Shown here: positions 1-64,000 of the stretch, piece after piece
How the letters are laid out: each line of letters starts with the position of its first letter
Numbering within the stretch: position 1 is the first letter of the stretch
From: Candidatus Latescibacterota bacterium
GTDB taxonomy: Bacteria; Latescibacterota; UBA2968; GCA-2709665
NCBI GenBank assembly: GCA_963667175.2
Contig: CAXXXF010000016.1
Span: 64,001-128,000, forward strand
Direction of reading: 5' to 3'
DNA length: 64,000 bases
Made by a program: the position numbers and the translations under genes
Notes under the pieces: model-generated
The model's database searches: none
Told to the model about the DNA's origin: nothing
What the model saw: only the letters and a program-made list of their open reading frames with translations

Positions 1-534
1 AAGCGCTCCGGGTGACTGGCTGAGGGCCTCACCGATGGTCCTCCGGATCCGGGCCAGATAGGGAATCACCTTCCCGGCGTAATCGAAGTCGTCTTCCGCG
101 CCCCGCGCGGGCGGAACGATACCCCACGTCACGTGGTGGATGAAAGGATTGCCGTGACCCTGTGCGAGCATGTGGTCGCGTGCCGCTTCATCCACGGGAT
201 GGACGACCGCGACGTAGTCGAACCAGCCCATTCCGCGAGCGGGGCTGTCCTCAGGGAGTCCCGACGACACGTTGATGTAGTCGTGCCCGTCCACCGGCGA
301 CGGATAGCATCGGTTGTCCCAGCCGGAGACGTAACCGATGCGCTTCAAACGGCCGGCAACGAGATGCGGGGGATCGACGAATATGGCCGCATGGTCAGGA
401 TTCGGCAATAAAGGCACGCCGGCGGCTGAGATTTTTCGAGCGACGTCGAGCGCCTCACGCAGCCGCTCCGGCGCGTTGAAGATGCCGAGTTGCTCATTGA
501 AATCGTCAGGCAGGATCACGTTCCCGGGCATCAT
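1..534 (-). CDS. Hypothetical protein, 3' end runs off the window (possibly VOC/glyoxalase-like metalloprotein)
   Basis: Not in the ORF track. The minus-strand frame is open from ATG at 534 (SD AAAGGAG just upstream) to position 1: MMPGNVILPDDFNEQLGIFNAPERL...PDHAAIFVD...FIHHVTWGIV... The fold guess rests only on the His-plus-beta-strand motifs. Confidence 0.7.
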   Translation of the reverse strand, partial: MMPGNVILPDDFNEQLGIFNAPERLREALDVARKISAAGVPLLPNPDHAAIFVDPPHLVAGRLKRIGYVSGWDNRCYPSPVDGHDYINVSSGLPEDSPARGMGWFDYVAVVHPVDEAARDHMLAQGHGNPFIHHVTWGIVPPARGAEDDFDYAGKVIPYLARIRRTIGEALSQSPGAL

Positions 535-926
535 TCTCTCCTTTGGCAGTCCGTTGGAAAAGTCGCTCTGCAGGCGAGGCCAGGTGACAGAGGAGCCCCC
601 GACAGGTAAAATTGCCTGACCCTGACGCGGTGTCAAGCGGAATCCGGTTTGGGGAGTCGAACAGAGTTCGGTTTACAGGCTGTCACTCGCGCCGCCGGCG
701 CGCCCGCGCGAATACCCGATGGGCCGCGGATTGGAACCCGACGCGACAGACTCGCATGAACACCCGTCGCGACCGTGAAACCGGTCGTGCTTTCTTAGTG
801 TCCGCGGGCGAGTTTTCAATTTCGGGTTCCATACTGAAAACTCTATTCAAGTCAGTGCAGAACGGGGCAGCAGTTCTCCGAACATAATCCTATGATAAAA
901 TTTCATTTACGTTCGGCCATCCCAAC

Positions 927-942
927 TGGCACAGGGATTGCA
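927..942 (+). promoter_or_regulatory. sigma54 (RpoN) -24/-12 promoter
   Basis: TGGCAC-AGGGA-TTGCA is an exact match to TGGCAC-N5-TTGCW, about 40 nt upstream of the GTG at 981 and preceded by an AT-rich tract (~884-910). Confidence 0.7.
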
Positions 943-980
943 GCCCGCTGAAGTGTCGACACTTGCGGGAGGAGAATCGC

Positions 981-3900
981 GTGAAACCGGTCATTTTGCT
1001 CATTATCGGGTTTCAGTTCCTGGGACAGAACGCGTTGCGGGCCGAGATGATCGCGACGCCGGATACGCTTCGCTTCGGCCCGGTACGCATCGGGACTTCC
1101 GTGCTGGACAGTGCCGTTGTGGTGAACAGAGGACAGGCCGACATGACGTTAACCTCCGCCGATATCGACGGGACTGCCTTCCATTTGCCGGTCGATTTCA
1201 CCGACGGCGAAGGCATTACGCTGTCTCCCGAACAGACCATGAGCGTGCGGGTTCGGTTTGCCCCGGCGGACCAGGCAGACTATTCGTCAACTCTGACCAT
1301 CGGGACCGGCGGCGGCGTCCTGAATGTAGCGATGGAGGGCGAAGGCGTTCGCGAAGTGGTTGTCATTCAGGAGATCCTCGCCGACCCGCCGCCAAACGCG
1401 GACGGCGACGCCAACCGGGACGGCAAACGCCACGCAAGTGAGGACGAATTCGTAGAACTGCTCAATATTGGGCGGCGGAGCGTCCAGCTGGATGGATGGC
1501 AACTGAGCGACGCGGGAACCCCGCCTGGTTCGAGATTCACGTTTCCGGAAAACACCGTGTTGGAACCCGGCGAGCGCGTGGTTCTGTTCGGGGGTGGCAA
1601 ACCCGCAGGCATTCCAGGATCCGTGTTCGTGCATGACGGAGCCATTGGCGGAGGTCTGAACAATGGGGGCGACGAGGTCTTCCTGATCGATCCAGCCGTG
1701 CCGGATACCGTGGCGACCGCGGCCTATGGCGCCGAAGGGAACAGAAACCAATCCCTGGTGCGCCACCCGCAAGGACGGGGACCGTTCGTTCCACATAGTT
1801 CGTTCCCAGGCGACGGCGCTCTATATTCCCCGGGCCGGGCGCGCACGCTCATACGACGGAGCGACGTCGCATTGAGGGCCAGAGTGGTGATCGACGAGGT
1901 GTTGGCGGACCCTGCGGCGGGCCCGGACGGCGACGCCAACCGGGACGGCGTCAGAGACGGCAAGAAGGACGAGTTTGTCGAAATCTGGAACGTTGACTCG
2001 AAGCCGGTGACAATAGGCGGCTGGTGGCTCAGCGACGACGACGTGGGGAAGAAGAATGAGAGGTTTCATTTTCCTGACGGACTGGTACTTGAACCTGGAA
2101 CGCGCGCGGTGCTGTTCGGCGGTGGCGAACCAAAGGATCTGCCGGGACCCGTATTCGTAGACAACGGCAGCATCGGTAACGGACTGACCAATAAGGGAGA
2201 CCGGGTGTTGTTGGTCGATCCGGTTGCTAATGATACGGTGGCGGTGGCCGACTTCCGGGTAAAGGGCGACCTGAACCGATCCGTAGTGAGATTCGCGGAG
2301 GGCGTCTACGTTCCGCACCCGGACGTACCGGGCGGCGGGGGCATCTCGCCCGGTCTTCCGCACCCGAAACCCGCGCCTCCGGGGGGATCCGAACGATCCC
2401 CCCGTCCCGAGTTTCTGGATGCGCCTCCATCCTGGTGCAGGGTTGGCGCGCTCTGTCGGTTCGTGCCCAGAATTCGTAATCTGGACGGCGGATACGTGCG
2501 TCTGGAAACCCGCGCGCAGGGCGTTGTGTGGGATCGATTCACGGGTGAAATACGCTGGCGGCCGGATAGGGAAGGGCGTTTTCGTTTCTGGCAGACCGCG
2601 GTCAGTGGCTCGGGGGCGAAGACCGTCAGGCAGTTTGACGTGCGGGTCGAACCCCGGCCGCAGATTGCAATCGTCGAAATCCTGGCTGACCCTCCGCCGG
2701 GTCCGGTCGGAGACGTGAATCGGGACGGGACCCGTGACAGCCGGGAGGATGAATTCGTGGAGATCCAGAACAGAGGAGCGGATCCGGTCTGGATAACAGA
2801 CTGGCGGTTGAGCGACGATGACGTCTCTTCACGCCGGCAATTCAGGTTTCCGGACTTCACGAGACTTCGTCCCGGCGAACGCACCGTACTGTTCGGGGGA
2901 GGGCGCCCTGAAGGATTCGAGTGTCAGGTTTTCGTGGACGACGGCAGTATCGGCAACGGTTTGACGGATACGGCGGACGTGATCCTGCTGATAGATCCCG
3001 TACTGAACGATACGCTCGCCAGGGCGGCCTACAACGCAGAAGGCGATATCGACCAGTCTCTGGTGTGGGACGGGACCGGCTGGGTCCCTCACCGGACACT
3101 TCCGGGACGAGGGGTCTATTCGCCGGGATTGCCGTCTGAATCGGGTACGGTGTTCGCGGAACACGACGGGAACCGGCAAAGCGACGGCGCAGGACCGAAT
3201 GCCGGAGAAACGAGTTCTGGCGATCCGTTGGGGCCGGCAGGGGTGATGATCAGCGAAATACTCGCGAACCCCGCCACCGGTTCGGACGGCGACGCCAACG
3301 CCGATGGAGAACGTCACGGATATCGGGATGAATTCGTCGAACTGTGGAATACGGGACCCGACACTGCCCTTCTGGAAGGTTGCAGGCTTGGGGACGACGA
3401 CACCCGGTGGAACCGTATGTTCGGATTTCCCGCCGGTACGATGCTTCCGCCAGAAGGGTTCCTGGTCCTTTTTGGCGGCGGTACGCTCAAGGATTTCACG
3501 GGGGCCGCATTTACGGACGACGGTCGGATCGGCGACGGCCTCTCGAATGCTGGCGATACCGTCGTTTTTCTGTCACCCGACGGCGAGGATACGCTGGACG
3601 TGGTCAGCTTTGGAAGCGCTCCCTCAGGAACCTCCCTGGTCCGCCGCGAGGATGCCACGCTCCAACGTCACGATCTTCTGCCACACACCGGGTTGATCTC
3701 ACCGGGCCGAGCGGCGCCGTTGCTGGTCGCCATTCGCGTTGTGCCTGACACGATTGGCATGGAACCCGGGTCCATCCGCGTTGTCGCCGCGGAGGGGGTT
3801 TTCGATTCCGAAGACCGGGTGGACGTAACGGGCGATCTGACCTGGATCGTGGAGGACTCCGCGGTAGTCCGACTTGAACCCGGGCTGCAATTGCGCGCTC

Positions 3901-5318
3901 TCGCGCCAGGTGAGACGGCGGTGCATGCGCGATTCGGGCGTCTATCGTCACATGCCGTCGTCAGGGTTTTTTCGGAGACGACGGACGAAAGCGGCGATCC
4001 GGACGACGAGGATGGCGGCGGCGCGGGTCCCGCTGCAAATCTCCCGCCAGTGATCCTTTCACGCCCCGATACGCTGGTCATCGCAGGCCTGAAGTACGCG
4101 TACCGGCCGACCGCCGAGGATCCCGAGGGAGATTCCGTGGTCTTTTCTGCGCCACGGAAACCGGCATGGCTGCACTGGACGGGATCCCGATTGCACGGAA
4201 TGCCTGAAGATGCCGGATTCTGGCCGGCTGCCGTCATGGCGACCGACGGTCGTGACACAACAGAACAGGCGTTCACCATCCGGGTTGTGAGGCCCGTTTT
4301 TTCACGGGCAGGCCGGCCGGACAGCATCGCCTACGTCGGTGTGACATGGCGGCTGTCTATGGATCCAAGCCACGGGATTCAGGTCCAGGCGGATGGCGGA
4401 CCCGTTCCCGAATCGTCGGGCGAATCCCTCGTGTGGCGCCCGCAAACCGGCGACGAAGGCCGGCGGGAAATCACGGTTTCGATAAGCGGACACGGCTCGG
4501 CAAGCCTGGTCCTGACGTTCCGGATCATGGTCCGTCCACGGCCGCAGATCCGGGTCGCGGAGATCCTGGTCGATCCGGTCGAGGACGTAAGCGGAGATGG
4601 AGGCCTTGACCGTTTCGGGGATCAATTCATCGAATTGCTCAATTCCGCCGAATTCGAAGTGGATCTGTCCGACTGGACGCTCGGTGATGACGACGGGGAG
4701 CCGTTTGAATTCCCACGGGGAACGGTATTGACTGGGGGAGAACGATTGACCCTCTTCGGGGGAGGGCTGCGCGAGGACCGGAAGGGCCGGTTCAGCGCGG
4801 GCGGGCGAATCGGAAACGGTCTGGACGAAGCGGACCGGCTCCTGCTGATCGCGCCGGCCGGACCGGATACGCTCGTCGATATCCGCTATACCGGCGGGCT
4901 GATCGGCGCGTCTCTCGTTCCCGACCCGGAGAACCGCGGCAGTTGGCTGCCCCACAACCGGATTTCAGGTCTGCCGTTTTCGCCGGGGCTTGCCGAATCT
5001 GCAGCGGATTCCGCTGAGGCCCGCGCGGAATTCACCGCCAATGGAACTGAGGCGGTTCCGGCTCACCCGTTTCCAAACCCTTTTAACGTTCACACGACCA
5101 TCGGGTTTCGCGCCTCCGGCGATCCGGCTGAATTAACGGTTTACAACGTTCTCGGACAACCCGTACGGCGGTTTCCGGCCGCAGAGCGGGCGGGTTTTCA
5201 GCAACTGGTATGGGACGGTCGCGACGATCTGGGGCGACCTGTGGGAACGGGCGTATACCTCATTCGACTTCGAAACGGATTGCACGTCCGCACAATGCGC
5301 GTGGTACTGGTAAAATGA
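981..5318 (+). CDS. Large secreted lamin-tail-domain (LTD) repeat protein with Ig-like domains and a C-terminal FlgD-Ig/T9SS-like sorting domain
   Basis: GTG at 981 after GGAGGAG; signal-peptide-like MKPVILLIIGFQFLGQNALRA; N-terminal ASH/choice-of-anchor-D-like Ig domain; five repeats of I.E(I/V)L(A/V)(D/N)P...D.N.DG...DEFVE..N...G..L.DDD...F.FP....L.PG...VLFGGG; Big2 and putative-Ig segments; C-terminus FPNPFN.HTTIGF...VYNVLGQPVR...WDGRDD.GRPVGTGVYLIRL. Confidence 0.85.
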   Translation: MKPVILLIIGFQFLGQNALRAEMIATPDTLRFGPVRIGTSVLDSAVVVNRGQADMTLTSADIDGTAFHLPVDFTDGEGITLSPEQTMSVRVRFAPADQADYSSTLTIGTGGGVLNVAMEGEGVREVVVIQEILADPPPNADGDANRDGKRHASEDEFVELLNIGRRSVQLDGWQLSDAGTPPGSRFTFPENTVLEPGERVVLFGGGKPAGIPGSVFVHDGAIGGGLNNGGDEVFLIDPAVPDTVATAAYGAEGNRNQSLVRHPQGRGPFVPHSSFPGDGALYSPGRARTLIRRSDVALRARVVIDEVLADPAAGPDGDANRDGVRDGKKDEFVEIWNVDSKPVTIGGWWLSDDDVGKKNERFHFPDGLVLEPGTRAVLFGGGEPKDLPGPVFVDNGSIGNGLTNKGDRVLLVDPVANDTVAVADFRVKGDLNRSVVRFAEGVYVPHPDVPGGGGISPGLPHPKPAPPGGSERSPRPEFLDAPPSWCRVGALCRFVPRIRNLDGGYVRLETRAQGVVWDRFTGEIRWRPDREGRFRFWQTAVSGSGAKTVRQFDVRVEPRPQIAIVEILADPPPGPVGDVNRDGTRDSREDEFVEIQNRGADPVWITDWRLSDDDVSSRRQFRFPDFTRLRPGERTVLFGGGRPEGFECQVFVDDGSIGNGLTDTADVILLIDPVLNDTLARAAYNAEGDIDQSLVWDGTGWVPHRTLPGRGVYSPGLPSESGTVFAEHDGNRQSDGAGPNAGETSSGDPLGPAGVMISEILANPATGSDGDANADGERHGYRDEFVELWNTGPDTALLEGCRLGDDDTRWNRMFGFPAGTMLPPEGFLVLFGGGTLKDFTGAAFTDDGRIGDGLSNAGDTVVFLSPDGEDTLDVVSFGSAPSGTSLVRREDATLQRHDLLPHTGLISPGRAAPLLVAIRVVPDTIGMEPGSIRVVAAEGVFDSEDRVDVTGDLTWIVEDSAVVRLEPGLQLRALAPGETAVHARFGRLSSHAVVRVFSETTDESGDPDDEDGGGAGPAANLPPVILSRPDTLVIAGLKYAYRPTAEDPEGDSVVFSAPRKPAWLHWTGSRLHGMPEDAGFWPAAVMATDGRDTTEQAFTIRVVRPVFSRAGRPDSIAYVGVTWRLSMDPSHGIQVQADGGPVPESSGESLVWRPQTGDEGRREITVSISGHGSASLVLTFRIMVRPRPQIRVAEILVDPVEDVSGDGGLDRFGDQFIELLNSAEFEVDLSDWTLGDDDGEPFEFPRGTVLTGGERLTLFGGGLREDRKGRFSAGGRIGNGLDEADRLLLIAPAGPDTLVDIRYTGGLIGASLVPDPENRGSWLPHNRISGLPFSPGLAESAADSAEARAEFTANGTEAVPAHPFPNPFNVHTTIGFRASGDPAELTVYNVLGQPVRRFPAAERAGFQQLVWDGRDDLGRPVGTGVYLIRLRNGLHVRTMRVVLVK

Positions 5319-5505
5319 CCCGGGAGAGAATCGACGCGCAACCGCGTGCGTCGAAGAAACAACACTGCAATTGTCGCCGTTCAGTGTGCCGCGAATGGTT
5401 CGGGCAGGCCGCCGCCGTGCAGACGTTGAGAACAAGCGACGTTGTTCGCCGGCTTGCTCGATCGTGTTTGGCACGAAAATTCATCGAGGAAAGGAGGTGA
5501 ATTTC

Positions 5506-5766
5506 ATGGCGCAGCCCGAGATTACGTTCAGGCATGGTTCCTGCAGCGCTTCGGTATTTGAGAACGAATACAACCGCGGCAAGGAGAGCTTCAACGTCCG
5601 AACGGTTTCGTTCCAGAAGAGCTACCGGGACAAGCAGGGCGAGTGGCAGCGTTCCAGCAGCCTGGATGTGAACGATATACCGAAAGCAATTCTGGTACTC
5701 AACAAAGCCTATGAGTACCTGACGTCCAACGGCCGGGCCGAAGTCGAAGAAGAAGCTGCAAGCTGA
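5506..5766 (+). CDS. Small hypothetical protein, PC4/whirly-like putative ssDNA/RNA-binding fold
   Basis: Strong SD AAGGAGGTGA at 5491-5500, ATG 5506; 86 aa with beta strands (ASVFENE...TVSFQKSYRDKQGEWQRSSSL) then a C-terminal helix; followed by its own terminator. Confidence 0.7.
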   Translation: MAQPEITFRHGSCSASVFENEYNRGKESFNVRTVSFQKSYRDKQGEWQRSSSLDVNDIPKAILVLNKAYEYLTSNGRAEVEEEAAS

Positions 5767-5791
5767 AACACGATTTACCGTCCATTGCGAC

Positions 5792-5830
5792 GAGGGATAA
5801 CCGGCGCGTCCTTCCGGTTATCCCTCTTTT
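5792..5830 (+). terminator. Rho-independent terminator
   Basis: Perfect 13-bp stem GAGGGATAACCGG / CCGGTTATCCCTC followed by TTTT. Confidence 0.85.
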
Positions 5831-5926
5831 GCATATTCAAGGTTCTATTGTTGTTTCCAAGACGATTTGTTCGTATCTTCGGTGGAACGTGAATCGGAAG
5901 GGATAACGAGCCTGTGGAGCGTTCTC

Positions 5927-6847
5927 ATGGAAGACGAGCAGATCAATGTTGAGAAATCTCTGCGCCGGCTGACCGGCGAACTGCAGAATTTCCAGGACAT
6001 CGTCAAGCATATCAAGCCGCCTTCGGGTGAAATCCCGGAATTGGACGGAATCGATATTTTCGGGGAAACCATTCCGCTGTACGACCAGATCGGCGGGGAC
6101 CACATCATATATATCGACTTCAAGAAACGTTACGATCTGGAGGCGCGAGTCAGGCAGGCGGAGAACGAGGGCCGCATCTGTGTAGCCGCAAACCTGAGTA
6201 GATGCCGAAGGATGGCCGGGATTGCGCTTGTGGATGTGTCGGGTCACCAGATCACAGATGCGATGCTGGCAGGCATGCTGCACGGCGCATTCCTGCTAGG
6301 CGCGATATATGAATTGGACCAGTTTGGTACTATCACCGAGAAACTCTTCGAGAACCTGAACACCAGGATCTACAATTCTTCCAGCGTGAGCAAGTTCCTG
6401 ACGATGATCTACGGGGAAATCAGCGAAGACGAGACGTTCAAGTTCCTTTCTGCCGCACACCCGATGCCGATTGTCTTTTCCAATGCCCAGAATCGGATTA
6501 TGGACATCAGTGAAGACCTGTTTGTGAATTTTCCTCCGATAGGCACGTTGCCATCGAAGGAGGATATCGACCGGGAGGCGGTCCAGAGTGTACTCGGCTT
6601 CAAGGAGAAATACGAGATCAATGAATGGACGCTGAAGGGTTCCGGAGACATCCTCTTGCTGTATACCGATGGATTGACGGACCACCGCCGGGGAGACGAA
6701 GAGTATTTCCCCATTGGCCTCGAATCCGTACTTCGCAGGGAAAAAGAGCGCTCGGCACGCGGAATTTTCGAAGCCATCAAGAAGGACCTGCTCGACTTCG
6801 GCCAACCCGTAGACGATATCAGTCTTGTTGTCATAAAGAGGACGTAG
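5927..6847 (+). CDS. PP2C/SpoIIE-family (RsbU-like) Ser/Thr phosphatase, no sensor domain
   Basis: Motifs GGDH, LVDVSGH, FLTMIYG, SAAHP, LLYTDGLTD, DDISLVVIK; ATG 5927 follows GGAG (ORF track starts at TTG 5867). Confidence 0.85.
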   Translation: MEDEQINVEKSLRRLTGELQNFQDIVKHIKPPSGEIPELDGIDIFGETIPLYDQIGGDHIIYIDFKKRYDLEARVRQAENEGRICVAANLSRCRRMAGIALVDVSGHQITDAMLAGMLHGAFLLGAIYELDQFGTITEKLFENLNTRIYNSSSVSKFLTMIYGEISEDETFKFLSAAHPMPIVFSNAQNRIMDISEDLFVNFPPIGTLPSKEDIDREAVQSVLGFKEKYEINEWTLKGSGDILLLYTDGLTDHRRGDEEYFPIGLESVLRREKERSARGIFEAIKKDLLDFGQPVDDISLVVIKRT

Positions 6848-6923
6848 CAGCATCCCTCCGGCCGCGGGCGTCGAATAGCCGGACCGGATCCGATACGGAC
6901 GAAGTACCGCAGGAGGCAATGCC

Positions 6924-8333
6924 ATGAAGATGTTTGTCAATTCCCGATGGACGGACAAGGCAGAGAAGATCGAAGTGCTGAATCCGTACGATGGCTCTGT
7001 GATCGACACGGTACCACGGGCGGATGGCGCCGACGTTCAGGCCGCCCTCGCGACGGCGGCCAGGGGCGCCGAAATCATGGGGGCGATGCCGGCACACGAG
7101 CGGTACCGCATTCTGCACCGCGCCGCGGAGTTAATGGCTGACCGTCAGGAGGACTTCGGGTGGACCATTTCCTCCGAAGAGGGTAAGATTCTATCCGAGG
7201 GGCGCGGGGAAGCCGCACGGGCGGTCGATACGATGACGCTTTCGGCGGAAGAGGCGAAACGGCTTTACGGAGAGACCATTCCGCTGGACGGCGCGACCGG
7301 TGCGGAGGGCAAGTTCGGGTTTACCGTAAGGGTGCCCTGCGGCGTCGTCGTTGCCATTACGCCCTTTAATTTTCCCTTAAATCTGGTCTGCCACAAGGTT
7401 GGCCCGGCGCTGGCGGCTGGAAATTCCGTGATCGTTAAGCCGGCCACAGACACGCCTCTTTCCGCCATGAAACTGGTGGAGGCGCTTCTGGACGCGGGCG
7501 CACCGGCCGAATCCGTGCAGTGCATCACCGGACCCGGGGGCGAAATCGGAGACATGCTGTCGTCCGATCCCCGAGTGCGTAAGATCTCCTTCACGGGCAG
7601 CAGGGACGTCGGTGAACGAATCTGCAGAACGGCGGGGCTGAAGAAGGTGACGATGGAACTGGGGTCCAATTCGCCGCTGATTGTGATGCCGGACGCCGAT
7701 CTGGAAAAGGTGGCTGAAGCGACGGCCGCGACCGGATTTGCAAATGCCGGGCAGGTCTGCATTTCAGCGCAGCGGGTCATGGTCAACAAGGACGTCTACG
7801 AGGACTTCATCGACGTACTCCGGCCGCGCGTGGAGGCCATGACAACGGGCGACCAACTGGATGAATCGGTATCCATGGGACCGATGATTCGAGAGAACGA
7901 TGCGGTGCGGGTAAGCGACTGGATACACGAGGCGAGCCAGGGCGGCGCAAGGGTAATCGTGGGCGGAGACCGGAACGGTACATTACACGCCCCAACGGTG
8001 GTCGCGGACGTCGATCCCAGGATGCGGATTTCGTGCGACGAACTCTTCGGTCCGGCCGTCGGACTGACCCGATTCGAGGCCATCGATGAGGCCATCGCCT
8101 CGGCCAACGACACCAACTACGGTTTGTCGGCAGCGCTGTTCACTGAAAACCTGGACCACGCGATGCAGTTCGTCAACAAGGTGGCGTCAGGCAATATCAT
8201 GGTGAATTGGGGCCCTCAATGGCGGGCTGACCTGATGCCTTACGGAGGACTCAAGGATAGCGGGATGGGCAAGGAGGGGCCTAAGTACGCGGTGGAGGAG
8301 ATGACTGAGCTGAAGATGGTGGTATTTCATTGA
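6924..8333 (+). CDS. NAD(P)-dependent aldehyde dehydrogenase
   Basis: ITPFNFP, KPA, FTGS, catalytic ELGSN and AGQVCIS, ELFGP, PYGGLKDSGMGKEG; SD AGGAGG. Confidence 0.95.
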   Translation: MKMFVNSRWTDKAEKIEVLNPYDGSVIDTVPRADGADVQAALATAARGAEIMGAMPAHERYRILHRAAELMADRQEDFGWTISSEEGKILSEGRGEAARAVDTMTLSAEEAKRLYGETIPLDGATGAEGKFGFTVRVPCGVVVAITPFNFPLNLVCHKVGPALAAGNSVIVKPATDTPLSAMKLVEALLDAGAPAESVQCITGPGGEIGDMLSSDPRVRKISFTGSRDVGERICRTAGLKKVTMELGSNSPLIVMPDADLEKVAEATAATGFANAGQVCISAQRVMVNKDVYEDFIDVLRPRVEAMTTGDQLDESVSMGPMIRENDAVRVSDWIHEASQGGARVIVGGDRNGTLHAPTVVADVDPRMRISCDELFGPAVGLTRFEAIDEAIASANDTNYGLSAALFTENLDHAMQFVNKVASGNIMVNWGPQWRADLMPYGGLKDSGMGKEGPKYAVEEMTELKMVVFH

Positions 8334-8379
8334 TCGCGAGGGTATGGACCGGCCGGAGATTTCGTCAGCTCGACAGGGG

Positions 8380-8694
8380 TCAGGAATCCTTCTGATCGGT
8401 TGGCTCGAGCGGCTGGTGGAGCGCCTTTTTGATGAGCACACCGGCCTTGAAATAGCTCTTCTTCCGTGCGGGCACGTACACGATTTCACCTGTCCGGGGG
8501 TTGCGCGCCGCAGGTTTGGGCTTGGTGTTCTTTACGCCCAGAACACCAAAACCGCGAATCTCGATGCGGTCTCCTGAAATGAGGCTCTCGCGCATAGCCT
8601 TGAAGAGGGTGTCTACAACCTCGTAGGCAAGTTGCTTCTTCACGCCCAGGCGTTCGGAAATCTCGATCGCCAGGTCTTTCTTGGTTGTTGTCAT
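8380..8694 (-). CDS. HU/IHF-family nucleoid DNA-binding protein
   Basis: MTTTKKDLAIEISERL...RIEIRGFG...ARNPRTGEIVYVPARK..YFKAG; SD GAGGAG before ATG 8694. Confidence 0.93.
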   Translation of the reverse strand: MTTTKKDLAIEISERLGVKKQLAYEVVDTLFKAMRESLISGDRIEIRGFGVLGVKNTKPKPAARNPRTGEIVYVPARKKSYFKAGVLIKKALHQPLEPTDQKDS

Positions 8695-8734
8695 TTTCTC
8701 CTCTCGATTGGCCTGCTCGACTGAGCCGAAGCGT

Positions 8735-8764
8735 AATATAGACCCAAAGTGTCGATTGTTGCAA
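8735..8764 (-). promoter_or_regulatory. Putative sigma70 promoter of the HU/IHF gene
   Basis: Minus strand TTGCAA-N18-TATATT about 40 nt upstream of the start codon. Confidence 0.4.
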
Positions 8765-9222
8765 GAAAAAAATAAACTAGAAGTTACACGGATTTCCACC
8801 AAACCGGAACCGGGCTGCAGGATTCGGGTTCATCTGTAATTGATTGTTTTTAATAAACTTGTATGAAAATTTGTATATCTTATTGAATTTTAAACACTTA
8901 TACGAATTATCTCTCGCTTGCATTTTTCGTCGGAAGCGCCACCCGGGCGCGGGGAGGCGCGTGGATCCTGTACCATGCGGCGATCCTCGGACGACGATGC
9001 CCGCAGTCGCCGTTGTCAGCGACAGTCGTGCCTGGCGTCCGGGCAACGTCGTATTGGCGAGTCGGTTCTCTTGCGGGAGAATTGAACGGTGTGGGACCGT
9101 ACACCGGAATTGGACGGCAGCCATCCGTCGATTCAGAGAGCCATCGCTTCTTGAGCCCCGGGATGCCCGGGCCGGGCATCGGAGGCGAGCTCTTGTATGA
9201 GGGCCGGGGTGCGTGCCGAAAC

Positions 9223-10240
9223 TCAGCCGCTTCGCTGTTTGCGCAAGGTCTCCAGCAGGCGGTCGACGTGGTCAAATCCGTTAATGATGTGAGTGGACAC
9301 CCGGATCCAGTGGGCTCCGTCGATCCTTTGCGTCGGCACGGTGATCCGATGTCTCTCGTAAAGGTCGAGGCTCCCGAATCCCGTAACGTGGAATGCCGAG
9401 ATTGAACCGGACATGCCGGCGCCGGACGGTGTAAGCAGTCTTGCCCATCCTGTTGCCGCCATGCCTTCCCGAAGATAGGCCGCCAACGCCCTGCCTCTTT
9501 TCAGAATACGATATTTGCCAACCTGTTCCTGAAAATCGACGGCTTCGCCTACGGCGGCGAAACCGGCCTGATCCCGGGCGCCCCAGTTCTCAAGCCCCCA
9601 CATATACGGACGGTCGCCCAGTCTCAACACGCCGTCCGCGTCACGCCTTGGGCCCCCGCGGCTGTATCCCCAGCTTACGATGACGTGATCCAGAAGCTCT
9701 TGCGCGCGCGGAGACGCGTAGAGGAACCCCGTACCCTTCGGCGCGCATAGCCGCTTGTGACAGTTTCCGCCGTAAAAATCACAATCCAGGGCATTCAGGT
9801 CCAGGGGGATCATGCCCGGGGCATGGGCGCCGTCGACCGCAGTGATCGCACCGCGCTTGCGGGCAAGGCGCGCCAGCCTGCCAATTGGCGCGATCATGCC
9901 GGTGCGGGTGAAAATGTGACTGCAGAGGACCAGCCGGGTGCGGCCGGCAAACCCGACTTCAAAGGCATCCATGATATCGTCGGGACTCTTCGCCGTCAGC
10001 GGAATCCTGGCGCGCTTCACGACAACCCCGCGCCGTCGTTCCACATGGTGCAGGCAGTGATCGATTGCGCCAGATTCCTGGTCCGAGGCGAGAATCTCGT
10101 CGCCGGGACGCCATCTCAGGCCATTGATCACCATATTGATAGCGACGGTGACGTTGCATGTGAACGCGACGTCCTCCGGCGGCGCGTTGATAAAGCCGCT
10201 CAGCCGGCGGCGGATACCTGATTCATGAATCCCTCGATTG
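9223..10240 (-). pseudogene. 5'-truncated class V PLP aminotransferase (isopenicillin N epimerase/cysteine desulfurase-like)
   Basis: Motifs EDVAFTCNVT, VDGAHAPG, GNCHKRLCAPKGTG (usually HKW), IRVSTH. Homology continues upstream of the track ATG (10134) to ~10215, then an in-frame TGA near 10245. The N-terminal segment typical of the family is missing. Confidence 0.65.
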
Positions 10241-10467
10241 GCTCACACGCTGGAACCGGATTCATACCGGTTCTCTCTCTGCTTTCGTTTGCGCGTGAGA
10301 ACGGATCTATCGAGTCGATGAAGGCGGAGGTTTCGGGCCGGCGCGAGCCCGAGACCTTCCCGGGATCGCAACCGGGTCGCTCAGGGTCTTTCAATCGGCG
10401 CGGCGCGTTGGCGTGCCGACGTGTTTGTCCCGACGAAACGACGAGGCCCGGTCTGCCGTAACCTACC

Positions 10468-10496
10468 TTGACAGCTTGATTTATCTTGTCTATATT
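10468..10496 (+). promoter_or_regulatory. sigma70 promoter, probably for the formate dehydrogenase operon
   Basis: TTGACA (10468-73), N17, TATATT (10491-96); implies a leader of about 270 nt. Confidence 0.65.
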
Positions 10497-10632
10497 ATCT
10501 TGAGCGGGTGGCTGTCGGTCGCAAGGCGCTGGCTTGCGGTTTACGTCGTTGCGTGTCATACAGGCAATCGAAATCTTCATCATGCTTCGATCGTTTCGGG
10601 ATTCATTCTGTATTGATGCACTGATTTCTTTT

Positions 10633-10770
10633 GCGACTCCGTGAACTGAAGCGCGGCCGAATTGCGACCTGAAGTCGTCTTTACGGTTCCGGCCACTTCC
10701 CGGCGAAAACGGCCCGGTTGATCCGGATTCAGGCGGGTTGTTTGTATACAGGCATCGATGGGAGCGTTCC
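10633..10770 (+). ncRNA. Putative Moco/Wco-type cis-regulatory leader RNA
   Basis: GACTCC could pair with the GGGAG SD. ACCTGAAG...TACGGT enclosed by GGCCG/CGGCC resembles the Moco RNA motif as I recall it. It lies upstream of a Mo/W enzyme. Judged by eye only. Confidence 0.35.
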
Positions 10771-12432
10771 ATGACGGGCCTTCGGGACGACGAGCTGGTT
10801 CGAAGCTGGAAAGACGAGCCGGCGCCCCTGCTGCCGTTGTTGCACGCGTTCCACGACCGGGATGGATATATCTCCGATGAGGCCATCCGATCCATATCCG
10901 CGGGCTTGAAAACACCACTGGCGGATCTGTTTGGAACCGTTACGTTCTACCATCACTTATCCCGCAAGCCCGGGGGCCTGCATGAATATCGGGTGTGCAC
11001 GGGCCCGGTATGCGCGCTTCAGGGAGCGCGGGAGATGTGCGATGCCCTTAACGGTGTACCTATGGCCTGCCCGGGCAGGTGCGACCAACCGATACCCGTA
11101 ATCCAGAACCACCGCGTGCTCGTGGGTCCGAACGCAGGGGATCTGCAGGAGGTCCCGACGCCAATGCCGGAAGACAACCCGGGCGGCTTCGAGGAATGCG
11201 TCTTTCGTCATATTCGAACGCCGAAGCGTTCGGAACTCCGGGAGTATCGCGAGACTCGTGGATACCACGGTCTGGAAAAGGCCGTAACCAGGATGGCGCC
11301 AGCGGAGGTCGTGGAACGGGTCACGCAGAGCGGGCTGGCCGGGCGCGGGGGGGCCGGCTTCCCCACGGGCGCAAAATGGAGGGCGGTTGCGGACGCCGGC
11401 GGCGGTACGAAGACGGTTGTCTGCAACGCCGACGAAGGGGAACCCGGCTGCTTCAAGGATCGCGCCCTGATGGACCATGATCCCCACTCGGTGCTGGAGG
11501 GAATGGCCATTGCCGCGTACGCAACCGGCGCCAAACGCGGGTTCATCTATCTCCGGTACGAGTACCCGCAAACGTGGAACGTCCTGGAACGCGCCCTCGG
11601 AGAAGCCGAGGCCGCCGGATTGCTTGGCAATGGCATTATGGGGACTGACTTCGACTTTCGGGTGCATCTTCGGCGCGGGGGAGGGGCGTACGTGTGCGGA
11701 GAAGAGGGGTCGCTGCTCAACAGCCTGGAGGGCAAACACCCGTTCCCGAGGAACCGCCCGCCCTTTCCCGTAACCCACGGGTTCGAGGATATGCCCACGG
11801 CGGTAAACAACGTTGAAACGCTGGTTGCCGTACCTCAAATCCTCCGGAAAGGCGCGGATTGGTACCGGGCACTCGGACTGAACGGACATCCAGGCACCAA
11901 AGTCATCAGTCTTTCGGGCGATATATCGAACCCGGGGAACTACGAGGTTCCCTTCGGCCTGCCGCTGAAGACCCTGCTGTATGATTGGGGCGGCGGCGCG
12001 CCCGGGGGCCGGAGCATCCAGGCGGTCACCATGGCGGGGTTGTCCGGAGGGTTTATCGCGGGTGACGCACTGGAAGCCACGCTCGACGAACCCGGCCTCC
12101 GCGGTTACGGGTCGTTTCTGGGCGCCGGTGGCATCATCGTCTTTGACGCCAGCCGGAACATGGTCGAGGTTGCCCGCGGCGCGATGGCCTTTTTTGCAGA
12201 CGAGTCCTGCGGCAAGTGTTTTCCGTGCCGCATCGGGACTCGCCGGTTGTCGGAAAGGCTTAAAGGTGACGGCGGCCCCCGGCAGGTCGGGACGTGGCGG
12301 GCTGAGGTCCATGATATCGGCCAGACCATGATCGCGACCAGCGCGTGCGGACTGGGCACGGCGGCGCCTCTGGTGACCGAAAGCCTCATGAAATACTTTC
12401 CGAATCAGGTGGAGACGCACGTCGCACGTTAG
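10771..12432 (+). CDS. NAD-linked formate dehydrogenase diaphorase subunit (NuoE-like 2Fe-2S domain fused to NuoF-like FMN/NADH domain)
   Basis: N-terminal CTGPVC...CPGRC; GRGGAGF, NADEGEPG, YVCGEE, ESCGKCFPCRIG...SACGLG; ATG 10771 after GGGAG. Confidence 0.9.
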   Translation: MTGLRDDELVRSWKDEPAPLLPLLHAFHDRDGYISDEAIRSISAGLKTPLADLFGTVTFYHHLSRKPGGLHEYRVCTGPVCALQGAREMCDALNGVPMACPGRCDQPIPVIQNHRVLVGPNAGDLQEVPTPMPEDNPGGFEECVFRHIRTPKRSELREYRETRGYHGLEKAVTRMAPAEVVERVTQSGLAGRGGAGFPTGAKWRAVADAGGGTKTVVCNADEGEPGCFKDRALMDHDPHSVLEGMAIAAYATGAKRGFIYLRYEYPQTWNVLERALGEAEAAGLLGNGIMGTDFDFRVHLRRGGGAYVCGEEGSLLNSLEGKHPFPRNRPPFPVTHGFEDMPTAVNNVETLVAVPQILRKGADWYRALGLNGHPGTKVISLSGDISNPGNYEVPFGLPLKTLLYDWGGGAPGGRSIQAVTMAGLSGGFIAGDALEATLDEPGLRGYGSFLGAGGIIVFDASRNMVEVARGAMAFFADESCGKCFPCRIGTRRLSERLKGDGGPRQVGTWRAEVHDIGQTMIATSACGLGTAAPLVTESLMKYFPNQVETHVAR

Positions 12433-12475
12433 TAGCTGGCGCATGTTAATCGTAACCGAATCCGGAAGGCGGGGA

Positions 12476-15205
12476 ATGATGGTTGCAGACGGGGATAAAG
12501 CCGATACCGCCACAATGACGCTGGACAGCCAGACAGTCAGGTTTTCCGACGGGGAAACCGTTTTTGACGTTGCGCAAAGGCACTCGAAATTCGTGCCGAC
12601 CCTGTGTTACGATTCCCGCCTGAAACCCTTTGGCAGTTGCCGCCTCTGTGTGGTCGACGTGGAAGGCGCGCGAACCCCCCTTGCTTCGTGCACGACCCCT
12701 GCAACGCCCGGGATGGTCGTTCGCACGCAGACGGATGCAATACAGAAACATCGCAAGGTGTTGCTGGAGTTGGTGGCCTCCGAAAACCCCGACGTGGACG
12801 TAGACCCCCTTAGCGGCTATGCCTCCCAGGAACTGGCTACGCTTGTCGATCGATACGGCGCGCGGACGGGCCGGTTCAGAGGCACCCGTTCCGGACGCAG
12901 CAAGCCGGAGGACGACAACCCGTTTCTTCTGCGAGACTATGAAAAGTGCATTTCCTGTTACCGTTGCGTCCGGGTGTGCGCCGAGCAGGAGGGGGACGAC
13001 GCAATCAGTGTGATGAACCGCGGTTTCGATACGCAGATCGTTACCGAATTCGACGGCTTGCTGAAAGAGTCGTCGTGTACGTTCTGCGGGCAGTGCATTC
13101 AGACGTGCCCGACGGGCGCCCTTGCGGACCGGAAGGCGCTCCGGGCGGCCGGCGAACCGGGAGAAATAGAAAAGACCCGGACCGTCTGTCCGTATTGCGG
13201 GGTCGGTTGTTCGGTGGACATGATGACAAAGGGGGAGAAGATCGTAGGAATCCAGCCCGCGATGGACGGTCCAGCGAACCTGGGTGCGCTTTGTGTAAAG
13301 GGGCAGTTTGCGTTCGATTTCGTGCAGCACCGCGAACGGCTGCGAGTGCCGCTGGTGCGGCGGGAAGACGGCAGGCTGCGCGAAGCCGGCTGGGAGGAGG
13401 CGCTGGATCGCGCGGCGCAGGGATTCATGCATGCACGGACGTCGCATGGAAATCTCAGCGCGTACGGCGTGGCGTCCGGCCGTGCGCCAACCGAGGCCGC
13501 TTACGTGATGGGCAAATTCATCCGCGCCGGCTTCGGTACCAACTACATCGACAACTGCAGCCGTGCCTGACACGCCCCTACGGTTGCCGGTCTGGCAGCC
13601 ACCGTCGGAAGGGGCGCGATGTCGAATCCACTGGTCGACATGGAGAAGCCCGATGTGTTCTTCTGCATCGGGACGAATATGACCGAGTGTCATCCGGTGG
13701 CGGCCACGCGCATGAAGAAAGCGGTACGCGGGGGTGCGAAGCTGATCGTGGCGGATCCCCGGCGCATCCCGCTGGCGGAGATGGCGGATCTGTATCTTCC
13801 GTTGCGTGTGGGGTCGGATGTTGCCCTTCTGCTTGCGATGGCGCACGTGATTGCGAGGGAGGGGTTGATCGACAGGGGGTTTGTCGAAAGCCGGACGACG
13901 AGGGCCGGGGACTTTCTCGAGCACGTGAAGGAATATCCCCCGGAGTGGGCCGAACGGATTACGGGGGTGCCGGCAAAGGATATCGAACTCGCCGCGATCT
14001 GGTACGGCATGGCGGATAGGGGCGCCATCTACTATACGCTGGGCATCACCGAACACATCTGCGGCGTCGACAACGTTCAGAGCCTGTGCAACCTGGCGCT
14101 GATGACGGGAAACGTGGGCCGCGAAGGCACGGGCATCAATCCCATGCGCGGTCAGAATAATATCCAGGGCGCGGGGGATGCAGGCGCTATCCCGGACAAA
14201 TTCCCCGGGTTCCAGGCGTGCGATGATCCGGAGATGGCGGCGAGATTCTCGCGAATTTACGGCCGGCCTCTGAAACCGGAAAAGGGAATAACGAAGGTGG
14301 CGGCGCTGAACCTTTGCGGAGACCGCATCCGCGCCATGCTGATCGACGGCGAGAACACGGTCGTATCCGACCCCGACAGGGCCCATTGCGCGAAGGCATT
14401 GCAGAGCCTGGACCATCTGGTGGTGATCGACATCTTCCTGACCGAAACGGCCAGACTTGCCGACGTCGTGCTGCCGGCCACGGCATGGGGCGAAACGGAC
14501 GGGACGTGTTCGAACACGGAGCGGCGCGTTCAGCGTCTGCGCGCCGCGGTCCCGCCCCCCGGGGAGGCCCGCCCGGATTGGTGGATTGTCAGTGAGATTG
14601 CGAAACGGATGGGAGCGCAGGGGTTCGACTTCACTTCCGCGAAAGACGTGTTCAACGAGCTGTGCGCCGTATCCCCGATATACGCGGGATTGAATTGGGA
14701 TCGAATCGAACATGGCCAGTACCATTGGCCGGTTCCTGACGCCGATCATCCGGGCACGCCGATGCTGCACGAAGGCGAATTTGTGAATGGCCGGGGCATC
14801 TTCACAAAACATCGCTACCGCAATCCTGCGGAGACGGTCAGCGACGAGTTTCCCGTATGGTTGACGACCGGCCGCAGATTGCAGGCATACCACACGCGGA
14901 CTCAGACCGGACGGGCCGCGGGGATGGACTACTTTCTGTCCGAAGAGGCTCTGGAGGTGCATCCGTCGGACGTGGTGGCCTGGGGACTTACCGACGGCGG
15001 CTGGTGCCGGATGTCGAGCGAGCGCGGTTCCATCCGGATCAAGGTCAAGGCGACCCGGCAGTCGCCGCGGGGGACCGTGTTCGCCAGTTTCGGCTTCAAT
15101 GACGTTCCCGTGAATATCCTGACGGGTTCGGGCTACGATCCGGTGACGGAAACGGCCGAATTGAAGGTGTGCCCGGTTCGTATTGAATCAATTGTTCCGG
15201 AATGA
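12476..15205 (+). CDS. fdhF: Formate dehydrogenase alpha subunit (Mo/W-bisPGD), selenocysteine-containing
   Basis: Track ORFs 12443-13570 and 13619-15205 are in one frame separated only by TGA 13568-70, in context DNCSRA-U-HAPTVAGL (the FdhF active-site Sec-His position). Has 2Fe-2S, 2x4Fe-4S and CPYCGVGC motifs and RGQNNIQG. Start could be 12443, 12476 or 12479. Confidence 0.93.
13568..13605 (+). promoter_or_regulatory. Sec UGA codon plus bacterial SECIS hairpin
   Basis: UGA, 11 nt, then stem GGTTGCC / GGCAGCC with a GGTCT loop (13582-13600), closely resembling the E. coli fdhF SECIS. Confidence 0.88.
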
Positions 15206-15226
15206 TTTACTCCCGAAGGTTAAAGA

Positions 15227-16057
15227 TTGAATTCAGGCATTACACAGCGGGACGTGTCCAGGGTGAACAACGGCTTTCCGGCGCGTCCGGTTCAGGACGA
15301 CATCGCGGTTGAAGAGCCCCTGGAAATCCGCGTGGCCGGAGATCCGGTTGCCATAACCATGCGGTCGCCGGGTGACGACGCCCGGCTTGCGGCGGGCTTT
15401 CTCTTTTCAGAAGGGATTATTGCGTCCATCGAGGACGTGGGACGGGTAACCCACTGCGGAAGGCCGGGGACGGAGGCGTACGGAAACACGATCGACGTGC
15501 TGCCCGCGCCCGGCCACAGCCTGGATATCGAGCGGGTCTCCGCCAGCCGCCGGGGAACGCTGACGACGTCGGCGTGCGGGGTCTGCGGGCGGCAGGGCGT
15601 GGAAGACCTGATGGCGCGTTGTTCTGTTTTGCCGCCCGGGCCGCGGATATCGGCGGAACTGCTCCTGGATACGATTGAACGGATGACGCGGATTCAGCCC
15701 ACGTTCACCCATACCGGCGGCGTGCACGCCTCCGCCGCGTTCGGCCGGGACGGCCGCCCGCTTGTGTGTTCCGAAGACGTCGGACGCCACAATGCCGTGG
15801 ACAAGACCATCGGCGCCCTGCTGTTCGACCGTCTGGTGGGCGCGTCGTCGGGCGCCGCGCTGCTGGCCGTAAGCGGCAGAGCGAGTTTTGAAATCGTGCA
15901 GAAAGCGGCCGTCGCGAAAATCCCGATTGTCGCAAGCGTCTCCGCGGCCAGTTCTCTCGCGGTCGATCTCGCAACCGATGCGGGCATCACCCTCGCGGGT
16001 TTCGTTCGCCGCAGGGGATTCAACCTGTACGCGCACCCCGAACGGATCGGACAATAA
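15227..16057 (+). CDS. fdhD: Formate dehydrogenase accessory sulfurtransferase FdhD
   Basis: EEPLEI, TMRSPG, GFLFSEG, SACGVCG, TGGVH, EDVGRHNAVDK, SGRASFEIVQKA; TTG start. Confidence 0.95.
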   Translation: MNSGITQRDVSRVNNGFPARPVQDDIAVEEPLEIRVAGDPVAITMRSPGDDARLAAGFLFSEGIIASIEDVGRVTHCGRPGTEAYGNTIDVLPAPGHSLDIERVSASRRGTLTTSACGVCGRQGVEDLMARCSVLPPGPRISAELLLDTIERMTRIQPTFTHTGGVHASAAFGRDGRPLVCSEDVGRHNAVDKTIGALLFDRLVGASSGAALLAVSGRASFEIVQKAAVAKIPIVASVSAASSLAVDLATDAGITLAGFVRRRGFNLYAHPERIGQ

Positions 16058-16058
16058 G

Positions 16059-16286
16059 ATGCCTATCTTCGAGTTCATCTGCAGCAGGTGCCGCCATCCC
16101 TTTGAGGCCTTCATTCAGGGGTCCCGGGAGCCGCGTTGTCCGTCCTGTGGCAGCGCCGAACTTGAGAAGCAGCTTTCGGTTTTCGCTGTCAGCGGCGGCG
16201 GCGGTCGGACGGAGGCGCCCGCGCCCCTAGGACCGTGCGGAACCTGTGGAGACCCCAGGGGCCCGGGCGCCTGTACGATAAGCTAG
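16059..16286 (+). CDS. FmdB-family zinc-ribbon protein
   Basis: MPIFEFICSRCRHPFE...CPSCGS..LEKQLSVF and a C-terminal CGTCG. Confidence 0.88.
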   Translation: MPIFEFICSRCRHPFEAFIQGSREPRCPSCGSAELEKQLSVFAVSGGGGRTEAPAPLGPCGTCGDPRGPGACTIS

Positions 16287-16409
16287 TGCCCGGTCCCAAG
16301 AACACCTCACCATTCTTCCGCCTGCCTGCGCAGTGCCCTGCGCTGCAGGCAGGCAGATTCATCGCGATCCGGCGGCCGAATTCAGGCGATCGATTTCCGG
16401 TACGGAACA
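16287..16409 (+). mobile_element. MITE-like element, internally deleted copy (123 bp)
   Basis: Matches both ends of the 20225 and 54150 copies with degenerate TIRs; flanked by CTAG (contains the upstream stop codon) and CCAG. Confidence 0.7.
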
Positions 16410-16422
16410 CCAGACATCATGG

Positions 16423-16449
16423 CCCGGTTCATAACACCGGGTTTTTTTT
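16423..16449 (+). terminator. Rho-independent terminator of the fdh operon
   Basis: CCCGGT-TCATAAC-ACCGGG followed by T8. Confidence 0.8.
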
Positions 16450-16538
16450 ATGCGCACAAAACGAGGAAGCGAACGCATTTTCAACCGAACCCGACGAATA
16501 CGGAGATCATCTTCCGCGTTAACGTTGAAAGAAATGCA

Positions 16539-16570
16539 TTTGTGCATTTTGACATACGAACCTATCTTTG
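16539..16570 (+). promoter_or_regulatory. Putative promoter with overlapping palindromic operator
   Basis: TTTG-N20-TATCTTTG (equivalent to TTGTGC-N17-TATCTT); inverted repeat AAATGCA-N4-TGCATTT at 16532-16549 overlaps the -35. Confidence 0.45.
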
Positions 16571-16687
16571 GCAGCGTCGGCTGTTTCTTACGTTATTCCA
16601 CGAGATTGACCTCGTGAACGGATGGTTTGCGTGGTCCCGGTCGAACCGGAACGGACGCGGGCCGGCCGGGCCCGGGGAGAATGCTGT

Positions 16688-18424
16688 ATGAGCGGCCTTT
16701 GCTCGAGAGCCTACCAGCGGATACGACGACTGTTCGACGAGGACCACTGTGTGATTCTGGACGGCGGCGTCGCAACGGAACTGGAACGCATGGGGCTTCG
16801 GGACCACGCCATCAGCGATCACAGCCTGTGGGGCACGTGGGCGCTGTACCATGAACCCTATTCGGTTCTTGACGTGCACAGACGGTTCGCACAGGCCGGC
16901 TGCGACCTGATTTCAACCAACACGTGGGGGATCCTCGACGCGGCGGAGATGGGCGGACAAGGGCTGAAATCCGCGGCCGGCGTCTCGCACTGGATGGACG
17001 TTGCGCGACGTGGTATCCGGTTGGCCCGACAGGCGAATCGGGAGTCGGGCCGGGAAAACGAGTGTGCGGTGGCTTTCAGCATGAATGGAGACATCGATAC
17101 GCCTCAACGCCTGGAACGACTGCAACTGCTTTCGAGGGTATTTGCAGACGACCCGCCCGATCTCATTCTGCTGGAGACGATGTCCATTATCAGGGACGAA
17201 CTCACGCTGCCGGCGGTCGAGCTGATGATTCAATCGGAGATACCGGTGTGGCTGAGCTTTCGGCGCTGCCGGGAGGGCCTGTGCGGGGTTCACGGACAGC
17301 ACTGGGGCGGCCCGGAGGGCGATTATTTCGGCAGATTGGCCGGCCGTTTTGAACGAATGAAAATAGGCGCCCTCCTGATCAATTGTCTCCCGGTGGATCA
17401 CGTACCGGGAATGATCTCGTGGCTGAGGGATTTTACGGATCTCCCGCTGGGCGTGTACCCGAACCTGGGGCGTTACCTGGACCCGGGCTGGAAATTCGAC
17501 GAGGCCGTCGGACCCCCGCGCTTTGCCGCGCTGGCCCGTGCCTGGCGGGACGAGGGCGCGCAGATCGTCGGCGGGTGCTGCGGTGTCACACCCGATCACA
17601 TTGCCGCAGCACGGGAGGCGCTGGCCGGTACGCTGCCGGGACGAAAGCGGTTCCGGCCGCAGACAGCCGCGGCGGCCGGAAGCCGGAAGAACGCCCCGGT
17701 TGTTCCGCACCCGTGGGTGGACGCGGACGGGAGGACGCTCTTTCCGCTGCCGTTCCCTGAAATTACGTGCGATCCGGGAGTATTCGCTCCCACGCAGGGG
17801 AGCTTTCTGATCTGGAAGCACCTCTTTCGAACGGGCGCCGGGCAGGGCAAACGCTGTCTGGACGTGGGTTGCGGCACCGGAATCCTCTCCGTGCAACTCG
17901 CGTTGAACGGAGCCGAACAGGTTGTGGCAATCGATATCCAGAAAGAAGCCATCGGCAACACGATGACGAACGCATTTCGAAACGGCGTGGCCGACCGTAT
18001 TTCCGCACGGGTCGAGGACCTCTACACCTACATCCCGGAAGAGCGGTATGACCTGGTGATCGGCAGCCTCTATCAGATGCCCGTGGATCCGGTCCGGCAG
18101 ACGACCGGGCACCGACCCGCGGATTTCTGGGGCAGAAATCTATTCGATCACCTCATCGCTCTGCTGCCTGAGATGCTGGCTGATGACGGCGTCGCCTACC
18201 TGATGCAGATATCGGCCTTGAGTCAGCTTCGGTCATCCGAACTGATTTCGGCCGCCGGTCTGAAAGCAAAGGTCATCGACTTCAGCTTTTTTCACTTCAG
18301 CCCGGTATTCGATGAAAATACCGATCAGATCCGGCGGGTCTCCGAGTTGTCGGACGCCTTTCACCTGAGCTTTGGCCGGGACAACGTCATGGTGATGTAC
18401 CTGCTTGAGGTCAACTGGAATTGA
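16688..18424 (+). CDS. Homocysteine S-methyltransferase domain fused to a class I SAM-dependent methyltransferase
   Basis: N-half: ILDGGVATELE, ISTNT, LLET, INC, GVYPN, IVGGCCGVTPDHI. C-half: PGVFAP, LDVGCGTGILS, AIDI, YDLVI. Confidence 0.85.
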   Translation: MSGLCSRAYQRIRRLFDEDHCVILDGGVATELERMGLRDHAISDHSLWGTWALYHEPYSVLDVHRRFAQAGCDLISTNTWGILDAAEMGGQGLKSAAGVSHWMDVARRGIRLARQANRESGRENECAVAFSMNGDIDTPQRLERLQLLSRVFADDPPDLILLETMSIIRDELTLPAVELMIQSEIPVWLSFRRCREGLCGVHGQHWGGPEGDYFGRLAGRFERMKIGALLINCLPVDHVPGMISWLRDFTDLPLGVYPNLGRYLDPGWKFDEAVGPPRFAALARAWRDEGAQIVGGCCGVTPDHIAAAREALAGTLPGRKRFRPQTAAAAGSRKNAPVVPHPWVDADGRTLFPLPFPEITCDPGVFAPTQGSFLIWKHLFRTGAGQGKRCLDVGCGTGILSVQLALNGAEQVVAIDIQKEAIGNTMTNAFRNGVADRISARVEDLYTYIPEERYDLVIGSLYQMPVDPVRQTTGHRPADFWGRNLFDHLIALLPEMLADDGVAYLMQISALSQLRSSELISAAGLKAKVIDFSFFHFSPVFDENTDQIRRVSELSDAFHLSFGRDNVMVMYLLEVNWN

Positions 18425-18560
18425 AGGGGTCTGCAGACGCTGCCCACCGGCGCATCGTGCGGTTCGATAAACTGCGCGGCGGTTTCGCGCATCTCCGTAC
18501 CCGGCGCGCAGGAGCGATTTGCCCGGGTAGCGTGAACTCGATATACGCAGGGAATGGGAG

Positions 18561-19391
18561 ATGGACGATCGGTTCCTGAAGGGACGCGCCGCAATTGTCA
18601 CGGGAGGCGCAAGTGGACTCGGCAGGGCAATCGCGTTGCGTCTGGCGCACCGCGGCGCGGACGTCTGCATCATGTCCCTGAGCAGCCGGCGGGTGGAAAG
18701 AGTCGATAGCGAGGTCAAATACTTCGCGGACGTCGGCGAGATCGAGGCCACCCGAAGGGAGATACGGGAAACGGGTGTGCGGTGTATCGGTCTGGACGGA
18801 GACGTCAGTTCGACGTCGGACGTAGAGGAAATGATCGTCCGGACGGTCGAGACATTCGGCAGGCTGGACGTCCTGGTGAACAACGCCGCGACAAACGTGA
18901 TCCATCCCGTCCTCGGCCACGACAACCGGGCCTGGCGGCGCGTGATCGATGTCAATCTGTTCGGTCCCTACCTGTGCGCCCGGAACGCGCTGCCCCATAT
19001 GATCGAGAATGGTTGGGGACGTATCGTCTCCATCGGATCCACGAATTCCCACGTCGGCACGTCCGGTTACAGTGCTTACGCCGCATCCAAGCACGGGTTG
19101 TTGGGGTTCAGCCGATCCCTCTCGCTGGAAGTGGCCCGCCACCATATTACGGCCAATACCGTCAGCCCGGCAACGATCGAGACACCATCCGGGCAGATGC
19201 ATCTGCTCAGGTGGGCGGAAGACCAGGGACTTTCTCCCGAAGCGATGCGCGGGGAGTTCATGAAATCCTATCCGCAGGGGAGATTCCTTCGCCCGGAGGA
19301 AATCGCAGACCTGGTTGTCTATCTGTGCCGGGAAGAAGCGCGGGGAATCAACGGGGAAGATATCCGTGTGACAACGGGCGCGATGTACTGA
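18561..19391 (+). CDS. Short-chain dehydrogenase/reductase (classical)
   Basis: TGGASGLG, VNNAA, catalytic YAASK. Confidence 0.92.
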   Translation: MDDRFLKGRAAIVTGGASGLGRAIALRLAHRGADVCIMSLSSRRVERVDSEVKYFADVGEIEATRREIRETGVRCIGLDGDVSSTSDVEEMIVRTVETFGRLDVLVNNAATNVIHPVLGHDNRAWRRVIDVNLFGPYLCARNALPHMIENGWGRIVSIGSTNSHVGTSGYSAYAASKHGLLGFSRSLSLEVARHHITANTVSPATIETPSGQMHLLRWAEDQGLSPEAMRGEFMKSYPQGRFLRPEEIADLVVYLCREEARGINGEDIRVTTGAMY

Positions 19392-19441
19392 GATGAACCG
19401 TATGGTCCTCTCCCGGGTTTCCGATTGTGAAGGAGACGGTG

Positions 19442-20224
19442 ATGGATCTGGGATTGAAAGGCCGCAGGGCGCTGGTGACCGGCGCGAGCAAGGGCATCGG
19501 CCGGGCGATCGCATTCGAGCTGGCAACGGAAGGCGCCGACCTGGCAATCTGCGCCCGCGGACCGCGCGCTCTGGAGGAAACGGCGGCGGCGTTGAAGGCG
19601 GCAACGGGCGTGAACGTGTTCGCGGGTGCCGCGGATGTAACGGTCGACCGGGAGGTCGGGACTTTCGTGGACGGGGCCGCCGCCGCGCTGGGCGGGCTCG
19701 ACGTCCTCGTGAACAACGCCGGCAGTGCGCTTCCGGGCGCCTTCGAAGAGGTGGACGAGGTTCGCTGGCGCGCGGATCTGGACGTAAAGCTGTTCGCCGC
19801 GATGCGCTGCGTGCGTACGGCCCTGCCTCATCTGAAACAGAGCACGCAGGCAAGGATTATCAACATAAACTCGATTGTCGGACGCCAGATTGCACCGGAA
19901 TACATCGCCAACAGCACCGATCGAGCCGCGTGTCTGGCGTTCAGCAAAGGTCTGGCGGACAATCTGGCGCAGTACGGCATTCTTGTAAACAGCGTGAATC
20001 CGGGCAACGTCAGGAGCCAGGCCTGGGACAGCACGCTGGACTACTTCGCGCCGGACGCGGAACTGGAAGACTATTACGTCCGGGCGAGCCGGGAAACGCC
20101 GCTGGGCAGGGTGGCGGACGCCGGCGAGATTGCCGCGGTGGTGGCCTTTCTGGCGAGCAAGCGGGCAAGCTACATCACGGGAACTTCCATCGACGTGGAC
20201 GGCGGGCTGGCGAGGTACATCTAG
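19442..20224 (+). CDS. Short-chain dehydrogenase/reductase (BKR-like subgroup lacking YxxxK)
   Basis: MDLGLKGRRALVTGASKGIG, VNNAG, NSTDR at the catalytic position, YITGTSIDVDGG; SD AAGGAG. Confidence 0.9.
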   Translation: MDLGLKGRRALVTGASKGIGRAIAFELATEGADLAICARGPRALEETAAALKAATGVNVFAGAADVTVDREVGTFVDGAAAALGGLDVLVNNAGSALPGAFEEVDEVRWRADLDVKLFAAMRCVRTALPHLKQSTQARIININSIVGRQIAPEYIANSTDRAACLAFSKGLADNLAQYGILVNSVNPGNVRSQAWDSTLDYFAPDAELEDYYVRASRETPLGRVADAGEIAAVVAFLASKRASYITGTSIDVDGGLARYI

Positions 20225-20417
20225 TGTCCTGTCCCAAAAATACCTCACCATTCTTCCGCCTGCCTGCGCAGTGCCCTGCGCTGCAGGCAGGCCGATTCAT
20301 CCCGTCTCGCAGCGTTCCCTTCGCTCGCCGACCTGGCCAGGTCGCCTGCGCGCTGGCGCCTTGCGAGCCGGGCGACTCGTCGGCCGAATTCAGGCAACTT
20401 ATTTCCGGGACAGAACA
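20225..20417 (+). mobile_element. MITE-like element, full-length copy (193 bp)
   Basis: TIRs TGTCCTGTCCCAAAAATA / TATTTCCGGGACAGAACA; near-identical to 54150-54342 (inverted); flanks CTAG and CTCG; internal GCCTGCCTGC...GCAGGCAGGC hairpin; no transposase. Confidence 0.82.
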
Positions 20418-20420
20418 CTC

Positions 20421-22676
20421 GTGTCCAATCCTCGTTTCGAAAGACTGTCGCCCGTCCCCGGCCTCGGGCTGGAGGGCTACGCCGACGAGATGACGCTCCC
20501 GGCCGGTGCGGAAATCGCGTTCAAGCTGGGCGGACCGCCCGGCGAGGTGAAGGTGAACCTCGCGAGGCTGATCCACGGAGACCCCGATTCCCGCGGACCG
20601 GGTTACAGGGAAGAACGTGTCTCGTGGGGACAGCCCGATCGGGTTGCGGTTGAGGAACGGACAACGGATTACGGATCGTTTGTCGAGATTCCACACGCCG
20701 CAACCCTGAATCCTGGAGGCGCGTTTACCCTGGCGCTCTGGTTTCTTCCGACGCTGGGCGGCGGGGGATGGCGCGCCCTTATGGTGAAGTGGGCGCGTGA
20801 AAACCTGTGCTACGGGATTTTCTTCGCCGGCGAGCGCTTTCTGACTGCCGCCGTGTCTCAGGACGGCAGGAAGACGCATTGGGCAACGGCCAGAGAGAAC
20901 ATCCACGTCGGCAACTGGCAGTTCGCGGCGTTCTCGTACCGTCCGGAACCGGGTGAAATCCGTCTGTATCAGCTGATCGGGGATACCGCGGGTGTGGTCG
21001 AAACCCGTTCGTCTTCCGATGCGCTGAGTTGCATATCGAAAAAAACCGGAAAAGGACCGGTGTTCGCGGGAAACGCGCCGCTGGTGTTCGGCGCCTGCCC
21101 GGAACCGGACCGGGAAGGCAGCCACTGGGCGCATTTTACGGGGAAGATCGGACACCCGGTGCTTTTTGGAACCGCTCTGGATCGGGAGGCGATCCATGCC
21201 CTCGCGGGGGGACGGGACCCCGCATCCCTCGGCCCGCTGCTGGGTTGCTGGCATCTGGGCGAGGAGGTGACCGGCGCTCGCGTCGTCGATCTTTCCGGAA
21301 ACGAGAATCACGGGCGCGCCGTAAATGCGCCGGGGCGCGCGGTTACGGGCCCGTTCTGGCGGGGAATGCCGTCCCGGCTCTATACCGATCGGCCCGGCGA
21401 TTACAACGCGATCTATCTGCACGAAGACGACCTGGAAGACGCCGGCTGGCCGACTTCCTTCGTGGCCAAAGTTCCCGCTGACGCCAGGTCAGGCATCTAT
21501 GCCCTCCGCGCCGATACGGATGCGGACGCACTCTTCGTACCGTTCATCGTGACGTCGAAGAAGCCGCTGTCGGAACTGGCATGCCTGATCCCGACGCTTA
21601 CGTGGCAGGCCTACGGCAGCAACCGCGCGGCGTACAGTTATACGGAAGACGGCGTGCTGGACCGCACCCTGTGCACCTACGACGTTCACAGCGACGGGTC
21701 GATGGTAACCTATTATTCGCGCCTGCAGCCCACGCGGGGCTGGAACCCCTGTGCGGGCTTCCAGAACTGGGGCGCGCACAATATCACCGCGAATCTTTAC
21801 CTGATTGACTGGCTGGAAGCGCTTGACTTCGAATACGACGTCTTTGCGGACGAAGACCTGCATCGCGGCGGTGTCGGGCTCCTCTCGAAATATCGATGTG
21901 TAATTCTGGGCAGCCACCCCGAATACCACACTGAAACCATGGTGGACAGCCTGGCCGCGTACGTGCGAGACGGGGGCCGCCTCGTCTATCTGAGCGGCAA
22001 TGGCCTGTACTGGGTGATGTCCATCGACCCCCGCCGTCCGCACCTGATCGAACTTCGCCGGGGAGGAGAAGGCGATTACGGCCCCACGTACGATCCCCCA
22101 CCGGGGGAATCCCAGCACAGCACGACGCTCGAACTGGGGGGCCTGTGGGCAAGGCGCGGGCGTCCGCCTCGCAGGACGGTCGGCGTGGAACATGCGTCCA
22201 ACGCCTGGATCGAAGCCGGAGAAAAAAGGGGTTTTCGTCGCCTGCCGTCGAGCCGAGACGCCAGGTACGCGTGGATTTTCAACGGCGTCGGAGAAGATGA
22301 GGCCATCGGAGACTTCGGCCTGAATCTGGGCAGCGCGGCCGGATTCGAAATGGATGCCGTGCAGGCCTGGGCATGGGACGGGTCCACGCCCGAACCCGTC
22401 GTACTCGCCCGGGCGGCGCATCCCGGATTCACCCCCGCCCGTCGCACGCACGTCCCGCCGACGGCGGACCTGGCCATTATGGTGTATCCGGGGGGAGGCG
22501 CGGTCTTTTCGGCGGGCTCCGTAACCTGGACCGGAAGTCTCTCCCACAATGATTATCTGAACAATGTCTCCGTCATCACCCGAAACGTGATTCGCAGGTT
22601 TCTGGACGCGTCTGCCGGTGGCACCGTGCTTGGAGGCGCCGTCGAAACGTCACCGCCGGGCGCATCCTCGACATGA
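20421..22676 (+). CDS. N,N-dimethylformamidase large-subunit family protein with LamG-like domain
   Basis: GYAD, ARLIHGD, LamG-like FTLALW, YNAIYLHEDDLEDAGW, SGIYAL, TWQAYG, TYDVHSDGS, GSHPEY, YLSGNG.YW, VFSAGSVTW. The likely start is GTG 20421; the longer track ORF reads through the MITE. Confidence 0.85.
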   Translation: MSNPRFERLSPVPGLGLEGYADEMTLPAGAEIAFKLGGPPGEVKVNLARLIHGDPDSRGPGYREERVSWGQPDRVAVEERTTDYGSFVEIPHAATLNPGGAFTLALWFLPTLGGGGWRALMVKWARENLCYGIFFAGERFLTAAVSQDGRKTHWATARENIHVGNWQFAAFSYRPEPGEIRLYQLIGDTAGVVETRSSSDALSCISKKTGKGPVFAGNAPLVFGACPEPDREGSHWAHFTGKIGHPVLFGTALDREAIHALAGGRDPASLGPLLGCWHLGEEVTGARVVDLSGNENHGRAVNAPGRAVTGPFWRGMPSRLYTDRPGDYNAIYLHEDDLEDAGWPTSFVAKVPADARSGIYALRADTDADALFVPFIVTSKKPLSELACLIPTLTWQAYGSNRAAYSYTEDGVLDRTLCTYDVHSDGSMVTYYSRLQPTRGWNPCAGFQNWGAHNITANLYLIDWLEALDFEYDVFADEDLHRGGVGLLSKYRCVILGSHPEYHTETMVDSLAAYVRDGGRLVYLSGNGLYWVMSIDPRRPHLIELRRGGEGDYGPTYDPPPGESQHSTTLELGGLWARRGRPPRRTVGVEHASNAWIEAGEKRGFRRLPSSRDARYAWIFNGVGEDEAIGDFGLNLGSAAGFEMDAVQAWAWDGSTPEPVVLARAAHPGFTPARRTHVPPTADLAIMVYPGGGAVFSAGSVTWTGSLSHNDYLNNVSVITRNVIRRFLDASAGGTVLGGAVETSPPGASST

Positions 22677-22707
22677 ATGGTGGCCCAACACCGGAGAGCC
22701 CCATCCG

Positions 22708-23775
22708 ATGAACGCCGGACACTTGGAAAACCCCCGGAACCTGATGCAGCGCCTCGACGAAGACGCAGTCATCTGCGCCGAGGGATATCTGTTTGAACTC
22801 GAGCGTCGAGGGTATCTGCAGGCGGGCCCTTTCGTGCCGGAAGTCGTGCTGGAGCATCCCGAGGTCGTCGCCGGGTTGCATCGGGAGTTCTGGCGCGCGG
22901 GTTCGGACGTGATCGAGGCGTTTACGTATTACGGCCACCGCGAAAAGCTGCGCCTTATCGGCAAGGAGCACCTTCTGGAACCCCTGCAGAAGCGCGCGCT
23001 TGCGATCGCGAAATCGGTCGCCGCCTCGGTCCAGGGAGAACGTCCGCTGGTTGCCGGCAACATCTGCAATACCAACGTCTGGGATCCGGGCGATCGCGTG
23101 ACCGACGCTCGGGTAACGGAGATGTTCGACGAACAGGTGGCCTGGGCGGTCGAAGCCGGCGTCGATTTCATGATAGCCGAGACTTTCTCCTTTTTCGGCG
23201 AGGCCGCCCTGGCGTTGGCAGCCATAAAACGCGCCGGAATGTCGGCGGTCGTGACGTTTGCCCACCATCGGGAGAAAGGGCTGCGGGACGGCTTTCTGCT
23301 TGATGAGGCCGCAAAACGTCTGGAACAGGCCGGCGCCGACGTGGTGGGAGTAAACTGCACCAGAGGGCCAGAGACGATGCTGCCCGACGTGGAACGCATT
23401 CGGCGAGCGGTATCCTGCCACGTGGCGGCGTTGCCGGTGCCGTATCGAACGACTGGGGAGCAGCCCACGTTTCAGTCGCTTCGGGAGGAGGGCGCCGAAC
23501 CGCCACCCGAGGGACGTTCGTTTCCGACGGCTTTGGATCCCTTTACCTGCCACAGGTACGAAATGGCCGCGTTTGCGCGTCGGGCCTTCGATATGGGTGT
23601 CCGGTACCTGGGGGTCTGCTGCGGCTCCGGACCCCATCACGTCCGATCCATCGCCGAAGAACTGGGGCGAACCCCGCCGGCCAGCCGGTACTCGCCCGAT
23701 ATGTCCAGGCACTACGCGCTGGGGAGCGACTCCAGCCTCAAGAGCCACAATCGGGCGTTTGTCGAGAAGCTTTGA
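22708..23775 (+). CDS. Betaine-homocysteine S-methyltransferase-like protein
   Basis: AEGYLFELERRGYLQAGPFVPEVVLEHPE, AFTYY, IAETF, GVNC, GVCCG: the BHMT branch of the homocysteine methyltransferase family. Confidence 0.88.
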   Translation: MNAGHLENPRNLMQRLDEDAVICAEGYLFELERRGYLQAGPFVPEVVLEHPEVVAGLHREFWRAGSDVIEAFTYYGHREKLRLIGKEHLLEPLQKRALAIAKSVAASVQGERPLVAGNICNTNVWDPGDRVTDARVTEMFDEQVAWAVEAGVDFMIAETFSFFGEAALALAAIKRAGMSAVVTFAHHREKGLRDGFLLDEAAKRLEQAGADVVGVNCTRGPETMLPDVERIRRAVSCHVAALPVPYRTTGEQPTFQSLREEGAEPPPEGRSFPTALDPFTCHRYEMAAFARRAFDMGVRYLGVCCGSGPHHVRSIAEELGRTPPASRYSPDMSRHYALGSDSSLKSHNRAFVEKL

Positions 23776-23851
23776 GGCATCCCGCGGCCGCGCCGTATCC
23801 TCAATCGTACGTTCGACCGGAAGTCGCCGGCGCCACGGAGCGTTCAAGTCG

Positions 23852-25456
23852 ATGCGATCCTGTGCGGAGGCCATCGCCGAATCCCTGTACGAAGAAAAGG
23901 TCCGGTACGTTTTCGGTCATCCCGGCGGGGAGGTCGTGGACCTGATCGACGCGCTGGAAAATACCGGTATCCGGTTCGTACTGACGGGACACGAGGCCGC
24001 GGCCGCCTTCATGGCCAGCGCGATCGGACGGCTCACCGGGACGCCCGGCGTGTGCCTGGCGACGCTTGGACCGGGCGCATGCAATCTGGTGCTGGGCGTC
24101 GGCGCCGCCTATCTCGACCGGGACCCGATGCTTGCCATTTCCGCGCGTAGCGCGGCATCACGGGCCGGAGTCAGCGAGAAACAGAATCTGTCTCTCCATG
24201 AAGTGTTCGATCCCGTCTGCAAATGGTCCGTTGCCCTTGAAAAGAGCGGCGTCGAGACCACCGTGCGCTCCGCTATGGGGCATGCAGCGGCGCCGCCGGC
24301 CGGCCCGGTGTACCTCACGATCCCCAATGACGACGCGGTGGCCTACGCGTCGCCGGGCAGGGGGGCGCGGACGCCAGACCTCCCGGATTGCGCGTGCAAC
24401 GGAGATCTCGATACAATCGCAAGGGCGCTGAATCGGGCAAATCGCCCCGTCGGCGTTGTCGGGGTCGCGTTGAACGTCAGGCAGGATTCAGCCGCAGTGC
24501 GTCGGTTTTTCGCAACGTCACGCATACCGTACGTGGTCCTGCCGCAGGCCAAGGGCGTCGCGGACGAATTCGGCGCGGGATATCTTGGCACGGTGGCGTC
24601 GGCCTCGGGAGACGCCGCCCTTGTAGAGCTGATCCGGAAGAGCGATTGCCTGCTTGGCGTGGGCTTCGACCCCGTCGAGTCGGCCCAGGAATGGCATCTG
24701 CGCCAACCCGTCTACTCCGTGGCCAATGCCTCGATCGCCTTTGGCGGCTTCGCGCCGGTGTCCGAGTGCGTGGGCGACGTCACGTCCCTGCTCACTCGGC
24801 TGCTGGAAGGGGTCGACGGGCGACCGTCCTGGACGGCGGACGAAATCCACGAATCGCAGAACGCCGTCGCGGATGCGATCAGTCCCGGCACGGGCGCTAC
24901 ACCCAGGGGCGCTTCCCCTTACCATCTGCTGCGTGAACTGTACGAGGCGATGCCCGGGGAGACGATTCTGTCGGTGGACGTCGGCGCCCACAAGATGCTG
25001 ATTTCGCAGGTGTGGCGGGCGCGTTCCCCAGGGACGTTTCTAACGTCAAACGGCCTGTCCGCGATGGGCTACGGGCTGCCGTCGGCACTGGCGGCAGCGC
25101 TGATCCGGCCGGGCCGGCCGGTGGCGGGCGTGTTTGGCGACGCCGGATTCGCGATGATGGTGCAGGAGTTGGAAACGGCGCGCAGGCTGGGCGTGCGCCC
25201 GTTACTGGTGGTGCTGTGCGACCGGTCTCTGGCCATCGTAAAGGTCGCCCAGGCCATGCGCCGCATTCCGTTCCGGGGCGTGGATTTCCAACCGGTCGAC
25301 TGGGCGAAGGTCGCCGACGGCTTCGGCGCCAGGGGCGTGAACGTGACGCGTCCGGAGGAAATGCGAAGGGTGGGGGAGGAGTGGCTGGCAAAACCGGAAC
25401 TGACGGTTGTGGCCGCCCGCGTGGACGAGGAATTATACACCGCGATGGAATATTGA
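23852..25456 (+). CDS. Thiamine diphosphate-dependent enzyme (acetolactate synthase-like)
   Basis: VFGHPGG, HEAAAAFMA, ATLGPG, DVGAH, SAMGYGLP, GDAGF (GDG-motif variant). Confidence 0.9.
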   Translation: MRSCAEAIAESLYEEKVRYVFGHPGGEVVDLIDALENTGIRFVLTGHEAAAAFMASAIGRLTGTPGVCLATLGPGACNLVLGVGAAYLDRDPMLAISARSAASRAGVSEKQNLSLHEVFDPVCKWSVALEKSGVETTVRSAMGHAAAPPAGPVYLTIPNDDAVAYASPGRGARTPDLPDCACNGDLDTIARALNRANRPVGVVGVALNVRQDSAAVRRFFATSRIPYVVLPQAKGVADEFGAGYLGTVASASGDAALVELIRKSDCLLGVGFDPVESAQEWHLRQPVYSVANASIAFGGFAPVSECVGDVTSLLTRLLEGVDGRPSWTADEIHESQNAVADAISPGTGATPRGASPYHLLRELYEAMPGETILSVDVGAHKMLISQVWRARSPGTFLTSNGLSAMGYGLPSALAAALIRPGRPVAGVFGDAGFAMMVQELETARRLGVRPLLVVLCDRSLAIVKVAQAMRRIPFRGVDFQPVDWAKVADGFGARGVNVTRPEEMRRVGEEWLAKPELTVVAARVDEELYTAMEY

Positions 25457-25511
25457 CGTCACGAGGCGTTTTCGGCGCCGGACGGACCAGAATGTGAACG
25501 TGAGGCAACCC

Positions 25512-26849
25512 ATGCGTTTACCCGAACACACAACATATCTCATTATAGGCGCAGGTGTGCACGGTCTGAGCATCGGATATCACCTGGCGCGGGAATTGAA
25601 GAGGCGGCGCAGAGGCGGCGGGGCCGAGGTGCTGATTGTAGACAAGACGGGGGTGGCCGCAGGCGCTTCCGGCATCGCCTGCGGCGTGATCCGCAACAAC
25701 TATTTCCAGCCGGCCATGCGCGAGCTGATGGCGCACAGCGTCGATATATGGGAGTCCGATCCGGAAGCGTTCAGTTACCACCCCGTCGGCTACATGCAGA
25801 TCAGCCCCGAGTCCATGCGCGAGGACGTCGCCGGCATCGCGCAACAGCAGCGCGAGATCGGTTACGAATCGGAGTTTATAGAAGGCGGCGCAGACTGTAT
25901 GAAATATATGCGGGGTCTCTTTCACGACTGGCAGGCGAAGGGCGTCACGTCCGTACTTCACGAGAAAAGAGGGGGTTACGCGAACAATCGCGCATCGATG
26001 ACGGGCCTGGCCGAAAAGGCGGAAACCGAGGGCGTCAGGATTCTGGATGGCGTCTCGGTGACCGGATTCCGGTTCGGCGGAGGGGCGATTTCGGCAGTGG
26101 AAACAGATTGCGGCGTGATCCGGGCAGACGAGATCGTCATCGCCGTGGGGCCCTGGACAAAACTGCTCTGGGATATGCTGGATCTGCCCGGGTCGGTGAG
26201 CATCAAGGGCCCGGACGGGGCCCTGCGCCACAATATCCCGATGTGGAGCTACTGGTGTCTGCAGGAAGGCACATTGGGCGTAGACCCCCACTATCTCAAG
26301 ACCGACGACGGAAGGATGCCCCCCGTCATCCATCTGGACACGGACGCGCCGCTTTATTCCGACGTCGACGGTTCGCTGATTACGGACCGCGAGTGGGGCA
26401 TCTACTACAAGCCGGATTTCCACTTCGGGGGAGTACAGGGGGGGGCAATGCCTTACCGGGTTGAGAGACCGGCGGACGAGGTGGCGGTCGATCCCTACGG
26501 TCCGGAATCGCCCGATTTCATCGTCGGCGACCGGTTTGCGCATCAGTGGTGTTCCGCATTGGCATTCTGCCACAAACGGTTTGAAGGAAAGTCCACACTC
26601 TTCAAGAAAGAACCATCCGGCGGCATCGGCGCGTTCACTCCCGACAGTTTTCCGGTGTTCGACCGGTTTCACGGGAACGGCTATATTATCGCGGATTCCA
26701 ACCACGGGTACAAGATGATCGGCGTGGGCAGGCTCGTCGCTGAGGAGCTCATGGGCGTACGATCCCGTCTCCTGGAGCCGTTCCGCTTTTCTCGCTATGC
26801 CGAGGGCAGGCTGCATCCGGTTTCCAACAGCCCGTTTCCCTGGAGCTGA
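25512..26849 (+). CDS. mgdA: FAD-dependent oxidoreductase, N-methylglutamate dehydrogenase subunit A-like (sarcosine oxidase beta family)
   Basis: IIGAGVHGLS, GASGIACGVIRNNYFQPAMRELMAHSV, FTPDSFP, DSNHGYKMIGVG, C-terminal SNSPFPWS, as I recall for MgdA. No mgdBCD adjacent. Confidence 0.72.
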   Translation: MRLPEHTTYLIIGAGVHGLSIGYHLARELKRRRRGGGAEVLIVDKTGVAAGASGIACGVIRNNYFQPAMRELMAHSVDIWESDPEAFSYHPVGYMQISPESMREDVAGIAQQQREIGYESEFIEGGADCMKYMRGLFHDWQAKGVTSVLHEKRGGYANNRASMTGLAEKAETEGVRILDGVSVTGFRFGGGAISAVETDCGVIRADEIVIAVGPWTKLLWDMLDLPGSVSIKGPDGALRHNIPMWSYWCLQEGTLGVDPHYLKTDDGRMPPVIHLDTDAPLYSDVDGSLITDREWGIYYKPDFHFGGVQGGAMPYRVERPADEVAVDPYGPESPDFIVGDRFAHQWCSALAFCHKRFEGKSTLFKKEPSGGIGAFTPDSFPVFDRFHGNGYIIADSNHGYKMIGVGRLVAEELMGVRSRLLEPFRFSRYAEGRLHPVSNSPFPWS

Positions 26850-26919
26850 CCACCGACCGCGTGGACGCCGGAGTGACGTCTAGAGACAGACGCCCGGAAC
26901 GCAGACGGAGAATGCGCCC

Positions 26920-28167
26920 ATGTTGCAACCCGACGTCCGGCGGCAGATGCGGGTCCGGCATACGGACTGGGGCGACGCAGTGCGTATCGACCTCAACCAA
27001 CTCGGCGCGCGGCTGCCCGCGCAGGGGGCGCCCGGCGCAACATGGTCGGAAGCAACCGGCGAGTCGTTGCGTGACGAATGGGCCGAACGTCAGAACGAGG
27101 CGCTTTGCGCCGCGATGGCGGACGTCGCCGCCGGTTCCGGTGGGAGCTTCGATTCGTTCGCTGAGTGGACGGTCCTGCACAACCGGCGGTACGACGGCGC
27201 GCATATGCGCGAATTGCGGCGGAAGCGGTTCCGCCAGGGCTACCGTGCCGCGATCACCACGCTCGGCTGGGCGCATCCCGAGACCAGCCGTTCCACATGC
27301 ATTCAGGCCGTTGCATATGTTCCGAAAACCGGTGCTGGTTTCAAACAGTCCACGTGGCGGCCCGAGTCGCTTTACGATACCGAATTCATGGCGCTCGCGC
27401 CCGCCGTTGTGACGGATTTCGGCGGAGGCCGACAGATCCATCTGTCGGGCGTTGTCGCGTGGGACGAGCGGATTACTCCGCTCTTCGAAGGGCAGCCCGA
27501 ACGTCAGATCTCCCACGTGTTCGACCTCATCCAGGACGTTTTCAACGAAGGCGGCGGATCGCTGGGCGACGTTGTGCGACTGCGTCCGTTCGCCCACTCT
27601 TCGGAGATCGCGCGGCTCATCCGGGCCGAAGTCAGCCGCCGCTGGGCGGGCGGTCCGAAGCCCGTCGTGATGATGTCGGACAGCCGGCATTTTGGCGACC
27701 CGCCGAGCCTGTACGCGGAAATACAGGTCCTGGGCGTGACGTCGGACGGCCACGGCAGTGTTCGCCATGGGGAAGCGGAACTCCCCCTCGGGACAATCGA
27801 TGAAAGCGCAACCCGCATCCGCTGCAGCCGGGCGCGCGAATGGGAAATGGTCCACGTGGGTGAACTGCGGGCGCGACCGGAGGCAGGCTGGAAGTGGGAG
27901 GCCGAGCAGGTCGCCGGGCAGATCAGCGCGGTCCTCGAACGGATGTCACTCACGCCGGACGACGTCTGTCTGACACTTGCCTATGTGAGTTCACCCGAAG
28001 CCGCGGCGGCGTTCCCGAAAATGGTGGCCGGCGCGGTACCGATAGAAACGGTGCACGTGCTCCCGTGTCCTGTAATGCCCGAATTGGACGGTCGCTGCAT
28101 CAAGGTGGAGATGACGGCCCGAAGACGTCCGGATCCGGCCTCCAGGTCGCAGGCCGGGCGCCCCTGA
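26920..28167 (+). CDS. Multi-domain Rid (YjgF/YER057c/UK114)-like protein
   Basis: Central Rid-like domain (IHLSGVVA...QISHVFDLIQDVF..GGGSLGDVVRLR...AEIQ) and a second degenerate copy ending CIKVEMTA. Confidence 0.6.
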   Translation: MLQPDVRRQMRVRHTDWGDAVRIDLNQLGARLPAQGAPGATWSEATGESLRDEWAERQNEALCAAMADVAAGSGGSFDSFAEWTVLHNRRYDGAHMRELRRKRFRQGYRAAITTLGWAHPETSRSTCIQAVAYVPKTGAGFKQSTWRPESLYDTEFMALAPAVVTDFGGGRQIHLSGVVAWDERITPLFEGQPERQISHVFDLIQDVFNEGGGSLGDVVRLRPFAHSSEIARLIRAEVSRRWAGGPKPVVMMSDSRHFGDPPSLYAEIQVLGVTSDGHGSVRHGEAELPLGTIDESATRIRCSRAREWEMVHVGELRARPEAGWKWEAEQVAGQISAVLERMSLTPDDVCLTLAYVSSPEAAAAFPKMVAGAVPIETVHVLPCPVMPELDGRCIKVEMTARRRPDPASRSQAGRP

Positions 28168-28267
28168 CGGGTGGTCCCTGAAGGATCGCACGGCGCATGT
28201 TACCCACCGGCCCTCGCGGGAACGATCCTTACCCCAGAATTGTCCAATGCATAGAGCGTAGTTTTCC

Positions 28268-29173
28268 ATGATGGGGCTGGAAATGCGTATATTGGCAACG
28301 GGATTGACAAAAGTCTATCCGAAGGGGACCGTGCCCGCGCTGGACAACGTCGACCTGGAGATCGGACGGGGAACGTTCGGGCTGCTTGGCCCGAACGGCG
28401 CCGGAAAGACCACGCTGATCAAGGTTCTTTCAACGCAGATGGCGCCAACGGCCGGGCACGTCAGAATCGGCGCCTGGGATTTGCAGCGCAACCGCTCCGA
28501 AGTGCGGCGGCGGCTGGGCTACCTTCCCCAGCACTTCGGCGCATATCCGCAACTGACGGCGTGGGAGTTTCTGGACTATATGGACCGGCTGGCGGCCGGA
28601 CGCCGTCGGATCGGGCGGAGGGCGCGAGTGCGCGATGCGCTCGAAAACGTGGGGCTCTACGACGCGCGGGACCGGCGGACCGGCGCCTTTTCCGGCGGAA
28701 TGATGCGGCGACTCGGGATTGCTCAGGCCATTGTCGGCGATCCGGAAATCCTGATTGTGGACGAGCCCACCGTGGGGCTCGATCCGGAAGAACGCATCCG
28801 TTTTCGAGGGATTCTCGCTCGGCTGAGTCGGGACAGGACAATCCTGATTTCCACCCATATCGTAGGCGATATTTCGAGCACCTGCGATGACCTGGCGGTG
28901 CTGAATGAAGGGCGGATCGTCTACAGGGGGTCGCCCGATGCCCTGGTCGCTCGCGCGAATGACAAGACCTGGCGGGTACAGGCCGACGACGCGGAGTTCG
29001 AGACGATATCCCGGCGGTTTCTGGTCGTGACGGTCGCCGTGGATGGCGGACGAATGGACCTCCGGTTCGTGGGCGACGGCCGGCCGCCGGCCCACGCCGA
29101 ACCGGTACCGCCAAACCTCGAAGACGCATACGTGTATTATATGGGCCGGGAGAATCAGGAAAGGGCCGCGTAG
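28268..29173 (+). CDS. ABC transporter ATP-binding protein (ABC-2/DrrA-like)
   Basis: Walker A GPNGAGKT, LPQHFG, FSGGM, LIVDEPTVGLDP, ISTH, C-terminal PNLEDAY; start may be 28283. Confidence 0.95.
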   Translation: MMGLEMRILATGLTKVYPKGTVPALDNVDLEIGRGTFGLLGPNGAGKTTLIKVLSTQMAPTAGHVRIGAWDLQRNRSEVRRRLGYLPQHFGAYPQLTAWEFLDYMDRLAAGRRRIGRRARVRDALENVGLYDARDRRTGAFSGGMMRRLGIAQAIVGDPEILIVDEPTVGLDPEERIRFRGILARLSRDRTILISTHIVGDISSTCDDLAVLNEGRIVYRGSPDALVARANDKTWRVQADDAEFETISRRFLVVTVAVDGGRMDLRFVGDGRPPAHAEPVPPNLEDAYVYYMGRENQERAA

Positions 29174-29176
29174 GGC

Positions 29177-32100
29177 ATGGAAACGGTTTTCACAATATTG
29201 TCTGTCGCCGGATACGAGCGCAAGATGCTGATGCGGACGATTCGATTCCGGATCCTGGGCGGTATCGGCGTGCTCATCCCCGTTGGTCTGGGCGTCGGCC
29301 TGGCGGTCGCCGAATCCAGAGGCATCGCATTTGAGTCCGTCAGCGGCATCGGCGCCTATATGCCCTTTTTCGTATACAGTCTGCTGCAGACAGTCGTGAT
29401 CGCGTTTATCGTCGGTGATTTCCGCGCCTCGGATGAGCGCGCCGGAATCTACGAGGTGGTTGCAGCCCGGCCGCTGTCTACGGCCGAACTGGTCATGGGC
29501 AAATACCTGGGGGTCCTGGGTGCGCTGATTACGCTGAGCCTGGTCGTACTGGTGCTCAGCCTGGCGGTCCAGGCGGCCAAGATCAGCGTTACCGGCGCGC
29601 CGTTTGCGATTCGACCCTATCTGACGTACCTGCTGCTGCTGAACCTCCCCGGGCTGGTCTATATGTCCGCTCTGACGTTTTTTCTCGGGGCGATATTTCG
29701 CCGTCAGGCCGCGGTGACCGTGCTGACCATCGCATACGTCCTGATCGTTCTGCTGTTTCTTGGAAGGCGATATGGCGGTATCTACGACTTCGGCGCATTC
29801 TTCGCCCCGGTGTTCTACTCGGATATGCTCGGCCTTGGCGATATCCGGCGGGTGGTCGAGATCCGGGTCTTCTACACGTTTCTTGCCCTGTTTTTCTTCG
29901 GTTTGTCTATCGACCGGTATCCCAGGCTGCCTCAGTCCCGTGCCTGGCGCAGGTTCGGTCGATGTCTGACCGCCGGCGGTTTCGTCGCCGCGACGTGCCT
30001 GTACGCGTATATGGAAAGGCGCGACTCGTCAGACCTCGCCTACCGGATGGCACAGCTGGAAGTTCAGGAAGGAATCGCCGGGCGGCCAACGCCGGCTGTT
30101 ACGCATTACGCGCTCGACCTGGACCTTGCGAATGACCGTACGCCACTGCGGGGCAGGGCGGTTCTCAGCGTTTCGAACCCTCATCCCGTAACGCTCGACA
30201 CCCTCGTTTTCAGTCTCAACCCCGGACTGGAATTGCGGTCGGTGACTGCAGTTGAGGAAAAGGGCGCTGATCTCAGCTGGCAGCGCGAGTATTCTGTCGT
30301 GAGAATCGCCCGTCCGCTTCTGCCCGACAGTCTGGCGACGTTTGAGTTCGTATACGACGGCTCGATCGACCTCAGCGGATTCGATCTGAGGCGCCAACCG
30401 GAAGCAAGACGATTGCAGAAGCGGCGAACGGGGCCGGGAAGGAAGGGGGACCTGACCGCCTGGATCCGCCGGAATTCCGTATTCCTGCCGCCACGCAGCA
30501 GGTGGTACCCCTCGCCGGGCGTGGACTACGGTCATCAGGATGGCCGGCCCCTGTCCTTCGCCACCGCAGTTCTGGATATTGCGCTTCCCGAGGGTCTGGA
30601 AGTCGTGACCCAGGGTGTGCCGATGGGTCGGAAGAAAGAGGGCGGCCGCGAGATTCATTCATGGAAAGTGGAACGCCCCGTACCCGTCCTTTCGCTCAAC
30701 GCGGGCGTGTACCACGTCTTTCAGGCTGAAATCCACAATATCCAATGCGCCATATACGTACATCCGGCCCACGCCAGGCAGGTGACCTTCTTCCACGACG
30801 CCCGGGACGACGCATTGAAAACGCTGGGCGAGATCCTGGATAGCGTTGAACAGGAAACCAGCCTGGCCTATCCGTACCGACGCCTGTCGGTTGTGGAGGT
30901 TCCATTCCAGGTACAGTGGTATTACGACGGATGGGAAGAAGCTGGCGGATTGGCGCAGCCCGGCGTGCTGATGCTTGAAGAGGACGTCCTGATGCGGCTG
31001 AATCTGCAACGTCGTCTGAAGTGGATGCAGCGGCGACAGCGGCGTAACGACGACCCTGCCAGAATCAAGCGGGACCTGCTGGTCAGCACGGTGCTGAACA
31101 CGTTTCTCGCGCGGGAATCGACTCAGAGCGGCATCTACAGGAGTCCGGTTGCGCAACTCTGGTCGTTCAACCGGGGATTCGAAGGCGAACACTATTCCCT
31201 GCTCAAACGCGGCATGCCAGTCTATATGCAGCAGAATCTCGGGACCACGCTGCAACAGAGTTTCTACTCGAGGCGGGGACGGTTTCGAGGCCGGTTCCGG
31301 CGGAACAGGGGCGCGCGCGGCGTTTCCTGGGATACCGTAACGGCCAGGATGCGGCAGCGTTCTTTCGCGGAACTTGACCCGACTGCGGACGCGGAACTCT
31401 ACCGGGCGGTCGTCGACGCCAAGGGCGCCTCCATGTTCGGGATGATGCAGGCCGTGGTGGGAGAAGATGCATTCAGAGACGTGGTCAGCGGATTCGAGGA
31501 GGCGAGCCGGCACGCGGGAGTCGACTTTGCGTCTTTCGAGCGCGCGGCTGTTGGCGATTCGTCGATGCAGGCGGAACGGCCCAGCCTGAATCGACTCGTC
31601 CGGGACTGGCTTCACGGCGCCCAGGTCCCGGGCTACACCCTGACAAGGGCAAAAGCATATAAGGTGGACGACGGATGGGGCATGATGACGTATCAGGTCG
31701 TCGTGCGTATCCGGAACGGCGAGCCGGGGCGCGGATTTGTCCAGATTCGAGCCATGGGGACCGAAGACGAGGCGATAAAGGGCGTTGAGATCGAGGGCGG
31801 ACAGGAAGTTGAGGTGGGGCTGATCCTTTGGGAACGGCCTTCGAGGATAAGCGTCGAGCCGTTCTTTGCTCGCAACCGCCGGGTCCTGATGGCGCCGTTG
31901 CGCATACCCGAGCAGCCGATGGAAGGATCCGCCACGACCTACGTGAGGGAGGTCGCTCCGGACGAGACCGGATTGACCGAGATTATCGTGGACAACGATG
32001 ACGAAGGCTTCGAAATGCCTGTCCGCAGGGTGCGGCGTTATCTCCGTCCGCAGTTGAAAGGCGACAACTGGCAGGAACGCCAGATGCCGTTCTCTTTCGG

Positions 32101-32560
32101 CAGGTATGAAAACAATTACAGGTGGAAGAAACCGGGCGATGGCGCGCAACCGGCCGTCTGGACGGCCCGATTGCCGCACAGCGGGGATTACGACGTCTAC
32201 TATTATTTCCTTCATCCCAGGTTCTCCAGGCGCATGCGTATGGCGTCGGAATTCAGTCTGGCCGTCTGTTACGGCGCCGAGGTGGATACGCTGGCGGTCG
32301 AATCGAACAACCTGAAGGCCGGCTGGAACGTCCTGGGACGATACCGGTTCGAGGGCGGAGAACTGGCCCGGGTCGAGTTGTCCGACCGCGCCAACGGCCG
32401 CCTCTACGCCGACGCGGTGCGCTGGCGATACGTGGATCCCGACCATCCGGAAGAAGTGTACGAAGAGGATCTGCCAACCTGGAATTTCGGTCGCGGCGGC
32501 CGGGGCGGTCGAGGAGGCGGCAGCCGGGGCGGCGGATCGTGGCGTGGGAGAAGCTGGTAA
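29177..32560 (+). CDS. ABC-2-type permease fused to an M1-aminopeptidase-like extracytoplasmic region (no HExxH) and a golvesin/xanthan-lyase-C-terminal-like domain
   Basis: About six N-terminal TM helices (ARPLSTAELVMGKYLG); M1-like THYALDLDL, FSLNPGL, WYP, YPYRRLSVVEVP, AKGASMFGMM; C-terminal IIVDNDD...GWNVLGRYRF...YADAVRW; RGG-rich tail. Confidence 0.75.
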   Translation: METVFTILSVAGYERKMLMRTIRFRILGGIGVLIPVGLGVGLAVAESRGIAFESVSGIGAYMPFFVYSLLQTVVIAFIVGDFRASDERAGIYEVVAARPLSTAELVMGKYLGVLGALITLSLVVLVLSLAVQAAKISVTGAPFAIRPYLTYLLLLNLPGLVYMSALTFFLGAIFRRQAAVTVLTIAYVLIVLLFLGRRYGGIYDFGAFFAPVFYSDMLGLGDIRRVVEIRVFYTFLALFFFGLSIDRYPRLPQSRAWRRFGRCLTAGGFVAATCLYAYMERRDSSDLAYRMAQLEVQEGIAGRPTPAVTHYALDLDLANDRTPLRGRAVLSVSNPHPVTLDTLVFSLNPGLELRSVTAVEEKGADLSWQREYSVVRIARPLLPDSLATFEFVYDGSIDLSGFDLRRQPEARRLQKRRTGPGRKGDLTAWIRRNSVFLPPRSRWYPSPGVDYGHQDGRPLSFATAVLDIALPEGLEVVTQGVPMGRKKEGGREIHSWKVERPVPVLSLNAGVYHVFQAEIHNIQCAIYVHPAHARQVTFFHDARDDALKTLGEILDSVEQETSLAYPYRRLSVVEVPFQVQWYYDGWEEAGGLAQPGVLMLEEDVLMRLNLQRRLKWMQRRQRRNDDPARIKRDLLVSTVLNTFLARESTQSGIYRSPVAQLWSFNRGFEGEHYSLLKRGMPVYMQQNLGTTLQQSFYSRRGRFRGRFRRNRGARGVSWDTVTARMRQRSFAELDPTADAELYRAVVDAKGASMFGMMQAVVGEDAFRDVVSGFEEASRHAGVDFASFERAAVGDSSMQAERPSLNRLVRDWLHGAQVPGYTLTRAKAYKVDDGWGMMTYQVVVRIRNGEPGRGFVQIRAMGTEDEAIKGVEIEGGQEVEVGLILWERPSRISVEPFFARNRRVLMAPLRIPEQPMEGSATTYVREVAPDETGLTEIIVDNDDEGFEMPVRRVRRYLRPQLKGDNWQERQMPFSFGRYENNYRWKKPGDGAQPAVWTARLPHSGDYDVYYYFLHPRFSRRMRMASEFSLAVCYGAEVDTLAVESNNLKAGWNVLGRYRFEGGELARVELSDRANGRLYADAVRWRYVDPDHPEEVYEEDLPTWNFGRGGRGGRGGGSRGGGSWRGRSW

Positions 32561-32594
32561 ACCGTTGGACAATAACCCTTTTGCGAGGTGCAAT

Positions 32595-33677
32595 TTGAAC
32601 AGGCGAATCCTGAGCGACTCCTGCATTGCATTCACGGCTGTTGTCGTTGCAGCCGGCTGCGGCGGGCAAACCGAGCAGCGGTCCGTGGACCTGACCGTCC
32701 CGGTCACCGTCCAGGCCGTTCGCCTGGACACCATGGAGGCGACGGTGGCGGCCACCGGTACGCTCCGGCCCTCCCGGGAGGCCCGCATACAGACCGAGGT
32801 CGACGGTATTCTTCAATATGTCGCGCGGGGCGTCGGAGGACGTCCGAACGATGGAATGCGGGTCACCCGGAACCAGGAGATTGCACGGCTGGTGAACAAG
32901 GAGCTTGTCGTAAACGCACGCCTGGATTCCAGGCAACTCGCGCGCGCCACCGCGAAACGAACGCTGCGCGAGCATGAGGTGCTCGTTGAACGAAAGCTGG
33001 GTACGGAGAGAGACCTGGACGAAGCGCGCCGCGCCCTCGCCGAGGCCGAATCCAATTACGAAGACGCGCTCGTTCAGATCGCCAAGACGACGATCCGGAC
33101 GCCAATCAGCGGTTTTCTGACGGGATTGGCCGACATTACCGAGGGTACGCTGGTGGAGGCCCGAACGACCATCGCTACCGTGATGGATTACAGGCAGGTG
33201 CTCGTCGATCTGAAGATTCCAAACGCCTATATCGCAGCCGTTTCACCCGGCCAGGTCGTGCGAGTGGAAAACTATGCATTGCCCGGAAGGCGGTTTCTGG
33301 GAACGATCCAGGTCGTGGACCCGGCCATCGATCCGACCACGCGCACCTTCCGGGTCGTTGGGACCGTGAAGAATCCGAACCGGACGTTGCGTCCGGGCAT
33401 GTTTGTGAAAGCCGAGATCGTCACGGAGTCTCACGAAGACGCGGTGGTGATTCCTCGCCGCTTTGTCCTGACCCGCCAGAATCGCAAAGTGGTGTTCGTG
33501 GAAGAGGAGGGTAGGGCACAGATGCGCGACGTGGAACTGGGTTTGGAGGGCCCCGAGCAGGTCGAGATTCTGGAAGGGCTTGAAGCGGGCGAGCGCCTCA
33601 TTACCAGCAATTACGAGACGCTGCGACCCCGTACCCGCGTGCGTGTAACCGGCGTGGGCGTGGCGGGGCAGCAGTGA
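32595..33677 (+). CDS. RND efflux periplasmic adaptor (membrane fusion lipoprotein)
   Basis: Probable TTG start after GAGGTG, lipobox VAAGC, IRTPISG, IDPTTRT, LRPGMF, GLEAGERLIT. Confidence 0.92.
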   Translation: MNRRILSDSCIAFTAVVVAAGCGGQTEQRSVDLTVPVTVQAVRLDTMEATVAATGTLRPSREARIQTEVDGILQYVARGVGGRPNDGMRVTRNQEIARLVNKELVVNARLDSRQLARATAKRTLREHEVLVERKLGTERDLDEARRALAEAESNYEDALVQIAKTTIRTPISGFLTGLADITEGTLVEARTTIATVMDYRQVLVDLKIPNAYIAAVSPGQVVRVENYALPGRRFLGTIQVVDPAIDPTTRTFRVVGTVKNPNRTLRPGMFVKAEIVTESHEDAVVIPRRFVLTRQNRKVVFVEEEGRAQMRDVELGLEGPEQVEILEGLEAGERLITSNYETLRPRTRVRVTGVGVAGQQ

Positions 33678-33784
33678 AGGCGAAAACCGTGCGCCCGCCG
33701 CCGGGAGCACCCGTCGCAATTCCCTGGTAACTCTTCGCCGCAGACGCAACATCAACCGAAATCATCTGGTGAGTTGCCGTTTGG

Positions 33785-33835
33785 ACCCCTCTGGGGCCCA
33801 GGGACTGCGTGTGGGCCTTCAGGAGGGTTTTTTTC
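33785..33835 (+). terminator. Terminator-like hairpin inside the transport operon
   Basis: ACCCCTCTG-GGGCCCA...TGGGCCTT-CAGGAGGGT followed by a T-run, between the MFP and the first RND gene. Confidence 0.55.
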
Positions 33836-33908
33836 ATCTTGATCCGTCATTTTTCGGGGACGTCAATTCGAGTATTTGCGAGCGGATCTCATTCAAAGGG
33901 CCGATACA

Positions 33909-36900
33909 ATGGCATTGCCCGAATATTCGACGAAATATCCGGTAACGGTTGCCATGGCAACGCTTGCCGTCGCGCTCCTGGGCTGGATTTCGCTGGAGCG
34001 CCTGGAGGTGGACCTGCTGCCCGACCTGCGTTCTCCCGTGATTACCGTGGACCTGCGATTTCCGGGCAAAACCCCCAGGGAGATGGAGGAACGATATGCG
34101 CGTCGCCTGGAAGGGGATATCGGCACGGTACGCCACGTCAAACGCGTTCATTCCGTGTCCCGTTCCGGGCAGGCCGTGGTCATCGCGGAATTTGAATGGG
34201 ATGCGGACATGGATTTCGCCCTGCTCGACGTGCAGAAGAAAGTGGCGCGGTACGCTTCGGATCCCGAGATCACGAGTCTGGACGTGACACAGGAAGACCC
34301 CCAGGCGTTGCCGGTGATGCGTCTGGCCGTCTCCGGAGCGGACTGGCAGGACCCGGACGAATTGCTGGGCAGCGCAGAAACCGTCATCCGGCCCAAGCTC
34401 GAGGGGTTGTCCGGGGTGGCTTCGGTGGAAATCGAGGGGGGCGCCGAAAAAGAAATCCGGATCACGCTGGATTCCTATCTCCTTCAAGCATTCGGCGTCA
34501 ATTCGGAGACGGTCGTCTCGCGGATACGCGAGGCCAATTCGGATGTCTCCGGGGGAACGTTGAAAGACGGACAACGTACCTATCTGGTAAAAGGCCTGGG
34601 ACGTCTGACCGACTTGACAGACGTGAACAACCTGGTTGTGGGCGAACGCAGGGGCGAATCTTCGAATGGCGAGGAAGACGCCTCGACCCAGCGCGTTCCC
34701 GTCACGGTGAGCGACGTTGGAACCGTGGGTCTGCTGTATAAGGAAAGGGAAACCATCGTTCGCCTCGACGGCAGGGAGTGCGTCGGGCTTTCCGTTTACA
34801 AGGAAGCCGGCGCGAATACCTCGTCGGTGGTCAACGGGGTTCTCCGGGAACTGGGAAGCCTGGAGGCCGATCTGAACGGCATCCGGTTTACGGTGGTGGA
34901 AAACCAGGCCCGCTTCGTCGAACGCGCGGTAAATGAAGTGGAAGAGGCGGCCGTTCTTGGCGCGTTGCTCGCAGTGGGCGTGCTGCTGGCTGCGCTCCGG
35001 CAGTGGACCGCCACGCTGGTGATCGGACTTGCCATTCCGATTTCCGTTCTGGCCACGTTCACGCTGATGTATTTCCAGGGGCTGACGCTGAACGTCATGA
35101 CCCTCGGCGGCCTGGCGCTGGGCGCCGGCATGCTGGTGGACAACGCCATTGTCGTGATCGAGAACATATACCGGCGCCTCGAGAGAGGAGAAACGGCCGC
35201 AGAGGCCTCCGTCAGAGGCGCCAGTGAGGTCGGGGTCGCGATTCTGGCGTCCACGCTGACCACGGTGTCCGTGTTTCTGCCCATTGTCTACCTTCACGGG
35301 TTGGCCGGTGAACTCTTCAAGGAACAGGCCTGGACGGTCGCGTTCTCACTGGTTTCGTCTCTCGCGGTGGCGATGACCGTGGTGCCCATGTTGACCGCCC
35401 GGCTATTCAGGCGGTATCCTCGACGGTCTGCAGGGATCGCGGGAACGCGGTCCTTCAGACGCTTTCTGGACCGGTCGCTGAACCATAAGGGGCGGACGAT
35501 GGCGGTGCTCGCGGCCTGCCTTGTGGCTGCCTTCTATATGGCCCGGTCCATCCATACGTCTTTTATTCCCACGGAAGACGAGGGTGTGCTCCACGTGGAC
35601 CTCGCGCTGCCGGAGGGCACGAGACTGGAGTCGACAGACAGGGTGGCGAGGCGGGTTGCCGCCATTACGCAGGCGGTTTCCGGAGAGGAAGCGCGGCACA
35701 TCTACCTGCGCGTGGGAACCGATCCGAACCGGTTTGGCGCCGTGGGAGAACCCACGGGCCCGAACAGGGCCGAGATGACGGTCGTGCTGGGCCGACAGGC
35801 GAACCGTCGCGGCGTCTCCGAACTCACCACGGTTCTGGATGCAGCCCTCCTGGAAGTTCCGGACATTAAGGTAAATTATCGACTTCAAAAGGCTGCATTG
35901 GAGGGTCTTATACGAGGCGCAACTGCGCCGGTCCAGGTCGAGGTCAGCGGCGAGAACCTGGAACTGCTTCGGGAACTGACCGCAGATCTGAAACGGCGCA
36001 TGGACGCGTTGTCCACGGTATATAACGTGCGAACCAGCTTTCAGGACGGTCAGCCCGAGGTGGACGTGGTGCTGCGGCCGGACGTCACAGCGGCGTTCGG
36101 ACTGACCTCGCAGAACCTCGTGCGAGAGCTCGAACGCAGGCTGGGCGGAGAGGAAGCCGGAGAACTCTCCAAGGACCAGCGGGCCCGAACGATCCGGGTG
36201 GGTTTCGAGGACGTGGACCTTCGGGAGCTGCAGCACGCGAGAATCGACGGTCCCGACGGGGCAATGCTTACGCTGGGAGATCTCGCCGACCTGCGGGTCG
36301 TTCAGGGCCCCAGGGAAATCCTGCGGGACGGGCAGCGCAGGGTCGGGCGGGTATCCGCTTTCCTGACCGACGGTGTGGTCTTGAGCCAGGCGGCAACACA
36401 GATCAGGCAGGCGGTGCGACAGATGGCCATACCGCACGGATACCAGGTGACCATAACCGGTGAGGAACGGGAGCGGGCCGAATCATTCGGCGGCCTGCAG
36501 TTCGCCCTTCTGCTTTCGGTGGTGCTCGTCTATATGGTCATGGCTTCGCTCTTCGAGTCTCTGCTCCATCCGTTTACCGTCATGCTGACGGTGCCGCTGG
36601 CAGGCATCGGCGTGGTGGTCGCATTCTGGAGTCTGGGAGAAGCGTTTGGCGTGATGGCGTTCATCGGCGCGATCATGCTGGGAGGAATCGCCGTTAACGA
36701 CGCCATCATACTGGTGGACCACATCAATCAGTTGCGGCGCGAGTTGGGCGACGTGAGACAGGCCGTACTTCAGGCCGCGCAGGATCGGATGCGCCCGATC
36801 CTGATGACCAGCGCCACGACGATTCTGGCGTTGTTGCCCATGGCCGTGGGCGTCGGCGAAGGCGCCCGACTGCGTGCCCCGATGGCGGTGGCCGTTATCG

Positions 36901-36992
36901 GCGGTCTGGTCACGTCCACGTTGATGACCCTTGTGGTGATTCCCGTCGTCTACGAACTGATCGAAGGGCTCAGAAGGAGGAGGGCGGCGTGA
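33909..36992 (+). CDS. AcrB/AcrD/AcrF-family RND permease
   Basis: LLPDLRSPVITV, GMLVDNAIVVIENI, STLTTVSVFLP, GIAVNDAIILVD, RMRPILMT, MAVAVIGGL; about 1027 aa. Confidence 0.95.
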   Translation: MALPEYSTKYPVTVAMATLAVALLGWISLERLEVDLLPDLRSPVITVDLRFPGKTPREMEERYARRLEGDIGTVRHVKRVHSVSRSGQAVVIAEFEWDADMDFALLDVQKKVARYASDPEITSLDVTQEDPQALPVMRLAVSGADWQDPDELLGSAETVIRPKLEGLSGVASVEIEGGAEKEIRITLDSYLLQAFGVNSETVVSRIREANSDVSGGTLKDGQRTYLVKGLGRLTDLTDVNNLVVGERRGESSNGEEDASTQRVPVTVSDVGTVGLLYKERETIVRLDGRECVGLSVYKEAGANTSSVVNGVLRELGSLEADLNGIRFTVVENQARFVERAVNEVEEAAVLGALLAVGVLLAALRQWTATLVIGLAIPISVLATFTLMYFQGLTLNVMTLGGLALGAGMLVDNAIVVIENIYRRLERGETAAEASVRGASEVGVAILASTLTTVSVFLPIVYLHGLAGELFKEQAWTVAFSLVSSLAVAMTVVPMLTARLFRRYPRRSAGIAGTRSFRRFLDRSLNHKGRTMAVLAACLVAAFYMARSIHTSFIPTEDEGVLHVDLALPEGTRLESTDRVARRVAAITQAVSGEEARHIYLRVGTDPNRFGAVGEPTGPNRAEMTVVLGRQANRRGVSELTTVLDAALLEVPDIKVNYRLQKAALEGLIRGATAPVQVEVSGENLELLRELTADLKRRMDALSTVYNVRTSFQDGQPEVDVVLRPDVTAAFGLTSQNLVRELERRLGGEEAGELSKDQRARTIRVGFEDVDLRELQHARIDGPDGAMLTLGDLADLRVVQGPREILRDGQRRVGRVSAFLTDGVVLSQAATQIRQAVRQMAIPHGYQVTITGEERERAESFGGLQFALLLSVVLVYMVMASLFESLLHPFTVMLTVPLAGIGVVVAFWSLGEAFGVMAFIGAIMLGGIAVNDAIILVDHINQLRRELGDVRQAVLQAAQDRMRPILMTSATTILALLPMAVGVGEGARLRAPMAVAVIGGLVTSTLMTLVVIPVVYELIEGLRRRRAA

Positions 36993-39900
36993 TTCTCCCC
37001 GATCTTGCGGTCCGGCGACCCGTAACGACGTCGATGTTCTTCGCCGCATTCGCCATATTGGGAGTCGTGTCGTGGACGAGGCTTCCGGTACAGCTCTTTC
37101 CGGAGCTGATCTTTCCGGAGGTGTTTGTCACGCTGTCGCTGCAGGGGGCCTCTCCGGAACAGGTGGAACGAGACCTGCTGGTTCCCGCGGAAGGGGAGAT
37201 CGGCAAGCTGGACGGCGTCCAGGAGATGGAGTCGTTCGCGATGGCCAACAGGGGAGGTATTCGCGTATCCTACGCGCCCGACGTGGATATGAAGTTCGCC
37301 CTGCTTCAACTTCAGAGCAACCTGAACAGATTGCAGCCGACGCTGCCCGAGCGTACTCAGTCCGACGTCAGGAGGTTCGATTCGACGGATCTCAGCAGCA
37401 GCATTATGGAGCTTCACGTGCTCGCCGACTGGGACCTGAACCCGTTGCGGGAGTTCACGGAGGAAAAAATCCGGCCCGAGCTGGAGTCTGTCGACGGTGT
37501 CGTCAACGTGACCGTATTGGGCGGACGTCGCAGCGCCGTGGAAATCGTCCTTGATCCGTTCCTGCTGGAGGCGCATGGTCTTTCGACGGGACAGGTTCGG
37601 GCACGCCTGAACAGCTATAACCGGCGGCGTGAGTACCTGGGGCGCGTATACGAAGGGAATCGGGCCTATTCGGTGAGCATTCAGGGTCAGTTTACGGACC
37701 TGCGTCAGATTCGCGATCTCGTCCTGAACGCGGACGGCACGCTCAGGCTGGGCGACGTTTCCCGGGTGGAATTCGGACTCCAGGAACAGGCCGATCGGCA
37801 CAGAGTCAATGGAAGACCGTCGGTGGGCGTCCGGATCCAGAAGGACGACGAAGCCAATCTGATCGAGGTTGCCGCCTCGGTCGAAGGCGCCATCGGCCGT
37901 CTGAATCGGGACTTCGAGAGCGAGGGCGTGGAACTGGGCGTGAGTTCCTCACAGGCGGATCTGATGACCGGAGCGCTTTCCACCCTGAAGCAGGCGGCCA
38001 TTGCCGGCGCCGTGCTCGGACTGATCGTGCTCTTTCTGTTTCTTCGGAACCTTCGTTTCGTCTCGGTCCTCCTGCTGGCCATTCCGATTTCTCTCCTGAT
38101 GACCTTTAATCTGATGTACCTCGGCGGGCTGTCCGTCAACGTGCTGTCTCTGTGCGGTCTCGCCCTGGCGATGGGGATGCTTGCTGACAACGGCATCGTG
38201 GTGATGGAAAACATCTTCAAGCACTACGAACGGGGTAAATCGCCCGCCGACGCGGCAAGGGACGGTGCGGCCGAGGTCGGGCGCGCCGTGGTTGCGGCAA
38301 CCGCAACCACCGTAACCGCATTCCTGCCGATTCTGTTCATCGAGAGCGACGCGCGGGACCTGCTGCGGGAACTCGCGTTGTCCATGGCCTTTCCGCTCCT
38401 TGCGTCACTGCTGGTGGCCCTGACGCTTGTTCCGGCCCTCGCCGTCCGAGCGTTGAGCCGAGGGGTCCGACAGCCTCCGGACGTTCGCGGGTTGCTCGAA
38501 CGGTATACGCTGCTGCTGAAGACCGCTCTGCGTCACCGCGCATCGGTGGTCCTGTCCGCGGGGGTGGCGCTCGCGCTGACACTCGTGGTGGCGTTCTTCT
38601 ACCTGCTGCAACAGCAGGTGCGCAGGGAGGAGACACGTTTTACGGTTTACGTGAACCTTCCGGAAGGGGCCACGCTGGATGCGACGGACGAGGTCGTGAA
38701 ACAGGTGGAAGCGTCCGTACGGGACGTGCCGGGTCTGGACCGGTTTACGACGTCGGTCCGCGAGGCGGAAGCCGACGTGAATGTATTGCTTGACGGACGT
38801 TCTGACCGGCCCGGCGGCATCTCGCTGGATGAAATCAAAGAGCAACTCGACGACAGACTGCAGAATGTGCAGGGAGGTGTCGTCGGATACGAACCCAGGC
38901 CCCGTGCGGGGAGGGGAGGCCGCGGGCAGGGGATAGGACAACGTCGGAGACGCGGTTCAGGTGGATTCGATCTGACCGGGGCCACGCCGAATGAGCAGGT
39001 TGTGGTTCGAGGGTACGACTTTACGATCCTGACGATGATTGCCAATGACCTGACGTACCGCCTCGAAGAACTGGAGGAGGTGGATGCCAACAGCGTACGC
39101 GCCGACGCCGAACGGAGTTCGCCCGAGGTGCAGGTGATACCCGATGCGGCCGCCCTGTTCGACCGGCGGCTTGGCGCGCAGGAAGTGCTCGCCGCCATGG
39201 GTGACACCCGTTGGGACGGGTTTCGCACAACGGTCCCGTTCCTGCTGCCCGATGCAACCGAGGTGCCCATCGAAGTGCGTACGATCGAAGAGGAGGACCG
39301 CGACCGCTACGGACTGGCGGAATTCAGGCGTTCACGCATACTGAACCGGGACGGGCATTACGTGCCTCTGTCCGAAGTGGCGAGGGTCCGGACGGATGAG
39401 GGACGGAGCAGCCTGTTGCGGACCGACCAGACCCGTCGGATTGTGGTTTCCTACCGGTTTCCTTCGGAGATTCTGGATTCTCAGCCGCGGTTGGATCTCG
39501 CGAGACGGGTCGTGCGAACGACGCTGCAGGACATGGTTCTGCCGGAGGGGTATTCGATCGAAATCATCGAGGCTCACGAGGAGATGATCTACTATTGGAT
39601 GATGGCGGTCGCCGCGGTACTCATCTATATGATCCTGGCGTCGCTGTTTGAGTCTTTCGCCTCTCCGATCATCATTCTGTGTACGCTGCCGCCCGCGGCC
39701 ATCGGCTCCTGCTGGGCGCTGATGATGTCGGGCACGGGCCTCAGCCAGCAGGAGGGTCCCATGGCGCTTCTGGGCTTCATCGTCCTGCTGGGCATTGCGG
39801 TGAACAACGGAATCATCCTGATCGACGCGGTCGGCGTGCTCAGGACTCGATTCGGCTTTCGCCGGGAACGCGCGGTGCTGACCGCGGCGCGGTCGCGTGT

Positions 39901-41701
39901 TCGACCCATTCTGATGACAACGGCCACGACGCTTCTGGGCGTTCTTCCACTGGCGCTCGAATACGGCGGCGATTTTGAAATCTGGCCGCCGTTCGCAATT
40001 ACCGTTCTGGGTGGGCTGTCGGTTTCCATGGTCTCCACGTTGATCCTGATTCCAGTGGTCTACATGGGACTGGATCAGATCGGCGCCTGGCTTGCCGACA
40101 TGGGGGCTATCGCCGTCACGCTGTCGCTGCTGGCGACCGCCGCGGCCGGGTATGGCGTTTATGTGCGGTATGAAAGCGTTTTCTGGGCAACGCTGTCGAT
40201 ATTACCCATCTGGGGCGCGTCACTGACAGCGATATGGATCGTCCTGAAAGTACACCGCGCCCGAGTCGCCGCCCGGCGGGTATCCGGCGCCGTTCATTCC
40301 ATCCAGCTGAGAAATCTTACCAAGATCTACGGTGCGCCCGGGCGGTTTATACGGGAGTGGGCGCGCAACGAGCGCCGGCGAGGGCGGATGATGGAAACCG
40401 GGCCGGGTCCACACGACCGCAAGGCGGTCCGTGAAGCGCTCATCTGGAAGCTGCCGTTGCTCGCGCTGTTGTCGGTCTTCACGACCTATTTCGTGGACGA
40501 AATCTGGATCTATCTGCACGGGCTTGCGCTGGCATCCATGCTTGCGCACGTGGGGAGATGCATTGGAGACCTGAGGGAAAAGCAATTTCCGGCGCCGATC
40601 GCCCGCATTGGCGCCCTGCTGCTCAAAGCCGTGCTGCCATTGACGTTTGTAGGCTATGCGCACTGGCGGCTGAACCTGCTTTCAGTCACGCTTGCCACGT
40701 TCGGGCTGTGGGTCGCCTATCGACTGGTGCGGCGGCTCGCCGACAGGGTACGTTCCGGGGAGATCGATCCCGATGCCGTGTCCGGACGTTTGGCGCGGCC
40801 GCGCCGGTGGAGCTATCGAATGGCCTCGGCCATGCCGCTCGTCGGCGTTCCCCGGCCGGAGTTTCGGGCGCTGGCGGGCGTCAACCTGGAAATCGGCAGG
40901 GGGATGTTCGGACTTCTGGGCCCCAACGGGGCCGGCAAGACCACGTTGATGCGCATTCTCTGCCGGGTACTCGAACCCAGCTACGGCTCCATTCTGATCG
41001 ACGGTCGAAACGTCCTGAACAGGGGATCGATTCACGGTCTGATTGGCTACCTGCCGCAGCACTTCGGCAACTACGGACACCTTTCCGCAACCGAGTATCT
41101 GGAATACCGGGCGCTTCTGGAGGGTTTCAAAGACCGGACAATTCGGGACACCCGGGTGATCGAATCCCTGGAACAGGTCAATTTGATCGAACGCAAAGAC
41201 GATCCGGTCGGCTCGTTTTCAGGCGGTATGAAGCAGCGCCTGGGCATCGCTCAGACCCTTCTGCACACCCCGCTGATCGTGGTGGTGGACGAGCCCACGG
41301 CGGGGCTCGATCCGCTGGAGCGCATCCGGTTCCGCAACCTGCTTGCCAGGTTGAGCCAGGATCGCATTGTCATTTTCTCCACGCACATCGTGGAAGATAT
41401 CTCCGGAAGCTGCAATCGTCTGGCAGTACTGGACCATGGGTGTCTTCTGTATACGGGAACGCCGGAGGAAATGCGGAATCTGGCGACGGGACGGGTGTGG
41501 GACACGGTGGTTTCGGAGCGGCGCTTTTCGGAGATGGAGGACAAACTGAAGCTCATTTCGCATCAACGAACGCCCGGCGGGATCCGGATGCGGTTCCTGT
41601 CAGAACAGGCGCCGGTCGATATCGGCGCGCAGAGTGTGGATCCAACCCTGGAAGACGCGTACCTGTACCTGCTTGGCGGAGGGGAGGGACAGCCGTGCTG
41701 A
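36989..41701 (+). CDS. AcrB-family RND permease fused to extra TM helices and a C-terminal ABC ATPase
   Basis: One uninterrupted 1570-aa ORF: complete RND ([29 protein letters not shown]), extra hydrophobic helices, then [42 protein letters not shown]. Confidence 0.9.
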   Translation: [1570 protein letters not shown]

Positions 41702-42417
41702 ACTGGCGGGAATTGCTGCTCACCACGTGGCGGCTTTATCGGCTGAGCTGCAGGATCATATTCCACAGGAAGTTGATGTTCATGGGCATCGGCCTTCTCG
41801 TCTATTACGCCGCCATGTACGCGTTCGCGGTGTGGCGCCCCGACGAGGGGTTCGGCGTGTCGCAGGCGCTCAACGTTCTGGTTGAAATCCCCGGTATTGC
41901 GCTTGCCATTTATCTGACGATGGACCTCGTTGCGGGCGAACGAGACCGGAATACACTTGAAACCCTGTTCAGCACAACCTCTACCCACTACAAGATCTGG
42001 ACGATCCGGATGGTGGGGGTGTATCTGGTTCTGGCGGGAACCCTCATGGGAATGACGGTGGTCGCCTATTTCGTCTTCGCCGAACTTCCGATTTTCCGGG
42101 GCGGATTGAACGCCTTTCTGCCGGCATGTCTTGCCGCCGGGCTCACGTTTACCTTCTCCGTTCTCTGTCGAAGCGGCAACGCGGCCGCGATGCTGGCGAC
42201 CGGGGTGATGGTCCTGGCTCTGGTCGTTTCGAAGTCCATGCCCGATTCTCCCTTCGTGCTCTTTCTGGACACGTTTGATCCGCCGGTGGGCATGGAAGAC
42301 ACGCTTTGGGGCGACCGGGTTCTGCTGAACCGTCTGGCCGTCGTGCTGCTGTCGGGCTTGCTGCTGTTTATCGGCCTGCGCAGAATGGAAGCGCGGGAGC
42401 GGCTGGTATCTTCGTAA
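41695..42417 (+). CDS. ABC-2-type transporter permease
   Basis: GTG 41695 overlaps the previous stop, SD GGAGGG; 240 aa, about six TM helices, AGERDRNTLETLFS motif. It is the 3' part of track ORF 40558-42417. Confidence 0.82.
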   Translation: MLNWRELLLTTWRLYRLSCRIIFHRKLMFMGIGLLVYYAAMYAFAVWRPDEGFGVSQALNVLVEIPGIALAIYLTMDLVAGERDRNTLETLFSTTSTHYKIWTIRMVGVYLVLAGTLMGMTVVAYFVFAELPIFRGGLNAFLPACLAAGLTFTFSVLCRSGNAAAMLATGVMVLALVVSKSMPDSPFVLFLDTFDPPVGMEDTLWGDRVLLNRLAVVLLSGLLLFIGLRRMEARERLVSS

Positions 42418-42463
42418 CGGCGGGTCTCCTGTGCCACAGACGCGGGACCGACGGGCGCCCATC

Positions 42464-43606
42464 CTATTCCTTTCTTACGTCCAGCCGGACTTTTCGCGGC
42501 GCCACGTTCACGACCGCCAGATCCGTCCCATGCCTGATTGACTCGACGCCGAACTCGAACGTCCTGCGCCCGAACCTGACGTAGCCGGCATCGATGACGA
42601 GCCGAAAGGCGTCCTTGGGCGCGAGCAGAAGGGCGCGTCGGGGACCCTTCACGGTGACGTCTACGGCGGCCGGTCTCACGCCCTCCAGCGCATAGCCGCC
42701 CGGCAGATTCTCCACGCCGACCGCCACTTCATACGTCGCTTCCTGGACCGACGCGCCGGGCACCAGAAATACCCATGCGCCGAACGCCAGCGCGAAGGAG
42801 AGCATCCCCTCCGAGAGATGCCGCGCCAGCCAGCCTCGACCGGCCCTCCGATCGCCGACAACCACGTGTTGAGAGTGCTTCTGCAACCTCGACAGCAGTT
42901 CGTCAGGATCGTCCAGAATCTCAAGTCGACCCTGGCGTGCGACGGCGATGGTGCCGCGCTCCTCGGAAACGACCAGGCAGAGGGCGTCGCTGCGTTCGGT
43001 CAACCCCAGCGCCGCGGCGTGGCGGGTTCCTGCCGGCCCGAGTTCGCTGCGGTTTTCCGACAGCGGCAGATGGACGGCAAAACGCTCCAGCCGGTCGTCC
43101 CTCATCACCAGCGCCCCGTCGTGCCCCGCCGAAGTCGTGCCGAACAGGCTGTCGATGAGCTCCTCGCTGATGGTGGCTTGCAGTACAATCCCACCCTGCA
43201 GGAGCCGGTCGAGCGGTTCCCGTCCGGGAAGGACCACCAGGCCGCCCCGCCGATTTTCCGCCAGCTGAACCATCGCGCGAACCAGTACCGCCAGACTCCC
43301 CCCGCGGGGACGCGATGCCCTTCTGCCCAGGCCCAGCGCTGCAATCTGCTCGAAGAGCCTTCGAAGGTCGTCCTGGAAGACAACGACCAGCAGCACGACG
43401 AGTACGGCAAAGAACCCCTGGAATATCCACGCCGTCAGCTGCAGCTCGAACTGCCGCGCCAGGAGATAGAAAGCGCCCAGAAACGCCAGCCCGACGAGCG
43501 CCATGCGGGCGTGCATCCTCCGGGTCCAGGCCAACAGTCCCCAGAACAGCACGCCCACGACCGCGATGTCCACGACGTCTGAAAATGTAACCTCAAGCAG
43601 CGTCAT
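42464..43606 (-). CDS. cdaA: Diadenylate cyclase (CdaA-type, three N-terminal TM helices) fused to a TM helix and YbbR (CdaR-like) domain
   Basis: DVVDIAVV, VVFQDDLRRLFEQ, HDGAL, GTRHAAALGLTERSDA, VSEERG; C-terminal VDVTVKGPR...PRKVRL. Confidence 0.85.
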   Translation of the reverse strand: MTLLEVTFSDVVDIAVVGVLFWGLLAWTRRMHARMALVGLAFLGAFYLLARQFELQLTAWIFQGFFAVLVVLLVVVFQDDLRRLFEQIAALGLGRRASRPRGGSLAVLVRAMVQLAENRRGGLVVLPGREPLDRLLQGGIVLQATISEELIDSLFGTTSAGHDGALVMRDDRLERFAVHLPLSENRSELGPAGTRHAAALGLTERSDALCLVVSEERGTIAVARQGRLEILDDPDELLSRLQKHSQHVVVGDRRAGRGWLARHLSEGMLSFALAFGAWVFLVPGASVQEATYEVAVGVENLPGGYALEGVRPAAVDVTVKGPRRALLLAPKDAFRLVIDAGYVRFGRRTFEFGVESIRHGTDLAVVNVAPRKVRLDVRKE

Positions 43607-43843
43607 ATTGAAGGTTTTCCGCCTGCTGAATTCGGTCGATTGAGGGCGATGGGGACACCTGACGGCGTGTGAAACCCCGCCAGCCCGAAATATGGGCAAT
43701 CTTTCTCATTTCGTCAAGACCGCCCCTGCCGGTTTGCTTCGCGGCAGATCGACGTCTGCCGGATTCCGAGGCGGCAGGACCGCGGTCCGGTCCGGGCGGC
43801 GCCATGTTCGCCCGTTGAATCGATCCGTGGTTCTCGTCTTTCG

Positions 43844-43875
43844 TTTGGCCGGTCCGGGGAAAATACCTATATTTG
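43844..43875 (+). promoter_or_regulatory. Putative promoter
   Basis: TTTG-N20-TATATTTG about 70 nt upstream of the TPR gene. Confidence 0.4.
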
Positions 43876-43945
43876 GAGACGTTCAGGGATAGCCGGAAAG
43901 GGCCAGAACCAAATTTCACGCGGTATTCGGACGGAGGCAAGCGAC

Positions 43946-44626
43946 ATGCAGGGTACTCGGGGGCGAATGACCAGACGGGAACTCAGGCAGGACGAATTTG
44001 TCAACAGGATGCTGGCCGCATGGGCTTACGTGGAAGAGAACTACGTCCGCGTGCTCGCCGCTGGCGGGGGGGTGGTGGTCCTCATCCTGCTCGGCATTTT
44101 CATCATGAACCGGATGGACGCCCAGACAAGAGAGGCAGTGGAGGCGGAGGGGCAGATCCGGATCCTGTTGCTCCAGGGTCGGGTAGACGATGCCATCCTG
44201 GAAGCCGAACGTGTCTCGGAGACGTACAGCGGCGAAGCGGCAGCCGGGCGGGCCCTGCAGTTGGCCGGCGGCCTCTATTTCGAAACCGGGAGGCACGTGG
44301 AGGCGAAGGCCGCATTTGAAAGATACCTCCAGGAGTTCGACGCGACGGGGCTCACGGGATACAGCGCCTGGTCCGGTGTTGCCGCCGCCCTGGAAGAACA
44401 GGGCGATTCCGCGGGCGCGGCGGCCAGATACCTGGCGTTCGCCGATGAGTTCGAAGACTCTCCGTTCGCGCCCAATGCGCTCAAGGAAGCGGCCCGATGC
44501 TATCGGGTATCGGGCGATACCGGTCAGGCCAGGATTCTTCTGCAGCGCATTCTGGACCGGTATTCGAGGAGTTCCGTCGTCCGAAGCGCGGAGGAGGAAC
44601 TCAAACAGATGGGTGGTATCGGATGA
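43946..44626 (+). CDS. Membrane-anchored tetratricopeptide-repeat protein (YfgM-like)
   Basis: TRRELRQDEF, one TM helix, TPR-like helices (PFAPNALKEAARCY); SD GGAGG. Confidence 0.82.
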   Translation: MQGTRGRMTRRELRQDEFVNRMLAAWAYVEENYVRVLAAGGGVVVLILLGIFIMNRMDAQTREAVEAEGQIRILLLQGRVDDAILEAERVSETYSGEAAAGRALQLAGGLYFETGRHVEAKAAFERYLQEFDATGLTGYSAWSGVAAALEEQGDSAGAAARYLAFADEFEDSPFAPNALKEAARCYRVSGDTGQARILLQRILDRYSRSSVVRSAEEELKQMGGIG

Positions 44627-47600
44627 CCGGCCCGGAACTGAGTCTCACCCGTACGCGCGAATTTCACCCGACCGACCTGGACGAAGAAATCCTGCTGGTC
44701 GTACCGGACGACGTACAAGGGCATGCAGCCGTCGCCCGTGTCGCGGAAGCGGTGGGGGAGGCGGGACGCCCCCCGGAGACGATCCCTCAGAGCCGCTTTC
44801 GGCAGGCGCTGTTCCGGGAAAAGCACGTGATTGCCTTCGGAAATCTGGCAAATAACCGGGCGATTCAACGTCTCTATACCGCCCGGTGTTGTTTTGTGGA
44901 TACCTTCTTCCCGGGCGCACACGGCTACCTGGTCAAATCGATATCAGACCCGTTCGGGTACGGCCGGAATTGCATTGTCGCAGGCGCCAGCTCAACGGAA
45001 GGGTTGGAGGCGGCGCTCGGCGTTTTCAGGGACATTGTGGCCGCGAGTCACGGCCGTCTGGACCGGGTTCACGCCGCATCATTCGACCACGAACTTCCGC
45101 GGTTGCCGGATGCTTCCGAAACCGACCGCATGGTTCAGGACGATTTGAAGATCTGGGGGACGGGGTGGTCTGCGTCGCCGTTCCGGGGCGGCCGGATCCT
45201 GTCCTACCTCTGGCGCCATTACCTGACGGATCATCCGGTCTGGGCGCGAGCGGCGGTGGAAATCCTGAAGGGATCGATAGAGCCGTGGCGAGCGGAATGC
45301 AGTGCGCACCCGGAGGCGTACCACTGTTTCTTCAACCTCCACCTCTACATCCATCTTTGGGACCTGGTGGAAGACAACCCGCTGTTTACCCCGGAAGACC
45401 GGCTGGGGGCGGTGACCATGTTCGGCGAGTTGCTCAGACATCTCATGAAACTCTCGTACGTTTCGGAGGAAGTGAATCCACCGGGTCAAATCCGGCAAAA
45501 TCACACGACCTTTATCGGCCTGAATCTGGCCGTGGGCGGCGATTATATGGTCGGGCGGCACGGGATCGGCGAATTTCAGCACGCAAACGACGTCGCAAAG
45601 CGCATTTTCGAAGGTCAGATGCATAGTTACAAGCCCGATGACGATGGGGGCGTGGGGTACGTCTGGCACGTGCCCCAGGAAACGCTGAGCTATTTTCTGT
45701 ACCGCGGCGACGACCGTTACATCACCGGGGGACACGTGTCGGATCTCTGCAAATTGGCGGTGGTGACAACCGACAATATGCGCAGCGAGTGCGGTTACGG
45801 CGATACCACGGGGTATGCCGGTTTTTCCTCGGTCGGATGGGATGCCCGGCTCTGGCCGCTGATGGTTTCGACGTGGCATCAGCCGGATGCCGCGCACCTT
45901 TGGACGTTGAACTGGCTTGGAGACGGAAAACGGCCTCCCCCGGACAGGGCGCTGCACGGTCTCTATTCGGCCGTGGACTACGTGGACGGCGGATTCGCCA
46001 TGGCGGCGTGTAAGCCGGTCGTACCCCGCGAACTGCTCGGCATCTGCGTGATGGAGTTGCCCGAGCCAGTGCTCGACTGGGTACGACGGTACTCGCCGCA
46101 GGCCCATCATCCGCGTCCGGGGAGAAGGTATTTCGACAAATTGTCCCTGCGGCGCAATTTCGAGCCCGGGGGGGAATACCTGCTGCTGGAAGGACTCGGA
46201 ACGACCTGCCACGGACACGAAGATACCAATGCGATCGTCCGGCTGACCTGGAACGAGAGGGCGTGGCTGGCAGACGGGGATTACATCCGGGCCGCGCCCG
46301 CGTTTCACAATTCCGTCGTGGTCATGCGAGACGGCGAGGGAGTTCTCGAATCGCCCGGAGACGGCGTGGTGATCCCGCCTTTGGCGTCCTTAAACGTCTG
46401 TAGCGACGGCGCGGAACTGGCGATGCTCCGCTCCGAAGCCGCGGGTTACAACGGTGTGGACTGGCAGCGGGAGATATTCTGGCGCAAGGGTCGATATATG
46501 GTCGTCATGGACCGGCTTCGCTGTCGCGAACCGGGAGACTATTATCTACAATGTCTCTGGCGAATGGTGGGGGATCCGGTCCGGGAGGCGGACGGCGTGC
46601 GCATCCGGCCAGGCGGGGGAGGACTTTTATATTCGTAACGCGGACGGCTCCACGCAGGAAATCGTGTCCGGACCCGCACGTCAAGAGCCGATGGGGAAGC
46701 TATCCGCATTCGGACGGAACCATTTCCGTGCTGCATCAGCGAACGGGCGTGCAGCCCTCGAAGCCGGCACGTCGTTCACCTTTATGAATCTGCTCACCCC
46801 GGATGCCTCGGATACGACTGGAACGGGTCGGCCCCGACGCGGTCAGGGTCACGGATGGGGACGACGTCGCGTTGTTGGGCGCGGGAACGTTGGAACAGGA
46901 CGGTCTCGAATCTCTCGGGGAGCATGTTCGCGTGCCTCGCTCCGAGGCAGTGGCGTGCGCTTACAGGGCGTCGAACGGCTGACCGGACGGGAGGTCGAAC
47001 CATCGGAACAGGTTCCGGACCGACCCGAACTGGCGGCGGCGGTCCGGTCCGTACGGGCAGTCCCGGCCGTGACGACCGCGCGCGCGACGCGTCCCTCGGT
47101 TTTCTGGCGGGCTTGGCGCAGCGGTGGTGCCGGGCGTTCCCCCGGCCGATATCCGGGATATTTCCGTCTCGGATGACGGTGAATTGCTGCTGGCCAGCGG
47201 CGGTGACGTCGTGCTGACTGAACGCGGAAAACGGGGGAATCGGTCTGGTTCCGGCAGATTGACGCGGAAGGCGGCGCCAGCCGGGTCCTTGGATCGGATA
47301 TCGACGGAGACGGAAAACCGGAAGTGCTGGTGGGGGACTGAAGACTCAAAATATTGATTGTTCTGGAAGGGAGATACCGGTGACGAACGCTGGCGTCGCG
47401 AGTCTGGCGAATATGTGGAATCGCGGCACGAGGGTCTCGGCCATCGACGTGGCGGACCTGGAGGGAAACGGCGATCTGAACGTGCTTGCCGGTACCGAAG
47501 GGTGGTTTGTGAACGCGTTTGCGCCCGACGGCGAGCTCCTAGATGGGCCGAATGGTTTCGATATCACGCCATCACCGCGCTTGCAAGCCGCGGACGTGGA

Positions 47601-48191
47601 TGGAGACGGAAAGGCCGAGATTCTGGTCGGTACGGAATACTACACGCCGCTTACCGTGCACAATTTTGACGGGTCCTTCCGCTGGTCGACCTTCGAGCAG
47701 GTCGGGATCGCACGGGAACGCGACAACGCCGAGACGCGGCATCTGTCTGAAACAGATGGTACTGTGCGACCTCGACAGCGACGGCGTTCAGGAAATCATC
47801 TACGGGACGGAAGACGGCTGGATTTACGCCGTCAATCCTCAGGACGGCGCCGAACTCTGGCATATCAATCTCGTGGGGCAAATTACGGGACTCGTCGTTC
47901 TGGATGGCGTTCTGATCGCGGCGTGCGAGTTCGGCGCGCTGTATGGAATCGATTTTGCCGGCAATCTGACGTGGCGCCGCCACGAAGCGCAATGGATCCA
48001 TGCCGTCGCAGAATCCCGCGGCAATGATCGCCGTTGCCGCCGACCGGCGGGAAATCCGGACGGTCGACAGCGAGGGGCGCTGCCAGGGTTTGATTGAAAT
48101 GCCCGCGAACGTCACGTCGCTCGTCGGGGCGCAGAGCGGATTCGTCTGTGTCTACGGGCAGGGGATTGCCAGGCTGGATCTTGTTTCCTGA
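44623..48191 (+). pseudogene. Large heparinase II/III-like plus FG-GAP/PQQ-like beta-propeller protein, multiply frameshifted (pseudogene or assembly indels)
   Basis: Intact to ~46610 (RQNHTTF, HGHEDTNAI, FHNSVVV, WQREIFW). Homology-like text then hops between frames: EDFYIRN; VADLEGNGD; FRYHAITAL; ADVDGDGKAEILVG; CDLDSDGVQEIIYGTEDG; last piece ends TGA 48191. Confidence 0.65.
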
Positions 48192-48234
48192 ATAATGGCA
48201 GTCACGGTTCACAGTTTCACGAAACCCCTCACAA

Positions 48235-48262
48235 AACCGGTATAAGATATATTATGTAAACT
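48235..48262 (+). other. dif: dif site (XerC/XerD chromosome dimer resolution site)
   Basis: AACCGGTATAA-GATATA-TTATGTAAACT, 11-6-11 layout. The right arm matches the B. subtilis dif XerD-type arm. Intergenic, at the switch in gene orientation. Confidence 0.85.
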
Positions 48263-48272
48263 TACGGTTGTT

Positions 48273-48977
48273 TCACGCGGGCTGTCTATCGGCATTTCCT
48301 GTCATTTTCGATTCATGGGCCACATTCTGACCTGTTTTGTCCCGCAGAGCGGACAATTCGGTTTTCAGGCGTCCGATTTCAAGATTCTTGGCCGCCAGGT
48401 CCTCTTTAAATGCCTCGCAGCTGTTTTCGAGCGTCCTGTTTTGATCCTCCAACCGGCTTTGTTCTTCTCCCAGGCGGTTCAGTTCTTTTCTGAGCCAATG
48501 CGCCGTTAATGCGGCCTTTTCCCGGGCTTTTTCCGTCGCGCGGAGGTTTTCGCGCAACCCATCGAGGTCGTCCTTGTATTTTCGCGCTTCGGTCCATCCG
48601 GATGCGGACGAGGCCTCCAGTTGGGTCTGGCGTTCGCTCAGTGACCGAAGTTCGGCCGTGCGTTCAGCCAGCGCCCGCTCAATGGCATCCAATTTTCCGA
48701 CACGCCGTTGCAACCGGTCGTAATCGTCCCGTTGAAGTTGCACGAGGGATTGACTCTGGATCGCTTCGAGACTATTCGATTCCAATGTTTTTCCATATTT
48801 CTTCCTGTAAATTTCCAACAGATCCTCTTTGGGGATCCTCCACGCGCCATTCCACTTCCGGGCGTTCAGATAGTCCCGTTCGATGTAGTTTCGGACCGTT
48901 TTCGGGGTCACCTTGAGCAGATTTGCGGCCTGTTCGATGCTAAGATGTTCGGTCCGGACGTCGTTGGAATCGGTCAT
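48273..48977 (-). CDS. HTH_17/MerR-like DNA-binding protein with a long C-terminal coiled coil
   Basis: LSIEQAANLLKVTPKTVRNYIERDYLNARKWNGAWRIPKEDL, then ~130 aa of heptad-rich sequence; ATG 48977 follows GGAG (alternative 48989). Confidence 0.82.
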   Translation of the reverse strand: MTDSNDVRTEHLSIEQAANLLKVTPKTVRNYIERDYLNARKWNGAWRIPKEDLLEIYRKKYGKTLESNSLEAIQSQSLVQLQRDDYDRLQRRVGKLDAIERALAERTAELRSLSERQTQLEASSASGWTEARKYKDDLDGLRENLRATEKAREKAALTAHWLRKELNRLGEEQSRLEDQNRTLENSCEAFKEDLAAKNLEIGRLKTELSALRDKTGQNVAHESKMTGNADRQPA

Positions 48978-49092
48978 TGATTGCTCCATTACTTGAATAT
49001 TCTCATTTTTTTCCTAAATTATTATAGGAAATTTCATTCCTGAATTCAAGGACGATTCACGACGTAACATCGTATCGAGAAGGAAGACTCAA

Positions 49093-50202
49093 ATGGAAAG
49101 CGCAGCCCTGAAACGCACCCCACTCTACCGGCAGCATGTCGAATTAAACGCGAAAATGGTGGAATTCGGAGGATGGGAGATGCCCGTCCAGTATACCGGA
49201 ATCGTTGCGGAACATCGTGCCGTGCGAACATCCGCAGGGCTGTTCGACGTCAGCCACATGGGCCAGATCCAGGTTTCGGGCGCCGGGGCGAGGGATTTCC
49301 TGCAATATCTGGCAGCCAACGACATCAGGAGGCTGAAGAACGGCAGATGCCAGTATTCCTTTCTTCTGAACGAGCGCGGCGGCACGATTGACGACATGAT
49401 GGTCTACCGGACCGGTCCGGACGCTTTCACGCTTGTTGTGAACGCGTCCAACGCGGAAAAGGACTGGGCTCACGTGGTATGCGTCGGCGCCGGGCGGAAG
49501 GACGTCCACCTGGAAAACAAAAGCGGCGAGCGTGCCCTGCTGGCGTTCCAGGGGCCTGCCGCCGGCGTTATTCTGTCGAAGTTGACGCCCGACGACGTCG
49601 AGGAGATTCGATTCCACGACGTCCGGCCTTGTACCGTGGCCGGCCTGCCGGTTTGGCTCGCCGCGTCCGGTTATACCGGCGAAAACGGATTTGAGGTCTT
49701 CGTGGCTTCGAACGAGGTGGAACAGTTGTGGCGCGCGCTGTTGGACGCGGGCAGGGACGCAGGCGCGGCGCCGGTCGGTCTGGGCGCCCGCGATACGCTG
49801 CGTCTGGAAGCGTCGCTCGCACTCTACGGGCACGAACTGGACGAGACGACTTCCCCCCTGGAGGCCAATCTCGGTTTCGCCGTGGCGAAGACCGGTTCCT
49901 ATATCGGTTCCGATGCGATCGGGGAACAGTTGGAGAGCGGCGTCAAACGGAAACTGGTGATGCTGGAAATGGTCGACAGAGGCATTCCACGCCAGGGTTA
50001 CGAGATTCGTCGACCGGACGGTACAGCCGCGGGCGTGGTCACCAGCGGGTCGGTCTCGCCCTGGTCCGGAAAGAGTATCGCGATGGGCTATGTCGAGCCC
50101 GAATTGGCAAAGCCAGGGCGGGAACTGTTTGTTTCCGTCCGGTCCCGGCGGCTTCGAGCGAAGGTGGTTCGAAGGCCCTATTACCGGCGGCCGGGCAGCT
50201 AG
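49093..50202 (+). CDS. gcvT: Glycine cleavage system aminomethyltransferase T
   Basis: LKRTPLY, FGGWEMPVQY, LFDVSHMG, SGYTGENGFE, GLGARDTLRLEA. Confidence 0.96.
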   Translation: MESAALKRTPLYRQHVELNAKMVEFGGWEMPVQYTGIVAEHRAVRTSAGLFDVSHMGQIQVSGAGARDFLQYLAANDIRRLKNGRCQYSFLLNERGGTIDDMMVYRTGPDAFTLVVNASNAEKDWAHVVCVGAGRKDVHLENKSGERALLAFQGPAAGVILSKLTPDDVEEIRFHDVRPCTVAGLPVWLAASGYTGENGFEVFVASNEVEQLWRALLDAGRDAGAAPVGLGARDTLRLEASLALYGHELDETTSPLEANLGFAVAKTGSYIGSDAIGEQLESGVKRKLVMLEMVDRGIPRQGYEIRRPDGTAAGVVTSGSVSPWSGKSIAMGYVEPELAKPGRELFVSVRSRRLRAKVVRRPYYRRPGS

Positions 50203-50323
50203 CGGAACACGAACCAACCCCCCTACCCCGCCGGTTTCGTTGTTCCCGCGCACGCGGCCCTGCGTCTTCAGCCACTTCTCAAGGAAAAAGCCCGGAATCG
50301 CTGAAAGATTCCAGGCTTTCGTC

Positions 50324-52777
50324 TTACGCCACGATATTAACGAGGCGATTGGGTACGACAATCACCTTTCTGGGTACCTTACCCGCCAGATGGTTCCTCA
50401 CGTTCGGCTGTTCCAGCGCAAGCCTCGTGACGTCGTCGCCTTCCGCATCCATCTCCACCTGGAACCGGGCGCGGACCTTCCCGTTGACCTGGACCGGCAT
50501 CTGAATGGTGGCCGGACGCGCCAACTCCTCGTCCCATTCGGGCCACGCCTGCTCGTGAACACTGTAGCGTTCGCCGATGCGTTCCCACAACTCTTCCGAC
50601 AGATGCGGCGCAAAAGGCGCCAACAGCAGGCACAACGACCGGATGGCGTCTTTCCACGCGGCCGATTCGGCGACCGCCGCGGATCTTACCTTGCCGAGGC
50701 GGTTGACGAAGGTCATCAGCGCTGCGACCGCGGTGTTGAAGTCGAAGGATTCCAGGTCCGCGGTGACTTTCTTGATCGCCTGGTGGGTCATCCGCCGCAG
50801 TTCCATGGTCTCCGCCGGACCCGGAGGGTTGCCCGGAGACGCCGCCGGCTCGACGACAAGCGACCACACCCGGTTCAGAAATCGCGGAACCCCTCCCATG
50901 CTCGCCGAGTTCCATGGACCTCCCTGGTCCCACCGGCTGATGAACATCAGGTACGTCCTGACGCTGTCAACGCCGTGCGCATCGATGAGTTCGTCGGGAT
51001 TCACCACGTTGCCCCGGGACTTGCTCATTTTCTCGGAATCCTCGCCGAGAATGATGCCCTGGTTGAACAGGCGGACCATCGGTTCGGCCTGGTCGGTGGC
51101 GATCAACTTCATGTCCCGCATCGCCCTGGTGAAGAAACGGGTATAGAGCAGGTGCATTGTGGCGTGTTCGATGCCGCCCGTGTACTGATCCACCGGCAGC
51201 CAGTACGCTCCTTCATCCGGGTCGAACGGGCCGGCGGCGAAATGCGGACTGAGGTACCGGTACTGATACCAGGAGGAACACATAAACGTATCCATCGTAT
51301 CGGTTTCCCTCTGCGCCGTTCCGCGGCACACCGGGCAGGTCGTATGCAGGAATCCGTCGTGGTGTTTCAGTGGAGATTCGCCTGTAGGCAGGAACTCCGC
51401 ATCTTCCGGCAGCGTCACCGGAAGGTCGCGCTCCGGAACGGGCACCACGCCGCAGTCGGCGCAGTAGATGATCGGTATGGGGCAACCCCAGTACCGCTGT
51501 CGCGAAATCAGCCAGTCGTGCAACCGATAGTTGACCTTGCGCTCTCCGATGCCGCGCGCTTCCAGTTCTTCCGCTACCGCGGTCTTCGCCGGGTCGGACG
51601 GCGTGCCGCTGAACCGGCCGGAATTGACCAGCGTGCCCTTTCCCTCATAGGGATGCTGCAGCGCCCGCCCGTCCCAGTCCGGCGGCGCTATGACCGTGGA
51701 AACCGGCAATCCGTACCGTTTTGCGAAGCCGAAATCCCGTTCGTCGTGTCCGGGCACGGCCATGATCGCGCCGGTACCGTACGTTGTGAGCACGTAGTCG
51801 GCAATATAGATCGGCACCTCCGCGTCGTTCATCGGGTTGATCGCGTACGCGCCCGTAAAGACACCGTCCCGGTCTTTGTCAAGCGACAGCCGGTCGATTT
51901 CGGACTGCCGGCCGGCCTTTTCGCGGTACGACGCGACGTCGGCCGCCTGAGCCTTTGTTGTAATCGCATCGACAAGCGGATGTTCCGGCGCCAATACCGC
52001 GAACGTAACGCCGAAAATCGTATCCGCGCGCGTGGTGAACACGCGAAACGACGCCCCGGATCCCTTCACGGTCATTTCGAACTCCACCCCTTCACTGCGG
52101 CCGATCCAGTTGGTCTGCATCGTCTCGACCCGGTCGGGCCAGTCCAGACCTGAAAAATTCAGCAGCGAATCCGCATATTTCGTAATCCGGAACAACCATT
52201 GATCCAGGTCTTTCTTCACGACGGGCGTATCGCAGCGTTCGCAGTGGCGGTCGTCTCCCCACACCTGCTCCCTGGCAAGCGTGGTATTGCAGCGCGGACA
52301 CCAGTCGACCGGGGCCTTCTTCCGATAGGCCAGCCCGTGGCGATAGAACTGAAGGAAGAGCCACTGCGTCCACTTGTAGTAATCGGGCTCGCACGTAATG
52401 ATTTCCCGGTCCCAGTCGAACATGGCGCCCATTCTCTTCAGGTGACGCCGCATTTTTTCGATGTTTTCCATGGTCCATTTTGCGGGATGGATTCCCCTTT
52501 CGATGGCGGCATTCTCCGCCGGAAGCCCGAACGCGTCAAAACCGATCGGGAACAGCACGTTGTACCCTTTCATCCGCATCCACCTGGCGCGAGCGTCGGA
52601 AGGCGCCATCGCGTACCAGTGCCCGATATGCAGGTCTCCGGAAGTGTACGGCAGCATGGTCAGCGCATAGTGCTTGGGCCTGCCTTCCTCAACGGCGCTC
52701 TTGTAGACCCCCGTCTCGTCCCAGCGGGCTCGCCACCGCGACTCGATCGAAACAAAATCGTATCCGCTCTCAGCCAT
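50324..52777 (-). CDS. leuS: Leucine--tRNA ligase
   Basis: MLPYTSGDLHIGH, GFDAFGLPAENAA, VFTTRADT, WLISRQRYWG, KMSKS. Confidence 0.98.
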   Translation of the reverse strand: MAESGYDFVSIESRWRARWDETGVYKSAVEEGRPKHYALTMLPYTSGDLHIGHWYAMAPSDARARWMRMKGYNVLFPIGFDAFGLPAENAAIERGIHPAKWTMENIEKMRRHLKRMGAMFDWDREIITCEPDYYKWTQWLFLQFYRHGLAYRKKAPVDWCPRCNTTLAREQVWGDDRHCERCDTPVVKKDLDQWLFRITKYADSLLNFSGLDWPDRVETMQTNWIGRSEGVEFEMTVKGSGASFRVFTTRADTIFGVTFAVLAPEHPLVDAITTKAQAADVASYREKAGRQSEIDRLSLDKDRDGVFTGAYAINPMNDAEVPIYIADYVLTTYGTGAIMAVPGHDERDFGFAKRYGLPVSTVIAPPDWDGRALQHPYEGKGTLVNSGRFSGTPSDPAKTAVAEELEARGIGERKVNYRLHDWLISRQRYWGCPIPIIYCADCGVVPVPERDLPVTLPEDAEFLPTGESPLKHHDGFLHTTCPVCRGTAQRETDTMDTFMCSSWYQYRYLSPHFAAGPFDPDEGAYWLPVDQYTGGIEHATMHLLYTRFFTRAMRDMKLIATDQAEPMVRLFNQGIILGEDSEKMSKSRGNVVNPDELIDAHGVDSVRTYLMFISRWDQGGPWNSASMGGVPRFLNRVWSLVVEPAASPGNPPGPAETMELRRMTHQAIKKVTADLESFDFNTAVAALMTFVNRLGKVRSAAVAESAAWKDAIRSLCLLLAPFAPHLSEELWERIGERYSVHEQAWPEWDEELARPATIQMPVQVNGKVRARFQVEMDAEGDDVTRLALEQPNVRNHLAGKVPRKVIVVPNRLVNIVA

Positions 52778-52801
52778 CTGACGACTCCCTCATCTCACGT
52801 A

Positions 52802-54097
52802 TTATGGGTAAAGCCGCTGCAGCATCCGGGGAAACGGAATGGTCTCCCGCACATGCCGCAACCCGCAGATCCAGGCTACGGTTCGTTCGATCCCCAGGCC
52901 GAATCCGGCGTGAGGCACCGATCCGTAGCGTCTCAGGTCCAAATACCACTGGAATGGGGTTTCGTCAAGTCTGTGTTGGGCGATCTTCCGCCGCAATTCC
53001 TCCAGGCTGTCCTCCCGCTGCCCGCCACCGATAATTTCTCCGTATCCTTCGGGCGCCAGCATATCCATGCAGAGCGCCAGCCGGCCGTCGTCCGGGTCCC
53101 CCTTCATATAAAAGGCCTTGCACGAGGCCGGATACCTGTGCACCAGGACCGGACGATCGAACTGCTCCGCGAGAACGGTTTCCTCGTCCCCGCCGAAATC
53201 CTCGCCCCACGTATGCGAGACGCCCTGCCGGTTCAGGATGTCAACCGCTTCCGTATAGGAGATCCTCGGGAAGGGTTTTTTCACGCGTTCGAGAGGGGCG
53301 ATATCCCGTTGCAGCAACGCAAGTTCCTCACGACGCCTTTCCAGAACCTGCTGAACGACGGCGGAGACAAAGTCCTCCGCCAGATCCATGTCGCCATTCA
53401 GGTCCAGGTAGGCCACTTCCGGCTCGACCATCCAGAATTCGGTGAGGTGCCGCCGGGTCTTGGACTTCTCCGCTCTGAACGTCGGCCCGAAGCAGTATAC
53501 TTTTCCGAAGGCCATGGCACTGGCCTCCAGATACAGCTGACCGCTCTGGGTCAGGTAGGCCTGGTCGTCGAAGTAGTCGGTCTGGAAGAGCGTTGTCGTA
53601 CCCTCGCATGCCGAAGGCGTAAAGATCGGCGAGTCCGTGAGTACGTACTCTCTTTCGTCGAAATAGGTCCTGCACGCCCGGATGATTTCGCTTCGCACGC
53701 GCAAAATGGCGTGCTGGCGGGAGGAACGCAGCCAGAGATGACGATGGTCCATCAGGAAAGCAGTCCCGTGTGCCTTTGGTGTAATGGGATAGGGCTCCGA
53801 TGCATGGACGACCTGAATATCGGAAACGCCGACTTCGAAACCCAGAGGCGAACGTTCGTCCTCGCGAACGACCCCGAATACCCGGAGCGACGACTCCTGG
53901 GTCAGGCCGCTCGAACGCTCGAACACATCGGCCGACACGTCGCCTTTGAAAACCACGCACTGAACCACGCCGGTTCCGTCTCTCAGCTGGAGAAAATGCA
54001 GCCTTCCACTGGCGCGTTTGTTGTGCAGCCACCCCTGAAGCAGGACGTCGCGCCCTTCGTACTCGCCGATTCTTGAAATTGAAATGGGTACGGCCAT
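52802..54097 (-). CDS. asnS: Asparagine--tRNA ligase
   Basis: [62 protein letters not shown]. Confidence 0.97.
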
Positions 54098-54149
54098 CGT
54101 GCTCCTCCCCGGACGCGCGGTCGATGCGCCTGGTTACTCCTCTTGCCAG

Positions 54150-54342
54150 TGTTCTGTCCCGAAAATAAGTTGCCTGAATTCGGCCGTCGAGTCGCCCGGC
54201 TCGCAAGGCGCCAGAGCGCAGGCGACCTGGCCAGGTCGGCGAGCAATGGCAACGCTGCGAGAGGGGATGAATCGGCCTGCCTGCAGCGCAGGGCACTGCG
54301 CAGGCAGGCGGAAGAATGGTGAGGTATTTTTGGGACAGGACA
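54150..54342 (-). mobile_element. MITE-like element, full-length copy (193 bp)
   Basis: Inverted near-identical copy of 20225-20417, flanked on both sides by CCAG (4-bp target duplication). Confidence 0.85.
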
Positions 54343-54429
54343 CCAGTACCCGCAAACCCAATCCGCAGCGCCCAGGACGTAGACGCCGTGATTCGCAATG
54401 AAGGGTTCTCTGCGCAACGTCACAAAACC

Positions 54430-54463
54430 AAAAAAGACGACCGGAAGTTGCCGATCGCCTTTT
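54430..54463 (-). terminator. Rho-independent terminator after pnp
   Basis: Minus strand AAAAGGCGATCGG-CAACTT-CCGGTCGTCTTTTTT. Confidence 0.75.
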
Positions 54464-54488
54464 GCCGACCACGTTCCTGCCTGGCGGG

Positions 54489-56627
54489 TCAGCGCCGGTT
54501 TGGCCTTCTCGGGCCCCGGGATTGGCGCGGCGGAGGCTCGACGTATCCGGGCGGAGGCTCGAACGTCGCCTTGCGACTAAGTCGAACCTTGCCCTGGTCG
54601 TCGATGGAAATCACTTTGACGTCCAGCGTGTCCCCCTCGGACAGCACGTCTTCGACCTTGTTCACCCGGCGGTAATCCAATTCGGAAATGTGGCACAGCC
54701 CCTCTTTCCCCGGGAGAATCTCGATAAAGGCGCCGAAGTCCAGAGTTCGCTTTACCGTACCGTTGTAGACGCGGCCCACCTCCGGGTCTTCCACCAGCGC
54801 CTTGATCATCTCCATGGCTTCTTCGCCGGCCCTGGCGTCGACCGAACTGACGGTGATCAGCCCGTCGTCTTCCACTGCGACGGTGGCGCCCGTCTCTTCG
54901 ATACTGCGTATGGTCTTCCCCCCGGGGCCGATGACCGTGCCGATTTTCGCGGGATCGATATACAGGGACAGGATACGCGGCGCGTAGGGCGACAGCTCCG
55001 GCCTCGGACGGCCGATCGCTTCGTTCATGATGCCCAGAATGTGGTTCAGCGCACCCCGTGCGCGTCCAAACGCCTCCTGCATGATTTCGAAACTGACTCC
55101 CTTGATTTTAATGTCCAGCTGAATCGACGTCAGTCCTTCGGCCGTCCCCGCGATCTTCAGGTCCATATCGCCAAGATGGTCTTCCGCGCCGAGAATGTCG
55201 GTCAGCAGTTCCCAGCTGGAACCGTCGTCTCCCATCACCAGACCGACACCCGCGCCCGCAACCGCGGTCTTAATGGGTACTCCCGCGTCCATGAGTGCGA
55301 GCGATCCACCGCACACCGTGGCCATGGACGACGAACTGTTCGATTCCAGGATTTCGGAAACCACCCGAATTGTATAGGGAAAGTGCTTCTCATTGGGCAC
55401 GACCGGAACCAGCGCCTTTTCCGCGAGAACGCCATGTCCGATCTCACGCCGTCCGGGTGCGCCGATCCGGCGGGTCTCCCCCACGCTGTACGACGGGAAG
55501 TTGTAGTCCAGCATGAAACTCTTGTACGACATTCCCTCCAGATCGTCCACCATCCGGGTATCCAGCTTGCTGCCCAGCGTCGCTACGCACAGCGCCTGGG
55601 TCTGACCCCTCGTAAACACGGCCGATCCGTGTGCGCGCGGCAATACACCGACTTCAATCTGAACCGGCCGAACTTCGTCCAGGGCGCGTCCATCGATCCG
55701 GCGTCCTTCCTCCAGGATCATCCTACGCATCTCCGCCTTGACGATGGCGCCGATTTCCGCGCCGATTTCCGCGCGCGACTCCGGATACTCCGCTTCCAGG
55801 GCCTCCTGCGTATCCGCTTCGATCCGTGCGATGACGTTCGACCTGTCTTCTTTCTCGGACAGCCGGTTCGCCTCTCTGATGCGCTCTGCCGCGTGCGCCC
55901 TCACCGCCTCTTCAAGCGCTTCATCAGGTTCGGGCGCCACCACCACCCGCTTCGGTTTTCCGCATCTGGCCACCAGGTCTTCCTGTACTTCCACGAGCCT
56001 GGCGATGGCTTCCTGCCCTGCACGCAACGCGCCCAGCACGTCGGCGTCGGGCGCCTCGTGGCACTCGCCCTCAACGGAAATGATCGAATCCTTATTTCCC
56101 GATACGATGACGTTGACGTCGCTCTCGTCCAGTTGTTCGTAGGTCGGATTGATGACGTACTCGCCGTTTATTCGTCCCACCTTCACGGCGCCGATCGGTC
56201 CCTCGAACGGAATGTCGGAGATACAGACGGCCGCGGACGCGCCGGTCATCGCCAGCACGGCAGGGTCGTTTTCTTCATCGAAGGACAGCACGGTGACCAG
56301 TACCTGCGTTTCCACGTCCCGCTTCAGAAACAGGGGCCGAATCTGGTGGTCGATCAGCCTGGCGCTTAACTTTTCCGTTGTGGAAGGCGCGCCTTCCCGC
56401 TTGAAGAAATTCCCGGGAATTCTGCCGCTTGCGTAGAATTTCTCCCTATAGTCCACCGTTAACGGGAAAAAGTCCATATCGGACTCTCTGGTATCCGCCA
56501 CTGTCGCCACGAGCACGACGGTTTCGCCATATCGCATCCACACGGCGCCATGGGCCTGTTTGGCCACGCGACCGGTTTCGATGGATAACGTCCTGCCTTC
56601 CAGTTCCAGTTCTATTTTTTCTGCCAT
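54489..56627 (-). CDS. pnp: Polyribonucleotide nucleotidyltransferase (PNPase)
   Basis: DFFPLTVDYRE, RRIDGR, RREIGHG, EDHLGDMDLK, KH and S1 domains. Confidence 0.98.
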   Translation of the reverse strand: MAEKIELELEGRTLSIETGRVAKQAHGAVWMRYGETVVLVATVADTRESDMDFFPLTVDYREKFYASGRIPGNFFKREGAPSTTEKLSARLIDHQIRPLFLKRDVETQVLVTVLSFDEENDPAVLAMTGASAAVCISDIPFEGPIGAVKVGRINGEYVINPTYEQLDESDVNVIVSGNKDSIISVEGECHEAPDADVLGALRAGQEAIARLVEVQEDLVARCGKPKRVVVAPEPDEALEEAVRAHAAERIREANRLSEKEDRSNVIARIEADTQEALEAEYPESRAEIGAEIGAIVKAEMRRMILEEGRRIDGRALDEVRPVQIEVGVLPRAHGSAVFTRGQTQALCVATLGSKLDTRMVDDLEGMSYKSFMLDYNFPSYSVGETRRIGAPGRREIGHGVLAEKALVPVVPNEKHFPYTIRVVSEILESNSSSSMATVCGGSLALMDAGVPIKTAVAGAGVGLVMGDDGSSWELLTDILGAEDHLGDMDLKIAGTAEGLTSIQLDIKIKGVSFEIMQEAFGRARGALNHILGIMNEAIGRPRPELSPYAPRILSLYIDPAKIGTVIGPGGKTIRSIEETGATVAVEDDGLITVSSVDARAGEEAMEMIKALVEDPEVGRVYNGTVKRTLDFGAFIEILPGKEGLCHISELDYRRVNKVEDVLSEGDTLDVKVISIDDQGKVRLSRKATFEPPPGYVEPPPRQSRGPRRPNRR

Positions 56628-56704
56628 CCACTCCTTCTCCTCAACAAAATGGAAAATTCCTCAGCCTGCTGCAGTGGCCGGTTCTCGTTTCTCGCCGCAG
56701 GCAT

Positions 56705-56974
56705 TCATCCACGTATTCCGAGTTTGCCGATCAGGGCGCGATATCCCGCCAGATCGCGGCGCTGCATATATCTCAAGAAACGCCTGCGCCGGCCTACCAG
56801 TCTGAGCAGCCCACGGCGGGAATGGTGATCTTTCCTGTGCCGCCGGGCGTGATCGGTCAGCATTCTGATCCGTTCCGTCAAGAGCGCGATCTGCACTTCA
56901 ACGGACCCGGTATCCCTGGCGGATTGACCGAAGGACTCCACCAATTCGCCCTTCTTTTCCTTTACTAAACCCAC
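56705..56974 (-). CDS. rpsO: 30S ribosomal protein S15
   Basis: [13 protein letters not shown]...[22 protein letters not shown]; GTG start overlaps the ribF end. Confidence 0.97.
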
Positions 56975-57921
56975 TGCTTTTCCTCCGTGTAATGATCCAG
57001 CTCCTTTGCCAGAATGTCACGGGCACGCTGCCCGTCCGCGCGAATTTGCGAAATAAGCCCTTCCGGACTCCCAAACCGGCGTTCGCCGCGCAGGCGACCG
57101 ACCAGTTCCAGGGCGATCCGGCGTCCGTAAAGATTCCCGTCGAAATCCAGGAGGTGTGCCTCCAACTGTCTGTTCTTCCCGTTGAACGTAGGACGTACGC
57201 CAAGGTTTACAACGGCCGCGTACCGTTCGGGGACGTACGCCATTGCCGCGTAGACGCCATCCGGCGGCAAGAGCTTAGCGCGTTCGTCCGGCACAATATT
57301 GGCAGTCGGATAACCCAGTTGCCGCCCGCGGCCGTCACCTGGCGCCACGCTGCCTGAAACGGGATATCCGCCTCCCAGCATCTCACGGGCGCCGTCGATT
57401 CTCCCTCTCCCGACCAGATCACGAATCCGGCTGCTGCTGACCGGGCGGTCCCCCACGATCACGGGCGGGACAACGGAAACCTCGAAACCGAACCGACCGC
57501 CAAGCGCACGCATGGTCTCGGGATCGCCGCTGCGACCCTTGCCGAATCCATGATCGTAGCCCAGCACGACAACCCTCGCTGCCAGATAATTCGCCAGATA
57601 GGTCGATACAAATGCCTCCGGACTCAGGTTCTGTACCTGCCGCGTAAAGGGAATGACCGCCAGCACGTCGATACCGGCATCGACAAGCCGTCGGCGTTTT
57701 TCATCCAGCGACGTCAGAACACCCGGCGGATCCGATGGATGGATGACGGCCCGCGGATGTGGATCGAAGGTGACGGCTACCGCGGCGCCCGACCTCTCCC
57801 GCGCCGTGGCGACAACGGCTTCGATCACGGCCCGATGGCCTCGATGAACACCATCGAACGTGCCAACCGTAACCACCGCGTCGTCGATTGCCAGTGTCTG
57901 ATTCAACGTCCGCGTCTGCAT
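56965..57921 (-). CDS. ribF: Bifunctional riboflavin kinase/FAD synthetase
   Basis: [46 protein letters not shown]; start ATG 57921. Confidence 0.96.
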
Positions 57922-57926
57922 CCGGT

Positions 57927-58835
57927 TCAACCTTTCGGCCGGCAAAGCACCCGCACGGGTATTAATATCCCGTCGTCGGCCTTCCAACGCCCGATGCCGA
58001 GCAACACCCCCTCGGGATACAGCGCACGTGCGAGTTGACCGGACTCGAGTGCGGTTCCGTCCTTCACGTTGGCGACCGCATTGCCGTGAATGAAACGACC
58101 GGCCTGAGCCGCGTTCAGGTTGAGACGCGGCAGGTCGCGCAATAACCGGTTTGGATCCAACAGATACGGCTGAAGTTCCTCCCTCGACGCGACCGAATCG
58201 AGGCGCGGAAGGGGTACGCACTCGTCGATACGAACAGGACCGGCGGACGTGCGTCTCAACCCGGCCAGATACGCCCCGCAACCCAGTTCACGACCGATAT
58301 CGTCGGCCAGTGTACGGATGTAGGTGCCTTTTGAACAGGAGACCGTCAGGTGCAGATCGGGAGGACTGAAATCTTCAATATCGATTTCGAATATGCGAAC
58401 GCGGGACGGTCGTCGGGTGACGTCGGCGCCCGCCCGCGCCAATCGGTACAACCGCTTGCCGTCCACCTTGCGGGCCGAAAACATCGGGGGAATCTGTTCA
58501 ATATCTCCAACGAAAGAGCCCACCGCGCTCCGCACGACCGACACGTCGGCGGGAACCCGGTCGCACCGCGCCACGACTTCGCCTTCCGAGTCGAGGGTGC
58601 TTGTGCGGATTCCGAGCCGGATATGTGCGGAATAGGTCTTGTCGTGACTCGCGAGATAGGAACTGAGCCGGGTGGCGCGGCCCAGGCACAACACCAGAAC
58701 TCCGGTTGCCAGCGGATCCAGAGTGCCCGTGTGCCCCACTTTCCGGACGTTCAGCCGTCGTCGAACGCGATCTACCACGTCGTGAGACGTCAGATCCGGA
58801 GGCTTGTCGATGGGCAACACGCCTGTGACGTCGAT
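57927..58835 (-). CDS. truB: tRNA pseudouridine(55) synthase
   Basis: DKP, SHDVV, KVGHTGTLDPLATGVL, QIPPMFSA, CSKGTYIRTLA. Start uncertain: ATC 58835 after a strong SD, or GTG 58820. Confidence 0.95.
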   Translation of the reverse strand: MDVTGVLPIDKPPDLTSHDVVDRVRRRLNVRKVGHTGTLDPLATGVLVLCLGRATRLSSYLASHDKTYSAHIRLGIRTSTLDSEGEVVARCDRVPADVSVVRSAVGSFVGDIEQIPPMFSARKVDGKRLYRLARAGADVTRRPSRVRIFEIDIEDFSPPDLHLTVSCSKGTYIRTLADDIGRELGCGAYLAGLRRTSAGPVRIDECVPLPRLDSVASREELQPYLLDPNRLLRDLPRLNLNAAQAGRFIHGNAVANVKDGTALESGQLARALYPEGVLLGIGRWKADDGILIPVRVLCRPKG

Positions 58836-58901
58836 TCCGGCCTCCTTTCCGGCGCCGCTGTTGTGCCCCGTAAACAGGTTGCCTGAATCCGGGGCAGAAC
58901 A

Positions 58902-59240
58902 CTACGCCTTCAAGTCATCCAGAAGCCTGTCGATTCGGCTTGCCCGCTCCAGCGTGTGATCCAGCTCGAATTCCAGTTCCGGCACGTGTCGAAGTCGGAT
59001 CCTCCCGCCCAGTTCCCTGCGCAGAAACGACGTGGCGCGACAGAGGATCTTCATGGTCACGTCGCGCGTCTCTGCCTCCCCCATCACGCTGACAAATACC
59101 CGCGCGAATTTCAGGTCCCGTGTCACCCTGACCCCCGTGACGGTCACGTAGCCCAGGCGAGGATCCTTGATATGCCGGTGGATCAGGTCACTCAGTTCTT
59201 CCTGTATCTGCCGACCTACGCTCTCGGCGCGCCACATCAC
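58902..59240 (-). CDS. rbfA: Ribosome-binding factor A
   Basis: IKDPRLGYVTVT.V..TRDLK.ARVFVS, RLRHVPELEF. Confidence 0.96.
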   Translation of the reverse strand: MMWRAESVGRQIQEELSDLIHRHIKDPRLGYVTVTGVRVTRDLKFARVFVSVMGEAETRDVTMKILCRATSFLRRELGGRIRLRHVPELEFELDHTLERASRIDRLLDDLKA

Positions 59241-59518
59241 ATCAGTTCCAGTGAGTAGTCGATGAGCTCAACCCGATGGTCACGCTGTACCTGGTCCACG
59301 ACCTTGGAAAGCACGCGATTGACGTACCGGGATTCGTTCGCAACCATAACAACGCCGACCTCCGCCTTCTGCCAGAGTTCGTTGTGGCCGACCTCCGAAA
59401 CGGATACGTTGAATTTTGATCGAATCCGCTGTCGAAGGCTCTCCAGGACCCGGCGTTTTCCCTTCAACGAACCGCTCTCAGGCAGATATAGATCCAGACG
59501 ACATAGTCCGACGGTCAT
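59237..59518 (-). CDS. DUF503 (YlxP-family) protein
   Basis: SLKGKRR...KFNVSVSEV...WQ; usual position between infB and rbfA. Confidence 0.92.
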   Translation of the reverse strand: MTVGLCRLDLYLPESGSLKGKRRVLESLRQRIRSKFNVSVSEVGHNELWQKAEVGVVMVANESRYVNRVLSKVVDQVQRDHRVELIDYSLELM

Positions 59519-59526
59519 AGCTTCAA

Positions 59527-61983
59527 TTACAGCGTGCGTGCGGTTTCAACCTGTTCATAGGCCTCGATCACGTCGCCGAGTTTGGTGTCGTTGAAATTCT
59601 CCAGGCCGATACCGCACTCAAAACCGGACTGTACCTCCCTCACGTCGTCCTTGAACCTGCGCAGGGACCCGATCCGGCCCTCGTAGACCACGACATTGTC
59701 CCGCAGCACCCGCACCAGTGCGCTACGGGTCATTCTGCCGTCGGAGATGTAACAACCGGCGATGATTCCCACCCGGGGCACCTGGAACGTCTCACGTACC
59801 TCCGCCGATCCAACAATCTGTTCATCGACGTCCGGTGTGAGCAGCCCGGCAAGCGCCGCCCTGATGTCTTCAACCGCTTCGTAGATGACACGGTAGGAGC
59901 GCACATCGACTCGTTCCTGCGCAACCACCTCGCGTGCGCGTACGTCCGGCCGCACATTAAAGCCAATGATGATCGCATCCGAAGCGGACGCGAGCAGGAC
60001 GTCGGATTCGGAAACCGCGCCCACGCCTCGATGGATCACGTTGATCCGCACCTCGTCGCTGGGAATCTGCATCAGGGAATCGTGAAGCGCTTCCACGGAA
60101 CCGTCGACGTCGCCCTTGAGAATCAGGCGCAATTCCTGGACCTGTCCGGCCTTGATCTGATCGTGAATGTCGACCAGGCTCACCCTGCGTATCCGGTGGG
60201 CCTCCCGCTCACGGCGCAACTGTTGTCTCTTCTGGCTGATTTCCCTGGCGGTGCGTTCGTTTTCCACCGAATAGAAGGTATCTCCGGCCTGAGGAAGTCC
60301 GGACAGGCCGAGCACCTGAACCGGCACCGAGGGGCCCGCTTCGGCAACCCGGTGTCCGCGCTCGTCGAGAAGCGCCCTCGCCCTGCCGCTGTAGAGGCCG
60401 GTGACGAAGGTATCGCCCACTCTGAGCGTCCCCTCCTGAACCAGCACGGTTGCCACGTTGCCCCGGCCGCGGTCCAGGCGTGCCTCCACGATAGCGCCTT
60501 TGGCGCGTTTGTCGGGGTTGGCCTTGAGCTCCAGCAGATCCGTTTCCAGAGCCAGCAACTCGAGTAGATCCTTTACGTTCTCGCCGGTCTTTGCGGAAAT
60601 TTCACAGGACTGAACCTTGCCCCCGTATGCTTCGAGGATGACGTTGTGTTCCGTCAGTTGCCGCTTGATTCGATCCACGTCCGCGCCGGGAAGGTCGATT
60701 TTGTTGATGGCAAGCACAATGGGTACGCCCGCGGCGCGGGCATGGTCGATGGCTTCCACCGTCTGCGGCATGACGTTGTCGTCGGCCGCCACGATCAGGA
60801 CAACCACGTCCGTCACCTGGGCTCCCCTGGCGCGCATTGCTGTAAACGCCTCGTGACCGGGCGTATCCAGAAACGTCACCATCCGGTCGTTATTCAGATT
60901 GACGTGATAGGCGCCGATGTGCTGGGTGATTCCTCCTGCCTCGCCCGCCACCACGTTGGTGTTGCGAACGTAGTCCAGCAGGGATGTCTTTCCGTGGTCT
61001 ACATGACCCATTATGGTCACCACCGGCGGACGCGGCTTGAGGTCGTCCACCTCGTCTTCGTCTTCCTGTTCCAGCACGTCTTCCGCGAATTCCTGGAGCT
61101 CCTCGACCCCGATGCCGAACTCGTCGGCAACCAGGGTAATGGTGTCCATATCCAGCCGTTGGTTAATGGTGACCATGAGTCCCAGCGTGAGACACTGTTT
61201 GATCACATCGGTCAGCGGAACGTCCATCAGTGCCGAAAGCTCGCCGACGGTGGTGAACTCTTTGACCTTGATAACGCGGTCGACCTCCACCTCTTCGTCG
61301 ATCTCCCCGTCGTCTCTGCGGCGACGCCGGCGCGACCGCGTCGTGCCCGTCTCCATCTGAGCCATCGTGCGACGCACGCTGGCTTCAATCTCCGTCTGGT
61401 CGGGAGCGGGCCTGCCGCGGCGTCGGCGACGTCGCCTGCCGTCACCACGTTCGGGGGCGGGCTTGCCCCCTTTCTGCGATGTTTCGGCCTGCCTGCCCGG
61501 CCCTGCCGTGCTTGCAGCATCGGCCGACGGTTCTCTTCGCGCCGTATCGCGCCTCCGCCTGCGCGTTGCCTCGTCATCGCGAATTTCACGAATCTCGACA
61601 GCCTCACGGACGGGCGTGGCAGGTCTGGGTTTGTCCGCGGCTTTGGACGCGGGCTTTTTCGCGCTTCGTGATCTGGGGGTCGCCGGTGTTTTCCGGACGT
61701 CTTTTTCGGGTTCCCGTCGCTGTCTTTTCTGCGCGGACTTGCGTTTGATTTCCTGGCGGGAGGCGTTTCGCTCCTCCTCGAACTTGCTCTGGATACGATC
61801 GAACATATCCTTCGTACACACAGCCATGTGGTTCTTGACGTCGAACCCCAGACCTCTGACCACGTCCACCATCGCGACGCTGGAGAGGTTAAACTCCCGC
61901 GCGACCTCGTAGATTCGGCGTTTCTTGTCATCGGAGGATTCGGGTGACCCCTTAGCCGTATTTGGCGGCGCTTTTCTGATCAT
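59527..61983 (-). CDS. infB: Translation initiation factor IF-2
   Basis: [51 protein letters not shown]; ATG 61983 after GGAGGT (alternative GTG 61995). Confidence 0.97.
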
Positions 61984-61991
61984 CGGCCCAG

Positions 61992-63491
61992 TCACCTCCC
62001 CTCAATCCCGGATGCGTCGCCGACCTGATCCTCTTCCGATGCCGCCGCCTCCATCGCCGCGTCTTCTTCCGAACGTTCAACGACCTCGTCCACGACCGGC
62101 TCGTCGCCTGCTTCTTCCGCGGCCGCAGCGGCAGCCGCGGCTTCTTCCTCAGCAAGTCGCGACGCTGCGGCTTTCTCCTCGGCGAGTCGCGCCGCTTCCT
62201 CGGCCCGCTGCCGTTCCAGTTCCTCGCGATAAGCCTGGACTTTGACCGAGACGACCTCATCAGCCGCGCTCTGGATTTTTGCGCCGGTGGACTCCCCGAT
62301 TCCGGGCACGTCGAGCAACCGGACGAGCGAGACGTCCACAAGGTCGTTGGCGGACTGTATTCCCGCAGCCTCGAGACGTTCGAGCATGACTTTGCCCACG
62401 CCGGCGACTTCCGTCAACGGAACAAATGTCGCCGCGCGTTCATCCTGCAGTTCTTGGAACCGGGTTTCGGTGATAATGTCGACCTTCCATCCGGTCAGTT
62501 GCGCGGCCAGTCGGGCGTTCTGCCCCGATTTGCCAATGGCGAGCGACAACTGGTCGTCGTCGACGATTGCCGTCATCGTTGTCTTGTTTCGATCGACCAC
62601 CACACGTTTGACCATGGCGGGGCTGAGCGCACGGGAGAGAAAGATGGCTTCGTCGTCGCTCCAGGGCACGATGTCGATCCGCTCGTTGCTCAGTTCCCGA
62701 ACGACCGCCTGAACCCTGGAACCCTTCATCCCCACGCAGGCGCCGACCGGATCGATACGGGCGTCGTTCGAATACACCGCGATTTTTGCCCGCTCTCCAG
62801 GTTCGCGGGCGACGGCCCTGATTTCGATGATACCCTCGTAGATTTCAGGAACCTCAAACTGAAACAGCTTAACCAGAAACTGCGGATGTGTACGGGAAAG
62901 GACGACCTGCGGACCCTTCGACGTGCGGAGAACGTTGACCAGATAGGCACGGATGGGGTCTCCCTGGCGGTAGCGCTCCTTGCGAATCTGCTCCTTGAGC
63001 GGAATGACCGCCTCGGTGCGCCCCAGATTAATCAGAATATCGCCGTGGCTGATCTGCTGGACGGTGCCGCTGATGATCTCGCCGATTCGACTCTGATAGT
63101 CCTCGTAGATTTTCTCGCGCTCGGCTTCCCGCACCCGCTGGATAAGGATCTGCTTGGTGGACTGAATGGCGTTACGGCCGAAATCGGCAAACCTGAGCAA
63201 CTCCCTGACTTCCCCGTTGACTTTGACGCCGGGTTCGATCTCGCGGGCTGCCGTAAGTCCGATCTGCAGGGCGGGATCCTCGACCTCCTCGTCTCCGACG
63301 ACGGACTTGGTGGCAAAAACCTCGATATTGCCGGAGTTGACGTCGATATTCACCTCGACGTTGTCCGACGTGCCGAACCGCCTCTTGGTTGCGGAGAGCA
63401 GCCCGATTTCCAGGGTTTCGATCACGAGCGCCCTGTCAACGTTTTTTTCCTGGGCAATCTGGCCCAGCGCCTCAAGGACTTCGTAGTTCAA
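61992..63491 (-). CDS. nusA: Transcription termination/antitermination factor NusA
   Basis: FGRNAIQSTKQ, EVPEIYEG, AREPGERAK, DPVGACVG, LAIGKSGQNARLA; TTG start after GAGGAG; acidic tail. Confidence 0.97.
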   Translation of the reverse strand: MNYEVLEALGQIAQEKNVDRALVIETLEIGLLSATKRRFGTSDNVEVNIDVNSGNIEVFATKSVVGDEEVEDPALQIGLTAAREIEPGVKVNGEVRELLRFADFGRNAIQSTKQILIQRVREAEREKIYEDYQSRIGEIISGTVQQISHGDILINLGRTEAVIPLKEQIRKERYRQGDPIRAYLVNVLRTSKGPQVVLSRTHPQFLVKLFQFEVPEIYEGIIEIRAVAREPGERAKIAVYSNDARIDPVGACVGMKGSRVQAVVRELSNERIDIVPWSDDEAIFLSRALSPAMVKRVVVDRNKTTMTAIVDDDQLSLAIGKSGQNARLAAQLTGWKVDIITETRFQELQDERAATFVPLTEVAGVGKVMLERLEAAGIQSANDLVDVSLVRLLDVPGIGESTGAKIQSAADEVVSVKVQAYREELERQRAEEAARLAEEKAAASRLAEEEAAAAAAAAEEAGDEPVVDEVVERSEEDAAMEAAASEEDQVGDASGIEGR

Positions 63492-63503
63492 GAGAACATC
63501 TCC

Positions 63504-63953
63504 TCAAAATTCGAAATGGAGGTTGGCTTTTCTTACGTCGGCCGCCGGGACGACCTGGATCCGGCCGCCGACGTTGAATACCAACTCGGCCCCGTCGTAT
63601 CGAGTGAGGCGGCCGACCAACACGCGCCCGCCTTCCAGTATGACCTTAACGGCCCGGCCGACGGCTCGTCTGTAGTCCCGATCGGACTTGAGCGGCCGGT
63701 CGAGGCCGGGTGAAGAAACCTCGAGGACGTAGCGCCCGCTGATCGGATCGTGAGTATCCAGAACATCCGCGATACCGCGGCTGAGGCGCGCGCATTCATC
63801 AACGGTGACGCCGTCTGTTCGATCCACGTCGATGCGTAGCGTTCTGTTCCTGGGACTGCCCGAGAGTTGCAGATCGACCAGCTCCGCGCCCTGGTACTTC
63901 AGATAGGACGCGATCAGCTTTTCGATGGCTTCCTGAAGCGCCGGATCGTTCAT
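63504..63953 (-). CDS. rimP: Ribosome maturation factor RimP
   Basis: LRIDVDR.DGVTVDEC...YVLEVSSPGLDRPL. Confidence 0.95.
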   Translation of the reverse strand: MNDPALQEAIEKLIASYLKYQGAELVDLQLSGSPRNRTLRIDVDRTDGVTVDECARLSRGIADVLDTHDPISGRYVLEVSSPGLDRPLKSDRDYRRAVGRAVKVILEGGRVLVGRLTRYDGAELVFNVGGRIQVVPAADVRKANLHFEF

Positions 63954-64000
63954 AAACCGGAAATGCAACTTTAGGTCCAGATATTCAAAAGAGCGGGCAC

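Follow-up and report, generated by a model that had tools for sequence, protein, structure and literature searches.

RND and ABC transporters are the two main efflux engines of Gram-negative bacteria and are taught as differing in energy source, the proton gradient being the normal drive of RND pumps. As described in passages of a review (PMC8277102), the ATPase domain (NBD) of MacB in MacAB-TolC is covalently tied to a four-helix membrane domain and accompanied by an HlyD-type adaptor, as at the locus reported here. Energy is thought to pass mechanically to the periplasm, according to passages of the same review and of a paper on mechanotransmission (PMC5985334). The MacB NBD (5lj9) matched the model of the present fusion with Z 26.8, and the match was limited to the NBD. 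MacB has a complete NBD ahead of its helices and a large periplasmic domain that separates TM1 from TM2, whereas the helices of the fusion interrupt the NBD and are joined by turns of 2–6 residues. The fusion is therefore not of the MacB type.

RND heterotrimers are documented, with MdtBC as the case given in passages of the review (PMC8277102). MdtBC is encoded by two adjacent divergent RND genes behind one adaptor gene, as here, and among PDB sequences MdtB matched the pieces of the fusion's RND part (RND2) best. MdtB and MdtC have no ATPase and no extra helices, whereas the fusion has both. MdtB carries DD in TM4 and Lys in TM10, whereas the fusion has DN and N at the corresponding positions.

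The NBD1 of CFTR carries an insertion of about 30 aa between its first two strands, and channels cut at this point remain functional (PMC2217481). This regulatory insertion (residues 404–435) occupies the same NBD site as the insert reported here, and it shows that an NBD tolerates a chain break there (PMC2217481, in part). The CFTR segment of about 30 residues is soluble, mobile, and phosphorylated, whereas the present insert has about 176 residues with four predicted membrane-spanning helices. The host here is a bacterial ABC-2/DrrA-like NBD on an RND permease, unlike CFTR. ATPases of the DrrA/GldA/ABCA type share a C-terminal domain with the NBD of the fusion, but they have a contiguous β1-β2 hairpin and no RND fusion.

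A search of the openly accessible literature found no description of an RND-ABC fusion or of a membrane insert in an NBD. The passages found in the review PMC8277102 likewise mention neither. The design of a membrane-interrupted NBD is apparently undescribed in the literature.

Organization of the Locus

The window analyzed was the whole stretch of 64,000 nucleotides from a Candidatus Latescibacterota bacterium (contig CAXXXF010000016.1). The fusion gene was the last of five genes, in the order ABC ATPase, ABC-2 permease, adaptor, RND, and RND-ABC:

28268–29173, plus strand: stand-alone ABC ATPase that opens the operon, with contiguous β1-β2
29177–32560, plus strand: ABC-2-type permease with 6–7 N-terminal TM helices (Pfam)
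32544–33677, plus strand: HlyD-type periplasmic adaptor, a membrane fusion protein (Pfam), found in 9/9 fetched loci
33876–36992, plus strand: partner RND permease without NBD (Pfam), sharing about 31% identity with the fusion's RND part
36989–41701, plus strand: RND-ABC fusion gene, 1570 aa (Pfam ACR_tran and ABC_tran)

The ABC-2 permease also had a C-terminal domain of about 830 aa with Golvesin_C and weak M1-peptidase-like matches (Pfam). The fusion gene started with a GTG in a 4-nt overlap with the stop of the preceding RND gene and translated as one single frame of 1570 aa (36989–41701, plus strand). ACR_tran matched aa 5–1027 (profile positions 3–1019 of 1021, 602 bits), and ABC_tran (PF00005) matched aa 1297–1438 with 92 bits against a cut-off of 25. 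The order within the fusion is an AcrB-type RND permease, two TM helices, the β1/A-loop strand, an insert of about 176 aa, and the remaining ABC ATPase:

37001–40069, plus strand: RND (AcrB/ACR_tran) permease domain with 12 TM helices, aa 5–1027 (Pfam, hydropathy)
40106–40279, plus strand: pair of additional TM helices following RND TM12, aa 1040–1061 and 1064–1097 (model, hydropathy)
40298–40330, plus strand: displaced NBD β1 strand with the A-loop Tyr, aa 1104–1114 (PSSM, model)
40343–40396, plus strand: predicted basic cytoplasmic helix right after β1, PGRFxREW (model helix 82–99, conservation)
40418–40753, plus strand: predicted four-helix membrane insert, aa 1144–1164, 1171–1196, 1202–1228, and 1231–1255 (model, hydropathy)
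40793–40831, plus strand: predicted cytoplasmic helix returning to the NBD, aa 1269–1281 (model helix 232–244)
40862–41698, plus strand: remaining ABC ATPase from β2 to the C-terminal domain, aa 1292–1570 (Pfam, profile, model)

The span 40298–40945 starts at S1104 and stops where Walker A ends. The β1 motif begins at aa 1105 (nt 40301), and the NBD resumes at aa 1292 (nt 40862), with the start of Walker A at aa 1311 (nt 40919). The extra helix pair before β1 (aa ~1040–1061 and 1064–1097) was absent from the earlier reading made from sequence alone. It corresponds to model helices 3–24 and 27–60 and returns the chain to the cytoplasm in the model; its KD (Kyte-Doolittle) peaks were 1.72 and 1.80, and it was also visible in the family hydropathy.

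Displaced β1 Strand of the ATPase

The initial annotation described an ABC ATPase split by an insert of about 176 aa, and the translation bore this out with 176 residues between YG and FRAL. The distance from the A-loop Tyr to Walker A was 197 residues in the fusion versus 24 in the stand-alone ATPase of the operon (28268–29173), in which β1-β2 was contiguous with no break. The contiguous β1-β2 of an ABC NBD was thus lacking in the fusion, and the aromatic residue was present but displaced. Because β1 lies 197, not 24, residues before Walker A, the NBD of the fusion is a discontinuous domain.

A PSSM of 12 columns was built from the β1 region of 50 stand-alone ATPases. It scored 24.0 bits at aa 1104–1115, while the second-best site in the 1570 aa reached only 2.0 bits. 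The top score among 1000 shuffles was 17.2 bits, and 0/1000 reached 24.0. The profile of the same 50 ATPases aligned to the fusion from profile position 16 onward (aa 1292–1565), and its first 15 positions were missing at the contiguous place before the NBD. The A-loop aromatic Y1114 was found in 56/59 aligned rows and K1112 in 59/59.

The C-terminal part was modeled by using AlphaFold2 (pLDDT 92.6, pTM 0.85), and β1 appeared as strand 67–77 in the canonical β1 position, as predicted earlier for its packing into the NBD. Solved NBDs started to align, with their own residue 1–2, at model residue 64–67. The alignment of 1vpl with the model gave Z 28.8 and rmsd 1.5 Å over 234/238 residues. A model of the membrane part only had β bridges solely at residues 76–77 and 255–256, so these residues pair with each other in it. 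The profile, the conservation, and the AlphaFold2 model all backed the proposed location of the insert, in the loop that immediately follows the aromatic residue of the A-loop. β1 is predicted to pack canonically in the NBD, a placement given by a single prediction method that is already familiar with the NBD fold. In the model, the β1-β2 hairpin loop is replaced by a basic helix, four membrane helices, and a return helix.

ATPase Domain

The NBD of the fusion contained GPNGAGKTT (1311), Q1357, FSGGM (1410), VVVDEP (1431), GLD, and H1466, which represent Walker A, the Q-loop, the signature, Walker B, the D-loop, and the H-loop, respectively. The Walker B/Glu pair was D1434-E1435. The catalytic motif columns, among them those of the catalytic Glu and of the His in the H-loop, were invariant in 60/60 aligned rows. 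Judged by its motifs, the fused ABC ATPase appears catalytically intact. Solved NBDs matched the model with Z 26–30 (4yer, Z 29.9).

The fused NBD was 45% identical to the stand-alone ATPase of the operon over 277 aa. The top-scoring NCBIfam models were DrrA/GldA (TIGR01188, 168.8 bits; TIGR03522, 161.3 bits), but these scores lay below the curated cut-offs of 312.45 and 402.6, respectively, and the NBD was not assigned to the DrrA/GldA subfamily. Its best PDB sequence matches were ABCA4, ABCA7, ABCA1, TM_1403, and NosF.

Topology and Fold of the Membrane Insert

Four hydrophobic helices were found in the insert by hydropathy and in the model, in agreement with the estimate in the initial annotation. 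The KD peaks over 19 residues were 1.75, 1.28, 1.74, and 1.33, compared with 1.44–2.44 for the fusion's own 12 RND TM helices and 1.01–1.05 for the soluble NBD. The values of 1.28 and 1.33 overlap the highest non-membrane peaks of the protein (1.26–1.28). The helices occupied model residues 107–127, 134–159, 165–191, and 194–218, mostly with pLDDT >90, and were 21–27 residues long with connecting turns of 2–6 residues. The family-averaged profile showed six conserved hydrophobic segments, formed by the two extra helices and the four insert helices.

K/R counts per sequence were 10.0, 0.9, and 7.9 in the predicted cytoplasmic loops and 0.0, 0.1, and 0.2 in the predicted periplasmic turns. The 10 K/R belonged to loop 61–106, which holds the basic helix after β1, and the 7.9 to loop 219–254. 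The family hydropathy and the K/R distribution fit four spans, which supports the earlier claim that the insert is membrane-spanning. By the positive-inside rule, the four insert helices look as though they span the membrane with both ends cytoplasmic. The PGRFxREW helix after β1 was conserved (R1122 in 48/59 rows, W1124 in 51/59), as were Trp residues at the ends of insert helices (W1153 in 48/60 rows, W1173 in 55/60).

No Pfam family matched aa 1028–1296. A Foldseek search of the membrane part against the PDB gave 0 matches at E ≤ 0.001. The wide VIA search gave a top Z of 9.0 over 102 residues, within the stated noise range for helical bundles; its matches were all generic bundles of helices, soluble ones among them, and no ABC TMD and no MacB membrane domain occurred among the 50 structural matches listed. 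The ESM Atlas search with aa 1030–1291 gave no usable match. The hhalign comparison of the accessory helices with the ABC-2 TMD of the operon gave probabilities of 1.3% and 0.15%. In these searches, no solved structure emerged as a relative of the membrane part. In the model, the two helices before β1 and the four insert helices together make up the NBD's own six-helix membrane domain. This domain is predicted to be joined to the N-terminal β-sheet of the NBD by three chain connections, not just by coupling helices.

RND Part and Proton Relay

The RND part of the fusion was an RND permease (PF00873), with a full-length match and 12 hydropathy peaks. The best NCBIfam model was NF033617 with 518.3 bits against a cut-off of 1250, and the other subfamilies were likewise below their cut-offs. 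The RND part was therefore not assigned to RND_permease_2, MdtB/MdtC, or AcrB.

The proton relay of AcrB comprises the TM4 Asp-Asp pair and the TM10 Lys (D407, D408, and K940 in AcrB numbering). The RND of the fusion lacked this relay, with ADN in TM4 and VNN in TM10, while MdtB and MexB-like chains had DD in TM4 and KKN or AKN in TM10. The partner RND had DN in TM4 and VND in TM10, and its extra TM10 Asp was present in 7/8 loci where it was read. A degenerate proton relay unique to the fused RND was ruled out, since the TM4 of the partner is also DN; the relays of the two differ in the TM10 Asp alone. The TM4 Asp and the TM11 Arg were retained in both RND proteins. Since both keep the TM4 Asp, proton drive is possible.

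Conservation and Distribution

The top β1 match lay 186–279 residues before Walker A in 120/120 homologues listed, of which 115 scored at least 12 bits and 5 scored 10.4–11.6 bits. The position of the insert is thus conserved among the matches listed. PF00873 and PF00005 were both present in 120/120 homologues listed, and 109/120 were 1455–1667 aa long. The insert module was found in 83/168 genomes of the phylum, with unbroken frames in the matches listed. By source names, the taxa with the fusion were Gemmatimonadota, Acidobacteriota, Latescibacterota, KSB1, Calditrichaeota, and a Bacteroidales genome. A scan of genome contigs with Walker A/B patterns returned a single locus, in Bacteroidales.

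Seven shorter RND-NBD fusions of 1389–1451 aa were also looked at. In 6/7, β1 lay 46–72 residues before Walker A with no hydrophobic peak between, which indicates that an NBD can sit on an RND without its own membrane domain. No strand was found with the β1 pattern in the seventh (P0223). In a quick NBD tree with a midpoint root, the branch joining the long forms had an SH-aLRT of 92, under the 95 mark. Outliers in this tree were P0274, classed as short by length and 'partial' according to its source, and P0174, a 301-aa entry. P0214 (539 aa) was considered as a free-standing form of the module and rejected, because the match of its relative at locus L031 lay inside a 1599-aa fusion frame. Its nearest relatives were 58–59% identical and occurred at three loci, with ORFs listed for L031 only.

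The adaptor, the partner RND, and the fusion were in the same order in 9/9 fetched loci, with the partner RND directly upstream of the fusion. The ATPase and the ABC-2 permease lay upstream in 7/9; the other two loci end early upstream, L027 opening within the permease and L020 showing neither gene. The ABC-2 permease occurred in 81/168 genomes, and 78 of these also had the insert module. Across the 168 genomes, 78 had both, 5 the insert module only, 3 the permease only, and 82 neither. The five-gene operon is conserved and represents a widespread predicted export system. A complex prediction that paired the C-terminal module (533 aa) with the first 300 residues of the ABC-2 permease, made with a 9-row permease alignment, scored 0.20 against a mark of 0.32, a value that speaks neither for nor against a contact.

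Proposed Mechanism and Alternative Explanations

The locus probably represents a real and conserved domain insertion, in which an intact NBD sits on the C-terminus of an RND and its β1-β2 loop is replaced by membrane helices. An artefact is extremely improbable, whether an assembly or frameshift error or a read-through of an RND, a small membrane protein, and an ATPase with LTKIY as a chance match or remnant. Some database entries are shorter (501–985 aa), and the 539-aa P0214 begins with Met just ahead of the two extra helices. However, the 526-aa P0152 falls in a 90% cluster with a 1567-aa protein, the relative of P0214 at L031 lies inside a 1599-aa frame, and the motif is conserved and far above chance. 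The frame recurs without a break in 83 genomes, many of which are assembled as a single contig. With the frame in 83/168 genomes and the interleaving in 120/120 homologues listed, the view of the initial annotation that this is not an accidental read-through held. A soluble or peripheral bundle on the NBD, in which only the pair before β1 crosses the membrane, is very unlikely. Two insert helices, which include His, Arg, or Asp, have KD peaks of just 1.28 and 1.33, and the closest structural matches are generic bundles, some soluble; the other two, however, peak at 1.75 and 1.74, within the RND TM range. The lengths of 21–27 residues in all four helices, the turns of 2–6 residues, the four hydrophobic blocks across the family, the K/R almost all on the predicted cytoplasmic side, and the conserved helix-end Trp (W1153, 48/60; W1173, 55/60) also argue for spanning helices.

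ATP binding may, as the initial annotation suggested, be coupled to the RND or to the permeases, which is plausible from the conservation of the operon and the co-occurrence of its genes. An ATP-driven or ATP-gated RND heterotrimer is proposed tentatively, at somewhat less than an even chance. Two copies of the fusion and one NBD-less partner RND would form an MdtB2C-like heterotrimer, and this 2:1 arrangement would resolve the mismatch between trimer and dimer. ATP would close the two NBDs, and their motion would pass through β1/β2 and the accessory helices to the RND transmembrane domain, so that RND cycling would be driven or gated by ATP. The ABC-2 permease and the stand-alone ATPase of the operon would act in the same export route. 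The stoichiometry, the partner of each NBD, and the coupling direction are conjectural, and all the evidence is computational. That this is the first ATP-using RND pump, with the NBD hard-wired via the insert in a 2:1 heterotrimer and hydrolysis driving or gating the cycle, is possible but doubtful.

A heterodimeric ABC engine is rather unlikely. With one fusion protomer per RND trimer, the NBD of the fusion would dimerize with the stand-alone ATPase, and the six accessory helices would partner the single ABC-2 permease, giving an asymmetric exporter tethered to the RND, and ABC export to the periplasm would feed the RND and adaptor. Such an engine is consistent with the near-constant co-occurrence of insert module, ATPase, and permease (78 both, 82 neither, 5 + 3 discordant) and with their single operon in 7/9 fetched loci, the other two ending early upstream. 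One 6-TM partner would fall to each NBD in such an engine, the two NBDs share 45% identity over 277 aa, and the stand-alone ATPase is its own genome's next-best match to the stretch entering the start of the fused NBD. However, the hhalign probability between the accessory helices and the ABC-2 TMD was just 1.3%, no ABC TMD appeared among the 50 structural matches listed, and we know of no precedent for a TMD pair of two unrelated folds. By the usual rule, moreover, one ATPase and one ABC-2 permease make a complete homodimeric transporter, and permease paralogues occur without the insert module (genome G018 has 4 permease and 0 insert matches). It is unlikely, too, that the RNDs are purely proton-driven and that the NBD and insert serve as an ATP/ADP sensor or assembly clamp rather than for power. 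The module would then switch the pump on or off or keep the ABC-2 system beside the RND. The TM4 Asp and TM11 Arg in both RNDs and the extra TM10 Asp of the partner (7/8 loci read) favor a sensor or clamp, as do, in parts of the sources, signaling, non-transport ABC modules such as FtsEX (PMC11627006) and the modulatory, non-essential CFTR insertions at the same site (PMC2217481). However, hydrolysis motifs invariant in 60/60 rows favor turnover over mere binding, and four conserved helices with a conserved PGRFxREW helix would be superfluous for a pure anchor.

Implications

Both the RND and the ABC engine are found here in one polypeptide, across several phyla. Predicted membrane helices interrupt the ATPase at a point for which CFTR is the only other known case of an insert. 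Even if the insert is only an anchor or regulator, it would be a clear-cut case in nature of a membrane domain within a soluble fold. If ATP acts on the RND, the fusion would be a case of hybrid energization with a new route of coupling from NBD to membrane. The force of the NBD would then reach the membrane helices via the β1-β2 hairpin rather than coupling helices, and the textbook distinction of ABC pumps as primary and RND pumps as secondary transporters would become less sharp.

The RND-ABC fusion and its operon

The fusion was a single open frame of 1570 aa. It was the last of five operon genes, in the order ABC ATPase, 1127-aa ABC-2 permease (carrying a large C-terminal domain), HlyD-type adaptor, plain RND, and RND-ABC fusion. 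The features compared here are listed below.

28268-29173 (+), stand-alone ABC ATPase
33876-36992 (+), plain RND, NBD-less
36989-41701 (+), RND-ABC fusion
Fusion aa 5-1027, full-length AcrB-type RND permease (Pfam, 602 bits)
Fusion aa 1297-1438, ABC ATPase domain (Pfam, 92 bits)

The Pfam search assigned no family to aa 1028-1296. The fused ATPase was closest to the DrrA/GldA/ABCA group, yet fell under all curated NCBIfam cut-offs. Its top PDB sequence matches were ABCA4/7/1/3, TM_1403, and NosF, and their alignments started no earlier than about aa 1290 of the fusion. The stop of the plain RND and the start of the fusion overlapped by 4 nt (GTGA, 36989-36992); the permease and adaptor ORFs, as listed, overlapped by 17 nt (32544-32560). 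Such overlaps of neighboring operon genes suggest translational coupling.

The RND stretches at 33876-36992 and 36989-40099 were compared with those of loci L020-L028, fetched from other genomes. The fused RND, whose best PDB match was MdtB, lacked the AcrB-type relay, with DN instead of DD in TM4 and N instead of K in TM10. DN in TM4 is a family trait, since the plain RND had it too. TM10 of the plain RND read VND, with an additional Asp, in the window and in seven of the eight other loci read, and VNN in the Bacteroidales locus; TM10 of the NBD-fused RND read VNN in the window and in all six other loci read.

Interruption of the fused ATPase domain

The initial annotation proposed that the fused ATPase domain was interrupted by about 176 aa. 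On the translated frame, the interruption measured exactly 176 residues, between an 11-residue segment from aa 1105 (beta1) and a 14-residue segment from aa 1292 (beta2), with Walker A from aa 1311. The same elements followed one another without a gap in the stand-alone ATPase, as had been stated, and the Tyr-to-Walker-A spacing was 24 there versus 197 in the fusion. The two ATPases shared 45% identity over 277 residues, in an alignment beginning directly after the stand-alone beta1 strand. A profile of 50 stand-alone ATPases left its first 15 positions unaligned with the fusion and matched it from position 16 onward. A beta1 matrix made from positions 2-13 of this profile found a single site in the whole fusion, at aa 1104-1115 (24.0 bits). 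Since the runner-up scored 2.0 and 1000 shuffles reached 17.2 at most, the upstream strand is not a chance match. The interruption was therefore confirmed.

Predicted structure

The region aa 1038-1570 was modeled by AlphaFold2 with a 60-row alignment, giving a mean pLDDT of 92.6 and a pTM of 0.85.

Elements of the AlphaFold2 model (model residue i = residue i + 1037 of the fusion, P0001)
3-24, first extra TM helix
27-60, second extra TM helix
67-77, beta1 strand
82-99, basic helix after beta1
107-127, 134-159, 165-191, 194-218, four long insert helices
232-244, return helix
from 255, beta2

Solved stand-alone NBDs aligned from their own residue 1-2 onward with the model from residue 64-67 onward. 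Since 234 of 238 residues of 1vpl aligned at 1.5 Å (Z 28.8), its first strand must sit on model residues 66-77. The membrane part was also modeled by itself (pLDDT 91.8); this model contained only two short beta bridges, 76-77 and 255-256, which can pair only with each other and so lie at the foot of the interrupted hairpin. The predicted beta1 thus occupied its normal NBD position, as the packing check called for, and the models supported membrane helices inserted between beta1 and the rest of the NBD. In silico, an intact ATPase was fused to an RND permease, and three chain connections linked the N-terminal sheet of the ATPase with six membrane helices.

Membrane character of the insert

Hydropathy peaks of the insert helices were 1.75, 1.28, 1.74, and 1.33, and those of the two helices ahead of beta1 were 1.72 and 1.80. 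Against the twelve RND helices (1.44-2.44) and the soluble NBD maximum (1.05) of the same protein, two of the four proposed membrane helices were clearly membrane-like and two marginal. Six hydrophobic blocks persisted in the family average. Lys/Arg per sequence averaged 10.0, 0.9, and 7.9 in predicted cytoplasmic loops; the remaining turns, with 0.0, 0.1, and 0.2, were almost free of them. The span number must be even, because the RND C-terminus, beta1, and beta2 all need the cytoplasmic side; two plus four spans agree with this. A non-membrane bundle of insert helices, which the two marginal peaks would favor, is very unlikely. The membrane part had no Foldseek match at E ≤ 0.001, no match in the Atlas search, and no profile similarity to the membrane domain of the operon's ABC-2 permease; its highest VIA Z was 9.0, on generic bundles, with no recognizable relative.

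Conservation and distribution

Homologues were searched with aa 1030-1330. Among the matches listed, all 120 homologues bore PF00873 and PF00005, and 109 were 1455-1667 aa long. The insert position was conserved: in 120/120 of those listed, the best beta1 match lay 186-279 residues ahead of Walker A, scoring at least 12 bits in 115 and 10.4-11.6 in five. By source names, they came from Gemmatimonadota, Acidobacteriota, Latescibacterota, KSB1, and Calditrichaeota; one locus (L020) was from a Bacteroidales genome. The insert was 161-241 residues long across the 60-row alignment, in which all NBD catalytic columns were invariant. K1112 and Y1114 of beta1 were present in 59/59 and 56/59 rows. The best-conserved insert residues were R1122, W1124, W1153, W1173, G1266, and P1283, the first two within the PGRFxREW helix directly after beta1.

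The 254-aa linker region was found once in its own genome and matched in 83 of 168 genomes of the phylum (E ≤ 1e-5). The listed matches had no internal stops, most lying within open frames of about 1570-1700 aa; that the long frame is an artefact is hardly credible.

A second class of RND-NBD fusion comprised seven proteins of 1389-1451 aa (P0164, P0167, P0173, P0178, P0190, P0223, and P0228). In the six with a located beta1 pattern, it lay 46-72 residues ahead of Walker A with no hydrophobic peak between, so their beta1-beta2 loop, about 22-48 residues bigger, is enlarged yet not membrane-spanning. The pattern search found no strand in P0223. A PVF...IPS.RYK.G.RP motif was common to P0173, P0190, P0228, and fragment P0183. 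In a quick NBD tree, a branch with SH-aLRT 92 separated the 36 long-form rows, along with a partial entry and a 301-aa entry, from the rest, and the short forms formed two groups near the stand-alone ATPases. The tree agrees with, without proving, the view that the four-helix insert arose once.

Gene neighborhood

The order adaptor, plain RND, and fusion was identical in 9/9 loci from other genomes, with linker identity down to 23-28%. The insert module and permease were both present in 78 of the 168 genomes, the module only in five (58-88% complete), the permease only in three, and neither in 82, a pattern without a statistic, as related genomes are not independent. In silico, the neighbors of the fusion always included an ABC-2 system and an RND lacking an NBD.

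The permease ended in a Gly/Arg-rich tail with repeated GRGG and SRGGG units (32470-32557), and its C-terminal domain of about 830 aa matched only Golvesin_C and, weakly, M1-peptidase. In genus g31, the permease matches of G159, G164, G165, G166, and G167 each held one in-frame TGA (frames of 1786-3004 aa), as did that of G158; this could be read-through, selenocysteine, or fusion with a neighboring gene. Two genes lay beyond the fusion.

41563-42462 (-), 299-aa ORF converging on the fusion gene and overlapping its final ~139 nt
42464-43699 (-), CdaA-type diadenylate cyclase gene (DAC domain and CdaA_N)

The 299-aa ORF had no match in Pfam or NCBIfam. Relatives occurred at the same position in L021, L022, L026, and L028, with an overlap of about 130 nt in three; their C-terminal likeness may be no more than a reflection of conservation at the NBD end, which is coded on the opposite strand.

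Possible mechanism

NBDs work in pairs and RNDs in threes. Since one RND with an NBD and one without were constantly present, two fusion copies and one NBD-less RND may form a 2:1 heterotrimer. ATP would close the two NBDs and move beta1 and beta2, and the accessory helices would follow this motion, working against the membrane domain of the RND. This mechanism is offered tentatively, as plausible. MdtB2C is its model, and RND heterotrimers are documented (PMC8277102). The fused NBD might instead be part of a heterodimer whose other side is the stand-alone ATPase and the ABC-2 permease. These lay upstream in 7/9 loci; the other two ended early, L027 showing permease sequence from its first bases and L020 having neither gene in view. 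Such pairing is doubtful. A purely regulatory or anchoring role of the fused NBD and insert is unlikely.

CFTR NBD1 also carries an insertion where this one sits, in the stretch from strand 1 to strand 2. According to PMC2217481, that insertion is soluble, regulatory, and about 30 residues long, and channels cut there remain functional.

MacB likewise links an NBD with four helices and an adaptor, though its elements are arranged in another order. A literature search, with subscription journals mostly outside its reach, turned up no description of RND-ABC fusions, nor of an NBD holding a membrane insert. The fusion is a new variant assembled from two kinds of pump already known.
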